Below are positions 1 to 39,986 of a stretch of 39,986 bases of DNA, piece after piece; the first letter of the stretch is position 1, and each line of letters begins with the position of its first letter. The stretch comes from Actinomycetota bacterium. GTDB lineage: Bacteria > Actinomycetota > UBA4738 > JACQTL01. The notes under the pieces were generated by a model. That model did not search any database. It saw nothing but the letters and a program-made list of their open reading frames with translations, and was not told the origin of the DNA. The position numbers and the translations under genes are program-made. The DNA lies in contig JBKOXF010000101.1 in NCBI GenBank assembly GCA_046724795.1, forward strand, positions 1-39,986. The letters are read 5' to 3'.

Positions 1-1378
1 TCAGCCCGATGTCGCCGACCCAGTGCAGCGCGCATGCGTGCGGGCAGCCGTCGAGGTTCAGCTTGAAGTTGCCGAGTCGCTCACCCCACTTCGACTCGAG
101 GTGGTCGACCAGCTCCCGCATCTTGCCCTTCGTCTCGGCGACCGAGTAGTTGCAGTGGGGCTCACCCGTGCATGCGATGGCGGTCGCTGCGAGCGGATGC
201 GCGTCGACGTCGAACCCGATCTCCAGGAGGCGCGCCTTCGCTTCGTCGAGTCGCGCCGCCGGCACGCCGCCGAGGATGAGGTTCTGCTGCTTCGTGATGC
301 GCACGTCGCCGCCCACCGAACCCGCGAGCTCTGCGATGTCGATGAGCTGCTGCCCGTTCGCGATGCCCACGGGGATCGGCACGCCCACGTGGTACAGCCC
401 GGGCTGCTTCTGCTCGTGCACGCCCATGTGATCGGTGAACCCGATCGACTCCGGCGCCGTGAACGACTCGAGCGTCCGGCCGAGGCGTTGCTCGACCTTC
501 TCGCGGATGGCCTCGGGCCCGTAGTCGTCGACCATGAACTTCATCCGGGCCTTCACCCGCGACAGGCGGTATCGCGTGTCCTCCTTCCACACGTCGAGGA
601 TCGTGCGGAGCACCTCGATGGCCTCATCGCGCGGGACGAACACGCCGAGATCACGCGCGATCCGCGGAACGGTGGAAAGGCCGCCGCCGATCCGGACCGC
701 GAACCCCTCGCGGCCCTCGTGCACGACGCCGATCAGGGGCAGGCAGTTGATCTCCGGCATGTCGCACTGGTGCGGGCACGCCGAGATCGAGATCTTGTGT
801 TTGCGCGGCAGGTCGAAGTAGTCGGGGTTCCCATAGAAGAACCGGGCGGCGGCCTCGACGTCCGCGGTGCAGTCGAATGCCTCCGTCGCCAGCACGCCCT
901 CCAGCGGGCATCCGGTGATGTTGCGGACGGCGTCGCCGCATCCGCCGGCGGTGGTGAGTCCCGCGCCGGCCAGCGCATCGAGGATGTCCGGGAGCTCCGG
1001 GAGGGTGATGAAGTGGAGCTGCACGTTCTGGCGGGTGGAGAGCTCCGCATAGCCCTTGCCGTGCCGGATCGCGACCTCGCCGATCGTGCGCAGGCTTTCC
1101 GGCGGCAGCAGCCCCGACGGGACCTTGATGCGGAGCATGAACGTCCCGACCTTCGGCTTGTCGTGGTACAGCCCGAACCACTTCAACCGAACGATGTCCT
1201 CCTCCGGGATGTCCAGGTAGTGCTTGGAGGCGAGCTCGGGCATCTCGTCCAGGAACGTGTGCAGCGGCTTCTCGCGTTTCAGGCGCTCGATCGAGTTGCG
1301 CTCCAGGACCTGCTCCCACGTTGGGGCAGGGCCGAGCGGCTTGCGCTCTCCGCCTCCGTACTTCCTGTCCTCTGACAC
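1..1378 (-). CDS. sirA: Ferredoxin-dependent sulfite/nitrite reductase hemoprotein (SirA/NirA family), 3'-truncated by the window edge
   Basis: Minus-strand frame (absent from the ORF track because its stop lies outside the window) reads VSEDRKYGG...RLKWFGLYHDKPKVGTFMLRIKVPSG...STRQNVQLHFI...AGGCGDAVRNITGCP...ISISACPHQCDMPEINC...ACTGEPHCNYSVAETKG...NLDGCPHACALHWVGDIGL. These are the typical siroheme/4Fe-4S Cys clusters. GTG start at 1378-1376 is preceded by GGAGCCAGGA. Confidence 0.85.
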   Translation of the reverse strand, partial: MSEDRKYGGGERKPLGPAPTWEQVLERNSIERLKREKPLHTFLDEMPELASKHYLDIPEEDIVRLKWFGLYHDKPKVGTFMLRIKVPSGLLPPESLRTIGEVAIRHGKGYAELSTRQNVQLHFITLPELPDILDALAGAGLTTAGGCGDAVRNITGCPLEGVLATEAFDCTADVEAAARFFYGNPDYFDLPRKHKISISACPHQCDMPEINCLPLIGVVHEGREGFAVRIGGGLSTVPRIARDLGVFVPRDEAIEVLRTILDVWKEDTRYRLSRVKARMKFMVDDYGPEAIREKVEQRLGRTLESFTAPESIGFTDHMGVHEQKQPGLYHVGVPIPVGIANGQQLIDIAELAGSVGGDVRITKQQNLILGGVPAARLDEAKARLLEIGFDVDAHPLAATAIACTGEPHCNYSVAETKGKMRELVDHLESKWGERLGNFKLNLDGCPHACALHWVGDIGL

Positions 1379-1442
1379 GTTCCTGGCTCCGGTCCGTCCG
1401 GTCACTCGATGTGCTTCTGCACTCGCATCTGCAACTGCCGTT

Positions 1443-1474
1443 GCAAAAAAGAAAAAGGGCCGCTCGCGCGGCCC
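1443..1474 (-). terminator. Intrinsic terminator inside the sulfite reductase leader (attenuator terminator)
   Basis: Minus strand reads GGGCCGC-GCGA-GCGGCCC followed by TTTTTCTTTTTTGC. It lies ~65 nt upstream of the reductase GTG and ~32 nt downstream of the Cys-rich sORF stop. Confidence 0.75.
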
Positions 1475-1506
1475 GGATGGGTTCGGGTGGAGCTATGGCC
1501 GCACGA

Positions 1507-1614
1507 TCATCTGGGCGCCTCACTCATGGCGCCCCAGCGCGTACAGCAGCAGCGGCAGGGGATCATCGCTGCGACTTCGCCTGCAGACCTCGTGCGGACC
1601 AAATTCCACTCCAT
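1507..1614 (-). CDS. Cys-rich leader peptide sORF (MEWNLVRTRSAGEVAAMIPCRCCCTRWGAMSEAPR; alternative start at 1566 gives MIPCRCCCTRWGAMSEAPR)
   Basis: Hand translation of the minus strand gives ATG...ATG ATC CCC TGC CGC TGC TGC TGT ACG...TGA. Four Cys codons fall within five consecutive codons (1557-1543). The sORF sits between a promoter-like element and a terminator, upstream of a sulfur-assimilation gene. Confidence 0.55.
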   Translation of the reverse strand: MEWNLVRTRSAGEVAAMIPCRCCCTRWGAMSEAPR

Positions 1615-1632
1615 TGGTCGGATTAACGCGCG

Positions 1633-1661
1633 ATTCTCCCCGTACCGGTGAGATGTGTCAA
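1633..1661 (-). promoter_or_regulatory. Candidate sigma-70-type promoter for the Cys leader and sulfite reductase
   Basis: Minus strand carries TTGACA (1661-1656), a 17-nt spacer and GAGAAT (1638-1633). The predicted TSS is ~12 nt upstream of the first sORF ATG. Confidence 0.4.
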
Positions 1662-1729
1662 GCGATCGGGAGGCCCACCGACTTTGTCAGACCCCCCTCC
1701 TAGCGTGGGAGCACGACGAGGAGGTGTCG

Positions 1730-2725
1730 ATGGAGGGGTTGCTGATCGGGCTGCTTGCGCTCGCCGCGGCCGTCGCCGTGGGTGCGGTGATCGTGCTCAG
1801 GGCACGACCGGCGTCTCCGCCTGGCGAAGGGTGGCTGGAGGCCCAGGCCTCGGAGCTCAGGCGGCTGAGCGATGCAGTGAGGAATCGCGACGGAGAGCAG
1901 GACCGGCTGCGCTCGGAGATCCAGGCTGCTCGGGAGGCCGTCGAACGGCTCCGTCTGCGCGACGAAGAGCGGCGAGCCCGGGACGCTGAACAAGGAGAGG
2001 TGATCCGGCGCCTGGCGGGCGTGCTCGCAGGCGGCCAGGCCACTGGCCGGGCCGGTGAGAACGTCCTCCGTGACCTTCTGGCCGAGCTTCCGCCCGGGAT
2101 GCTCGTCACGGACTTCCGGGTCAACGGAAGGGTGGTGGAGTACGGGCTTGCGTTGCCGGACGGGCGAACGCTTCCCATCGACTCGAAGTTGGCGGCGCTC
2201 CGCGAGCTCGAGGCGCTCGAGGCGGCAACGGACCCCGCGACGCGTGACGCGGCAGCCCGGGACGTCGAGCGGATCGTCACGATGCGCGCCCGCGAGGTGT
2301 CCGGCTACCTCGACCCATCCGTGACCGCGCCGGTCGCCATCGCCGCGATCCCGGATGCCGCGTACGGCGCGCTTCGCCGAGCGCACGCCGATGCGTTCAT
2401 ACGTGGCGTGGTGCTGGTCCCGTACTCGTGCGCGCTCCCGGTCGTGCTGTTCCTGTACAGCCTGGTCTCCCGGTACGGACAGACCGCCGACGTACAAGGG
2501 TGCCTCGCCGAGATCGCGGCCGCCCTCGGGGCGATGGAGTCGGTGATCGAGAACAAGCTGGCCCGGTCGGCGGTGATGCTCTCGAACGCGACCGGCGAGC
2601 TTCGAGCCGAGGTGGGCAGGGCCCGAGGGTCCATCGCCAGGGCCCGCGGCTCCGGGCAGACCATCGACCACGATCCGCCGACCAGGGGAGGTGACGCCGG
2701 GGAGCTCCTTCGCGTCGTCGATTAG
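1730..2725 (+). CDS. rmuC: DNA recombination protein RmuC family
   Basis: N-terminal TM helix, then a coiled-coil, then GRAGENVLRDLLAELPPGM...VEYGLALPDGRTLPIDSKL, the RmuC nuclease-like core. Start moved to ATG 1730, which sits behind GAGGAGG. Confidence 0.7.
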   Translation: MEGLLIGLLALAAAVAVGAVIVLRARPASPPGEGWLEAQASELRRLSDAVRNRDGEQDRLRSEIQAAREAVERLRLRDEERRARDAEQGEVIRRLAGVLAGGQATGRAGENVLRDLLAELPPGMLVTDFRVNGRVVEYGLALPDGRTLPIDSKLAALRELEALEAATDPATRDAAARDVERIVTMRAREVSGYLDPSVTAPVAIAAIPDAAYGALRRAHADAFIRGVVLVPYSCALPVVLFLYSLVSRYGQTADVQGCLAEIAAALGAMESVIENKLARSAVMLSNATGELRAEVGRARGSIARARGSGQTIDHDPPTRGGDAGELLRVVD

Positions 2726-2780
2726 CCCTCCACGCGTGGTGCGCGTTTGCCCAACCAAGCGCGCGACGGTAGAAGGGTCT

Positions 2781-3536
2781 GTGGGCCGCACGATCGCGGT
2801 GGCGAACCAGAAGGGCGGGGTGGCCAAGACCACCAGCGTCGCCGCGCTCGGCGCAGCGTTGGGGGACCGCGAGCGCCGGGTCCTCGTCGTCGATCTGGAT
2901 CCCCAGGCGTGCCTGACGTTCAGTTTGGGATTCGATCCAGACAAGCTCCAACCGACCATCCACGACGTGTTCGTGGGGCGGTGCGGGATGGAGACGACCA
3001 TCGTCCCGGTCGACCAGGAATCGTTCGAGCTCGTGCCGGCGAACATCGACCTGGCGGGGGCGGAGGCCTACCTCCTCACGCGGACGGGCCGGGAGTACGC
3101 GCTGCGCTCGGCCCTCGAGGACGTCGCCGGGTCGTACGACGTGATCGTGCTGGACTGCCCGCCCTCGCTCGGCGTGCTGACGATCAATGCACTCACAGCG
3201 GCGGATGAGGTCGTGATCCCGTTGCAGTGCGAGGCCCTTTCGCATCGGGGGGTGGGGCAGCTTCTGGGGACGATCGAGGACGTCCGCAGGCTCACGAACC
3301 GGGACCTCCGCGTGGCCGGCGTCATCCCCACGATGTTCGACGCCCGGACCACACACTCCAAGGAGGTGCTCGCCGATGTCGGCGACCGCTACGGCCTTCA
3401 CGTGTTCCAGCCCCCGGTGCGCAAGAGCGTGCGGTTCGCCGAAGCGCCGCTGGAGGGAAGGTCGATCCTGCGGTTCGCGCCCGGTCATCCCGGGGCCGAG
3501 GCCTACCGCACGATCGCCCGGGACCTGGTGCCGTGA
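2781..3536 (+). CDS. ParA/Soj-family P-loop ATPase (orphan ParA-like)
   Basis: Deviant Walker A in IAVANQKGGVAKTTS, then VLVVDLDPQ and DVIVLDCPPSLG. GTG start at 2781 follows GAAGGG. Confidence 0.85.
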   Translation: MGRTIAVANQKGGVAKTTSVAALGAALGDRERRVLVVDLDPQACLTFSLGFDPDKLQPTIHDVFVGRCGMETTIVPVDQESFELVPANIDLAGAEAYLLTRTGREYALRSALEDVAGSYDVIVLDCPPSLGVLTINALTAADEVVIPLQCEALSHRGVGQLLGTIEDVRRLTNRDLRVAGVIPTMFDARTTHSKEVLADVGDRYGLHVFQPPVRKSVRFAEAPLEGRSILRFAPGHPGAEAYRTIARDLVP

Positions 3537-3584
3537 CGGGGGGTTCGGGGGCGTAGCTCTCGTGTCGCCACATGAGGAGGAGAG

Positions 3585-3947
3585 GTGATGACGAGCGGAC
3601 CCCCCGATCGGACGGGCGAGAACGGCGAGGTCCGACAGTTTCCCCCGGTGCAGACCGACCCGAGGGCTCGGCATCCCAGCATGCGTGCCGACCGGGACCT
3701 TCCGCCAGACCACGACCCGATGGGGAAGATGGCGCTGTTCTCATCGCAGGCTCCGCCCGCTCCCACCGGGACCCTCCTGATCGACTGCTCATCGTGCCAC
3801 CGGGAGACGCCGGTCAGCACGATCCAGCTGGTCCGCTCGGCCTTCCCGTTCTCGCTGCACCTCCCGTTCATCCGGAGGTACCACTCCTTCATGCGGTGCC
3901 CCGCCTGCGGGCGCCACACGTGGATTCGCATCCGCTGGCAGGTCTGA
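3585..3947 (+). CDS. Hypothetical protein with a C-terminal zinc-ribbon (CSSC...CPAC)
   Basis: Strong GAGGAGGAGAGG RBS precedes GTG/ATG at 3585/3588. The N-terminus looks disordered. The C-terminus reads LIDCSSCHRE...MRCPACGRHTW. Confidence 0.55.
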   Translation: MMTSGPPDRTGENGEVRQFPPVQTDPRARHPSMRADRDLPPDHDPMGKMALFSSQAPPAPTGTLLIDCSSCHRETPVSTIQLVRSAFPFSLHLPFIRRYHSFMRCPACGRHTWIRIRWQV

Positions 3948-3995
3948 CCGCTCGATCCGTGGTCGCGAATCGGACCTTCGGATAGGCTGGGATTC

Positions 3996-4718
3996 GTGCA
4001 GTTCCCGAAAGTGCTCGCCGTGTTCGCGCACCCCGACGACGGAGAATTCGGCTTCGGCGGGACGGTCGCCAAGTGGGCCGACGAGGGCTCCGAGATCCAC
4101 TACGCCTGCATCACCGATGGGTCGGCCGGGTCGAACGAGCCGGGCGCGACCCGGGAAGGACTCCGACCCATCCGCAAGCGGGAGCAGCTCGCCGCGGCGA
4201 AGGTCCTCGGCGTCAAGGAGTGCCACTTCTTGGGATTCGTCGACGGAGAGCTCGAGCTCACGATGGACGTCCGCCGGGCCATGACTCGGGTGGTTCGCGC
4301 GGTGCGACCGGACGTGATCCTCGGGCCCGATCCGACACGTCTGTGGAACCGTGACCGGACCTACATCAACCACCGCGACCACCGCGTGGCCGGCGAGGCG
4401 GCGCTCACGGTCGTGATGCCCGACGCGCCGACGCGTCCGCAGTTCCCGGAGCTTCTGGACGAGGGCCTGGAGCCCTTCGAGGTCCCGGCGCTGTGGTTGG
4501 CCTCCGAAGAGGGCGACACGCTCGTCGACATCTCCTCGACCATCGACCGCAAGCTCGACGCGCTCGGCTCCCACGAGTCCCAAGTGAGCGGCTTCGGAGG
4601 CGATTGGCAGGACTGGGTGCGCAAGATGGCGAAGGAGCGAGGAGCTCCTGCCGGGATGGAGTACGCCGAATCCTTCCGGACGTTCAACCTTCGCGAGGAT
4701 GAGGACAGCGACGACTGA
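3996..4718 (+). CDS. PIG-L (LmbE-like) family N-acetylglucosaminyl deacetylase
   Basis: Metal-binding signature in VFAHPDDGEFGFGGT, plus a downstream HRDH. Length is typical of LmbE-type proteins. Confidence 0.8.
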   Translation: MQFPKVLAVFAHPDDGEFGFGGTVAKWADEGSEIHYACITDGSAGSNEPGATREGLRPIRKREQLAAAKVLGVKECHFLGFVDGELELTMDVRRAMTRVVRAVRPDVILGPDPTRLWNRDRTYINHRDHRVAGEAALTVVMPDAPTRPQFPELLDEGLEPFEVPALWLASEEGDTLVDISSTIDRKLDALGSHESQVSGFGGDWQDWVRKMAKERGAPAGMEYAESFRTFNLREDEDSDD

Positions 4719-5236
4719 TGGAACACGACCCGGATCCGAGTGAGGAAGAGAGCCCCAGGGGGCTCGATGCTCAGGAGCGCGAGGACATCGAGCTCGATCT
4801 GGAGGATCTCCGGGGGATGCAGCAAGTGTTCGAGCCACAGGGCGTCCGCGGCGTCGTCATCGCCTGCCCCGATTGCGGATCGAACCACTTCTACGAATGG
4901 GATCTGCTTCGAGAAAACCTCGACTACATGCTCCAACACGGCGAGCCCCGGATGCACGAGCCGGCGTACGAGCCCCGCGAGGACGAGTACATCCAGTGGG
5001 ACTACGGCAAGGGCTACGTGGACGCGTTGACCGACGCCGGGTTGGGGATGGCTCGCACCGTCAACACGGATGCGTGCCCGTGGTGCAGGACGCCATTCGG
5101 GGACAAGTACCTGTTCTGTCCCCGTTGCGGCCGATCGCTCGCGCCGCTCCGTATCTACGAGCAACTTGTCGAACGGGGGATGGACGAGCGCGAGGTCCGC
5201 GGGCTCTTGGTGAAAGCCGGCTTTGAACCCTTCTGA
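4718..5236 (+). CDS. DUF5319-like protein with an extra C-terminal zinc-ribbon
   Basis: The core GVRGVVIACPDCGSNHFYEWDLLRENLDYMLQHGEPRMHEPAYEP resembles DUF5319. The C-terminus CPWCRTPFGDKYLFCPRCG is a CxxC-x10-CxxC ribbon. The start overlaps the upstream stop (TGATG). Confidence 0.65.
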   Translation: MEHDPDPSEEESPRGLDAQEREDIELDLEDLRGMQQVFEPQGVRGVVIACPDCGSNHFYEWDLLRENLDYMLQHGEPRMHEPAYEPREDEYIQWDYGKGYVDALTDAGLGMARTVNTDACPWCRTPFGDKYLFCPRCGRSLAPLRIYEQLVERGMDEREVRGLLVKAGFEPF

Positions 5237-5260
5237 TCCCAAGCGGCGGACGGCGGTGCC

Positions 5261-5608
5261 TTATCCGATGCGCAAGGCCGCGGTCGCAGCGGCGAGTGTC
5301 AGAAGCACGCCATCCCCGAACAGGAATGCAGTCGAGTCGTGAACCCGGAGCCGAAGGACGAAGGCTCCTATCATCAGCAGTACGAGGCCGATGGCAGCGG
5401 CGGCGCCCAGCGGCGCCGCCCCGAACCCGGCGAGCAGGCCGAGGGCCGCAGCCGCCTCGAGGATCCAGATACGTCGGTAGCGATGCCAGCCAATGTGCAG
5501 CCGCTCGGCCGTCTGCACCTGTGATTTCGCACCGAGCAGCTTGCCAGCAGCGGCGCCGCCGAACACGAATACGAGCAGTCCGGACAACACGTCGGTCGCG
5601 ATCTGCAT
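5261..5608 (-). CDS. DoxX-family small membrane protein
   Basis: Four predicted TM helices and a Gly/Ala/Leu-rich composition. The RBS AGGAAGGAGG lies upstream of the ATG. Confidence 0.65.
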   Translation of the reverse strand: MQIATDVLSGLLVFVFGGAAAGKLLGAKSQVQTAERLHIGWHRYRRIWILEAAAALGLLAGFGAAPLGAAAAIGLVLLMIGAFVLRLRVHDSTAFLFGDGVLLTLAAATAALRIG

Positions 5609-5760
5609 CTGAGCCTCCTTCCTGGCGTCGCGATGGAAGGACGGTTCAGCGTCGGGGAATGTGACATCGACATGGCGACGGGGGGCGCAGTCTCATCGAG
5701 AGTGGGAGCGTTTACGAAGAGATTACTGATAGCACCCCGGAACTCTCGCCCACGCGAGAG

Positions 5761-8361
5761 CTATGTCGCGGGAGGCTCCAGAACGCAGTCCTCCGGTTCC
5801 TTGTCGGGTCGCAGGCCCTTGTACGACGGGGCGCGGAGCTTGCCGGCGCTCGTCATCTGCAGGTACTCGACCTCGCAAACCAGCTTCGGCTCAACGAACC
5901 GCGCGCCCCTGATCTTCCGCAGCTCCGGCTCATCGATGGGCGGGTCCTTGCGCAACAACGGCTTCAGCCGGTCCATCAGGTCGGTGAGCATCCGATCGGT
6001 GAACCCGGTGCCAACCTGACCGATCCACGTCAGCGCTCCTTCGATGTACGCCCCGACCAGTAGCGCGCCGAACACATCCGTGCGCCGGCCCTCGCCGGGG
6101 GTCCACCCGAGGATCACGCAGTCCTGCGTGTTCAGCAGCTTGATCTTTCGCCATTCACCGGTGCGCTTCCCGGGGTGGTACCGAGACCCGAGTCGCTTCG
6201 CCACAACGCCCTCGAATCCGAGATCCTTCGCCGCGGCGGTGAACTTCTTCCCCTCGCCGTCCACGTAGTAGGTGACCTGCATGCGAGCGGGGGAGTCGAT
6301 CACCAGGATCTTCTCGAGCCGCTCTCGCCGTTCCTCCACCGGCAGGCCGATCAGTTCCTCTCCATCGAGGTAGAGCACGTCGAACACGGCCAGGTCCACC
6401 GGGATCTGTCGGCGCATCCGATCGATGTCGCCCTTCGCCTGCAGGTTGATGCGGCTCTGCAGCCGCTCGAACGACGTCCGACCCTGCTCGTCGATGGCCA
6501 CGATCTCCCCGTCGAGCACGGCCGTCGTTCCGGTGATCCACTGCCACACGTTGAGGAGCTCGGGGTACTGCGCCGACTGATCGCGGTCCGTCCGCGACAC
6601 CAGCCGGACCTCCTCCCCCTCGACGTACACGAGTGTTCGCACCCCGTCGAACTTCGGTTCGAACCGCCACTTGGGGTCGTCGAACGGCTTGTGGCCGCCT
6701 TCGGCCAGCATCGGCGAGTACCTCGGCGGCGACGTCCCGGCCGGAAGCTCCTCCGTCGCGCTCGCCATGAAGATGAGCCACCCCTGGTTCGTCTTCACCA
6801 GGTGGTACTCGGTGCCGTTGTACCGCTCACCGAACAGTCGGAACGACACCTTCTTGTCGGTCCATTCCTCGAGCTCGTACGTGCCGTGATCCCAGATCAC
6901 GACCTCGCCGGCTCCGTAGTGGCCCTTCGGGATATTCCCCTCGAACGTCCCGTACTCGAGCGGGTGGTCTTCCGTCTGGATCGCCAGGTGCCGCACGCCC
7001 TTCCTCGTGGGCGGTCCTTTCGGCACGGCCCACGACACCAGCACGCCGTCGCGCTCGAGGCGGAGGTCGTAGTGCAGCCGGGTGGCCCGATGCTTCTGGA
7101 TCACGAACGAGTTCCCCTCGCCGATCTCGCCACTCGGTCCCGGCTCCGGCGTCCCCGTGTCGGAGAGGTCACGCTTCTTCAGGTATTCGGCGAGCTTCGG
7201 ATCCTTGGACCGCGCGATGACCTCTTCCGAGGTCTCGCGTTGTTTTGCCTTCGACCGACCCCGGCCGCCCTTCTGATCGGGGGATCCGCTCGCTGGTGCG
7301 TCTCCGCCCTGTGCCCCGCGACTCGAGCTCCTCCCCCGAGCCCCCTGGATCACGCCCGGCATCGCCGGCGCCTTCGAGAGGTCGACCCCCAGCGCGTCCA
7401 TCGCTGGCTTCAGATCCTGGGGCTCGTCGATCACCGGTCGGAACAGATCGCCCTGCTTCTTCAAGCGAGGCCAGATCGTCTTGATGGTGAAATCGATCGG
7501 GCGTACGCCCTTCTCCACTTCCTGCCACGTCACCGGCGTCGACACGGTCGCGCCGGCTTCCGGTCGCATCGAGTACACCGCCGCGATGTTCGCCCCGCTC
7601 CGGTTCATGTTGTGGTCGATGAACACCTTGCCGGAGCGCGTTCGGACCTCCCATTGCATGGTCACGCGGTCCGGGTCGGCCTTCTTGATCATCAGCCCGA
7701 TCAGCCGCACGAACTCCCGGACCTCGTCGTGCGTGAACCGCGGTTCGATCGGTACGTAGATCTGCATCCCCGTGGCGCCGCTCGTCTTCGCGTAGGCCTC
7801 GAGCCCGAGCACGTCCACCGCCGCCTTCACGTGGCGGGCCACCGCCAGCACGTCCTCGAACTCGACGTCGAAAGGATCGAGATCGAAGAAGGCGTAGTCC
7901 GGGTACTCGTAGCTGTCGCACCGCGAGTGCAGCGGGTGGAACTCGATGCACCCCAGATTGGCCATGAACAGCAGCCCTGCGGTGTCGTCCACCATCAGGT
8001 AATCGATGATTTTGTTCCGTGCGTCCTCGCTCTCCACGGGACACCGACGCATCCAGTCCGGTGTGTTCGGAGGGGCGTTCTTCTCGTAGAAGAACTGGCC
8101 GGAGATGCCGTTGGGCATCCGCTTCATCGTCAAAGGCCGCCCGGCGAGGTAGGGGAGGATGTACTCGGCGGCGTTGTAGTAGTAGGCGACCAGGTCGCCC
8201 TTCGTGTAGCCCTCCTCCGGCCAGAACACCTTGTTCAGGTTGGACAGCCGGACCTCGCGGCCCTCGATCTGGGCCCACCACACCTCGCCGTCGTGCTCCG
8301 CGGGCAGCGCTTTCGGGAAGTCCACCGTGAACGCAGGGCCCGTCGCCTTCCGCCTGGGCAT
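5761..8361 (-). CDS. ligD: Multidomain NHEJ DNA ligase LigD (primase-polymerase, phosphoesterase, ATP-dependent ligase)
   Basis: The Pol domain shows RLSNLNKVFWPEEGYTKGDL...FFDLDP. The PE domain shows FVIQKHRATRLHYDLRLE...SWAVPKGP. The ligase domain shows the adenylation motif EPKFDGVR. Confidence 0.95.
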   Translation of the reverse strand: MPRRKATGPAFTVDFPKALPAEHDGEVWWAQIEGREVRLSNLNKVFWPEEGYTKGDLVAYYYNAAEYILPYLAGRPLTMKRMPNGISGQFFYEKNAPPNTPDWMRRCPVESEDARNKIIDYLMVDDTAGLLFMANLGCIEFHPLHSRCDSYEYPDYAFFDLDPFDVEFEDVLAVARHVKAAVDVLGLEAYAKTSGATGMQIYVPIEPRFTHDEVREFVRLIGLMIKKADPDRVTMQWEVRTRSGKVFIDHNMNRSGANIAAVYSMRPEAGATVSTPVTWQEVEKGVRPIDFTIKTIWPRLKKQGDLFRPVIDEPQDLKPAMDALGVDLSKAPAMPGVIQGARGRSSSRGAQGGDAPASGSPDQKGGRGRSKAKQRETSEEVIARSKDPKLAEYLKKRDLSDTGTPEPGPSGEIGEGNSFVIQKHRATRLHYDLRLERDGVLVSWAVPKGPPTRKGVRHLAIQTEDHPLEYGTFEGNIPKGHYGAGEVVIWDHGTYELEEWTDKKVSFRLFGERYNGTEYHLVKTNQGWLIFMASATEELPAGTSPPRYSPMLAEGGHKPFDDPKWRFEPKFDGVRTLVYVEGEEVRLVSRTDRDQSAQYPELLNVWQWITGTTAVLDGEIVAIDEQGRTSFERLQSRINLQAKGDIDRMRRQIPVDLAVFDVLYLDGEELIGLPVEERRERLEKILVIDSPARMQVTYYVDGEGKKFTAAAKDLGFEGVVAKRLGSRYHPGKRTGEWRKIKLLNTQDCVILGWTPGEGRRTDVFGALLVGAYIEGALTWIGQVGTGFTDRMLTDLMDRLKPLLRKDPPIDEPELRKIRGARFVEPKLVCEVEYLQMTSAGKLRAPSYKGLRPDKEPEDCVLEPPAT

Positions 8362-8441
8362 ACGCCCATGCTAGACGGGAAGGTGCTGGTAGAGACCGGG
8401 GCACCAGCTACAATCGGACCTCCCACACGAAAGGCAGGGCC

Positions 8442-9302
8442 ATGCCCAGGACCATGTGGAAGGGCGCCATCTCCTTCGGACTCGTGTCGATCCCTATCAA
8501 GGTGTTCCCCTCGACCGAGGAGAAGGGCCTGTCCTTCAACCAGCTGCACGACGAGGACCACGGACGCATCAAGTACCAGCGGGTGTGTTCGAAATGCGGC
8601 GAGATCGTGCCCTTCGAGCACATCGTGAAGGGCTATGAGTACGAGAAGGACCGCTACGTCGTCCTCACCGACGAGGAGCTCGACTCGGTCCCCGTAGAGT
8701 CATCGCGAGCCATCGACATCCTGCAGTTCGTCGACGCGGACGACATCGACCCCATCTACTACAAGAAGTCCTACTACCTCGTGCCCGAGGAGACCGGCGC
8801 GAAGGCCTACAAGCTTCTCAGGGAGGCGATGTCCGAGGACGGACGCGTGGGGATCGCGAAAGTGTCCTTCCGCGACAAGGAGCACCTCTCCGCGCTGCGG
8901 TTCTCCGGCGACGTCCTGGTGCTCGAGACCATGTACTGGCCCGACGAGATCCGCGAGGCCAAGTTCGAGGAGCTGGACAAGGACGCCAAGCTCCGTCCGC
9001 AAGAGGTGCAGATGGCGCGGACGCTCATCGACAATCTCACCGAGGACTGGAAACCCGACCAGTACCAGGACGAGTACCGCAACGCGCTGCTCGAGATGGT
9101 GGAGAAGAAGGTCGCGGGAGAGGAGATCGAGATCGTCGAGGCTCCAGAGCCGACCAAGGTGGTCGACCTGATGGAGGCCCTGAAGGCCTCGGTCGAGGCA
9201 GCCAAGAAGCCGGCGGCGCCGGCGAAGGCGTCCACCGCCAAGCGCTCCACCGCGAAGAAGTCCACGGCGAAGAAGTCGACGGCGAAGCGGAAGGCCGGCT
9301 AG
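8442..9302 (+). CDS. ku: NHEJ end-binding protein Ku
   Basis: MWKGAISFGLVSIPIKVF...YEKDRYVVLTDEELD...YYKKSYYLVPE is the canonical bacterial Ku core. The gene is divergent from ligD and has a basic C-terminal tail. Confidence 0.95.
   Translation: MPRTMWKGAISFGLVSIPIKVFPSTEEKGLSFNQLHDEDHGRIKYQRVCSKCGEIVPFEHIVKGYEYEKDRYVVLTDEELDSVPVESSRAIDILQFVDADDIDPIYYKKSYYLVPEETGAKAYKLLREAMSEDGRVGIAKVSFRDKEHLSALRFSGDVLVLETMYWPDEIREAKFEELDKDAKLRPQEVQMARTLIDNLTEDWKPDQYQDEYRNALLEMVEKKVAGEEIEIVEAPEPTKVVDLMEALKASVEAAKKPAAPAKASTAKRSTAKKSTAKKSTAKRKAG
9231..9290 (+). repeat. Four 15-nt tandem repeats encoding the STAK(R/K) tail of Ku
   Basis: Units are tccaccgccaagcgc / tccaccgcgaagaag / tccacggcgaagaag / tcgacggcgaagcgg. 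Confidence 0.8.
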
Positions 9303-9314
9303 CGCCGGTACCTC

Positions 9315-10154
9315 GTGGCGGGCCACGAGAAGGGCCAGCTCCGCCGGTTCTTCGGATTCCACGCGGAGACGTTCGTCTGTTCACGACGCGGCCACGTCAC
9401 GCCTGCCGCGTTGGTCGAACAGCTCCGCCCCGAGGACGCCGGGCTCGGCGTCGATCTCCCCGACGGACGTCGCATGGCTCGGTGCACTCGGTGCGACGTG
9501 TGGATCGACACGACCCCACCCGCGAACCCCGTTCGGAAGACGCTGCCGACCGTCGACGACATCAAGCTCCCCCGGCGAGGCCGTCCGCTCCGCGACGCCA
9601 TCGTGCTGCGCCTGATCGCCATCGATCGAGGCGTCCACGCCGTCCTGTTCAGCCTGCTCGCGGTGATCCTGTTCCTGTTGGAGACGAACCTCGGCTCGCT
9701 CCGCCAGGACGCTCAGACGCTCATCTCGAACCTCACCGAGAACACCGGCCAGGGCGCCAGCCAGGGCACCCTCGACCGGTGGCTGCACGACCTCCTGCAC
9801 ATCAGGAAGCACACCGTGCTGATCCTGCTGTTCACGGCGATCGCGTACGCGGTCGTGGAGGGGGTCGAGGCGGTGGGCCTGTGGCTGGAGAAGCGCTGGG
9901 CCGAATACCTGACCGCCATCGCCACCGCGGGGTTCCTTCCCTTCGAGATCCACGAGCTGACCAAGAAGGTCACCGTGCTCCGAGTCGCAGCCCTGGTGGT
10001 GAACGTGGCCATCCTTGTATGGCTGGTGTGGCGCAAGCGGCTGTTCGGCGTCCGCGGCGGGATCAAGGCCGAGGAACAGGACGAGGAGATCGACCGGCCC
10101 GCCCTGTTCGGTCCGCCGGCCACGGCCCCAGCCCCTGCGGAGCGCGCGATTTAA
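9315..10154 (+). CDS. DUF2127-like membrane protein with an N-terminal Cys-containing cytoplasmic segment
   Basis: Four TM helices and the motif AVVEGVEAVGLWLEKRWAEYLT typical of DUF2127. GTG start. Confidence 0.6.
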   Translation: MAGHEKGQLRRFFGFHAETFVCSRRGHVTPAALVEQLRPEDAGLGVDLPDGRRMARCTRCDVWIDTTPPANPVRKTLPTVDDIKLPRRGRPLRDAIVLRLIAIDRGVHAVLFSLLAVILFLLETNLGSLRQDAQTLISNLTENTGQGASQGTLDRWLHDLLHIRKHTVLILLFTAIAYAVVEGVEAVGLWLEKRWAEYLTAIATAGFLPFEIHELTKKVTVLRVAALVVNVAILVWLVWRKRLFGVRGGIKAEEQDEEIDRPALFGPPATAPAPAERAI

Positions 10155-10188
10155 CGCGGCCGAAACAGGGCCGCAACCGCCGGGAAAC
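10151..10188 (+). promoter_or_regulatory. GlnR-type operator array (a-b-a-b boxes with 11-nt phasing) upstream of amt
   Basis: Reads TTAAC-n6-GAAAC-n6-GCAAC-n6-GAAAC, matching the actinobacterial GlnR consensus gTnAc-n6-GaAAc repeated twice. It lies ~50 nt upstream of the amt start. Confidence 0.5.
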
Positions 10189-10238
10189 CTCCCTCGGGCA
10201 GACTCCGCCGATAGCCCGCTCCCCGGAGGAGGTTGTCC

Positions 10239-14429
<4,191 letters not shown>

Positions 14430-14432
14430 CGC

Positions 14433-14762
14433 TCAGGCGACGGGTGTGCCGTCCTCGACCTCGTCGTCGGGGCGAAGGAGGACCACGCCCTTCTCGTCGG
14501 ACATCGCGCCGAGCACGAGGACCTCGCTCTCGAACCCGGCCACGCGGCGCGGCTCGAACCCGAGGACGGCGACGACCTGGCGGCCTACGAGGTCCTCCGG
14601 CCGATAATGGGTGATCTGCGCCGCCGACATTCGCAGGCCGCGGTTCCCGAAGTCGATCGTGAGCGTGCGGAAGGCCTTGCGGGTCCCGGTGAGCTCGCCG
14701 ACCTCGGCGACCCGTCCCACGGAGAGCTCGAGGCGCTCGAACTCCTCCCACGTGGCCGTCAT
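14433..14762 (-). CDS. tRNA-binding (EMAP/CsaA-like) domain protein
   Basis: The true start is the internal ATG at 14762, giving MTATWEEFERLELSVGRVAEV...LVGRQVVAVLGFEPRRVAGFESEVLVLG. It overlaps the upstream gene as ATGA. The longer track ORF extends it with Arg-rich junk. Confidence 0.75.
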   Translation of the reverse strand: MTATWEEFERLELSVGRVAEVGELTGTRKAFRTLTIDFGNRGLRMSAAQITHYRPEDLVGRQVVAVLGFEPRRVAGFESEVLVLGAMSDEKGVVLLRPDDEVEDGTPVA

Positions 14763-15466
14763 CCGGGTCCGATCAATGCCGCGAGCCGCTCGGCGAAGAT
14801 CGGCCCGGCGCCCTTGTCCTCGTGCTTGAAGTAGGCGTACACGTCGCGCCCGTCTTCCAATGCCGGCGCGATGCGCTCCGCCCACACCTTGATCTCTTCG
14901 TCGGTGTAGGCCTCCTTCCGCAACCGCAGGTAGCCGAACGGCTCGAATACGGGCGCGCCGCCGGATGATTCGTCGGTCTCGGCCGTGCACCACGCGATGC
15001 CCTGGTCGGCAAGGATCGGTTTGGCTTCCTCCCACGAGGAATCACGGAACTCCATCGCGTACTTGGCGGTCGGGGGGAGGTACGCGGCGAACGCTTCGAT
15101 GAGTCCCCGGTCGAACTTCAGCGACGGAGGGCACTGGAACAGGATGGGGCCCAGGCGGTCGCCGAGGAGCTTGACCCGGTCCAGGAAGAACGACACGGAT
15201 TCGTCCGCATCCCGGAGCCGCAGTGTGTGAGTGATCCGCTGGTGCGCCTTGAGGGCGAACGCGAACCCCTCCGGCGTCTGCGCCCTCCACGTCTCGAGCG
15301 TTGTCTCGGAGGGCTGCCGCCGGAACGTGTAGTTGATCTCGACGGACCGGAACCGCCCGGCGAAGAACCCGAGCATCTCGCGGTCCTTCAGCGTCTCCGG
15401 GTAGAACGGCCCTTTCCATTCCTTGTACGCGAAGCCGGAGGTCCCGAGGTACAGCGTTCCGCTCAT
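14759..15466 (-). CDS. DUF72 (YecE-like) family protein
   Basis: LYLGTSGFAYKEWKGPFYPE...RFRSVEINYTFRR...FALKAHQRITH is the DUF72 signature. Start set at ATG 15466. Confidence 0.82.
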   Translation of the reverse strand: MSGTLYLGTSGFAYKEWKGPFYPETLKDREMLGFFAGRFRSVEINYTFRRQPSETTLETWRAQTPEGFAFALKAHQRITHTLRLRDADESVSFFLDRVKLLGDRLGPILFQCPPSLKFDRGLIEAFAAYLPPTAKYAMEFRDSSWEEAKPILADQGIAWCTAETDESSGGAPVFEPFGYLRLRKEAYTDEEIKVWAERIAPALEDGRDVYAYFKHEDKGAGPIFAERLAALIGPG

Positions 15467-15484
15467 GGCCCGTAGTCTCTCACC

Positions 15485-16144
15485 GTGGTCCGGGAGATCG
15501 AGATCGACACGCCTCGGGGGTCGGTGTCCGGCGCGTGGGAGTGGCCCCGAGGGGCCGGCGCCGTGCTCGTTCTCGCGCACGGCGCCGGCGGCGATCGGCG
15601 CTCCGCGCTGCTCGCGGGTCTGGCGGACGGACTGGCCGGATTCGGGATCGGCACGCTCCGGTTCAACTTCGCGTACAGCGAGCGGGGGCGTCGGGCCCCG
15701 GACCAGCAGCCCGCCCTCCGCGACGTCTTCTCGGCGGCGTTCGACGTTGCCGTCCGGCGGGCTCGCGGCGCGCCCGTGTTCGTGGGCGGGAAATCTCTCG
15801 GAGGAAGGATCGCGTCACTGCTCGTCGCGGACGGCCTGGCCGCGGCCGGGCTGGTGTTCGTGGGCTATCCGTTGCATGCCCCGGGGAAGCCGGAAAAGCT
15901 CCGCGACGAGCACCTCGATCGGATCCGAGTTCCCATGTTGTTCCTGCAAGGCACGGCCGATCCGTTCGCGCGATGGGATCTCCTCACGGCGGTGACGAAT
16001 CGGCTCGGACGGCGAGCGACGGTGCACCCGATTGACGGCGGCGACCACTCCTTCCGCGTCCGGGGCCGGAGGGTCCCCGACGAGGAGATCGGCCGCGACC
16101 TCGCGGAACCCAGCGCGTCGTTCATCCACCGGGTGGCGGGGTAG
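15485..16144 (+). CDS. Alpha/beta hydrolase (KANL3/Tex30-like, dienelactone-hydrolase-type)
   Basis: VLVLAHGAGG, the nucleophile elbow GGKSLGG, and LFLQGTADPF...DGGDHSF. Confidence 0.78.
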   Translation: MVREIEIDTPRGSVSGAWEWPRGAGAVLVLAHGAGGDRRSALLAGLADGLAGFGIGTLRFNFAYSERGRRAPDQQPALRDVFSAAFDVAVRRARGAPVFVGGKSLGGRIASLLVADGLAAAGLVFVGYPLHAPGKPEKLRDEHLDRIRVPMLFLQGTADPFARWDLLTAVTNRLGRRATVHPIDGGDHSFRVRGRRVPDEEIGRDLAEPSASFIHRVAG

Positions 16145-16146
16145 CG

Positions 16147-16422
16147 GTGCCGAGGAAGCATCGGGCCGCCCGGGAGCGTTCCTCGGCCCCGACGAAGCCC
16201 GACCGGCCGACCTCGAACGCGCCCGAGTGGGCGCACGCTGGGGGTCACGACGTCCGATCGGTGTCCTCCGAGAAGGTGTACCGCTGCCCGGGGTGTGACC
16301 ACGAGATCCGCCCGCTGCTGACCCACCTCGTAGTGGTCCCCGCGGACGACCCCGGATCCCGCCGGCACTGGCATACGGAGTGTTGGCGCGGGGAGCTTCG
16401 TAGGGCGCGCGGCCGGCCCTAG
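16147..16422 (+). CDS. Small conserved Cys/His protein (YRCPGC...RRHWHTECW)
   Basis: I recall the YRCPGCDHEI...HLVVVP...RRHWHTECW pattern from small actinobacterial proteins that are often mis-annotated as ATP/GTP-binding. GTG start lies 3 nt after the upstream stop. Confidence 0.5.
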   Translation: MPRKHRAARERSSAPTKPDRPTSNAPEWAHAGGHDVRSVSSEKVYRCPGCDHEIRPLLTHLVVVPADDPGSRRHWHTECWRGELRRARGRP

Positions 16423-16468
16423 GTTCGGTCTGGCGCGAAACGACGCGCTGCTCGCCTACGCTGTCGCC

Positions 16469-16813
16469 ATGGCGCCCCCTCGCGAGGTCCGAGCCGTGAT
16501 GTGGCGGGAGGGCAACCGCTGGTTCGGCCGGCTGCAGGGTCCGGGCGCGCACACCAGGACGGCGCGAGCGAGGTCGACGTGTCTCGCCGCGCTTCGTCGC
16601 GACGCCGGCCGGGCCACGCTGACCGTCGAGACGGTCCCCGATCTGGTCGGGGTGGCCGAAGCCGCCGCGTTGCTCGGGTGGGACAAGCGCCGCGTGTTCA
16701 CCTACATCTCGCGCGGATCGTTCCCGGAGCCGGTCGCGATGCTGGCGTCCGGTCGGGTGTGGCGAAGGAGCGACATCGACGACTACCGTCGATCCAGGCG
16801 ATCGAGGCGGTAG
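16469..16813 (+). CDS. Putative DNA-binding protein: HicB-like N-terminus fused to an excisionase/MerR-type HTH
   Basis: The N-terminus REGNRWFGRLQGPGAHTRTARARSTCLAALR is HicB-antitoxin-like. The C-terminus LVGVAEAAALLGWDKRRVFTYISRGSFPEPV...GRVWRRSDID is an HTH_17-like helix-turn-helix. Confidence 0.5.
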   Translation: MAPPREVRAVMWREGNRWFGRLQGPGAHTRTARARSTCLAALRRDAGRATLTVETVPDLVGVAEAAALLGWDKRRVFTYISRGSFPEPVAMLASGRVWRRSDIDDYRRSRRSRR

Positions 16814-16887
16814 AGAACGAGCGAGGGGCCGGCCCCGCGAGCGGGGGCGGCCCCACAGCGCTGCGTCACGCGATCCGAGGCCGGAGG

Positions 16888-17211
16888 CTAGGCAGCGCTA
16901 CGGATGTGGGTGTCCGTGGTCTCGGGCGAGCGCCGGTGGCCGTAGGACGCGAGGAAGCCGAACACGGCCTCCCACACCGTGGCCATGCCGGCGATCACGA
17001 TGCCGGTGCTCACCACGCCCATCCAGTCCTTGCGGAACACCTGGCTCCAGCCGGCGAAGACGTTGTAGTCGATGAGCCACGTGAGCCCCACGCCGAGCAG
17101 GATGGTCAAGGTGATCGTGGCGGCCCGGGACAGGTGCCCGAGGGCTCCGACCAGATCCATCACCTTGTAGAGAGCGAGACCGAGCAGTGCAATGGTGGCG
17201 AACTCGTACAT
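16888..17211 (-). CDS. Small membrane protein (3 TM), unknown function
   Basis: Strong RBS AAAGGAGGTGG lies 7 nt before ATG 17211. The product MYEFATIALLGLALYKVMDLVGAL... is hydrophobic. The rest of the 286-aa track ORF is antisense to the SCP2 gene. Confidence 0.6.
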   Translation of the reverse strand: MYEFATIALLGLALYKVMDLVGALGHLSRAATITLTILLGVGLTWLIDYNVFAGWSQVFRKDWMGVVSTGIVIAGMATVWEAVFGFLASYGHRRSPETTDTHIRSAA

Positions 17212-17352
17212 GCGATTGCCACCTCCTTTCCGAACACCCTTGGACCCGCCGGGGCGCCCGGAGGTAACAGCCCAGGTGGGCCGGGATTTGACACGGGCGT
17301 CAGCCGCCTCGTTGTGTCTATACTTCGGCCCCCGATCAAGAAGGAGGCAGGT

Positions 17353-17736
17353 GTGGGCGTAGCGTTCCTCTCGGATGAGTGGGCCCAGCAGGTGCAGGAC
17401 AAGCTCAACTCGAGCGACGCCTTCAAGAGCGCCGCGGGATCCCAGAGCGCCAAGCTCCAGCAGGTCATCACCACCCCCGACGGCGAGAAGAAGTACTTCT
17501 TCAAGCTCGAGGGTGGAGCCGCCGAGGTGGGCATCGGCGAGGTCGACGGACCGGACGCGACCATCAGCCAGGACTACGACACGGCGGTGGCGCTGTCGAA
17601 GAACGAGCTGACCGGAACCTCCGCGTACATGAGCGGCAAGCTCCGGGTGTCCGGCGACCTCATGAAGCTCATGCAGCTCCAGGGCGCGCTCGGCCAGCTC
17701 CCCACGGCGCTCGCCGATCTCGACGTCGACTACTAA
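17353..17736 (+). CDS. SCP2 sterol-carrier-like domain protein
   Basis: AAGGAGG precedes GTG 17353 by 5 nt. The sequence FLSDEWAQQVQDKLNSSDAFKSAA...ELTGTSAYMSGKLRVSGDLMKLMQLQ is a typical SCP2 C-terminus. Confidence 0.75.
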   Translation: MGVAFLSDEWAQQVQDKLNSSDAFKSAAGSQSAKLQQVITTPDGEKKYFFKLEGGAAEVGIGEVDGPDATISQDYDTAVALSKNELTGTSAYMSGKLRVSGDLMKLMQLQGALGQLPTALADLDVDY

Positions 17737-17751
17737 GCGGAGCACCACCGC

Positions 17752-17781
17752 GTAGGGCCGGGGACATGTCCCCGGCCCTAC
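17752..17781. terminator. Perfect 30-nt palindrome serving as a bidirectional terminator between convergent genes
   Basis: GTAGGGCCGGGGACATGTCCCCGGCCCTAC equals its own reverse complement. It sits between the SCP2 stop (17736) and the thioesterase stop (17792). Confidence 0.65.
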
Positions 17782-17791
17782 CTGTTTCAGA

Positions 17792-18226
17792 TCAGAACGC
17801 GCCGGGCGCCGGCAGAACGATGAACGTCGCCGTCGCCCGGGCCAGGAGCCGCCCCTCGGCGTCGGAGACCTCCGCCTCCCCGTAGCCCATCCGCTGGCCG
17901 AGGTGCAGCGACCGGCCCCGGCCGAGGATGCGCGTCCCTTCGCCTTTGGACAGGAAATGCACGCCCAGCTGCGCCGTGCGATGCGTGTATCCGGGCCGGA
18001 GCATCGAGCGCAGGGCCAGCCCGATCGAGGTGTCGGCGATCGCCGCGATCACGCCTCCGTGGACGATGCCCTGCGGGTTGAAATGGTGATCCCCAAGATC
18101 CATCGACACCTCGGCTCGCCCGTTGCCCACCGAGATCAGGGACATCCCCGCCCACTGGTGGAACGGCGAGGTCCTGACCCGCTCTCGGATCTCCTCCAGG
18201 TACCGTTCGTCGAGCCCAGGCCCCAT
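17792..18226 (-). CDS. PaaI-family hotdog-fold thioesterase
   Basis: SPFHQWAGMSLISVGNGRAEVSMDL...NPQGIVHGGVIAAIADTSIG is the PaaI signature. Start at ATG 18226; GTG 18241 is an alternative. Confidence 0.8.
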   Translation of the reverse strand: MGPGLDERYLEEIRERVRTSPFHQWAGMSLISVGNGRAEVSMDLGDHHFNPQGIVHGGVIAAIADTSIGLALRSMLRPGYTHRTAQLGVHFLSKGEGTRILGRGRSLHLGQRMGYGEAEVSDAEGRLLARATATFIVLPAPGAF

Positions 18227-18313
18227 GTCCTCGACGTCCACGCGGCGAACACTAGTTGAGCAACGCGGCCCGTGGAACAATCGTTCGCGTCGCTTGCGGC
18301 CGAGGGGGCACGG

Positions 18314-18517
18314 ATGGAACCCGACGAGATCTGGCAGACGATCGTGAAGGCCGACGAGGCGCTGAAATACGCAACGCAAGACAGAGCCGATCGACGCCGG
18401 CAGCAGGCTGTGGAGCGACTCCGCGAGGCCCTGCGAGAGGCCGTCGCCATCGAGAACACGGCGCTCGCGGACCAAGCGCGGCGACGCCTGGACGACCTCG
18501 GCGAACCGCATGCCTGA
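18314..18517 (+). CDS. Small helical hypothetical protein coupled to the glucosidase gene
   Basis: ATG 18314 follows GAGGGGG. The product is charged and helical. Its stop overlaps the next gene's ATG by 8 nt. Confidence 0.4.
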   Translation: MEPDEIWQTIVKADEALKYATQDRADRRRQQAVERLREALREAVAIENTALADQARRRLDDLGEPHA

Positions 18518-20582
18518 GGGCGGACAGGATCTCGAGTTCGAACCCATCGAGGTCCTGGAGGGATCGAGCTTCATGCTGTCGGACCGTCGGGGCGACGTGT
18601 TCGAGGGCTCCATCGCAGGGTTCTTCCACGAGGACACCCGCTACCTCAACCGGTTCGTCCTCACCGTGGGAGGGCGGCCGCCGACGGTTCTCACCTCGGG
18701 CGGCGTCGACTACTACAGCGCCGCGTTCTACATGACGAACCCGGTCCTCGACGGGATCCCTGAACGGAGCCTGTCGATCTCGCGGTACCGGTTCGTCGGC
18801 GAAGGGCTTCGTGAGCGGATCCGCGTGCAGTCGCACTCGAGAGACCCGATCGGAGTGGAGGTTCGCCTGTCATGCGGGGTCGACTTCGCCGACCTGTTCG
18901 AGGTGAAGCAGCAACGGATCCGCAAGGGCGGCGACCTCTCGACCGCCCACGACCCGGTGCACGGGGTGTTGTTCTTCGCGTACGCGCATCACGAGTTCCG
19001 GGCGGCGACGCGGATCCACTCCACGGCGCACGGCCAGGCCGACGGCGACGACATCGTCTGGGACCTCGAGCTCGCGCCGGGCGGAATGTGGGAGACCGAC
19101 GTGCGGGTGGCGGTGCATCTGGAGGAAGAGATCCTCGACACGGTCCGCGAGGAGTTCGATGCATCCGAGCGGGAGGCGGGCATGGTCCTGCGCAAGTGGC
19201 AGGACGAGGTCCCGCGGCTGACCGCCGGCGCCGACCTCCTGGAGCACGTGTACGAGAGGTCGATCGTGGACCTCGCGGCATTGCGGCTTCACGCCGACGT
19301 CGAGGGCAACGACTACTCGCTCCCGGCCGCGGGCCTGCCGTGGTTCATGGCGATCTTCGGGCGCGACACCCTCGTCACGTCGTTCCAATCGCTGATGGTC
19401 GGCCCGGAGCTCGCCCGAGGCGCGTTGCGCGCGCTCGCGGCGCTGCAGGGGACCCAGGTCGACGACTTCAAGGACGAGGAGCCCGGGAAGATCCTCCACG
19501 AGATCCGCTTCGGCGAACTCGCCGCGCTCGGGCTGAGGCCGCACCGGCCCTATTACGGCACCGTCGATGCAACGCCGCTGTGGCTGATCCTGCTCTCCGA
19601 GTACTGGCGGTTCACGGGCGACGCCGAGACGTGCAAGGAGCTGTGGCCGAATGCGATGCGGGCCCTCGAATGGATCGATCGATATGGGGACGCCGATGGC
19701 GACGGATACGTCGAGTACGCCACGCGTTCCGAACAAGGGCTGCGCAACCAGTCCTGGAAGGACTCGTGGAACTCCATGCTGTTCGCGGACGGGGAGGTCG
19801 CCGACCCGCCGCTGGCGGTGTGCGAGGTCCAAGGCTACGTGTACGACGCGAAGGTGCGCACGGCGGAGCTCGCCGAGCGTGTGTGGGGCGATCCCGAGAT
19901 CGCCGGCAGGTTGCGCGACGAGGCCGCGAAGCTGTTCGACCAGTTCAACCGGGACTTCTGGACGGACGCGCGCGACGGCTACTACGTGCTCGCACTCGAC
20001 AAGGACAAGCGACAGGTCGACGCCATGACCTCGGACATGGGCCACCTCCTGTGGTCGGGGATCGTGCCGGAGGATCGGGCCAAGATCCTGGTGAAGCAGT
20101 TGTTCTCAGATCCGATGTGGTCGGGGTGGGGGGTCCGCACGATGTCCTCGGACGACGCCGGATTCAATCCGATCACGTACCACAACGGGACGGTGTGGCC
20201 TCACGACAACTCGCTGATCGCCGCGGGGCTGGTGCGGTACAGGTTCCGGGACGAAGCGACCCGGATCGCCCTGGCCATGCTCGAGGCCGCGTCGTTCACC
20301 GACTACCGGCTCCCGGAGGTGTTCGCGGGCTATCCGAGAGGGGAGAGCCGGTTCCCCGTGCGCTATCCCACTGCGTCCAGCCCACAGGCATGGGCCACGG
20401 CTGCGCCATTCCTGTGGCTCCGGCTCATGCTGGGGATCCGCGCCGAGGACGGCGGCCTGACGGTGGACCCCCGCGTGCCCGAGGAGTTCGGCGAGATCTA
20501 TTACCACGGACTCCACGCGTTCGGCGGCCACTGGGACGTCCGGGCCGCGGGCACGAAGGGCTCCGTCGAGCCCACCTCATGA
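18510..20582 (+). CDS. Amylo-alpha-1,6-glucosidase family protein (glycogen-debranching N-terminal domain plus GDE_C)
   Basis: LPAAGLPWFMAIFGRDTLVTSFQ...EEPGKILHEIRFGE...YYGTVDATPLWLILL...NQSWKDSWNSM...CEVQGYVYDA...YHNGTVWPHDN. Confidence 0.88.
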   Translation: MPEGGQDLEFEPIEVLEGSSFMLSDRRGDVFEGSIAGFFHEDTRYLNRFVLTVGGRPPTVLTSGGVDYYSAAFYMTNPVLDGIPERSLSISRYRFVGEGLRERIRVQSHSRDPIGVEVRLSCGVDFADLFEVKQQRIRKGGDLSTAHDPVHGVLFFAYAHHEFRAATRIHSTAHGQADGDDIVWDLELAPGGMWETDVRVAVHLEEEILDTVREEFDASEREAGMVLRKWQDEVPRLTAGADLLEHVYERSIVDLAALRLHADVEGNDYSLPAAGLPWFMAIFGRDTLVTSFQSLMVGPELARGALRALAALQGTQVDDFKDEEPGKILHEIRFGELAALGLRPHRPYYGTVDATPLWLILLSEYWRFTGDAETCKELWPNAMRALEWIDRYGDADGDGYVEYATRSEQGLRNQSWKDSWNSMLFADGEVADPPLAVCEVQGYVYDAKVRTAELAERVWGDPEIAGRLRDEAAKLFDQFNRDFWTDARDGYYVLALDKDKRQVDAMTSDMGHLLWSGIVPEDRAKILVKQLFSDPMWSGWGVRTMSSDDAGFNPITYHNGTVWPHDNSLIAAGLVRYRFRDEATRIALAMLEAASFTDYRLPEVFAGYPRGESRFPVRYPTASSPQAWATAAPFLWLRLMLGIRAEDGGLTVDPRVPEEFGEIYYHGLHAFGGHWDVRAAGTKGSVEPTS

Positions 20583-20601
20583 GGCGAGGCTCGGCCGCCG
20601 C

Positions 20602-20631
20602 TTGACAGCCCTCCGAGCCCCAGTGTATGAA
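20602..20631 (+). promoter_or_regulatory. Candidate promoter of the mmpL-tetR operon
   Basis: TTGACA (20602-20607), an 18-nt spacer and TATGAA (20626-20631), in a locally AT-rich intergenic stretch. Confidence 0.45.
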
Positions 20632-20637
20632 CACCGG

Positions 20638-20658
20638 TAACTTGACGATGTTAAGTTA
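20638..20658. promoter_or_regulatory. Inverted repeat TAACTT-n9-AAGTTA, a candidate TetR operator
   Basis: The repeat sits immediately downstream of the putative -10, about 20 nt before the mmpL RBS GGAAGGAG. A TetR gene is translationally coupled downstream of mmpL. Confidence 0.4.
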
Positions 20659-20678
20659 GTATCGGAAGGAGATACTCC

Positions 20679-22916
20679 ATGCTTCGGAGGCTGGCGAGGT
20701 TCACGGTCCGGCGCCGACGCTGGGTCCTGGCGGGGTCGGCCCTGTTCGCGGTCCTGGCGGTGGTATTCGGGGGAAGCGTGGTGTCCGCGCTCAAGAGCGG
20801 CGGGTTCACCGATCGAGGGTCCCAGTCGATCAGGGCGGAGGAGCTCCAGAACCGGATCTTCCACACGAGCGACCCGAACATCGTGCTGCTCGTGACGGCG
20901 CGGCAGGGGACCGTCGACGACGACGCGGTGAAGGCTCAGGGCATCGAGCTCACTCGGCAGCTTTCCGGGCAGCCGGGCGTGTCGACCGCGTACTCATACT
21001 GGACGCTCGGTTCGCCGCCGCCGCTCCGAAGTGAGGACTCGCGGCAAGCCCTGGTCCTGGCGATCATCCGGGGCGCCGACGACCAGGTCCACGAGCGGGC
21101 CGCCGCGATCGTCGACCGGATGTCCGGTACCCGCGGGCCGGTCACCGTCGCCGTCGGTGGTCAGGGCGAGGTGTTCCGCGAGGTCGGGACCCAGGTGGAG
21201 AAGGACCTTCGCAAGGCCGAATCCATCACCTTCCCGGTGGTGCTCCTGCTGCTCGTGCTCGTGTTCGGAAGCGTCGTCGCCGCAGGGCTCCCGCTGGGGA
21301 TCGGCGCGCTCTCCGTCGTCGGAACACTCCTCATCCTGAAGATCATCGCCTCGCTCACCGACGTGTCGATCTACGCGCTGAACCTGACCACCGCGATGGG
21401 CATCGGGCTCGGCATCGACTACGCGTTGTTCATCGTGTCGAGGTTCCGGGAGGAGATGGGGAACGGGCGTGGCACCGAGGATGCGGTGGTCCGGAGCGTC
21501 GAGAGGGCCGGGCGAACGGTGCTGTTCAGCGCGCTGACCGTGGCCGTGTCGCTCGCGGCGCTGCTGGTGTTCCCGCTGTACTTTCTGCGTTCGTTCGCGT
21601 ACGCCGGGATCGCCGTCGTCGCGCTCGCCGCCCTCGCGGCCGTGATCTTCCTGCCTGCTGTGCTCGCGTCGCTCGGTCCGCGCGTTGACAAGTTCGTCCT
21701 GTGGCGGCACAAGCCCAAGCCGGTCGGCGAGGGGTTCTGGCACCGCTTGGCGACGTTCGTGATGCGCCGGCCCATCCCGGTGGCGACCGTCGTCATCGCG
21801 ATCCTGCTGATCCTGGGTGCGCCGTTCCTCGGCGTGAAGTTCGGCCAGCCCGACGACCGCGTGCTCCCGGCCAGCGCGCCGGCTCGGCAGGTCCAGGACG
21901 ACATCCGGACGAGCTTCGAGGATCGCGAGTCGACGCCGCTGGCGGTGGTCGCGCCGGACACCGGGCCCGCTCAGAGTTCCGACGACGCGAGATTCGCGAT
22001 CGCTCTGTCGCGAGTGCCCGGTGTGGCCCGCGTGGATGGGGCGACGGGCTCCTACGTCGACGGCCGACTGGTGCTCCTCGCGGATCCGGCGACGTCGGGA
22101 CGCTTCGTCGCACCGAACGCCACGTGGTACTCGGTTATCCCGTCGGTGGAACCCGTGTCGCCGGCGGGCGAGCAGCTCGTCCATGACATCCGCGCCGCGC
22201 CCGCCCCGTTCCACGTGCTGGTAGGCGGGATGTCGGCGGAGCTCGTCGACTCCAAACAGGCCATCTTCAGCCGCCTTCCGCTGGCCCTCGGGATCATCGC
22301 GGTCGTCACGTTCATCGTCCTGTTCCTGATGACGGGGAGCGTGGTCCTGCCGCTGAAGGCGCTGGCCCTCAACGTCCTCAGCCTGTCGGCGACGTTCGGC
22401 GCGATGGTGTTCATCTTCCAGGACGGGCATTTCTCGAACGTTCTGAACTTCACCCCGACGGGCACGCTGGATACCTCGAACCCGATCTTGATGTTCTGCA
22501 TCGCCTTCGGGTTGTCCATGGACTACGAGGTGTTCCTCCTGTCGCGAATCAAGGAGGAGCACGACCGGACGGGCGACAACGTGACCTCGGTCGCGATCGG
22601 TCTGGAGCGCACCGGCCGCATCGTCACGGCCGCCGCGGCGCTGCTGGCGATGGTGTTCATCGCGTTCAGCACGTCCCAGATCTCCTTCATCAAGATGTTC
22701 GGGATCGGGCTCGCGCTTGCGGTGATCATGGACGCGACGCTCATCCGCGGCCTGCTCGTGCCCGCGTTCATGCGGCTGATGGGCGGAGCCAACTGGTGGG
22801 CGCCCAAGCTGTTGCGACGGCTCCACGACCGCCTGGGCTTCCGGGAAGGCGAGGCCACCCGGGCACCTTCGTCGATCGCCCGCGATCGACCGATCGTGAC
22901 GGGGGACGTTGCATGA
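20679..22916 (+). CDS. MMPL-family (RND superfamily) membrane transporter
   Basis: Two 6-TM bundles separated by periplasmic loops. Motifs include GIDYALFIVSRFREE and GLSMDYEVFLLSRIKEEHD. Confidence 0.9.
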   Translation: MLRRLARFTVRRRRWVLAGSALFAVLAVVFGGSVVSALKSGGFTDRGSQSIRAEELQNRIFHTSDPNIVLLVTARQGTVDDDAVKAQGIELTRQLSGQPGVSTAYSYWTLGSPPPLRSEDSRQALVLAIIRGADDQVHERAAAIVDRMSGTRGPVTVAVGGQGEVFREVGTQVEKDLRKAESITFPVVLLLLVLVFGSVVAAGLPLGIGALSVVGTLLILKIIASLTDVSIYALNLTTAMGIGLGIDYALFIVSRFREEMGNGRGTEDAVVRSVERAGRTVLFSALTVAVSLAALLVFPLYFLRSFAYAGIAVVALAALAAVIFLPAVLASLGPRVDKFVLWRHKPKPVGEGFWHRLATFVMRRPIPVATVVIAILLILGAPFLGVKFGQPDDRVLPASAPARQVQDDIRTSFEDRESTPLAVVAPDTGPAQSSDDARFAIALSRVPGVARVDGATGSYVDGRLVLLADPATSGRFVAPNATWYSVIPSVEPVSPAGEQLVHDIRAAPAPFHVLVGGMSAELVDSKQAIFSRLPLALGIIAVVTFIVLFLMTGSVVLPLKALALNVLSLSATFGAMVFIFQDGHFSNVLNFTPTGTLDTSNPILMFCIAFGLSMDYEVFLLSRIKEEHDRTGDNVTSVAIGLERTGRIVTAAAALLAMVFIAFSTSQISFIKMFGIGLALAVIMDATLIRGLLVPAFMRLMGGANWWAPKLLRRLHDRLGFREGEATRAPSSIARDRPIVTGDVA

Positions 22917-23542
22917 GCGCGGTCCGCGAGAAGCGCCGGCGCGCTCCTCGAGGCCAGGGCGAGCGGCTGCGCGAGGAGATCCTGGACGCTGCTGAGCGGC
23001 TGCTGGTGCAGACGGGCGACGAGGAGGCCGTGTCGATCCGGGCGGTGGCCGATGCCGTGGGCGTCACGCCGCCGTCGATCTACCTCCACTTCTCGGACAA
23101 GAACGAGCTGATGTTCGCGGTGTGCGAGCGGCAGTTCGAGCGCCTCGACCGGGTGCTGGAGGAGGCAGCGGCGAGCGAGGAGGGTCCGCTCGACTCGCTC
23201 CGCGCTCGCGGCCGAGCCTATGTCCGGTTCGGCGTCGAGAGCCCGGAGCACTACCGGATCCTGTTCATGGGCAAGGCGGGGAACTCGCCCGCCGACCTCG
23301 ACCCGGAACGTCTGGCGACCATGGCGTCCTTCGACCATCTCGTCGACGCGGTGAAGGCCTGCATGGACGCCGGGCGGCTGCCGCCGGGCGACCAGACCCT
23401 GGTGGCGCTGGGGCTGTGGGCCGTGGTCCACGGCATCACGTCGCTGATGATCTCGAAGCCGGACTTCCCGTGGCCCGACCGCGACGCGTTCGTCGACTAC
23501 CTGTGTGAGATGCAAATCCGGGGTCTGGGCGGGCTCGCCTAA
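22913..23542 (+). CDS. TetR/AcrR-family transcriptional regulator
   Basis: The HTH is RLREEILDAAERLLVQTGDEEAVSIRAVADAVGVTPPSIYLHFSDK. The start overlaps the mmpL stop as ATGA. Confidence 0.9.
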   Translation: MSAVREKRRRAPRGQGERLREEILDAAERLLVQTGDEEAVSIRAVADAVGVTPPSIYLHFSDKNELMFAVCERQFERLDRVLEEAAASEEGPLDSLRARGRAYVRFGVESPEHYRILFMGKAGNSPADLDPERLATMASFDHLVDAVKACMDAGRLPPGDQTLVALGLWAVVHGITSLMISKPDFPWPDRDAFVDYLCEMQIRGLGGLA

Positions 23543-23551
23543 GCTACGCGC

Positions 23552-24043
23552 GTGACGGACCCGGACTGGCCGCTCGTCCGCGGCGCGCAGCTCGACCACG
23601 TCGCGATCGCCGTGCACGACGCCGCCGCCACCGCGAAGCTCTTCCGCGACGTGATGGGCGCCGAGTTCCTGTTCTTCGGCGACAACGTGGGGCAAGGGTT
23701 CCGGTTCGTGCAGTACGGCTTCCCGTTCGGGGGCCGCGTCGAGCTGGTGACTCCGATCTCGGAAGGGTTCGTCTCGAGGTTCCTGGAGAAACGGGGCGAG
23801 GGCGTCCACCACATGACCTTCAAGGTCACGGACCTCGGCCGGCAGGTGGAGCGCCTCCGGTCGGGCGGCGTGGAGCTCATCCAGGTGAACCTGGAGGACC
23901 CGAACTGGAAGGAGGCGTTCATCCACCCGAAGAACGCCCACGGCGTGCTGATCCAGATCGCCGAGTCCTCGTTCCGCCGCGCCGACGCCGCCGAGCACGT
24001 CCGCGAGATGTTCTCGCGCGCATCGGAGCTCGGTCTGGCCTGA
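23552..24043 (+). CDS. VOC (glyoxalase/bleomycin-resistance/dioxygenase) family protein
   Basis: LDHVAIAVHD...GEGVHHMTFKV...IHPKNAHGVLIQI resembles methylmalonyl-CoA-epimerase-like VOC folds. Confidence 0.75.
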   Translation: MTDPDWPLVRGAQLDHVAIAVHDAAATAKLFRDVMGAEFLFFGDNVGQGFRFVQYGFPFGGRVELVTPISEGFVSRFLEKRGEGVHHMTFKVTDLGRQVERLRSGGVELIQVNLEDPNWKEAFIHPKNAHGVLIQIAESSFRRADAAEHVREMFSRASELGLA

Positions 24044-24170
24044 GCGCGCCGGGCCTCCAGCGGCTCGAGCCCATCCAAGTTGGGGAGTTCCCTGGAATCG
24101 GAGTATCCGGGCCGATAGGGTGCGGCCGGTGGGTTGCGCGGGGGGGAAACTGTCGTTCGTCCGTGAGGCC

Positions 24171-25193
24171 ATGCCGGGCTGGGGCTGGATCCGGCCGACC
24201 GTGGCTGCGGTCATGGCGAGTACGCTGCTCGCGCTCGCCTTCATCGACCCGGCCGGGCTGCCCGCCCGGGGACCGCTGGCGCACGGGGCCCGCAGTGCCA
24301 CCCTGGCCGGGCCGCCAGGCGGGCTTCCAGAGCCCACCGCGAGGGCGCCCGTCCAGACCGCGACGGGGGCGCCTGGGGTCTCGCTGTTCCAGAGCCTGGG
24401 GTCGTGGGTGGACATCTACGAACACGCGTCCTTCCGCGACCCGGAGCGAGCCGTGCGGCGCATGGCCAACCACGGCGTCCGCACGCTGTACCTCGAGACG
24501 TCGAACTTCAATCGGAAGGTGGCCATCAAGTGGCCCGGGCGCGAGCGGAGGTTCATCCGCGCTGCCCACGCCGAGGGGATGCGGATCGTGGCGTGGTACC
24601 TGCCGGGGTTCCTGAGTGTCCGCACGGACTTCCACCGGGTCATGGCGGCCATCCGATTCATGACCGGGGACGGCCAGCGTTTCGACGGGTTCGCGCTCGA
24701 CATCGAATCCCCGGCCGTGCACCGTCCGGCCGTCCGGACCAAGCGTCTGGTCGCGCTCTCGGAGCGGATCCGATCGGTCGTCGGGCCCGACTATCCGCTC
24801 GGGGCGATCATCCCGACCCCGCTCGGCATGAAGCAGAACCCGTCCTACTGGCCCGGGTTCCCCTATCGCCGGCTCCACGCCCTCTACCGGGCCTTCCTTC
24901 CCATGACGTACTTCACGTGGCGTGTGAGCGGTGGGCGCGGCGCGTACCGGTACACGGCCGCGTGCGTCGACATCATCCGGAGCGAGACCGAGGATCCGGC
25001 GGTGCCGATCCACGTCATCGGGGGCATCTCGGACGATTCGACCATTCCCGAGGCGCGAGGGTTCGTGCGCGCCGTGCGTGGACGGCACGTAACGGGGGCC
25101 AGCTACTACGCCTTCCACGGGACATCGAACGCGCTGTGGGAGGTCCTGCAGAGCGTCGTTCCGCTCCCCCTGTCGGCCGACTCCACCGGGTAG
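24171..25193 (+). CDS. Secreted or anchored hypothetical protein, possibly a glycoside-hydrolase-like TIM barrel
   Basis: An N-terminal hydrophobic signal or anchor follows ATG 24171. GVRTLYLETSNF...MRIVAWYLPGF...FDGFALDIES recalls GHL10/DUF4015-type proteins, but the family call is weak. Confidence 0.5.
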   Translation: MPGWGWIRPTVAAVMASTLLALAFIDPAGLPARGPLAHGARSATLAGPPGGLPEPTARAPVQTATGAPGVSLFQSLGSWVDIYEHASFRDPERAVRRMANHGVRTLYLETSNFNRKVAIKWPGRERRFIRAAHAEGMRIVAWYLPGFLSVRTDFHRVMAAIRFMTGDGQRFDGFALDIESPAVHRPAVRTKRLVALSERIRSVVGPDYPLGAIIPTPLGMKQNPSYWPGFPYRRLHALYRAFLPMTYFTWRVSGGRGAYRYTAACVDIIRSETEDPAVPIHVIGGISDDSTIPEARGFVRAVRGRHVTGASYYAFHGTSNALWEVLQSVVPLPLSADSTG

Positions 25194-25226
25194 CCTCGGG
25201 GGAGCGAGATCCAGGCCTTTTGGGGG

Positions 25227-25255
25227 TTGCGCTCTCCCCCTGGAAGCCTCACAAT
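25227..25255 (+). promoter_or_regulatory. Candidate promoter for the aromatic leader and DAHP synthase
   Basis: TTGCGC (25227-25232), a 17-nt spacer and CACAAT (25250-25255). The leader ATG is 9 nt downstream, so the 5' UTR would be very short. Confidence 0.35.
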
Positions 25256-25264
25256 CCGCGGACG

Positions 25265-25318
25265 ATGCGGTCGTTCTATGGCTATTGGTGGTTTACCGAC
25301 GGGCGTCGCCCGGCGTAA
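25265..25318 (+). CDS. Aromatic-rich leader peptide sORF (MRSFYGYWWFTDGRRPA)
   Basis: Reads ATG CGG TCG TTC TAT GGC TAT TGG TGG TTT ACC GAC GGG CGT CGC CCG GCG TAA. Six of seven consecutive codons are Phe/Tyr/Trp. The sORF lies ~100 nt upstream of DAHP synthase and is followed by a terminator. Confidence 0.6.
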   Translation: MRSFYGYWWFTDGRRPA

Positions 25319-25349
25319 CCTCCTGCGGCCAAGAGCAAGACCACACGAG

Positions 25350-25385
25350 GACCCCGGGTGACGGCCCCGGGGTCTTTGCTTTTCC
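25350..25385 (+). terminator. Intrinsic terminator of the aromatic attenuator
   Basis: GACCCCGGG-tgacggc-CCCGGGGTC forms a 9-bp GC stem and is followed by TTTGCTTTTCC. It sits 32 nt after the leader stop and 36 nt before the DAHP synthase start. Confidence 0.75.
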
Positions 25386-25420
25386 GGCCTCGGGACCCGC
25401 TCCCCGCCGAGTAGGAGGTC

Positions 25421-26440
25421 GTGATGGTGGTCGTGATGAAGAGCAGCGCCACGGACGCCGATATCGAGGGGGTCGTGGACAAGGTCAGGGAGGCCTCGGG
25501 CGAGGCGTTCGTTTCGCGCGGCAAGACCAGGACGATCATCGGGCTGGTCGGGGACACCGCCGCCTTCATGGCCATGCCCCTGGAAACGCTCCCCGGCGTC
25601 GAGCACGTCATCCAGGTGGGGAAGGCCTACAAGCTCGTGGCCCGCGAGACGCATCCCCACCCCTCGATGGTGAAGATCGGCCCGGCCGCGGTGGGCCGGG
25701 AGCAGTTCTCGGTCATCGCCGGGCCCTGCGCGATCGAGAGCGCGGACCAGTCGCTCGAGTCGGCCCGGGCCGCCAAGGCGGCCGGCGCGACCATCCTCCG
25801 CGGCGACGCATACAAGGCCCGGACCTCGCCGTACTCGTTCCAGGGGACCACGAAGATCGGGCTGGAGATCCTGGCGGCGTGTCGGGCCGAGACCGGGCTT
25901 CCGGTGGTGACCGAGGTGATGGAGCCGGGTGACGTCGATCACGTCGCCGACGTCGCGGATGCGCTGAAGGTCGGCGCGCGCAACATGCAGAACTTCTCGC
26001 TGCTGAAAGAGGTGGGGCGAAGCGGCAAGCCGGTGATGTTGAAGCGCGGTCTGTCCGCGACGGTGGAGGAGTGGCTGATGGCCGCCGAGTACATCGCGCA
26101 GCAGGGGAACACCGACATCGTGCTGTGCGAGCGGGGGATCCGGACGTTCGAGCCGGCGACGCGAAACACGCTCGACCTGTCGGGGATGGTCGTGGCCCAG
26201 CAGGAGACGCACCTGCCGGTGATCGTCGACCCGTCCCACGCCACCGGCCGGCACGAACTGGTCGCGCCGATGTCGAAGGCTGCGCTCGCGGCGGGCGCCG
26301 ACGGCGTGATGATCGACGTGCACCCGCATCCCACCGACGCGTTGTGCGACGGGCCTCAGGCGCTCCAGCCCGACGAGCTCATGACGTTGACCGCCGAGCT
26401 CGGCGCGCTGGCCCAGGCGTTGGGACGCCCGCTGGCGTAG
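25421..26440 (+). CDS. 3-deoxy-7-phosphoheptulonate (DAHP) synthase, type I-beta, with an N-terminal ferredoxin-like regulatory domain
   Basis: The ~70-aa N-terminal domain VVMKSSATDADIEGVVDKV... is followed by VIAGPCAIES...LRGDAYKARTSPYSFQG...LKVGARNMQNF...MLKRG...LCERGIRTFE...VDPSHATG. The RBS GTAGGAGG lies upstream. Confidence 0.9.
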   Translation: MMVVVMKSSATDADIEGVVDKVREASGEAFVSRGKTRTIIGLVGDTAAFMAMPLETLPGVEHVIQVGKAYKLVARETHPHPSMVKIGPAAVGREQFSVIAGPCAIESADQSLESARAAKAAGATILRGDAYKARTSPYSFQGTTKIGLEILAACRAETGLPVVTEVMEPGDVDHVADVADALKVGARNMQNFSLLKEVGRSGKPVMLKRGLSATVEEWLMAAEYIAQQGNTDIVLCERGIRTFEPATRNTLDLSGMVVAQQETHLPVIVDPSHATGRHELVAPMSKAALAAGADGVMIDVHPHPTDALCDGPQALQPDELMTLTAELGALAQALGRPLA

Positions 26441-26441
26441 C

Positions 26442-27221
26442 TCAGGCGACGACGGGCGTGAGCTCGGCGATGTAGGCCGAGTCGCGCCAGCGCTCGATGG
26501 ACTCCTCGGGCGGGCCGAACCGGCTGCGCCGCCGATCCGCCAACAGGGCCGCGGCCTTCTCCCACTCGTCGCCTTCGAGAACGCGCACCGCGGCGTGGAA
26601 TCGGTCGAGCGACGTGTCGCGCCCTTTGCGTCTCGTCACCACGACCATGTCCTGCGCCTCCGGGATGCCTGGGACGACCTGCTCCTCCGGCGCGTCGGGA
26701 GCCTTCTTCCGCTGTGACAGCACGTAGATCTTCCCCTGCCGGTACACGAACCAGGCAGGGACGGTGTGGTCGCCGCCCTTGTTCTCCACCCCGATCCAGA
26801 TCACGTCCGAGCGCTTCAGGCCGTCTTCCACGGCCTTGGGCAGCGCGGCGCCCTCCTGCAACCACACCGGAACCTCGATCTCGCCCAGCAGGTAGCCGTC
26901 GAGGATGAAGGATCCGACGTACGTTCCGGTCTCCTCGAGCATCACGTCGGTGAACGTGTCCGCCTCCACCGTGAGGTCCATGGCGCCGAGCATCCGCCGG
27001 ACCTCGGGGCCCCACCGGAACGCGACGCGCCCCGATGGAGCGATCAGTCGGAATTCCTCGGCCACGAACCCGGTCGGGGCTTTCCAGGCCCTGTGGACCA
27101 CGAAGGGGAGGGTGCGCCCTGGGATGGCCACCAGATAGATGCCGGCCGGCGCGTCCGCACCCTGTGCCTGGTACACGCGGGCGTCGACGGCGTTTGCGAA
27201 GACGAGGTCACCCGTGGCCAT
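26442..27221 (-). CDS. Hypothetical two-domain protein
   Basis: Codon bias is consistent with the genome and there is no competing ORF. I did not recognise a motif, although the C-terminal half has a faintly split-barrel-like pattern. Confidence 0.55.
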   Translation of the reverse strand: MATGDLVFANAVDARVYQAQGADAPAGIYLVAIPGRTLPFVVHRAWKAPTGFVAEEFRLIAPSGRVAFRWGPEVRRMLGAMDLTVEADTFTDVMLEETGTYVGSFILDGYLLGEIEVPVWLQEGAALPKAVEDGLKRSDVIWIGVENKGGDHTVPAWFVYRQGKIYVLSQRKKAPDAPEEQVVPGIPEAQDMVVVTRRKGRDTSLDRFHAAVRVLEGDEWEKAAALLADRRRSRFGPPEESIERWRDSAYIAELTPVVA

Positions 27222-27315
27222 CGGCGCTGAAGGATACTTGCTTCAGATCGAGGGGTCCCCTGTCAGTGGTCGTCGAGGGGTCGACCGACCGCGCGCTGCC
27301 CCCTTGAGGTCCCCG

Positions 27316-28491
27316 TCAGACGATCCTGGCGAGCCAGAGGGTCGGCTCCTCGATCTCTGGCATCGAGGGGAGGGACTCGGCCGAATCCCACATCCGGGAC
27401 AGGGTGGCCTCGTCGGTCTGGTCGACCACCCGATCGCAGAACGCCTTGCCCTTCGCGTATTGCTCGCGCTTCATCTCGATCCCCAGGAGCCGCTCGAACA
27501 CCGTGTCGTTCTGGTCGTCCTCCCGGGCCCGCGAGGCCGCTTCCTCGATCTGGCTGTAGGACGAGAGCAGCTTGTGACCGAGGACATCGGTCACGTGGTC
27601 GCCGTAGCCCTCCGCGGCGGCCATGAACGCCTGGATCCGGGCCAGCTTGAGGCGTTGCTCGGGATCGCTCGACGCGCCGAAGAGACCCTCCTCGGACTGG
27701 AACATCCCCTGGATGGCCTCGGGATCGGATGGATCGAGCCGCTCCAGACGTTCGCGGAGTCCGGAGACGTCGATCTCGAGCGTCGACACGAAATCGAGGA
27801 TCAGCTCTCGGAGGTGGTCGTACGTCCACCCGCGGGCGAACTCGAACCGGTGCGTCACCTCGTGCAGCGCGACCCACGCGCGAAGTTCGACCGGGGGGAT
27901 GCTCCAGTCGCGTTCGAATTCCGCGATGTTCGGGATCACGAAGTACAGGCGGCTCGGTCCGGTACGCGGGAGCGCCACGTCGTACTGTCCGAGCGCGCGA
28001 GCGCCGAGCTGGCCGAGCACCACGCCGGCTTGCGCGCCGAGCAACAGCGGGGTCAGCTGGCCGAGCACGCCCTGCGCCATCTGCGCCGCTTCGGCAGGAG
28101 CGTCTTCGACCTGTGCCTTGGTGAATGCTTCCGCGACGCGAACCGCGGTCGGCTCGACGAGGTCCTTCAATCCCTGGATGGTGGCCTCGACCCACTGCGC
28201 GCGGCGGAGCGCTTCGACCCGAGCGACCTCCCCCGGTGGCGACAGTCCGGTGAGCTCCGCGACGTGGAGCTCCGTGGCCCGGACGGTGTCCTCGAGCCCC
28301 CGGCGGTCGTCCTCCGTGGGCGCCGGGTCATCCTTCCCCCATGCCGCGGTGGCGATGCCGACCTGTCGAGCGAGCTCCCAGTTGATCGGTCCCGCGCCCG
28401 TCATCAGGACGCGTTGGATCTCCCTGAACAGGGGCACGTCGTTGAAGATGCTTCCGAAGTCGGGGGGCTGCGGTGCGCCGGGATCGCTCAC
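27316..28491 (-). CDS. Zinc-dependent metalloprotease, DUF2342 family (F420-biosynthesis-associated type)
   Basis: The HExxH motif lies in WVALHEVTHRFEF. PINWELARQ near the N-terminus and the overall length are typical of DUF2342. Confidence 0.8.
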   Translation of the reverse strand: MSDPGAPQPPDFGSIFNDVPLFREIQRVLMTGAGPINWELARQVGIATAAWGKDDPAPTEDDRRGLEDTVRATELHVAELTGLSPPGEVARVEALRRAQWVEATIQGLKDLVEPTAVRVAEAFTKAQVEDAPAEAAQMAQGVLGQLTPLLLGAQAGVVLGQLGARALGQYDVALPRTGPSRLYFVIPNIAEFERDWSIPPVELRAWVALHEVTHRFEFARGWTYDHLRELILDFVSTLEIDVSGLRERLERLDPSDPEAIQGMFQSEEGLFGASSDPEQRLKLARIQAFMAAAEGYGDHVTDVLGHKLLSSYSQIEEAASRAREDDQNDTVFERLLGIEMKREQYAKGKAFCDRVVDQTDEATLSRMWDSAESLPSMPEIEEPTLWLARIV

Positions 28492-28554
28492 CTAGTCATT
28501 GTAGAAGCGCCTCCGCGAATCCCGACCGGGACGACCCTCATAGAATGGCTCCCC

Positions 28555-28980
28555 ATGGCCGAGACGATCCTCGTCCGGGTCGGGGCGTCGGCCCTGGACC
28601 CGCAGGAAGCGCTTGCCTTCGTCGCCGACGTCACCTCCGGTGGAACCTGCATGTTCCTGGGGACGGTCAGGGATCACTCCGACGCCGGCGAGGTGACCCG
28701 CCTCGACTACGAATCTTGGGACGAGCTCGCCGACCGCCGCCTCCGGGAGATCGCCGACGAGATGGCGTCGACCTGGCCGGTCCGTCGGGTTGCCCTGCTG
28801 CACCGCACCGGCCGGCTCGACCTCGGCGAGATCTCGGTGATCGTGGCGTGCTCCGCCCCGCACCGGGCCGAGGCGTTCGAGGCCTGCCGGCACGGCATCG
28901 AGCGCATCAAGCAGGACGTGCCGATCTGGAAGAAGGAGGAGCTCGCCTCCGGCGACGCGCAGTGGGTGATGGGGAGCTGA
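28555..28980 (+). CDS. moaE: Molybdopterin synthase catalytic subunit MoaE
   Basis: GGTCMFLGTVRDHS...ALLHRTGRLDLGEISVIVACSAPHRAEAFEACRHGIERIKQDVPIWKKE. Only the C-terminal 141 aa of the 613-aa track ORF is genuine. Confidence 0.88.
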   Translation: MAETILVRVGASALDPQEALAFVADVTSGGTCMFLGTVRDHSDAGEVTRLDYESWDELADRRLREIADEMASTWPVRRVALLHRTGRLDLGEISVIVACSAPHRAEAFEACRHGIERIKQDVPIWKKEELASGDAQWVMGS

Positions 28981-29990
28981 TGCGAAGGGATCTCGCCATC
29001 GATCTCGGCACCGCGAACACGCTCGTGTTCCGGGAGGGGGACGGCATCGTCTTCAACGAGCCGACCGTCATCGCCATGAACTCCCGGACGGCCGAGGTGC
29101 TCGCGATGGGCGAGGATGCGTGGGACATGATCGGGCGCACACCGGCGAACGTCGTCGCCGTTCGCCCACTCCGGCACGGTGCGATCACCGACTTCGACGT
29201 CACGCAGCGAATGATCCGCCTCATCCTCAAACGCGTCGGCATCAGCAGGCTGACCAGGCCGCGGGTGTTGGTATGCGTTCCGTCTGCGATCACGGAGGTC
29301 GAACGCCGCGCGGTCGAGGAGGCGGCGGGATCCGCCGGCGCGCGCGACGTCGCGCTCGTGGACGAGCCACTTGCCGCCGCGATCGGTGCCGGGCTCCCCA
29401 TCCACGAGCCCATCGGCAACCTCGTCGTGGACATCGGCGGCGGAACGTCCGAGATGGCGGTGATCTCGATGGGCGGCGTCGTGACCGGCAAGGCCCTGCG
29501 GATCGGCGGGTTCGAGATGGACGGCGCGATCCAGCAGCACATCCGTCGGGCGTACGGGATGGCCATCGGCGAACGGACCGCCGAGAGCATCAAGATGGCG
29601 GTCGGGTCGGCCTATCCCACGCCGGCGCCGGGGACGGTGGAGGTTCGGGGGCGGGAGATCGCGACCGGACTGCCCAAGAAGGTCGAAGTTGCGGAGGAGG
29701 AGATCCGAGAGGCCCTGTCCGAGGCGGTCCGCTTGATCGTGGACTCCACGAGGGAGTGCCTGGCCATCTCGCCGCCGGAGCTGGCCCACGACGTCCTCGA
29801 GACCGGGATGTTCCTGACCGGCGGCGGGAGCCTCCTGAAAGGCATCGACGTCCGGCTGGCCAGGGAGTGCGAGGTCCCGGTCCACCTCACCGAGCAACCT
29901 CTCGAAACGGTAGTCCTGGGAGCGGGGCGGATGCTCGAGAACCTCGACGAGTACAAGGACTCCTTCCTGTTCACCCGGCAGCGCCGATAA
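28980..29990 (+). CDS. mreB: Rod-shape-determining actin homologue MreB
   Basis: DLAIDLGTANTLVF...AVRPLRHGAITDF...VDIGGGTSEMAVIS...LTGGGSLLKGID. The ATG overlaps the moaE TGA (TGATG). Confidence 0.9.
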   Translation: MRRDLAIDLGTANTLVFREGDGIVFNEPTVIAMNSRTAEVLAMGEDAWDMIGRTPANVVAVRPLRHGAITDFDVTQRMIRLILKRVGISRLTRPRVLVCVPSAITEVERRAVEEAAGSAGARDVALVDEPLAAAIGAGLPIHEPIGNLVVDIGGGTSEMAVISMGGVVTGKALRIGGFEMDGAIQQHIRRAYGMAIGERTAESIKMAVGSAYPTPAPGTVEVRGREIATGLPKKVEVAEEEIREALSEAVRLIVDSTRECLAISPPELAHDVLETGMFLTGGGSLLKGIDVRLARECEVPVHLTEQPLETVVLGAGRMLENLDEYKDSFLFTRQRR

Positions 29991-29997
29991 CAGTCGC

Positions 29998-31002
29998 ATG
30001 ACCCGGAAGCTGGCCGCCCTGGTGCCGATCGGCGCGCTGCTCGTCGCGATGTGGGCCGTGACCCTCCCGTACTACTCCGAGGGGCCGGGGCCGGCCAAGG
30101 ACGTCGAGCCGCTCATCTCCGTTCGGTCGCACCCGACGTATCCCTCATCGGGACACTTCATCCTGACCTCGGTCCAGTTCCTGACTCTGAACGTGTTTGG
30201 CGCCATCAGGGCGTGGCTCGATCCGAGCCTGTCCGTCGTCCCGGAGAGCGCGCTCGTCGCTCCGGGCGAGACCCAGCAGCAGGCGAAGCAACGGTCCGTG
30301 TCGGACATGGACCAGAGCAAGATCGACGCCGCGATCGTGGTCCTCACGCGCCTGGCGGGGTATCCGAACGAGCACGGACGGGGAGTGCTCGTGGAGGGGT
30401 ACCCGATCCTCCGGGAGACGGGGTACCCGGACCCGAAGTGCCCGGCGACCGGGCGCCTGTTCCCCGGGGATGTGATCGAGTCTGTGAACGGCACGCCGAC
30501 GCCCTCTGCGGCTGGTTTCCGGCGCGTGCTGGCGAAGATCCCGGCGTCGAAGCCGATCACCCTTCGGGGAACCGCGGGCGGTCAGGGCTTCCACGTGACG
30601 CTCACCCGGCGTCCGTGCGCGGACTCCACGAAGCCGCTCATCGGCATCGACAGCTATCCCACGTTCCCGTTCCACCTCTCGATCTCGAGCGGGGACATCG
30701 GCGGGCCCTCCGCCGGCCTGATGTGGGCGCTCGGCCTGTACGACCTCCTGACGCCCGGCGATCTCACGGGCGACCGGGTCGTGGCGGGGACGGGCCAGAT
30801 CGAACCGGACGGGACGATCGAGCCGATCGGCGGCGTCCAGAAGAAGGTCGCGGCGGCGAAGGCGGCCGGGGCGAAGGTGTTCCTGGTCCCGGCCGGCGCC
30901 AACTATCGCGACGCTCGGAACGTTGCCGGTGAGCTCACCCTCGTGCCCGTCGAGACCTTCGCCGACGCCCTCCACTATCTGCGCACCCACGGCGGTTCGT
31001 AG
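29998..31002 (+). CDS. PDZ-domain protein with a Lon-type (S16) C-terminal protease domain (YlbL/SdrC-like)
   Basis: N-terminal TM helix, PDZ segment GDVIESVNG, and the Lon catalytic Ser in DIGGPSAGLMWALGLYD together with GGVQKKVAAAKAAGAKVFLVP. Confidence 0.85.
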   Translation: MTRKLAALVPIGALLVAMWAVTLPYYSEGPGPAKDVEPLISVRSHPTYPSSGHFILTSVQFLTLNVFGAIRAWLDPSLSVVPESALVAPGETQQQAKQRSVSDMDQSKIDAAIVVLTRLAGYPNEHGRGVLVEGYPILRETGYPDPKCPATGRLFPGDVIESVNGTPTPSAAGFRRVLAKIPASKPITLRGTAGGQGFHVTLTRRPCADSTKPLIGIDSYPTFPFHLSISSGDIGGPSAGLMWALGLYDLLTPGDLTGDRVVAGTGQIEPDGTIEPIGGVQKKVAAAKAAGAKVFLVPAGANYRDARNVAGELTLVPVETFADALHYLRTHGGS

Positions 31003-31060
31003 GCCCGGGAAAACGCGGACCCGATGGTAGGGTGGGCCGTTCCCGTGGAGGGGTAGGTAG

Positions 31061-33913
31061 ATGGCGGTCAGGGCGATCCCGAGAAGGCGCCGGTGGCTCA
31101 TCGCGGTTGGCGTGGTGGTCGCTCTCGCGTTCATCGCGCTGAACGTCCTCTCGAGCTTCTACGTGGACCTCCTGTGGTACCGGGAGGTCCATTTCTCCAG
31201 CGTGTTCTGGGCCGTCATCCGCAGCAAGGTCTTGCTGGGGTTCCTGTTCGGGGCGCTGTTCTTCGTCATCCTGTTCGTGAACCTCGTGATCGCTCGACGC
31301 ATCACGCCTCGGTATCGAGTGTTCTCGCCCGAGCAGGAGATCATCGAGCGGTACCGGGTGGCCGTTGAGCCCTACCTGAAGTGGATACTTCCGGGGATCG
31401 CGCTGCTTATCGCGTTGTTCGTGGGGATCGCCGCCAGCGGGCGGTGGGAGGTGTTCCAGCTGTGGCGGCACTCCTCGGGCGTGTCCTTCGGGAACCCCGA
31501 CCCGATCTTCCACAAGGACCCGGCCTTCTACATCTTCCGGCTTCCGTTCCTCGAGTACGTCCAGGGCTGGCTGTTCTCGGCCTTCGTCGGGATCACCGTG
31601 ATCGTGGCGCTGATGCACTACCTGTTCGGCGGGATCCGCCTGCAGTCGCCCGGGGAGCGCGTCACGCCGCAGGTCAAGGTGCACCTGTCGGTGCTGCTCG
31701 GCCTGATCATGCTGACGAAGGCGTGGGGGTACTGGCTGGGGCGCTACAACCTCCTGACCTCCAACCGCGGCGTCGTCACCGGCGCGTCGTACACGGACGT
31801 CCACGTGCAGAAGCCGGCCTTGCTGTTCCTGATGGTGGTGGCCATCCTGTGCGGGCTGCTGTTCCTGGTAAACATCCGGCTGCGCGGGTGGATCCTTCCG
31901 GGGCTGGGGCTGGGACTGCTGGTGGTCGCCGCCGCGGGAGCGGCCATCGTGGCGTTCGCATTTCAGAAGTTCTCGGTGGCCCCGCAGGAGTTGCAGCGAG
32001 AGCGCCCATACATCGCGTACAACATCGACGCCACCCGGAAGGCGTTCGGCCTTGGGCCCGGGGACATCACCACGGGTCAGCGTCCGGTGACGCCTGCGCT
32101 GACTGCGCCGGACGTCGCGAACAACGCGGGCACGATCCAGAACATCCGCCTGTGGGACCCCGGGCTGCTGAAGCAGGACTTCGACCAGCTCCAGCGGATC
32201 AAGCAGTACTACGAGTTCCAGGACGTCGACGTGGACCGATACCAGCTCAACGGACAGGAGCGGATGACGATGCTCTCCGCCCGGGAGGTCAGCCAGAACG
32301 GCATCCCGAACGGGAAGACCTGGCAAAACGCCCATCTCGTGTACACCCACGGGTTCGGCGCTGTGGCGAACGTGGTCAACACCGCGACCGCGCAGGGGGC
32401 GCCGGCGTTGATCCTCCAGGACATCCCGCCGACCGGGCAGATCCCCATCACGTCCAACGGCTCGCGCATCTATTACGGTGAGCGCCAGGACGTCCCCTTC
32501 GTCGTCGCCGACACGGGTGTCAAGGAGCTGGACTACCAGGGGACGGGCACCAGCGACCAGTCCAACCGGTACTTCACCTACACGGGATCCGGGGGTATCC
32601 CGATCGGCGGGTTCTTCGGACGGCTGTTGTTCGCGTGGCGGTACAAGGACTTCAACCTGCTGATCTCGAGCCTGATCCACAGCGACAGCCGCGTCCTGAT
32701 CTACCGCTCGATCGAGCAGCGCATCCCGAAGCCGGCGCCCTTCCTGAAGTACGACGGCGACCCGTACGCCGCGGTCATCGACGGCCAACTCATGTGGATC
32801 CAGGATGCGTACACCACCGCGAACCGGTATCCGTACTCGGAGCCCGTCAATCTGTCGGGTGTGACGAACGGGAATCTGTCCGGCCAGGTGAACTACATCC
32901 GCAACTCGGTCAAGGTCGCGGTGAACGCGTACACGGGGCAGATGACCTACTACGTGGTGGATCCGAGCGATCCGGTCATCCAGGTGTGGGAACGCATCTT
33001 CCCCGACCTGTTCACGACGACACCGGCGCCTGCCTCCCTGGAGGCGCACTTCCGGTACCCGGAGGACCTATTCACCATCCAGGCCACGCAGTTCACGAAG
33101 TACCACATCACCGATCCGAACGCCTTCTACCAGCGGCAGGACTTCTGGGCCGTCCCGTCCGACCCGGCGTTCGCGCAGAACAACACGGGCGCGAGCCAGT
33201 TGCTGAGGCCGTACTACGTCGTCATGCGGTTGCCCGGGAGCACCAGCGAGGAGTTCGTGCTGGTATTGCCGTTCACGCCGGTCGGCCGGAACAACATGGT
33301 GGCGTGGATGGCGGCGAAGTCGGATCCCGCCGATTACGGCCAGGTTGTGAGCTACGAGTTCCCGTCGGGAGAGAACGTCGACGGCCCGGTGCAGGTGTTC
33401 AACCAGATCAACACCGACCCGACGTTCTCGGCGGAGCGGACGCTCCTCGGCAAGGGCGGGTCCAAGGTCCTGTTCGGTAACTTCCTGGTGATCCCGATCG
33501 AGGACTCGTTCCTCTATGTGCAGCCGGTCTTCGTGCAGTCGCAGCAGGAGGGGTCCTTCCCGCAGCTGAAGCGGGTGGTCGTCGTGCAGAACGGCGTCGT
33601 CGGGGTGGAACCGACGCTGGGGGCCGCGCTCGCCTCGTCGCTCGGGCAGGCCCCGCCGCCGACGCAGGCGCCGCCCCCACAAGGAGGCGGAGGAGGGAAG
33701 GTCTCGAAGCAGGTTCAGGCCCTGCTGACGCAGGCGCTTCAGCACTTCGCTGCGGCGGAAAGCGCGCTCAAGAAGGGTGATCTCGGGACCTACCAGAAGG
33801 AGATCCAGGAGGCTCAGTCGCTCGTCAGGCAGGCGAACGCGCTCGCGGTCGGGGGGAAGAAGGGGACGTCGTCCTCGCCGAGTCCGTCGCCCTCACCCTC
33901 AGCGTCGCCGTAG
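31061..33913 (+). CDS. UPF0182-family large membrane protein
   Basis: FYVDLLWYREVHFSSVFW, about 7 N-terminal TM helices and a large extracytoplasmic domain (NIRLWDP...YYEFQDVD). Synteny with the PDZ/Lon gene is conserved in Actinobacteria. Confidence 0.9.
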   Translation: MAVRAIPRRRRWLIAVGVVVALAFIALNVLSSFYVDLLWYREVHFSSVFWAVIRSKVLLGFLFGALFFVILFVNLVIARRITPRYRVFSPEQEIIERYRVAVEPYLKWILPGIALLIALFVGIAASGRWEVFQLWRHSSGVSFGNPDPIFHKDPAFYIFRLPFLEYVQGWLFSAFVGITVIVALMHYLFGGIRLQSPGERVTPQVKVHLSVLLGLIMLTKAWGYWLGRYNLLTSNRGVVTGASYTDVHVQKPALLFLMVVAILCGLLFLVNIRLRGWILPGLGLGLLVVAAAGAAIVAFAFQKFSVAPQELQRERPYIAYNIDATRKAFGLGPGDITTGQRPVTPALTAPDVANNAGTIQNIRLWDPGLLKQDFDQLQRIKQYYEFQDVDVDRYQLNGQERMTMLSAREVSQNGIPNGKTWQNAHLVYTHGFGAVANVVNTATAQGAPALILQDIPPTGQIPITSNGSRIYYGERQDVPFVVADTGVKELDYQGTGTSDQSNRYFTYTGSGGIPIGGFFGRLLFAWRYKDFNLLISSLIHSDSRVLIYRSIEQRIPKPAPFLKYDGDPYAAVIDGQLMWIQDAYTTANRYPYSEPVNLSGVTNGNLSGQVNYIRNSVKVAVNAYTGQMTYYVVDPSDPVIQVWERIFPDLFTTTPAPASLEAHFRYPEDLFTIQATQFTKYHITDPNAFYQRQDFWAVPSDPAFAQNNTGASQLLRPYYVVMRLPGSTSEEFVLVLPFTPVGRNNMVAWMAAKSDPADYGQVVSYEFPSGENVDGPVQVFNQINTDPTFSAERTLLGKGGSKVLFGNFLVIPIEDSFLYVQPVFVQSQQEGSFPQLKRVVVVQNGVVGVEPTLGAALASSLGQAPPPTQAPPPQGGGGGKVSKQVQALLTQALQHFAAAESALKKGDLGTYQKEIQEAQSLVRQANALAVGGKKGTSSSPSPSPSPSASP

Positions 33914-33970
33914 CTCTGCACCGAGCTTCCACGTACGCCGGCCATCTTTCGGATACCCTCGGGCGAGCAC

Positions 33971-35146
33971 ATGAGGCGTGAGCGGGTCTACGTGAGGCGC
34001 CGCCGCGTGGCGGCCACGATCCTGCTCGGGCTCATCGCGCTCGTCACTTGGGGGGTGTCATCGGTCTTCGCCGGGGGAGAGGACCCTGAGCCCAACACGG
34101 GAACAACGTCCGTCGGTTCGTCCGCGGCTCGGACGCTCGTCGAGGCGCACGCACGGGGCTCGAACGTGTATGCGGCGACCGAAGATCCCTCCGCGCTGAG
34201 TCCTGCCGTCCGGGGGATCCCGGAACGCGTGTACGTCCCCAACAGCGAGTCGAGGACCGTGGACGTGATCGATCCCACGACGTTCAAGATCATCCGGCAC
34301 TTTTCCGCGGCCCGCTACGACCAGCACGTGACCCCGTCGTGGGACATGAAGCATCTGTACGTCGACAACACCGGTGCCAACACCCTCACCGAGATCGACC
34401 CGAGAACGGCTCGGCCGGTCCGGACGATCCCCGTCCCCGATCCGTACAACCTGTACTTCACTCCGGACGGATCCAAGGCGGTCGTGGTGGTCGAGAGCTT
34501 CCACCGGTTGGATTTCCGAAACCCTCGGAGCTGGAGGCTCATCAAGACGGTTGTCATCCCATCTCCCGGCCCGGATCACCTCGACTTCTCCTCGAACGGA
34601 CGGTTCCTCCTCCTGTCGACGGAGTTCGGCGGCCATGTGGTCCGCGTGGACACGGTCGCGATGCGCGTCACCGGGAGCCTTTACCTCGGTGGGTCTCCGG
34701 TGGACGTGAAGCTCTCGCCGAATGGGCGAGTGTTCTTCGTCGCGAACCAGCGAGAGGGTGGGGTCTCGGTGATCGATCCGCGCGGGAAGATGCGGCAGAC
34801 CCGGTTCATCCGTACGGGCGCGGGGGCTCACGGTCTCGCGTACAGCCGAGACACACAGGATCTCTATGTGTCGAACCGCCTTGCCGGGTCCATCTCGGTG
34901 ATCGACGTTCGAACACAACGGGTCAGAGCGACGTGGCACGTGGGAGGAAGCCCCGACATGATGCAGGTCTCGCCGGACGGTGGCCAGCTCTGGGTGTCGA
35001 ATCGGTTCCACGGCTCCGTGTCGGTCATCAATACGGCGACGGGACATCTCCTCCAGGTCATCCCCGTCGGGGCGAGCCCGCACGGCTTGACCCTGTTCCC
35101 CCAACCGGGCCGGTACTGTCTCGGACACAACGGCGTGTATCGCTAG
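33971..35146 (+). CDS. YVTN/YncE-like beta-propeller repeat protein, membrane-anchored or secreted
   Basis: An Arg-rich N-terminus and a TM helix are followed by repeated V(Y/F)V.N...sVsVID motifs (TVDVIDP, GVSVIDP, SISVIDV, SVSVINT). Confidence 0.78.
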   Translation: MRRERVYVRRRRVAATILLGLIALVTWGVSSVFAGGEDPEPNTGTTSVGSSAARTLVEAHARGSNVYAATEDPSALSPAVRGIPERVYVPNSESRTVDVIDPTTFKIIRHFSAARYDQHVTPSWDMKHLYVDNTGANTLTEIDPRTARPVRTIPVPDPYNLYFTPDGSKAVVVVESFHRLDFRNPRSWRLIKTVVIPSPGPDHLDFSSNGRFLLLSTEFGGHVVRVDTVAMRVTGSLYLGGSPVDVKLSPNGRVFFVANQREGGVSVIDPRGKMRQTRFIRTGAGAHGLAYSRDTQDLYVSNRLAGSISVIDVRTQRVRATWHVGGSPDMMQVSPDGGQLWVSNRFHGSVSVINTATGHLLQVIPVGASPHGLTLFPQPGRYCLGHNGVYR

Positions 35147-35376
35147 CGCCCGGGGCTGGCCCGGACGCGCATCGAACCACATGAGCAAGAATTCACACCA
35201 TCCAAGGCAATCTGCGCGTACCCTCGCTGACGAGCTGGGGCGGTCGGGAGACGAGGTCGATCCGGAGCCTGGGGGGCATCAACCACGAAAGCTCCCCGAC
35301 CGCCCCGGCACTCTTCCGTGCCTGAACGGGCGGGTCATCTCAAGCGCAACTTCGAGAATGCCGATGACATATCGGA

Positions 35377-35973
35377 ATGAGATTCGTTCCCCGCGTCCTC
35401 GTGGGTCTTGTCTTCGCCACGGTTGCTGCCACGGCCGCCTTCGCCTCACCAGTTGCGCATCTCGGTGATTCGGCTACCCACCACTCTGCCACTGACCAAC
35501 CGTGTGAGTCACCTTCGCCGGATCCACCCGAATCCCCGACCCCCGAGCCCTCCGATTCGACTTCTCCAGAGCCGCGTGAGTCGCCGTCGCCCGAGCCGAG
35601 CGATACCGCCTCTCCGGAGCCTTCGGAGACACCGGAGCCTTGCGAGAGCCCCTCGCCGGAGCCCACCGAAACTCATTCTCCCGATCCCAGCGAGAGTCCC
35701 TCACCGAGTAGCGACGCAACCCCCGTGACGTGCCCCAGCATCCCGCCGCCGTCGGGCCCGGTGACCGGACTGGAGAATGCGATCGAGCACGTGTCCGCGA
35801 ACTGTCAGCGGCATCCCAACCACGGGCTGGTGAATGCGTTGAATCACCTGCAGGCCAACGAGGCCGCCGAGCAGTTGCGACGTGCCCAGAGGAACGAGGA
35901 CGCCAGAGAGGGCGTCAGGGGGAAGGACAAGATTCATCCCCAGGGCAAGGCCCGCGGCCATTCAGGTCACTAG
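35377..35973 (+). CDS. Secreted protein with a Ser/Pro/Glu repeat linker and a basic helical C-terminus
   Basis: The signal peptide is MRFVPRVLVGLVFATVAATAAFASP. It is followed by ~70 aa of (E/D)SPSPEP-type repeats. The RBS is weak. Confidence 0.55.
   Translation: MRFVPRVLVGLVFATVAATAAFASPVAHLGDSATHHSATDQPCESPSPDPPESPTPEPSDSTSPEPRESPSPEPSDTASPEPSETPEPCESPSPEPTETHSPDPSESPSPSSDATPVTCPSIPPPSGPVTGLENAIEHVSANCQRHPNHGLVNALNHLQANEAAEQLRRAQRNEDAREGVRGKDKIHPQGKARGHSGH
35503..35712 (+). repeat. Imperfect tandem coding repeats (SP[ED]P units)
   Basis: Units such as gagtcgccgtcgcccgagccg and gagagcccctcgccggagccc recur, encoding ESPSPEP variants. Confidence 0.7.
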
Positions 35974-36004
35974 CCTTTCGGATCCCTCGAGCCGGGTTGT
36001 CCGC

Positions 36005-36433
36005 TTAGCCGAGGACCATCCCGTCGGCTGACCCCGTCGGCTCCGGATCGGGGAGACGCGTCATCCGAGAGGCCGTCACGATACCGATCAGGGCGGCGAT
36101 CAACGGGGTCAGCATCGCCACCTGCAACGCGATCGGCCGTGCATCCGTGTTGATCCGGATGATCTCGGTCTGCACGTCTGCCGGTTGGTCGACCAGGAGC
36201 TCCGCCAGCTTCGTGTTGCTCATCAGCTCGGCGTTGTCTTCCAGGCCGTTGGCGACCTGCGTTTGTTCCGCGGGGCTGAGCACCGAGCTCGTGTGGAGAT
36301 CGTGAACCACCGACGAGATCGACACGTTCATCAGGGACGTGTCGACGACGAGCACGAACATCGCCATCGCGAGCAGCAGCGCGAGCTTCCGGTCGAACAG
36401 CTCGGCGGCATTGGTTTTCGGGGGTGCGTCCAT
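36005..36433 (-). pseudogene. Internally deleted remnant of an MFS (EmrB/QacA-type) transporter
   Basis: The N-terminus LALLLAMAMFVLVVDTSLMNVSISSVVHDLHTS is the TM1 signature of 14-TMS MFS exporters. It is joined directly to a C-terminal-type segment (QTEIIRINTDARPIALQVAMLTPLIAALIGIVTASRMTRLPDP). Only 142 aa remain, versus the ~480-520 expected. Confidence 0.5.
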
Positions 36434-36582
36434 CCGAGAAACCCTATCGTGCGGAAACGCGGGCTCCTACGCGAACCGTAGGACCCATGCTCGATCCGGG
36501 GTCAGAACCCGGACGCCCTCCGCCAGGGGGGCGAAGAGGCGATCCGGGCTATCCTTCTGACCGGCTCACCGAGGAGGCAGCC

Positions 36583-37122
36583 ATGACGAAGCCGGAGGGA
36601 CCCGTCGGGGTGTTCGTGGCTTCATTCGACTCCGAGGATCTCGCCGACAAGGCTCTCAAGGCAATCGAGCAACTCCAGAGCCGGACGCTCATGCTCACGG
36701 TGTTTGACCACGCGAAGGTGGTCCGCCACGAGGACGGCCGGATCGAGGTGCGTCCGGCCCACGGCGCGAGGGGCGGAGCGAAGACGGGACTGGTAGTGGG
36801 GGCGATCGTGGGCGTGATCTTCCCACCGTCGCTGATCGTGACCGGGGCCGCGGGGGCGGCGGCCGGCGCCGCCGTTGGAAAGGCGCGGAAGGGAACGTTC
36901 GACCGCGACTTCCTCGAGCGGATGGGAGGATTCATGGAGCCCGGCCGGACGGCGATCGTCGTCATCACCGCCGCGCAGCACATGGCGACGCTTGCGGACA
37001 CGGTTCCGAGCGCCGTCCACACGTTCAGCCACACATTCGGTGAGATGGACGCCGATGCCGTCAAGGAGTGGATCTCGTCGATCCCGTCGCAGGCGTCTGA
37101 GGGCGGGGAGGGTTCGTCGTGA
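36583..37122 (+). CDS. DUF1269-like membrane protein
   Basis: GAGGAGG precedes ATG 36583. GVFVASFDSEDLADKALKAIEQL is followed by a Gly/Ala-rich TM segment GLVVGAIVGVIFPPSLIVTGAAGAAAGAAVG and then FDRDFLERMGGFMEPGRTAIVV. Confidence 0.7.
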   Translation: MTKPEGPVGVFVASFDSEDLADKALKAIEQLQSRTLMLTVFDHAKVVRHEDGRIEVRPAHGARGGAKTGLVVGAIVGVIFPPSLIVTGAAGAAAGAAVGKARKGTFDRDFLERMGGFMEPGRTAIVVITAAQHMATLADTVPSAVHTFSHTFGEMDADAVKEWISSIPSQASEGGEGSS

Positions 37123-37131
37123 CCCCCTCTG

Positions 37132-37200
37132 AACGGGCCGATCGGCGTGTTCGTCGCGGCGTTCGGGTCCGAGGATGCCGCGGGAGACGCGTTCGAGCTC
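37132..37200 (+). pseudogene. Truncated duplicate of the DUF1269 N-terminus
   Basis: NGPIGVFVAAFGSEDAAGDAFEL aligns by eye with EGPVGVFVASFDSEDLADKALKAI of the preceding gene. After that the sequence degenerates into Arg/Gly-rich text. Confidence 0.4.
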
Positions 37201-37399
37201 CCCGCGTGCGGGTTAGGCCGCGGCGGGCGGCGCGCCCACGCCGGCCAGAGGGAGCTCCCCCTCATCCGCAGGTCGTGGAGGGTTAGGGCTACGACGGAGG
37301 GCACGCCCCACCCAGCGATCGAGAGTAGGGGGCCACGAGCCGGTCAGCGACGCATCTAGGGGGAAGCCCGGCACCAGGCCGCCCCACGGGGACTCGCGG

Positions 37400-38335
37400 C
37401 TACGAGTCTCGGGACGGGGCGAGGAACTCGGTCAGCGCCGCGAGCAGCTCCTCGGGCGCCTGCTCGGCGACCCAGTGGGCGGCGCCGGCCAGAACCACGC
37501 CCTGAACGTCGTCCGCGACGAGCTTCATCGCGTTGGCAGGGCCTTCGCCGCCGCTTTCCTCGCCGCCGATCGCCAGGACGGGCATGGTCAGCCGCCGGTT
37601 CTTCCGCTCCTCGTTCTGCGCCGTCGTCGTGCCGATGGCGCGGTAGAACTCGAAGCTGCCGCGCAGGGCTTCCGGGTCGTCGGCGAGCAAGGCGATGTAA
37701 TAGCTAACGTCATCGGGCGGCAGCTTCTTGGTCCCGGCCGAGGCCGCGAACTCGGCCCCGAAGAAGATCTGCTCTCGTCCTCTGATGAGTGCTTCGTTCA
37801 CCTCGCTGGGCAGCTGGTTGAACATCAAGTGCCAGAGCCTGGCGTTAAGCACAGGTGGCAGAAACAGCGGCGGTGAGGGTGTCACGCCCGGCAGCGGGGC
37901 CTCGGAGACGACGAGACGCTCGACCCGCTCCGGGTGGTCGGCCGCCAGGGCGTACGCGATCGGCATCCCCGTGTCGGTGCCGTAGAGAGCGAACCTCTCG
38001 TGGCCGAGCGCGTCCATAAGCGCGACGAGGTCAGCGGCGAGGGCGCCGGTGTCGTAGCCGTCCCGGGGCTTGTCGGAGAGACCGATGCCTCGCTGATCGG
38101 GGGCAACGACCTGGAAGTCGTTCGCCAGCGCCGGCATCATGAGGCGCCACGCATACCAGGTCTCCGGCCAGCCGTGAACGAGCAGCAGTGGCGGGCCCTC
38201 GCCTCCCGTGACCGCGTGGAGCCGCACGCCGCCGGCATCGACGTACCGGCTGGTGAACGTGTCGGCGAAGCCGGCCGGGAGGTTCGGCGCCCCGGCGACG
38301 GATCCCGGGCCGTCAAGTGCGGAAGACGAGCTCAC
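37400..38335 (-). CDS. Alpha/beta hydrolase (epoxide hydrolase or haloalkane dehalogenase-like)
   Basis: LLLVHGWPETWYAWR...APDQRGIGLSDKP...ALYGTDTGMPIAY...GAAHWVAEQAPEE. GTG 38335 follows GGAAAGGAGA. Confidence 0.82.
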   Translation of the reverse strand: MSSSSALDGPGSVAGAPNLPAGFADTFTSRYVDAGGVRLHAVTGGEGPPLLLVHGWPETWYAWRLMMPALANDFQVVAPDQRGIGLSDKPRDGYDTGALAADLVALMDALGHERFALYGTDTGMPIAYALAADHPERVERLVVSEAPLPGVTPSPPLFLPPVLNARLWHLMFNQLPSEVNEALIRGREQIFFGAEFAASAGTKKLPPDDVSYYIALLADDPEALRGSFEFYRAIGTTTAQNEERKNRRLTMPVLAIGGEESGGEGPANAMKLVADDVQGVVLAGAAHWVAEQAPEELLAALTEFLAPSRDS

Positions 38336-38578
38336 AAAGGTCTCCTTTCCCCCAGTGACTTGAAGCCCCTTCATGCCGAGGTACGGATTGTGCCACGGTG
38401 GGCCGGCCGGCCCCACCTCAGCAAACCGCGCCGAGGCCCCCGGGCCGCGCCTGGGCGGGAGCTCCAGTTACTAGTCGACGCGCTACGGCTGGCTTCGTCC
38501 CTGTCAGGTCGCTGGTGCCCATTGCGGCCAGCCCTTGGTCCGGTTGGCGGCCCGTCGACGCGGTTGCTAGCATCGGTC

Positions 38579-38652
38579 TGCGGGGTGGAGCAGTCCGGTA
38601 GCTCGCTGGGCTCATAACCCAGAGGTCGCAGGTTCAAATCCTGCCCCCGCGA
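38579..38652 (+). tRNA. tRNA-Met (anticodon CAT), initiator-like, with no encoded CCA
   Basis: Hand-folded cloverleaf: TGCGGGG/TG/GAGC-AGTCCGGTA-GCTC/G/CTGGG-CTCATAA-CCCAG/AGGTC/GCAGG-TTCAAAT-CCTGC/CCCCGCG/A. The anticodon stem has three consecutive G-C pairs and positions 1:72 form a non-Watson-Crick U-G pair, both initiator-like. It is near-identical in layout to E. coli tRNA-fMet. Confidence 0.85.
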
Positions 38653-39865
38653 CGGCGACTACCAGCGCAAACGAGAGGGCCCGGTGTTTCGGGCCCTCTT
38701 TCATTCCCCCAAATCTCCCAACGAGTGCCGCCGCCTGGTGGGCGGCCTCGTCGGAGTCGTGGGTGTAGATGTCCGCGGTGAAGGTGGCGGAGGCGTGTCC
38801 GAGCTGGCGGCTGACCACGTCGAGCCTGGCACCTGCCCCGAGCGCCAGCATGGCGTAGGAGTGCCGGGCCCCGTGCAGGGTGATGGGGGGAACCCCGGCT
38901 GACGTGGTCAGCCGACTCCACCGGCCACCCAGGGTGTCGGGGTGGACCACGCCGCCGTCCGGCTCGGTAACGAGCCACTCGCCGGGAACCCCGAGGCCAC
39001 CATCGGCCTTCCATGGGGGCCCGAAGGCCAGACGCTCGACCGCCTGGTCCATCCTCCAGCGCTGGAGGGCCCTGGACGTCGCCTCGTCGATCCTGACCCG
39101 GCGTGTTTGGCGTCCCTTCGTCGTCTGCCGCACGAACAACCGTCGGCCGCTTTGGACGGCTCGGGGGTCGCAGGAGCACCTGACGACGGACCGTGACGCT
39201 GCCGTCGGCGATGTCCGGCCATTGAAGACCGAGAAGCTCGCCCCTCCTGAGCCCAGACGCCAGCGCCAACCTCCAGATGGCGTACAGGCGATCCGACGAT
39301 GCTGCGTCCAGGAACTGCCGCACGTCGTGGGCTTCCCATGCCGCTCGCTCGATCGAATCGTCACGGGCAGGGGGATCGACCGCCCGGGCCGGATTCACCA
39401 CCAGGTATCCACGTCGCACGGCGTCCTCGAACGCCTTCGACAACGTAGTGTGGACGATCCGCACCGTCTTCCCTCGGAGCGGTCGGCCCCCACGACCTCC
39501 GCGGCCCCGCAGCGTCGCATACAGACCGTCCAGGACCCGTCCGGTGAATTTCTGGAGCGGGACCTGCCCGATGTGGGGGGCGATCCACGAGGCAACCACG
39601 GTTCGGTCGGTGTCCCGCCTGTTCGGGGACAAGTCCGCGTTCTGTCGAGACGCCAGCCACTCCTGAGGTAGGCGGCCACAGTGAGTCTGCTCGATGACAC
39701 GTGGTGGCCCCGGGAGGCGTCGGTGACGACGGCGGCGGCCACTTGCGCCGCCTCCCGCTTTGTCCGGGATAGGTTCGCCCTGGCCCGGTACAACCCGACG
39801 GCTCCCTCGACCTCACCTTCAGCGCAGACGGGAGAGTGACCACTGCTATGGGTCCCGATAGCCAA
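38612..39865 (-). pseudogene. int: Tyrosine recombinase (phage/AICE-type integrase) disrupted by at least two frameshifts
   Basis: The gene is split over three minus-strand frames. The first carries ...YRARANLSRTKREAAQ...SRLTVAAYLR. The second carries EWLASRQ...IAPHIGQVPLQKFTG...LASGLRRGELLGLQWPDI...VTVRRQV. The third carries RRLFVRQTTKGRQTRRVRIDEAT...ITLHGARHSYAMLAL...LGHASATFTADIYTH. The catalytic R, HxxR and Y are all recognisable. The 5' limit is uncertain. Confidence 0.8.
38674..38705 (+). terminator. Hairpin downstream of the tRNA (weak T-tract)
   Basis: AGAGGGCCCG-gtgttt-CGGGCCCTCT followed by TTCATT. Confidence 0.45.
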
Positions 39866-39986
39866 GCCTTTGGGGTGGCCATCCAGCCCGACGGCAAATC
39901 GTGGCAGCCGGCGTGGCGGGGTATGCGAACGGAAGCAGCCGAATCGCCGTGGCCCGATACCTCGGGAGCTAAGGCCCCTCCAAGAC

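Follow-up and report, generated by a model that had tools for sequence, protein, structure and literature searches.

A conserved cysteine-codon leader with a candidate terminator-antiterminator switch precedes a sulfite reductase gene in an uncultured actinobacterial lineage

The divergent intergenic region between a ferredoxin-type sulfite reductase gene and an rmuC-like gene (positions 1379-1729 of the window, the whole 39,986-nt stretch of DNA analyzed here) raises the question whether a short open reading frame (sORF) crowded with cysteine codons and the transcription terminator that follows it control expression of the reductase. The reductase gene is read on the minus strand from a GTG at 1378 and runs off the window; its 5' part (1-1378, 459 codons) carries the Pfam domains NIR_SIR and NIR_SIR_ferr. 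The rmuC-like gene (1730-2725, plus strand; Pfam RmuC) is preceded by the ribosome-binding site GAGGAGG. The initial annotation had recognized here the architecture of classical ribosome-mediated attenuation in front of a sulfur-assimilation gene, and conservation, translation signature, terminator, complementarity and geometry all agree with that description. On the comparative sequence evidence, the leader of about 180 nt probably acts as a transcription attenuator of the classical ribosome-mediated type, with Cys-tRNA as the signal. All elements of the leader described below lie on the minus strand.

Comparison with related genomes revealed the leader in all 13 orthologous loci that were found by reductase homology alone (68-93% amino acid identity). 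As expected from the proposal that relatives should share the element, alignment of their upstream regions showed reading frame, Cys codons and terminator to be preserved in 13/13 loci with at least 68% reductase identity. The R1 model, built from nine of the 13 loci, scored 102-174 bits at the same position in every one of them and found a single copy in the window, and its search of 75 more distant loci yielded no leader. Twelve further metagenomic copies bring the total to 25. The DNA-pattern scan of metagenomes returned 87 loci, about 69 of which were chance matches in GC-rich DNA with neither a T-tract nor a Cys sORF. Since segments 2 and 3 of the leader (see below) are fixed by construction in pattern-scan copies, the antiterminator statistics were redone on the 13 protein-homology leaders, referred to as the unbiased set. 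The Cys cluster taken by itself is not rare: some frame with at least three Cys in six residues occurs in 15/81 upstream regions (the window and L001-L080), and for 450-nt upstream regions of GC-rich relatives the frequency of Cys clusters in some frame is roughly 13%. It is the conservation in all 13 orthologous loci, and not the cluster, that goes beyond chance. A fortuitous Cys-rich frame and hairpin in GC-rich intergenic DNA, which the frequency of such clusters upstream of genes in GC-rich relatives might suggest, is refuted by the R1 scores at the orthologous position and by the recurrence of the leader before other sulfur genes, and retains practically no probability.

The sORF itself encodes 31 amino acids, (M)VRTRSAGEVAAMIPCRCCCTRWGAMSEAPR, from a TTG at 1602-1600 to a TGA at 1509-1507 (1507-1602), with a Shine-Dalgarno (SD) sequence GGAG (1609-1612) placed 6 nt before the start; a purine-rich SD is common to the relatives. 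Four Cys codons in five positions, as the initial annotation had noted, were confirmed at codons 16-20 (1557-1543), which read TGC CGC TGC TGC TGT (C-R-C-C-C) and place Cys at 1557-1555, 1551-1549, 1548-1546 and 1545-1543; the peptide ends in MIPCRCCCTRWGAMSEAPR. Two other start codons were considered and rejected: the ATG at 1614 is missing from the 93%-identical ortholog L081, and the internal ATG at 1566 gives way to the conserved TTG behind the SD. In 19 of 21 leaders the start codon (ATG, GTG or TTG) falls in a single alignment column, L002 and L152 having an ATG a few nucleotides off it, and an SD (GGAG, GAGG or AGGA) stands 4-11 nt 5' of the conserved start in every leader except L093. 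Entropy at the three codon positions amounts to 0.64, 0.63 and 1.29 bits (0.61, 0.70 and 1.11 in the unbiased set), the third position being about twice as variable as the first two. Insertions and deletions come in multiples of three and keep the frame, and synonymous changes are seen among ATC/ATT, CGC/CGG/CGT/CGA/AGG and TGC/TGT codons, the last of them within the conserved Cys cluster. Thus, the entropy pattern, the fixed SD and start and the frame-preserving indels identify the sORF, on comparative grounds, as translated.

Leader peptides range from 28 to 39 amino acids and contain 2-8 Cys residues clustered at one place of the alignment in 25/25 leaders, with only two clustered Cys codons in L002, L119, L152 and L169. 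Conservation exceeds what a plain sensor of codon supply would need, as it includes the non-Cys residues V/I-R-T-R-C-x-G-x-V-x-A-M-I-P. In a rival view, the peptide would be functional in itself, as a Cys-rich small protein or as an arrest peptide, and the supply of Cys codons would not be the primary signal: the N-terminus of the peptide might bind or sense, for example, metal, sulfide or redox state, or contact the ribosome tunnel, and the terminator would chiefly serve to end this small gene or to set read-through at a fixed level. That non-Cys residues persist while their codons change synonymously, as with the CGC<->AGG switches at Arg in L098, speaks for such a role, and conserved non-Cys residues with a role left open were noted in some mycobacterial sORFs by Canestrari et al. 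However, the C-terminal half of the peptide is poorly conserved and is frameshifted in the subclade of the window, where the RNA elements are retained intact, and the element always stands directly 5' of sulfur-assimilation genes without room for a second promoter. Moreover, phmmer with the 35-aa ORF as query yielded, from 1.8 billion representatives, no small-protein homologs but four low-complexity stretches rich in Cys within long proteins, and the leader peptide matched nothing in Pfam or NCBIfam. We regard a small protein or arrest peptide as unlikely to be the main function and return to the attenuator reading and its RNA elements.

Transcription of the leader would start from the promoter-like TTGACA-17-GAGAAT that had been pointed out in the initial annotation and was located at 1661-1656 (-35 hexamer) and 1638-1633 (-10 hexamer, after a 17-nt spacer). 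TTGAC[A/G] is found at one alignment position in all homologous leaders, followed in the relatives by TAnnnT-like hexamers at the place of the -10, and the site is the only one of its kind within positions 1-6000 of the window, shuffled sequences giving 0.3 on average. The -10 ends about 30 nt 5' of the conserved sORF start codon, with the SD in between, and transcription probably starts near 1626, which would leave a 5' UTR of about 25 nt.

At the other end of the leader, the strong terminator described earlier, GGGCCGC-GCGA-GCGGCCC followed by U5CU6, was confirmed at 1474-1445 (arms 1474-1468 and 1463-1457, T5CT6 1456-1445). Its 7-bp GC stem recurs in every leader, and the two strands of the 40-kb window together hold only one other canonical terminator. 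Across the homologs 94-97% of the cells of the terminator are paired, with substitutions to G-U only, and it is present in the full-length minimum free energy (MFE) fold of 25/25 leaders. The terminator is not the end of an upstream gene, since 1379-1729 separates two divergent genes; the rmuC-like neighbor points away from it, and the plus-strand hairpin is without a T-tract. The reductase GTG, which had been placed about 65 nt past the terminator, was found 66 nt after the T-tract. In the leaders, 26-83 nt separate the terminator from the start codon of the next gene, and no promoter-like site was found in between; this leaves no room for a second promoter, so that the downstream genes depend on read-through.

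The candidate antiterminator is formed by a copy of the 3' arm of the terminator. The copy, GCGGCC, is indeed present after the sORF stop as had been claimed, but its place is 1502-1497 rather than approximately 1492-1497. It extends to CGUGCGGCC (1505-1497), termed segment 2, the 5' arm of the antiterminator, which reads G[U/C]GCG[G/A]CC in 25/25 leaders and allows a nine-position pairing with GGCCGCGCG (1473-1465), i.e., segment 3 with the loop, available to either segment 2 (antiterminator) or segment 4 (terminator). The suggestion that GCGGCC could pair with the 5' arm of the terminator agrees with complementarity in all copies (6-9 bp in 25/25 leaders; the 6-bp core pairs in 13/13 unbiased leaders) and with a compensatory change in L002, where segment 2 (GCGACC) and segment 3 (GGUCGC) have changed together (G->A / C->U), and segment 4 is still GCGGCC, with G-U in the terminator. 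Along with the flanking pair 129:185, in which C-G alternates with G-C, this single lineage makes up the covariation of the antiterminator. In the unbiased set the antiterminator did not exceed shuffled alignments, its covariation score being reached in 48/500 and its per cent paired in 107/500 of them. Segment 2 is conserved in the subclade of the window although the frameshift puts it outside the sORF; its retention where it is non-coding indicates a constraint on the RNA rather than on the peptide.

The relative positions of these elements agree with the proposed switch. Measured from the first position of segment 2, the stop codon lies at -5, +9 or +14 nt, that is within 14 nt in every homolog, and the last Cys codon lies 22-44 nt 5' of segment 2. 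In this model geometry, a ribosome at the stop codon would block the antiterminator and a ribosome at the Cys codons would not. Folding of mutually exclusive structures, which had been put forward as a check, bore this out in part. The terminator formed at full length in every leader (see above), and in the modelled stalled state, which lacks the RNA 5' of a ribosome on the last Cys codon and ends before segment 4, the antiterminator appeared in the MFE of 21/25 leaders and was missing in 4/25; however, folding without a ribosome, as far as the terminator loop, already gave it in 10/25. Almost all modelled states put the terminator below the antiterminator in energy, and a switch at equilibrium was rejected on this ground; as the thermodynamically disfavored structure, the antiterminator would have to win kinetically. 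In the E. coli trp leader the terminator state is likewise favored over the antiterminator.

Between the Cys codons and segment 2 lies the inner hairpin H (CUGGGGCGCC / GGCGCCCAG, 1511-1537). The hairpin that had been predicted at the 3' end of the sORF corresponds to it, with arms CTGGGGCGCC (1537-1528) and GGCGCCCAG (1519-1511) and with covariation. Its compensatory pairs are 99:121 (CG in 7, GC in 6), 100:120 (GC in 8, CG in 5) and 101:119 (GC in 11, AU in 2, CG in 1), and likewise in the unbiased set; it could serve as a pause hairpin or a spacer. The upstream partner with which segment 2 pairs when not engaged in the antiterminator is tentative, and three competitors fit the sequence. GCCGC in the Cys cluster (1552-1556), the candidate segment 1, is complementary to GCGGC of segment 2, is paired in 89.5% of cells across 21 leaders without covariation, and is the predicted partner in several ribosome-free folds. 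A long-range partner at the sORF start, GGUCCGCACGA (1590-1600), can form the duplex P12, which MFE folding of the window leader predicts; 79% of its cells are paired, without covariation, and it appears subclade-specific, as it beats shuffles only in the subclade of the window, L002, L093 and L152 and is absent in L001, L004, L005 and L170. The third is the 3' arm of H: RNAalifold on 21 leaders returned only the terminator and a 5-bp helix of this arm with segment 2, the helix without covariation. A 5'-terminal hairpin around the SD (AAUCC.AC / GUGGAAU) was discarded, being 75% paired and not above shuffles.

Conserved helices, the covariation of hairpin H, a terminator as expression platform and a segment 2 conserved as RNA are also what would be seen in a riboswitch-like or protein-bound RNA, in which a sulfur metabolite or an RNA-binding protein picks the structure and the reading frame is incidental. 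The three-base periodicity, the conserved SD and start, the frame-preserving indels and the conserved Cys cluster contradict an incidental frame, and the sole covarying helix is a simple hairpin without the multi-stem junction or conserved unpaired core that characterizes aptamers. Searches of Rfam gave only chance matches to the terminator within 1200-1900 at E<=10, and a single match, a tRNA, in the whole window at gathering thresholds. We therefore hold such an RNA to be very unlikely and continue with attenuation by the ribosome.

In the mechanism that we propose, transcription would proceed from the TTGACA promoter, and a ribosome would load at the SD and TTG and translate the 31-aa sORF. 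With plentiful Cys-tRNA(Cys) the ribosome would reach the stop codon near segment 2 and either cover segment 2 or leave it to pair with GCCGC or the sORF start; segment 3 (GGGCCGC) would then pair with segment 4 (GCGGCCC), and this hairpin with the U-tract would end transcription about 70 nt before the reductase. When Cys-tRNA is scarce, the ribosome would stall at the Cys codons, mask the upstream partner and free segment 2, which would pair with segment 3 once it is made, no terminator would form, and RNA polymerase would enter the sir-cysH-siroheme genes. With the same leader standing before further sulfur-assimilation operons, the switch would serve a whole regulon. We infer the stalling, the kinetic choice of structure and the response to cysteine from the arrangement of these elements.

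The genes that would be placed under such control belong to assimilatory sulfate reduction toward cysteine. In orthologs of the window reductase, the genes for PAPS reductase and siroheme synthesis come next, in the conserved operon order sir - PAPS reductase - siroheme synthase - uroporphyrinogen methyltransferase. This conserved sir-cysH-siroheme operon supports, at the level of gene context, the claim that the NirA/Sir homolog of the window reduces sulfite rather than nitrite. Genes found 3' of the leader copies include cysH with sulfite reductase, a second NIR_SIR paralog, a rhodanese, and a pair of DUF4395 and thioredoxin proteins. At least five types of sulfur operon are preceded by the leader, which thus defines a candidate regulon usable for annotating sulfur genes; it ties DUF4395 to sulfur metabolism and the NirA/Sir homolog to sulfite reduction.

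Classical leader-peptide attenuators have been described for trp, his, leu, thr, ilv and pheA of E. coli and Salmonella and for actinobacterial trp and ilvB (Seliverstov et al. 2005, PMC1262725). With them the present leader shares an SD-led short ORF rich in codons for the end product, an intrinsic terminator before the first structural gene, a segment complementary to the 5' arm of the terminator, and an adjoining stop codon such that the position of the ribosome would select the structure; in both, the terminator is the more stable structure, so that the choice would be kinetic. Unlike them, it would sense cysteine and precedes genes of sulfate and sulfite reduction instead of carbon-skeleton synthesis, and it has a conserved N-terminal half of the peptide, a covarying hairpin before segment 2 and a segment 1 that is only tentatively assigned. 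It bears no sequence relationship to any known Rfam leader family.

S-box (SAM) riboswitches and Cys T-boxes control sulfur and cysteine genes in Firmicutes with RNA structures that themselves recognize SAM or uncharged tRNA, and without a translated sORF. Our leader resembles them in having a terminator and a candidate antiterminator before sulfur-metabolism genes, and differs in its Cys sORF and in matching no Rfam aptamer or T-box. The S-box/T-box context is covered by Grundy & Henkin 1998, cited in PMC1262725.

Cysteine-specific leaders in Actinobacteria have been reported before. The poly-Cys sORFs of mycobacteria, mentioned in the initial annotation as cysteine-responsive attenuators, are those of Canestrari et al. 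2020 (bioRxiv 10.1101/834739; Mol Microbiol 114:93), who described polycysteine leaderless sORFs acting on translation as the Cys ribulon. At the locus studied there, the only one examined in depth, a ribosome stalled on the sORF exposes the SD of the following gene, with no terminator (10.1101/834739). Both systems comprise actinobacterial Cys-rich sORFs with at least two consecutive Cys codons before several cysteine or sulfur operons, a proposed pausing of ribosomes at Cys codons, a multi-locus regulon and non-Cys residues that are sometimes conserved. In contrast to the leaderless sORFs, ours is preceded by an SD and a 5' UTR, the latter judged from the promoter position, and is followed by a canonical terminator before the next gene in 25/25 leaders, with a candidate antiterminator; no sequence similarity between the two was detected. 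In Actinobacteria, Seliverstov et al. 2005 (PMC1262725) also found short ORFs before cysteine genes with series of Cys codons toward their ends. No conserved terminator hairpins were detected in these leaders, and Rho-dependent termination was proposed for them, unlike the leader here, where a canonical intrinsic terminator and a candidate antiterminator are conserved.

A precedent in logic is uORFC-8-2 of Rhodobacterales, a predicted uORF with tandem Cys codons and a terminator stem with a U-run that occurs only 5' of cysS (Breaker laboratory, PMC8632094), likewise interpreted as ribosome-mediated attenuation. It belongs to Alphaproteobacteria and to Cys-tRNA synthetase, whereas the leader here precedes sulfur assimilation and none of its downstream genes is cysS; by its description, with two Cys codons inside the first stem and another structure and sequence, uORFC-8-2 is set apart from our leader. 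The expectation that a terminator-type poly-Cys attenuator before sirA would be a clean new example holds for its place before sulfur assimilation, but not for its logic, which has been predicted for cysS in Rhodobacterales, so far the only other case of a terminator-type Cys uORF (PMC8632094). Cysteine is the one amino acid for which no textbook attenuator, with leader peptide and terminator/antiterminator, is known to precede its own assimilation pathway, and the present leader is probably the missing classical form, conserved over a whole uncultured lineage. At about 180 nt it is a compact candidate reporter part for the cysteine response, and its alignment and covariance model would permit registering a new RNA/uORF family.

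Next to many of the leaders our analysis also revealed TGCA repeats. In the window they occupy 1418-1445, between the terminator and the SD of the reductase, and comprise the palindromic UGCAAC-GGCA-GUUGCA and, at 1434-1423, TTGCAGATGCGA; they could be an operator or an RNA hairpin. A TTGCA-NN-TGCAA-type motif adjoins 12 of 21 leaders, against a much lower background of 0.075 per kb in the window, and lies either over the -10/TSS or directly 3' of the terminator. This enrichment invites the view that control is exerted mainly by a DNA-binding regulator at the palindromes, with sORF and terminator as constitutive damping. The motif is missing at 9/21 leaders and variable in position, and a regulator would leave the Cys codons, the stop-codon geometry and the antiterminator complementarity unexplained; as the principal control it seems highly improbable, and a second layer on top of attenuation is more likely than a replacement for it.

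The conserved N-terminal peptide, (V/I)RTRCxGxVxAMIP, might in addition act as a tunnel arrest or pausing module that sensitizes Cys stalling, or as a micro-protein reporting sulfide, persulfide or redox state. Though doubtful, this would, if true, combine nascent-peptide or micro-protein sensing with a terminator/antiterminator switch and, together with the TGCA palindromes, point to a two-layer sulfur-assimilation regulon in this uncultured actinobacterial lineage.

The intergenic region at window 1379-1729 separates two divergent genes, a NirA/Sir-type ferredoxin-dependent reductase gene (Pfam NIR_SIR and NIR_SIR_ferr), which starts with GTG at 1378 on the minus strand and runs off the window end, and an rmuC-like gene on the plus strand (1730-2725, ATG at 1730 preceded by GAGGAGG; Pfam RmuC). 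The rmuC-like product is short (331 aa) and its Pfam RmuC match weak (34 bits, residues 87-217 of the longer ORF). Our sequence check confirmed on the minus strand the elements described in the initial annotation: a promoter-like TTGACA-17-GAGAAT (1661-1633; the sole promoter-like site in 6 kb, vs 0.3 expected), a short ORF (sORF) with Cys codons at 1557-1543 and a TGA stop at 1509-1507, an inner hairpin H (CTGGGGCGCC 1537-1528 / GGCGCCCAG 1519-1511), a terminator GGGCCGC-GCGA-GCGGCCC (1474-1457) followed by T5CT6 (1456-1445) and, 66 nt past the T-tract, the reductase GTG. The GCGGCC copy upstream of the terminator (segment 2) is also present, at 1502-1497 rather than at about 1492-1497 as first placed. 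As the neighbouring genes are divergent, the terminator in the spacer cannot end an upstream gene. Only two canonical terminators were detected on both strands of the whole window; the second (GACCCCGGG-TGACGGC-CCCGGGGTC with a T-rich tail, 25350-25374, plus strand) lies directly past the end of ORF 24404-25318. The 262-nt leader is more stably folded than its shuffled versions (z = -2.7); the MFE structure comprises the terminator and the inner hairpin, and in addition a long-range helix that joins the sORF start to 1505-1497. An Rfam scan of the leader region returned no family match, and the sole match at gathering threshold in the window was a tRNA-Met (CAT) gene (38579-38653, plus strand). 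The remaining genes are ordinary chromosomal ones (LigD, GlnD, UPF0182, MMPL, MreB, MoaE, tRNA-Met), G+C is 63-73%, and the closest reductase relatives belong to uncultured Actinomycetota.

The leader is probably a ribosome-mediated transcription attenuator reading Cys-tRNA(Cys) charging, a reading built on directly visible conservation, coding signature, terminator, complementarity, geometry and regulon-like distribution. The reductase was aligned with database relatives and 80 genomic loci were fetched; a homologous leader occurs in 5/5 closest loci (L001-L005, 68-74% aa identity), and a search with the leader covariance model (R1) found none in the other 75/75. It is also present in every further ortholog obtained by exact-protein look-up (93, 80, 79, 74, 73, 72 and 70% identity). 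Thirteen of 13 loci located without reference to the leader score 102-174 bits with the model, which was derived from 21 copies, nine of these 13 among them. Alignment of the upstream regions, as proposed initially, showed the Cys sORF and terminator to be kept in all 13 orthologous loci. The leader occurs once in the window, and a metagenome DNA-pattern scan (segment 2 to terminator) gave 87 loci with about 18 true copies, defined by a Cys sORF plus T-tract. These comparative data exclude chance as the origin of the leader features, an explanation of negligible probability.

In the 21-leader alignment A3, the start codon (ATG, GTG or TTG) falls at one column with GGAG, GAGG or AGGA ahead; in the window it is TTG 1602-1600 with SD GGAG 1612-1609 (minus strand). 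An in-frame ATG at 1614 was rejected as the start, being missing in the 93% ortholog. Over the first 16 codons, column entropy averages 0.64/0.63/1.29 bits for positions 1/2/3 (0.61/0.70/1.11 in the 13 leaders reached through reductase homology only, the unbiased set), substitutions are mostly synonymous (ATC/ATT; CGC/CGG/CGT/CGA/AGG; TGC/TGT), and indel lengths across the Cys region are divisible by three. By this codon-level pattern the sORF is judged to be translated, and the same signature speaks against control of the RNA by a ligand or protein, which we consider very unlikely. The peptide consensus is M-[VI]-R-T-R-C-x-G-x-V-[AG]-A-M-I-P-[CS]-R-x-C-C-C, with 2 to 8 Cys per peptide (e.g., IPCCCCC in L171, CACPCPCAC in L003) and a variable C-terminal part. 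A role for the product as a small protein with a function of its own, or as an arrest peptide, is doubtful; family searches with it gave no match, whereas the conservation of its N-terminus points to an additional constraint of some kind. In the window subclade a 1-nt deletion makes the frame end at a TGA 14 nt ahead of the ancestral TAG (…VRP*), and the downstream RNA segment GUGCGGCC(A/G)UAG is unchanged despite the frameshift, indicating constraint as RNA and not as codons. The shifted TGA (1509-1507) overlaps an ATG (1510-1508) in the sequence ATGA, which opens a mini-ORF MIVRP* (1493-1510, minus strand) closed by the ancestral TAG (1495-1493); a ribosome that terminates and then reinitiates here could still pass over segment 2.

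The terminator (A3 columns 175-182 with 188-195) is paired in 94% of cells, with G-U substitutions only; the unbiased set gives 97%. Hairpin H (96-105 with 115-123) shows compensatory changes at three pairs, and thus really forms; it may act as a pause site or spacer. The candidate antiterminator joins segment 2 to segment 3, the 5' arm of the terminator (129-137 with 177-185; window 1505-1497 with 1473-1465), and is 88-90% paired, vs 32-52% with the partner slid. Its 6-bp core is intact in 13/13 unbiased leaders, a flanking pair alternates between C-G and G-C, and in L002 segment 2 G->A and segment 3 C->U changed together, leaving a G-U in the terminator with segment 4 (the 3' arm) unchanged. 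Since pairing and covariation counts in the 13-leader unbiased set were not above column shuffles, the helix is rated as consistent with the data but not proven by covariation. Segment 1, the putative upstream partner of segment 2, may be the sORF start (helix P12; 79% paired without covariation, strong in some subclades only), an invariant GCCGC within the Cys cluster (89.5% paired) or the 3' arm of hairpin H. A 5' hairpin around the SD was unsupported in the alignment test.

Relative to the first base of segment 2, the stop codon of every leader is placed at -5, +9 or +14 nt, so a terminating ribosome would sit on segment 2; the cluster's final Cys codon is 22-44 nt upstream of this segment, so that a ribosome stalled at Cys would leave segment 2 uncovered. 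Rapid translation up to the stop would thereby lead to termination; stalling at the Cys cluster would make segment 2 available for pairing with segment 3 and allow read-through into the sir-cysH-siroheme genes, presumably making the leader cysteine-responsive. In equilibrium energies the terminator fold lies below the antiterminator fold in all states except two near-ties (L090 and L164, stalled), so the switch would have to be kinetic. To represent the decision point, we folded RNA that ended ahead of segment 4; for the stalled state, everything 5' of a ribosome on the last Cys was removed from it as well. Folding the minus-strand RNA, as the initial annotation advised, supported the scheme: the terminator forms in 25/25 full-length leaders (13 orthologous loci and 12 metagenomic copies), the stalled-state MFE fold contains the antiterminator in 21/25, and in ribosome-free folds upstream partners capture segment 2 in 15/25.

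Leader copies head five kinds of operon, comprising the same reductase; PAPS reductase then sulfite reductase (L093); a second, Mycobacterium-like NIR_SIR paralog (L119, L169); a two-domain rhodanese (L152); and a DUF4395 membrane protein with thioredoxin (L098). Through the shared Cys leader, DUF4395 is thereby linked with the sulfur/cysteine metabolism of this lineage. Reductase orthologs come first in a conserved operon, sir - PAPS reductase - 155-aa protein - siroheme synthase - uroporphyrinogen methyltransferase - DUF1416, which identifies the enzyme as assimilatory and backs the earlier suggestion of a sulfite rather than a nitrite reductase. The 155-aa protein, without a match in a Pfam search, is encoded between the cysH and siroheme synthase genes of all sir operons examined (L171 12489-12956; L173 12471-12938; L175 12492-12959; L176 3579-4046); DUF1416 comes after the methyltransferase gene in L171, L175 and L176 and is absent there in L173. 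The downstream start codon has its own SD and lies 26-83 nt past the terminator, and no promoter-like site was found between the two, so operon expression would depend on read-through.

The proposed working mode is that of classical trp/his/leu attenuators, and the sensed amino acid is common with the mycobacterial poly-Cys system. There the sORFs are leaderless and form a multi-locus 'ribulon', and the dissected locus acts on translation by unmasking an SD (Canestrari et al. 2020, 10.1101/834739). The present leader falls outside that class, carrying both an SD and a terminator and not being leaderless. For Actinobacteria, Seliverstov et al. (PMC1262725) described runs of Cys codons towards the end of a short ORF ahead of cysteine genes, stressed the absence of terminators and suggested Rho-dependent termination. 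The Breaker-laboratory survey (PMC8632094) predicted a Cys-codon uORF plus terminator upstream of cysS in Rhodobacterales (uORFC-8-2), with which our leader has neither gene context nor lineage in common. A different Cys-rich sORF, MCCCPCASMPTVPVAG / MCCCLCAPIPASLVAG, was observed in two Gaiellaceae MAGs (L039 and L057, both 3700-3975), with a TTGACG promoter-like site ahead and its end about 30 nt short of where sulfite reductase begins. These loci carry no terminator and resemble the mycobacterial translational type, which suggests that Cys sORFs arose repeatedly ahead of sir.

TGCA palindromes (TTGCA-NN-TGCAA) adjoin 12/21 leaders, vs 0.075 per kb in the window. Control chiefly by a DNA-binding protein at these sites is nevertheless improbable, such a regulator being more likely an added layer than an alternative to attenuation. 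The palindrome could serve as a transcription-factor operator, which would put sulfur genes under a second layer of control, or fold as an RNA hairpin. It lies at the -10/TSS in L003, L005, L090, L098 and L170 and past the terminator in L081, L083, L124 and L164; the window repeats, UGCAAC-GGCA-GUUGCA and TTGCAGATGCGA (1434-1423), occupy 1418-1445 on the minus strand.

Follow-up and report, generated by a model that had tools for sequence, protein, structure and literature searches.

Control of the common shikimate pathway has been worked out well for enterobacteria (TyrR, TrpR) and in part for Corynebacterium. To our knowledge, it is essentially unknown in many, mostly uncultured, Actinomycetota that carry a type Ibeta DAHP synthase. 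One of the closest described systems is AroR, encoded upstream of aroF (cg1129) in Corynebacterium glutamicum and described as an attenuator (Neshat et al. 2014, as cited in PMC11802643 and PMC4046766). In the published account, Phe limitation leads to ribosome stalling, which enhances transcription; the motif of the peptide is given as Phe-Tyr-Phe, with no Trp, and Tyr availability is reportedly without effect (PMC11802643, PMC4046766). The first-pass annotation of the locus studied here had pointed to such a leader upstream of C. glutamicum aroF, and it does exist in the literature.

A further precedent is computational: the uORFC-13-1 motif upstream of Acholeplasma aroF places Phe codons beside an intrinsic terminator, and attenuation has been proposed for it (PMC8632094). 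Leaderless leader peptides, for their part, are documented in the attenuators of Streptomyces lividans, while aro genes go unmentioned in a comparative survey of attenuators in actinobacteria from 2005.

Here we analyze the leader of a type Ibeta DAHP synthase gene in a 39,986-nucleotide stretch of actinobacterial DNA, hereafter the window. Judged from sequence comparison and predicted folds, this leader is very probably a ribosome-mediated transcription attenuator of the gene, tied to the supply of charged aromatic tRNA.

The leader peptide, its putative promoter and its target gene

The elements that frame the leader are the following:

25227-25232, + strand: putative -35 box TTGCGC (TTGCCA in most relatives), with TTG invariant in the 13-sequence alignment
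25250-25255, + strand: putative -10 box CACAAT, conserved and separated from the -35 box by a 17-nt spacer
25265-25318, + strand: leader sORF of 17 codons plus TAA, MRSFYGYWWFTDGRRPA, with length, frame and stop kept in relatives
25274-25294, + strand: regulatory codon block F-Y-G-Y-W-W-F (TTC TAT GGC TAT TGG TGG TTT), the proposed ribosome stalling sites
25413-25418, + strand: Shine-Dalgarno AGGAGG of the DAHP synthase gene, from the sequence and the alignment
25424-26440, + strand: DAHP synthase of type Ibeta, carrying a ferredoxin-like domain at its N terminus (Pfam PF18152, PF00793)

The first-pass annotation had pointed to a Phe/Tyr/Trp-rich sORF of 17 codons upstream of the DAHP synthase gene, and direct reading of the sequence bears this out, with ATG at 25265 and TAA at 25316-25318. 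Its further claim that six of seven consecutive codons encode F, Y or W also holds: the run comprises codons 4 to 10 (25274-25294), in which Phe, Tyr and Trp are all present. Across all 40 kb of the window (68% GC), read in six frames, this block is the sole run with at least six aromatic codons out of seven. Since about 0.005 such runs would be expected from the base composition of the window, the block is not a chance occurrence. The only other stretch of the window that reaches five of seven, WFGWFGF at +10869, lies inside an ammonium-transporter ORF and was set aside as unrelated. The locus therefore carries a short ORF in the 5' leader that is rich in codons for end products of the pathway, as expected of an attenuator.

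Regarding the regulated gene, matches to PF18152 and PF00793 agree with its earlier identification as a type I-beta DAHP synthase with an N-terminal ferredoxin-like domain. Translation most likely starts at ATG 25424, and not at the GTG 25421 proposed by the ORF finder, because all relatives start ATG-GTS-GTS. The gene is monocistronic, as the downstream gene is convergent. Homologs with 96 to 70% identity are found in metagenome-assembled genomes of uncultured Actinomycetota. In the Thermotoga maritima enzyme, the ferredoxin-like domain has a role in feedback inhibition by Tyr and Phe; with the domain present here too, allosteric control and attenuation could form a two-layer system.

The putative -35 box was assigned from conservation. 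Across clade A (13-sequence alignment), A2 and A5 of the -10 box are invariant and T6 is conserved. In the window, CACAAT ends 9 nt before the sORF ATG; among the two peptide families described below, the corresponding CAnnAT box of family A ends 9-10 nt before the start, and in family B 7 nt separate the end of a TAGGCT or TATAGT box from the ATG or GTG. A scan of the window with a generic promoter consensus did not flag this putative promoter. A -10 box so close to the ATG leaves no room for a Shine-Dalgarno sequence, so that translation of the sORF is probably leaderless, from a transcript that would have either no 5' leader or one of 2-3 nt.

Conservation of the leader and coding character of the sORF

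Upstream DNA was gathered for 175 loci, the close relatives being supplied by a scan of metagenomes and by exact-protein look-ups, and the counts reported here use the 101 high-GC loci with enough flank. We counted an sORF when it had an ATG or GTG start and aromatic codons in a seven-codon stretch, on the forward strand within 250 nt upstream of the gene. A search for F/Y/W sORFs upstream of orthologous DAHP synthase genes had been proposed in the first-pass annotation, and it was productive: an sORF with at least five aromatic codons out of seven precedes the gene in 58 of the 101 loci, and one with at least four out of seven in 70. At the five-of-seven threshold, the controls gave 0/101 on the reverse strand, 0/101 on either strand of the downstream 250 nt, and 0/94 in the region 300-550 nt upstream. 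The leader also stays with the DAHP synthase gene when the upstream neighbor has changed, as in loci L168, L169, L173 and L175, where a divergent UPRTase gene occupies that place.

The peptides fall into two families. Family A, to which the window belongs, has 17 residues and the consensus M-x-x-F-F-G-Y-W-F-F-Y-G-G-x-x-P-A (pattern '...GYWFFYGG..PA'). Family B peptides are 24 residues long (MRQQFWFWFGYRPGSRTVACQTLR and variants thereof; pattern 'MRQQFWFWFGYRPG..TVA.QTLR') and are found in Streptosporangiales-like genomes, among them that of the cultured Nocardiopsis metallicus DSM 44598 (L009), where the leader lies some 136 nt ahead of the gene. On average, the peptides of both families contain all three aromatic amino acids, with Phe codons numbering about 2.6-3.0, Tyr codons 1.6-1.8 and Trp codons 1.1-1.6 per peptide. 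Positions of the aromatic block exchange F, Y and W with one another (position 5 of family B is F in 13 cases, Y in 10 and W in 1; position 9 of family A is F in 14 and W in 4), and both members of the synonymous pairs TTC/TTT and TAC/TAT are used. Relatives have also kept the start codon, the length, the frame and the stop. The view that the aromatic block evolves as coding sequence is thus supported.

The tail of the sORF follows another pattern, being frozen even at third codon positions: family A has GGG...CCG GCG there, and family B has CGG CCC together with ACG GTC GCC. Such invariant third positions point to a constraint imposed by RNA structure and not by the peptide. This bears on the idea that the aromatic peptide encoded by the sORF has an independent function, the hairpin being merely its terminator. 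Conservation of the sORF over many lineages would be in keeping with that idea. However, the peptide is poorly conserved beyond its aromaticity, with variable N-terminal residues and variable codons 14-15; its invariant C-terminal residues are fixed at the nucleotide level, third positions included, and pair with the terminator; and the leader element always directly precedes the DAHP synthase gene, in the same orientation. We consider an independent peptide function extremely unlikely.

To locate the element by sequence and structure together, a covariance model was built from the family-A leader and used to search 380 kb on both strands. All matches of at least 57 bits are on the + strand, directly upstream of DAHP synthase, and the model thus finds the leader element specifically; the match in the window spans 25265-25384 and scores 92.3 bits. 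Minus-strand matches fall on the palindromic terminator, and off-site matches have E > 0.04. Family-B leaders, in the same position, score about 20-32 bits with the family-A model, and the data suggest that the two families are related. Beyond this phylum, in Chloroflexi, Gemmatimonadota and Clostridia, aromatic sORFs with a terminator precede the same enzyme in sequences unrelated to those of the window.

Searches against Rfam returned no leader-family match for the window leader even at E <= 10, and no match at the gathering score for eight related loci (families considered include Trp_leader, Phe_leader, His_leader, Leu_leader and Thr_leader). The Guanidine-II riboswitch (mini-ykkC) was examined as a candidate for the hairpin and rejected: it scores 16.7 bits against a gathering threshold of 32, the second hairpin is without an ACGR loop, and the gene context is wrong.

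These results also speak to a different reading, in which a structured RNA (a riboswitch, or a protein- or tRNA-binding leader) would sense aromatics without translation, the ORF being incidental. The strong conservation and covariation of the RNA structures described below are consistent with such a sensor, as are a sORF tail constrained at the nucleotide and not at the amino-acid level, and the weak Guanidine-II match itself. Yet nucleotides change at the aromatic positions (F/Y/W swaps, synonymous codons) while aromaticity is kept, and each of two divergent peptide families has retained its start codon, frame and stop. Moreover, unrelated sequences in other phyla repeat the combination of aromatic runs and terminator, and no Rfam family reaches its threshold. 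Translation-independent sensing is therefore, in our judgment, very unlikely, and a translated leader peptide is the reading that we pursue.

Alternative helices and the predicted switch

The predicted RNA elements of the leader are the following:

25269-25342, + strand: long sORF hairpin (regions 1:2, anti-antiterminator), from MFE folding, RNAalifold and covariation
25301-25313 (core 25304-25313), + strand: antiterminator 5' strand, located in the last sORF codons, from folds and covariation
25354-25367, + strand: antiterminator 3' strand, running from the 3' half of the terminator left arm through the loop into the first right-arm bases
25346-25378, + strand: predicted terminator hairpin (regions 3:4) of 13 bp, with core 25350-25358 paired to 25366-25374
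25373-25384, + strand: U-rich tract UCUUUGCUUUU, broken by G and C

In the terminator, the core GACCCCGGG (25350-25358) pairs with CCCGGGGTC (25366-25374), and G.U and A-U pairs extend the stem. Folded alone, the hairpin has a dG of -25.2 kcal/mol and z = -3.3, and none of 200 shuffled sequences is as stable. The GC hairpin and T-tract of the first-pass annotation are therefore present, and they are conserved; the 9 bp given there form the core of the 13-bp stem, and the gap between sORF stop and hairpin core is 31 nt instead of 32. The core GACCCCGGG...CCCGGGG is invariant in 13/13 aligned sequences and visible in 24/24 clade-A rows, as would be expected of a segment that has to remain able to pair with either of two partners. 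A simple terminator scan of the window did not list this hairpin; we infer that it was missed because the G.U extension of the stem uses part of the T-run. By computational prediction, then, an intrinsic terminator lies between the sORF and the structural gene.

The antiterminator pairs 25304-25313 with 25354-25363 in 10 contiguous bp, including one G.U, and, past one bulged G, adds 3 bp more between 25301-25303 and 25365-25367. It was first proposed as CGCCCGG (25307-25313) against CCGGGTG (25354-25360); these segments are indeed complementary, and the helix is both longer than claimed (10-13 bp) and supported by compensatory changes. In an alignment of 24 sequences, 82% of cells are paired and five core pairs are invariant. 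The pair beside this invariant core (columns 50:102) is kept in 24/24 sequences as GC in 17, AU in 5 and GU in 2, and the next two pairs also switch (GC 11 / CG 5; CG 10 / UA 4 / GC 1). Covariation of the helix amounts to 0.182 against 0.096 in shuffles, of which 0/500 reach the observed value, while slid controls stay at or below 0.083. The 13-sequence alignment gives the same picture. Switches are found even between close relatives (G.U in the window versus G-C in L161; A-U in L091 versus G-C in L088), from which we infer that they arose more than once.

Two features of this helix call for care. In about one third of clade-A members, the contiguous antiterminator is just 6 bp, GCCCGG/CCGGGC, and since CCCGGG is self-complementary, other registers are possible. 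We also compared duplex energies between each sORF tail and its own terminator left arm, or that of other leaders: the values of -18.25 versus -17.63 kcal/mol (84/10,000 permutations) represent a small, though significant, effect, and the tail definition used cut the antiterminator strand off in leaders with an aromatic residue after RPG. The column-wise covariation counts are better evidence than this duplex test. Taken together, the antiterminator is a helix that shares bases with the terminator, as in the 2:3 pairing of attenuators.

The third helix is the long sORF hairpin. Its aromatic codons are paired with nucleotides just 3' of the stop codon, and an apical CGGGC/GCCCG stem sequesters the antiterminator strand. 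The hairpin thereby has the arrangement of an anti-antiterminator (1:2) that contains the regulatory codons. Its MFE is -36.0 to -36.6 kcal/mol with z = -2.9, and an unguided RNAalifold run on the 13-sequence alignment recovers it together with the terminator. In the 24-sequence alignment, 80.8% of its cells are paired and nine pairs have changed on both sides, with a covariation of 0.192 versus 0.102 in shuffles (0/500 reach it; slid controls at most 0.112). Fully compensatory rewrites are present in two loci, as TACGGT/ACCGTA in L084 and TTCGGCTGG/CCAGCCGAA in L086. Covariation extends to the stop codon, whose third base changes together with its hairpin partner (CG 16, UA 5). The last sORF codons, stop codon included, thus offer a clean case of dual coding in which coding positions covary with RNA partners. 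The prediction of alternative structures suggested in the first-pass annotation has accordingly yielded two competing helices, both of which covary.

Folding of the window leader shows how these helices could exclude one another. The MFE structure contains the terminator when the ribosome is absent or on the stop codon, and becomes the antiterminator when the aromatic codons are masked as by a stall at Tyr7. In the nascent RNA 25298-25364 with region 1 masked, the antiterminator forms at -30.9 kcal/mol, before the terminator right arm exists. For comparison, the terminator alone has -22.9 to -25.2 kcal/mol and the sORF hairpin -36.0 kcal/mol. Little energy separates the terminator state from the antiterminator state at equilibrium, and with a generous ribosome footprint, stalls at Trp8, Trp9 or Phe10 still yield the terminator. 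Because of these late-codon stalls and near-equal energies, the model relies on co-transcriptional order, as classical attenuators do.

The leader would then operate as follows. Transcription would begin at the sORF ATG, or a few nucleotides before it, to give a leaderless transcript. With plentiful Phe, Tyr and Trp, the ribosome would cross the seven-codon block to the stop and cover the antiterminator strand 25301-25313; alternatively, after ribosome release, the sORF hairpin 25269-25342 would re-form and sequester that strand. In either case, the terminator 25346-25378 with its U-tract would form, and RNA polymerase would halt before the DAHP synthase gene. When aromatic aminoacyl-tRNA is scarce, the ribosome would stall within 25274-25294 and keep the 5' half of the sORF hairpin open, thus freeing 25301-25313 to pair with 25354-25367 as soon as the latter is transcribed. 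With the terminator blocked in this way, DAHP synthase mRNA would be made. Termination and readthrough at the leader are here predictions of the folding model. As to which of Phe, Tyr and Trp matter, the leader may sense all three; from the AroR precedent, an encoded aromatic residue, Tyr in that case, need not be sensed.

The same sORF and alternative structures might instead act mainly on translation or mRNA fate, through occlusion of the Shine-Dalgarno sequence by the pyrimidine-rich tail or through Rho-dependent termination, with the hairpin as a structural element. In the full-leader MFE of the window, the CUUUUCC tail does pair with the AGGAGG region, and in about half of 24 relatives the Shine-Dalgarno sequence is largely paired with the pyrimidine tail that follows the hairpin. 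This pairing does not recur consistently among relatives, however, and RNAalifold detects no consensus fold in the stretch from the terminator to the start codon. The U-tract is similarly two-sided: the window has an imperfect one and at least one relative (L086) a poor one, but in most relatives UUUU(U) comes after a canonical GC stem, the tract reading GGGGUUUU(U)C. One paper calls aroR a translational regulatory leader peptide, which would favor control of translation; against this, the antiterminator of the present leader competes specifically with the stem of the hairpin, as one expects where termination is what is controlled. On balance, action mainly on translation or mRNA fate appears unlikely, and we retain transcription attenuation as the preferred mechanism.

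Significance and comparison with known attenuators

The mechanism proposed is classical and would not surprise a specialist; the family appears to be new in sequence. A literature search with peptide strings and with leader peptide and DAHP synthase as terms, in a scope that left most subscription-journal papers outside, did not return a description of it. That the leaders form an undescribed, phylum-wide Actinomycetota family of leaderless, mixed Phe/Tyr/Trp attenuators with two peptide types is, in our estimate, slightly better supported than not. In both types, the tail codons of the sORF may double as the antiterminator strand. If this is true, attenuation that integrates three aromatic amino acids would be a common and repeatedly evolved gate at the entry to the shikimate pathway, and would act in parallel with allosteric control by way of the ferredoxin-like domain.

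The value of the case lies in the fit of the comparative evidence, the wide distribution of the family and the dual-coding tail of the sORF. It offers a testable element with coordinates for promoter, sORF, antiterminator and terminator, and Nocardiopsis metallicus DSM 44598, with its family-B leader, is a cultured carrier for experiments. Possible uses include a compact biosensor for aromatic amino acids and, as done with aroR, removal of the leader as a deregulation target in strain engineering.

Compared with the classical attenuators (E. coli trpL, pheL, hisL, thrL and ilvL), the window leader is alike in its short ORF of end-product codons before a structural gene, in its 1:2, 2:3 and 3:4 pairings with the regulatory codons in region 1, and in its intrinsic terminator. 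Their sequences are unrelated, and no Rfam leader model matches. The targets differ as well, since the window leader precedes a DAHP synthase of the common pathway whereas the classical ones precede operons of terminal branches. Multi-amino-acid leaders are known, for example those of ilv and thr; the codon block of the window mixes Phe, Tyr and Trp, unlike classical leaders. The actinobacterial trpL, leuL and ilvL leaders are leaderless, a property that the window leader is predicted to share.

AroR-aroF is a functional analogue, as it too has an aromatic leader peptide directly upstream of an actinobacterial DAHP synthase. In place of the Phe-responsive Phe-Tyr-Phe motif described for AroR, the window has F-Y-G-Y-W-W-F with two Trp codons. 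The AroR target aroF encodes a type Ialpha enzyme, while that of the window is type Ibeta and has a ferredoxin-like domain. Finally, uORFC-13-1 resembles the window in having a uORF with a terminator before a DAHP synthase gene. It belongs to AT-rich Mollicutes, where it occurs in Acholeplasma alone, and it has an RBS and a U-run that encodes one or more Phe (PMC8632094), whereas the family of the window is high-GC, predicted to be leaderless, composed of mixed Phe/Tyr/Trp codons, and actinobacterial.

Start codon and the segment beyond the predicted terminator

The mechanical ORF call placed the start of the DAHP synthase gene at GTG 25421. Comparison with relatives, together with the spacing from the Shine-Dalgarno sequence, indicates that the true start is probably ATG 25424 instead (window 25421-25426).

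The segment between the terminator hairpin and this gene (window 25380-25418) contains a pyrimidine-rich tail, found as CUUUUCC, UCUUUC or UCUCCC. In the MFE structures of about half of 24 sequences, this tail is paired with the Shine-Dalgarno sequence of DAHP synthase. RNAalifold reported no conserved structure for the window segment and its counterparts in relatives. From the predicted folds, a second, translational layer of control would be possible.

A fourth CCCGGG or CCCCGGG motif appears about 10-14 nt past the T-tract in clade-A relatives, which carry the window-type leader (for instance, locus L085, ...TTTTCTCATCCTCCCGGGCGG), and is degenerate in the window (CTCGGGA, 25390-25396). The motif is complementary to both the right arm of the terminator and the sORF tail, and is transcribed later than the termination decision point; it might stabilise the readthrough conformation.

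The terminator hairpin, with its GACGG loop, also gave a weak match to the Rfam family Guanidine-II (mini-ykkC) at window 25352-25400. We rejected this identity as a chance resemblance, given a score of 16.7 bits (gathering threshold 32), the missing second ACGR loop and the wrong gene context.

Genomic surroundings

The genes around the proposed attenuator are those of an ordinary actinobacterial chromosome (window 5761-9302, 10233-14429 and 20679-23542), and the window holds no further aromatic-pathway genes beyond DAHP synthase.

Genes surrounding the proposed attenuator in the window
LigD and Ku, non-homologous end joining
Ammonium transporter, preceding a GlnD-like uridylyltransferase
MMPL transporter, adjoining a TetR regulator
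UPF0182 and Zincin_2 peptidase

Leaders of other DAHP synthase genes

At loci L002, L003, L009 (Nocardiopsis metallicus) and L094-L157, the DAHP synthase gene is preceded, at a distance of 65-136 nt, by leaders of a second family, which are 24 residues long and read MRQQFWFWFGYRPGSRTVACQTLR or variants of it. Half of these leaders start with GTG, and a putative -10 box ends 7 nt ahead of the start codon. The left arm of the terminator, CCGGGCCG, is complementary to the invariant R-P-G codons (CGG CCC GG) of the sORF, and a GGTCGC...GCGACC hairpin spans the stop codon, overlain by the conserved tail TVA.QTLR.

No aromatic sORF was found upstream in about 10 actinobacterial orthologs with 59-62% identity (L099, L108, L118, L126, L129, L133, L140-L142, L144), which may be controlled in another form or lie inside operons.

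Outside Actinomycetota, type Ibeta DAHP synthase genes are likewise preceded by sORFs with aromatic runs (such as AYRYYYYFA, NYYWYMTGV and VFNYYFYNFYFF) that are unrelated in sequence and have a GC hairpin and a T-tract downstream.

Loci with aromatic sORFs in other phyla
L036, Chloroflexi
L037 and L045, Gemmatimonadaceae
L078, Longimicrobiales
L070 and L055, Clostridia
L075, Peptoniphilaceae
L053 and L066

The low-GC cases are weaker because the F/Y codon background is high in such genomes, where reverse-strand controls reach 4-5/7. The presence of unrelated leaders of this design before the same enzyme in other phyla suggests that the arrangement of aromatic sORF and terminator before type Ibeta DAHP synthase evolved repeatedly and independently.
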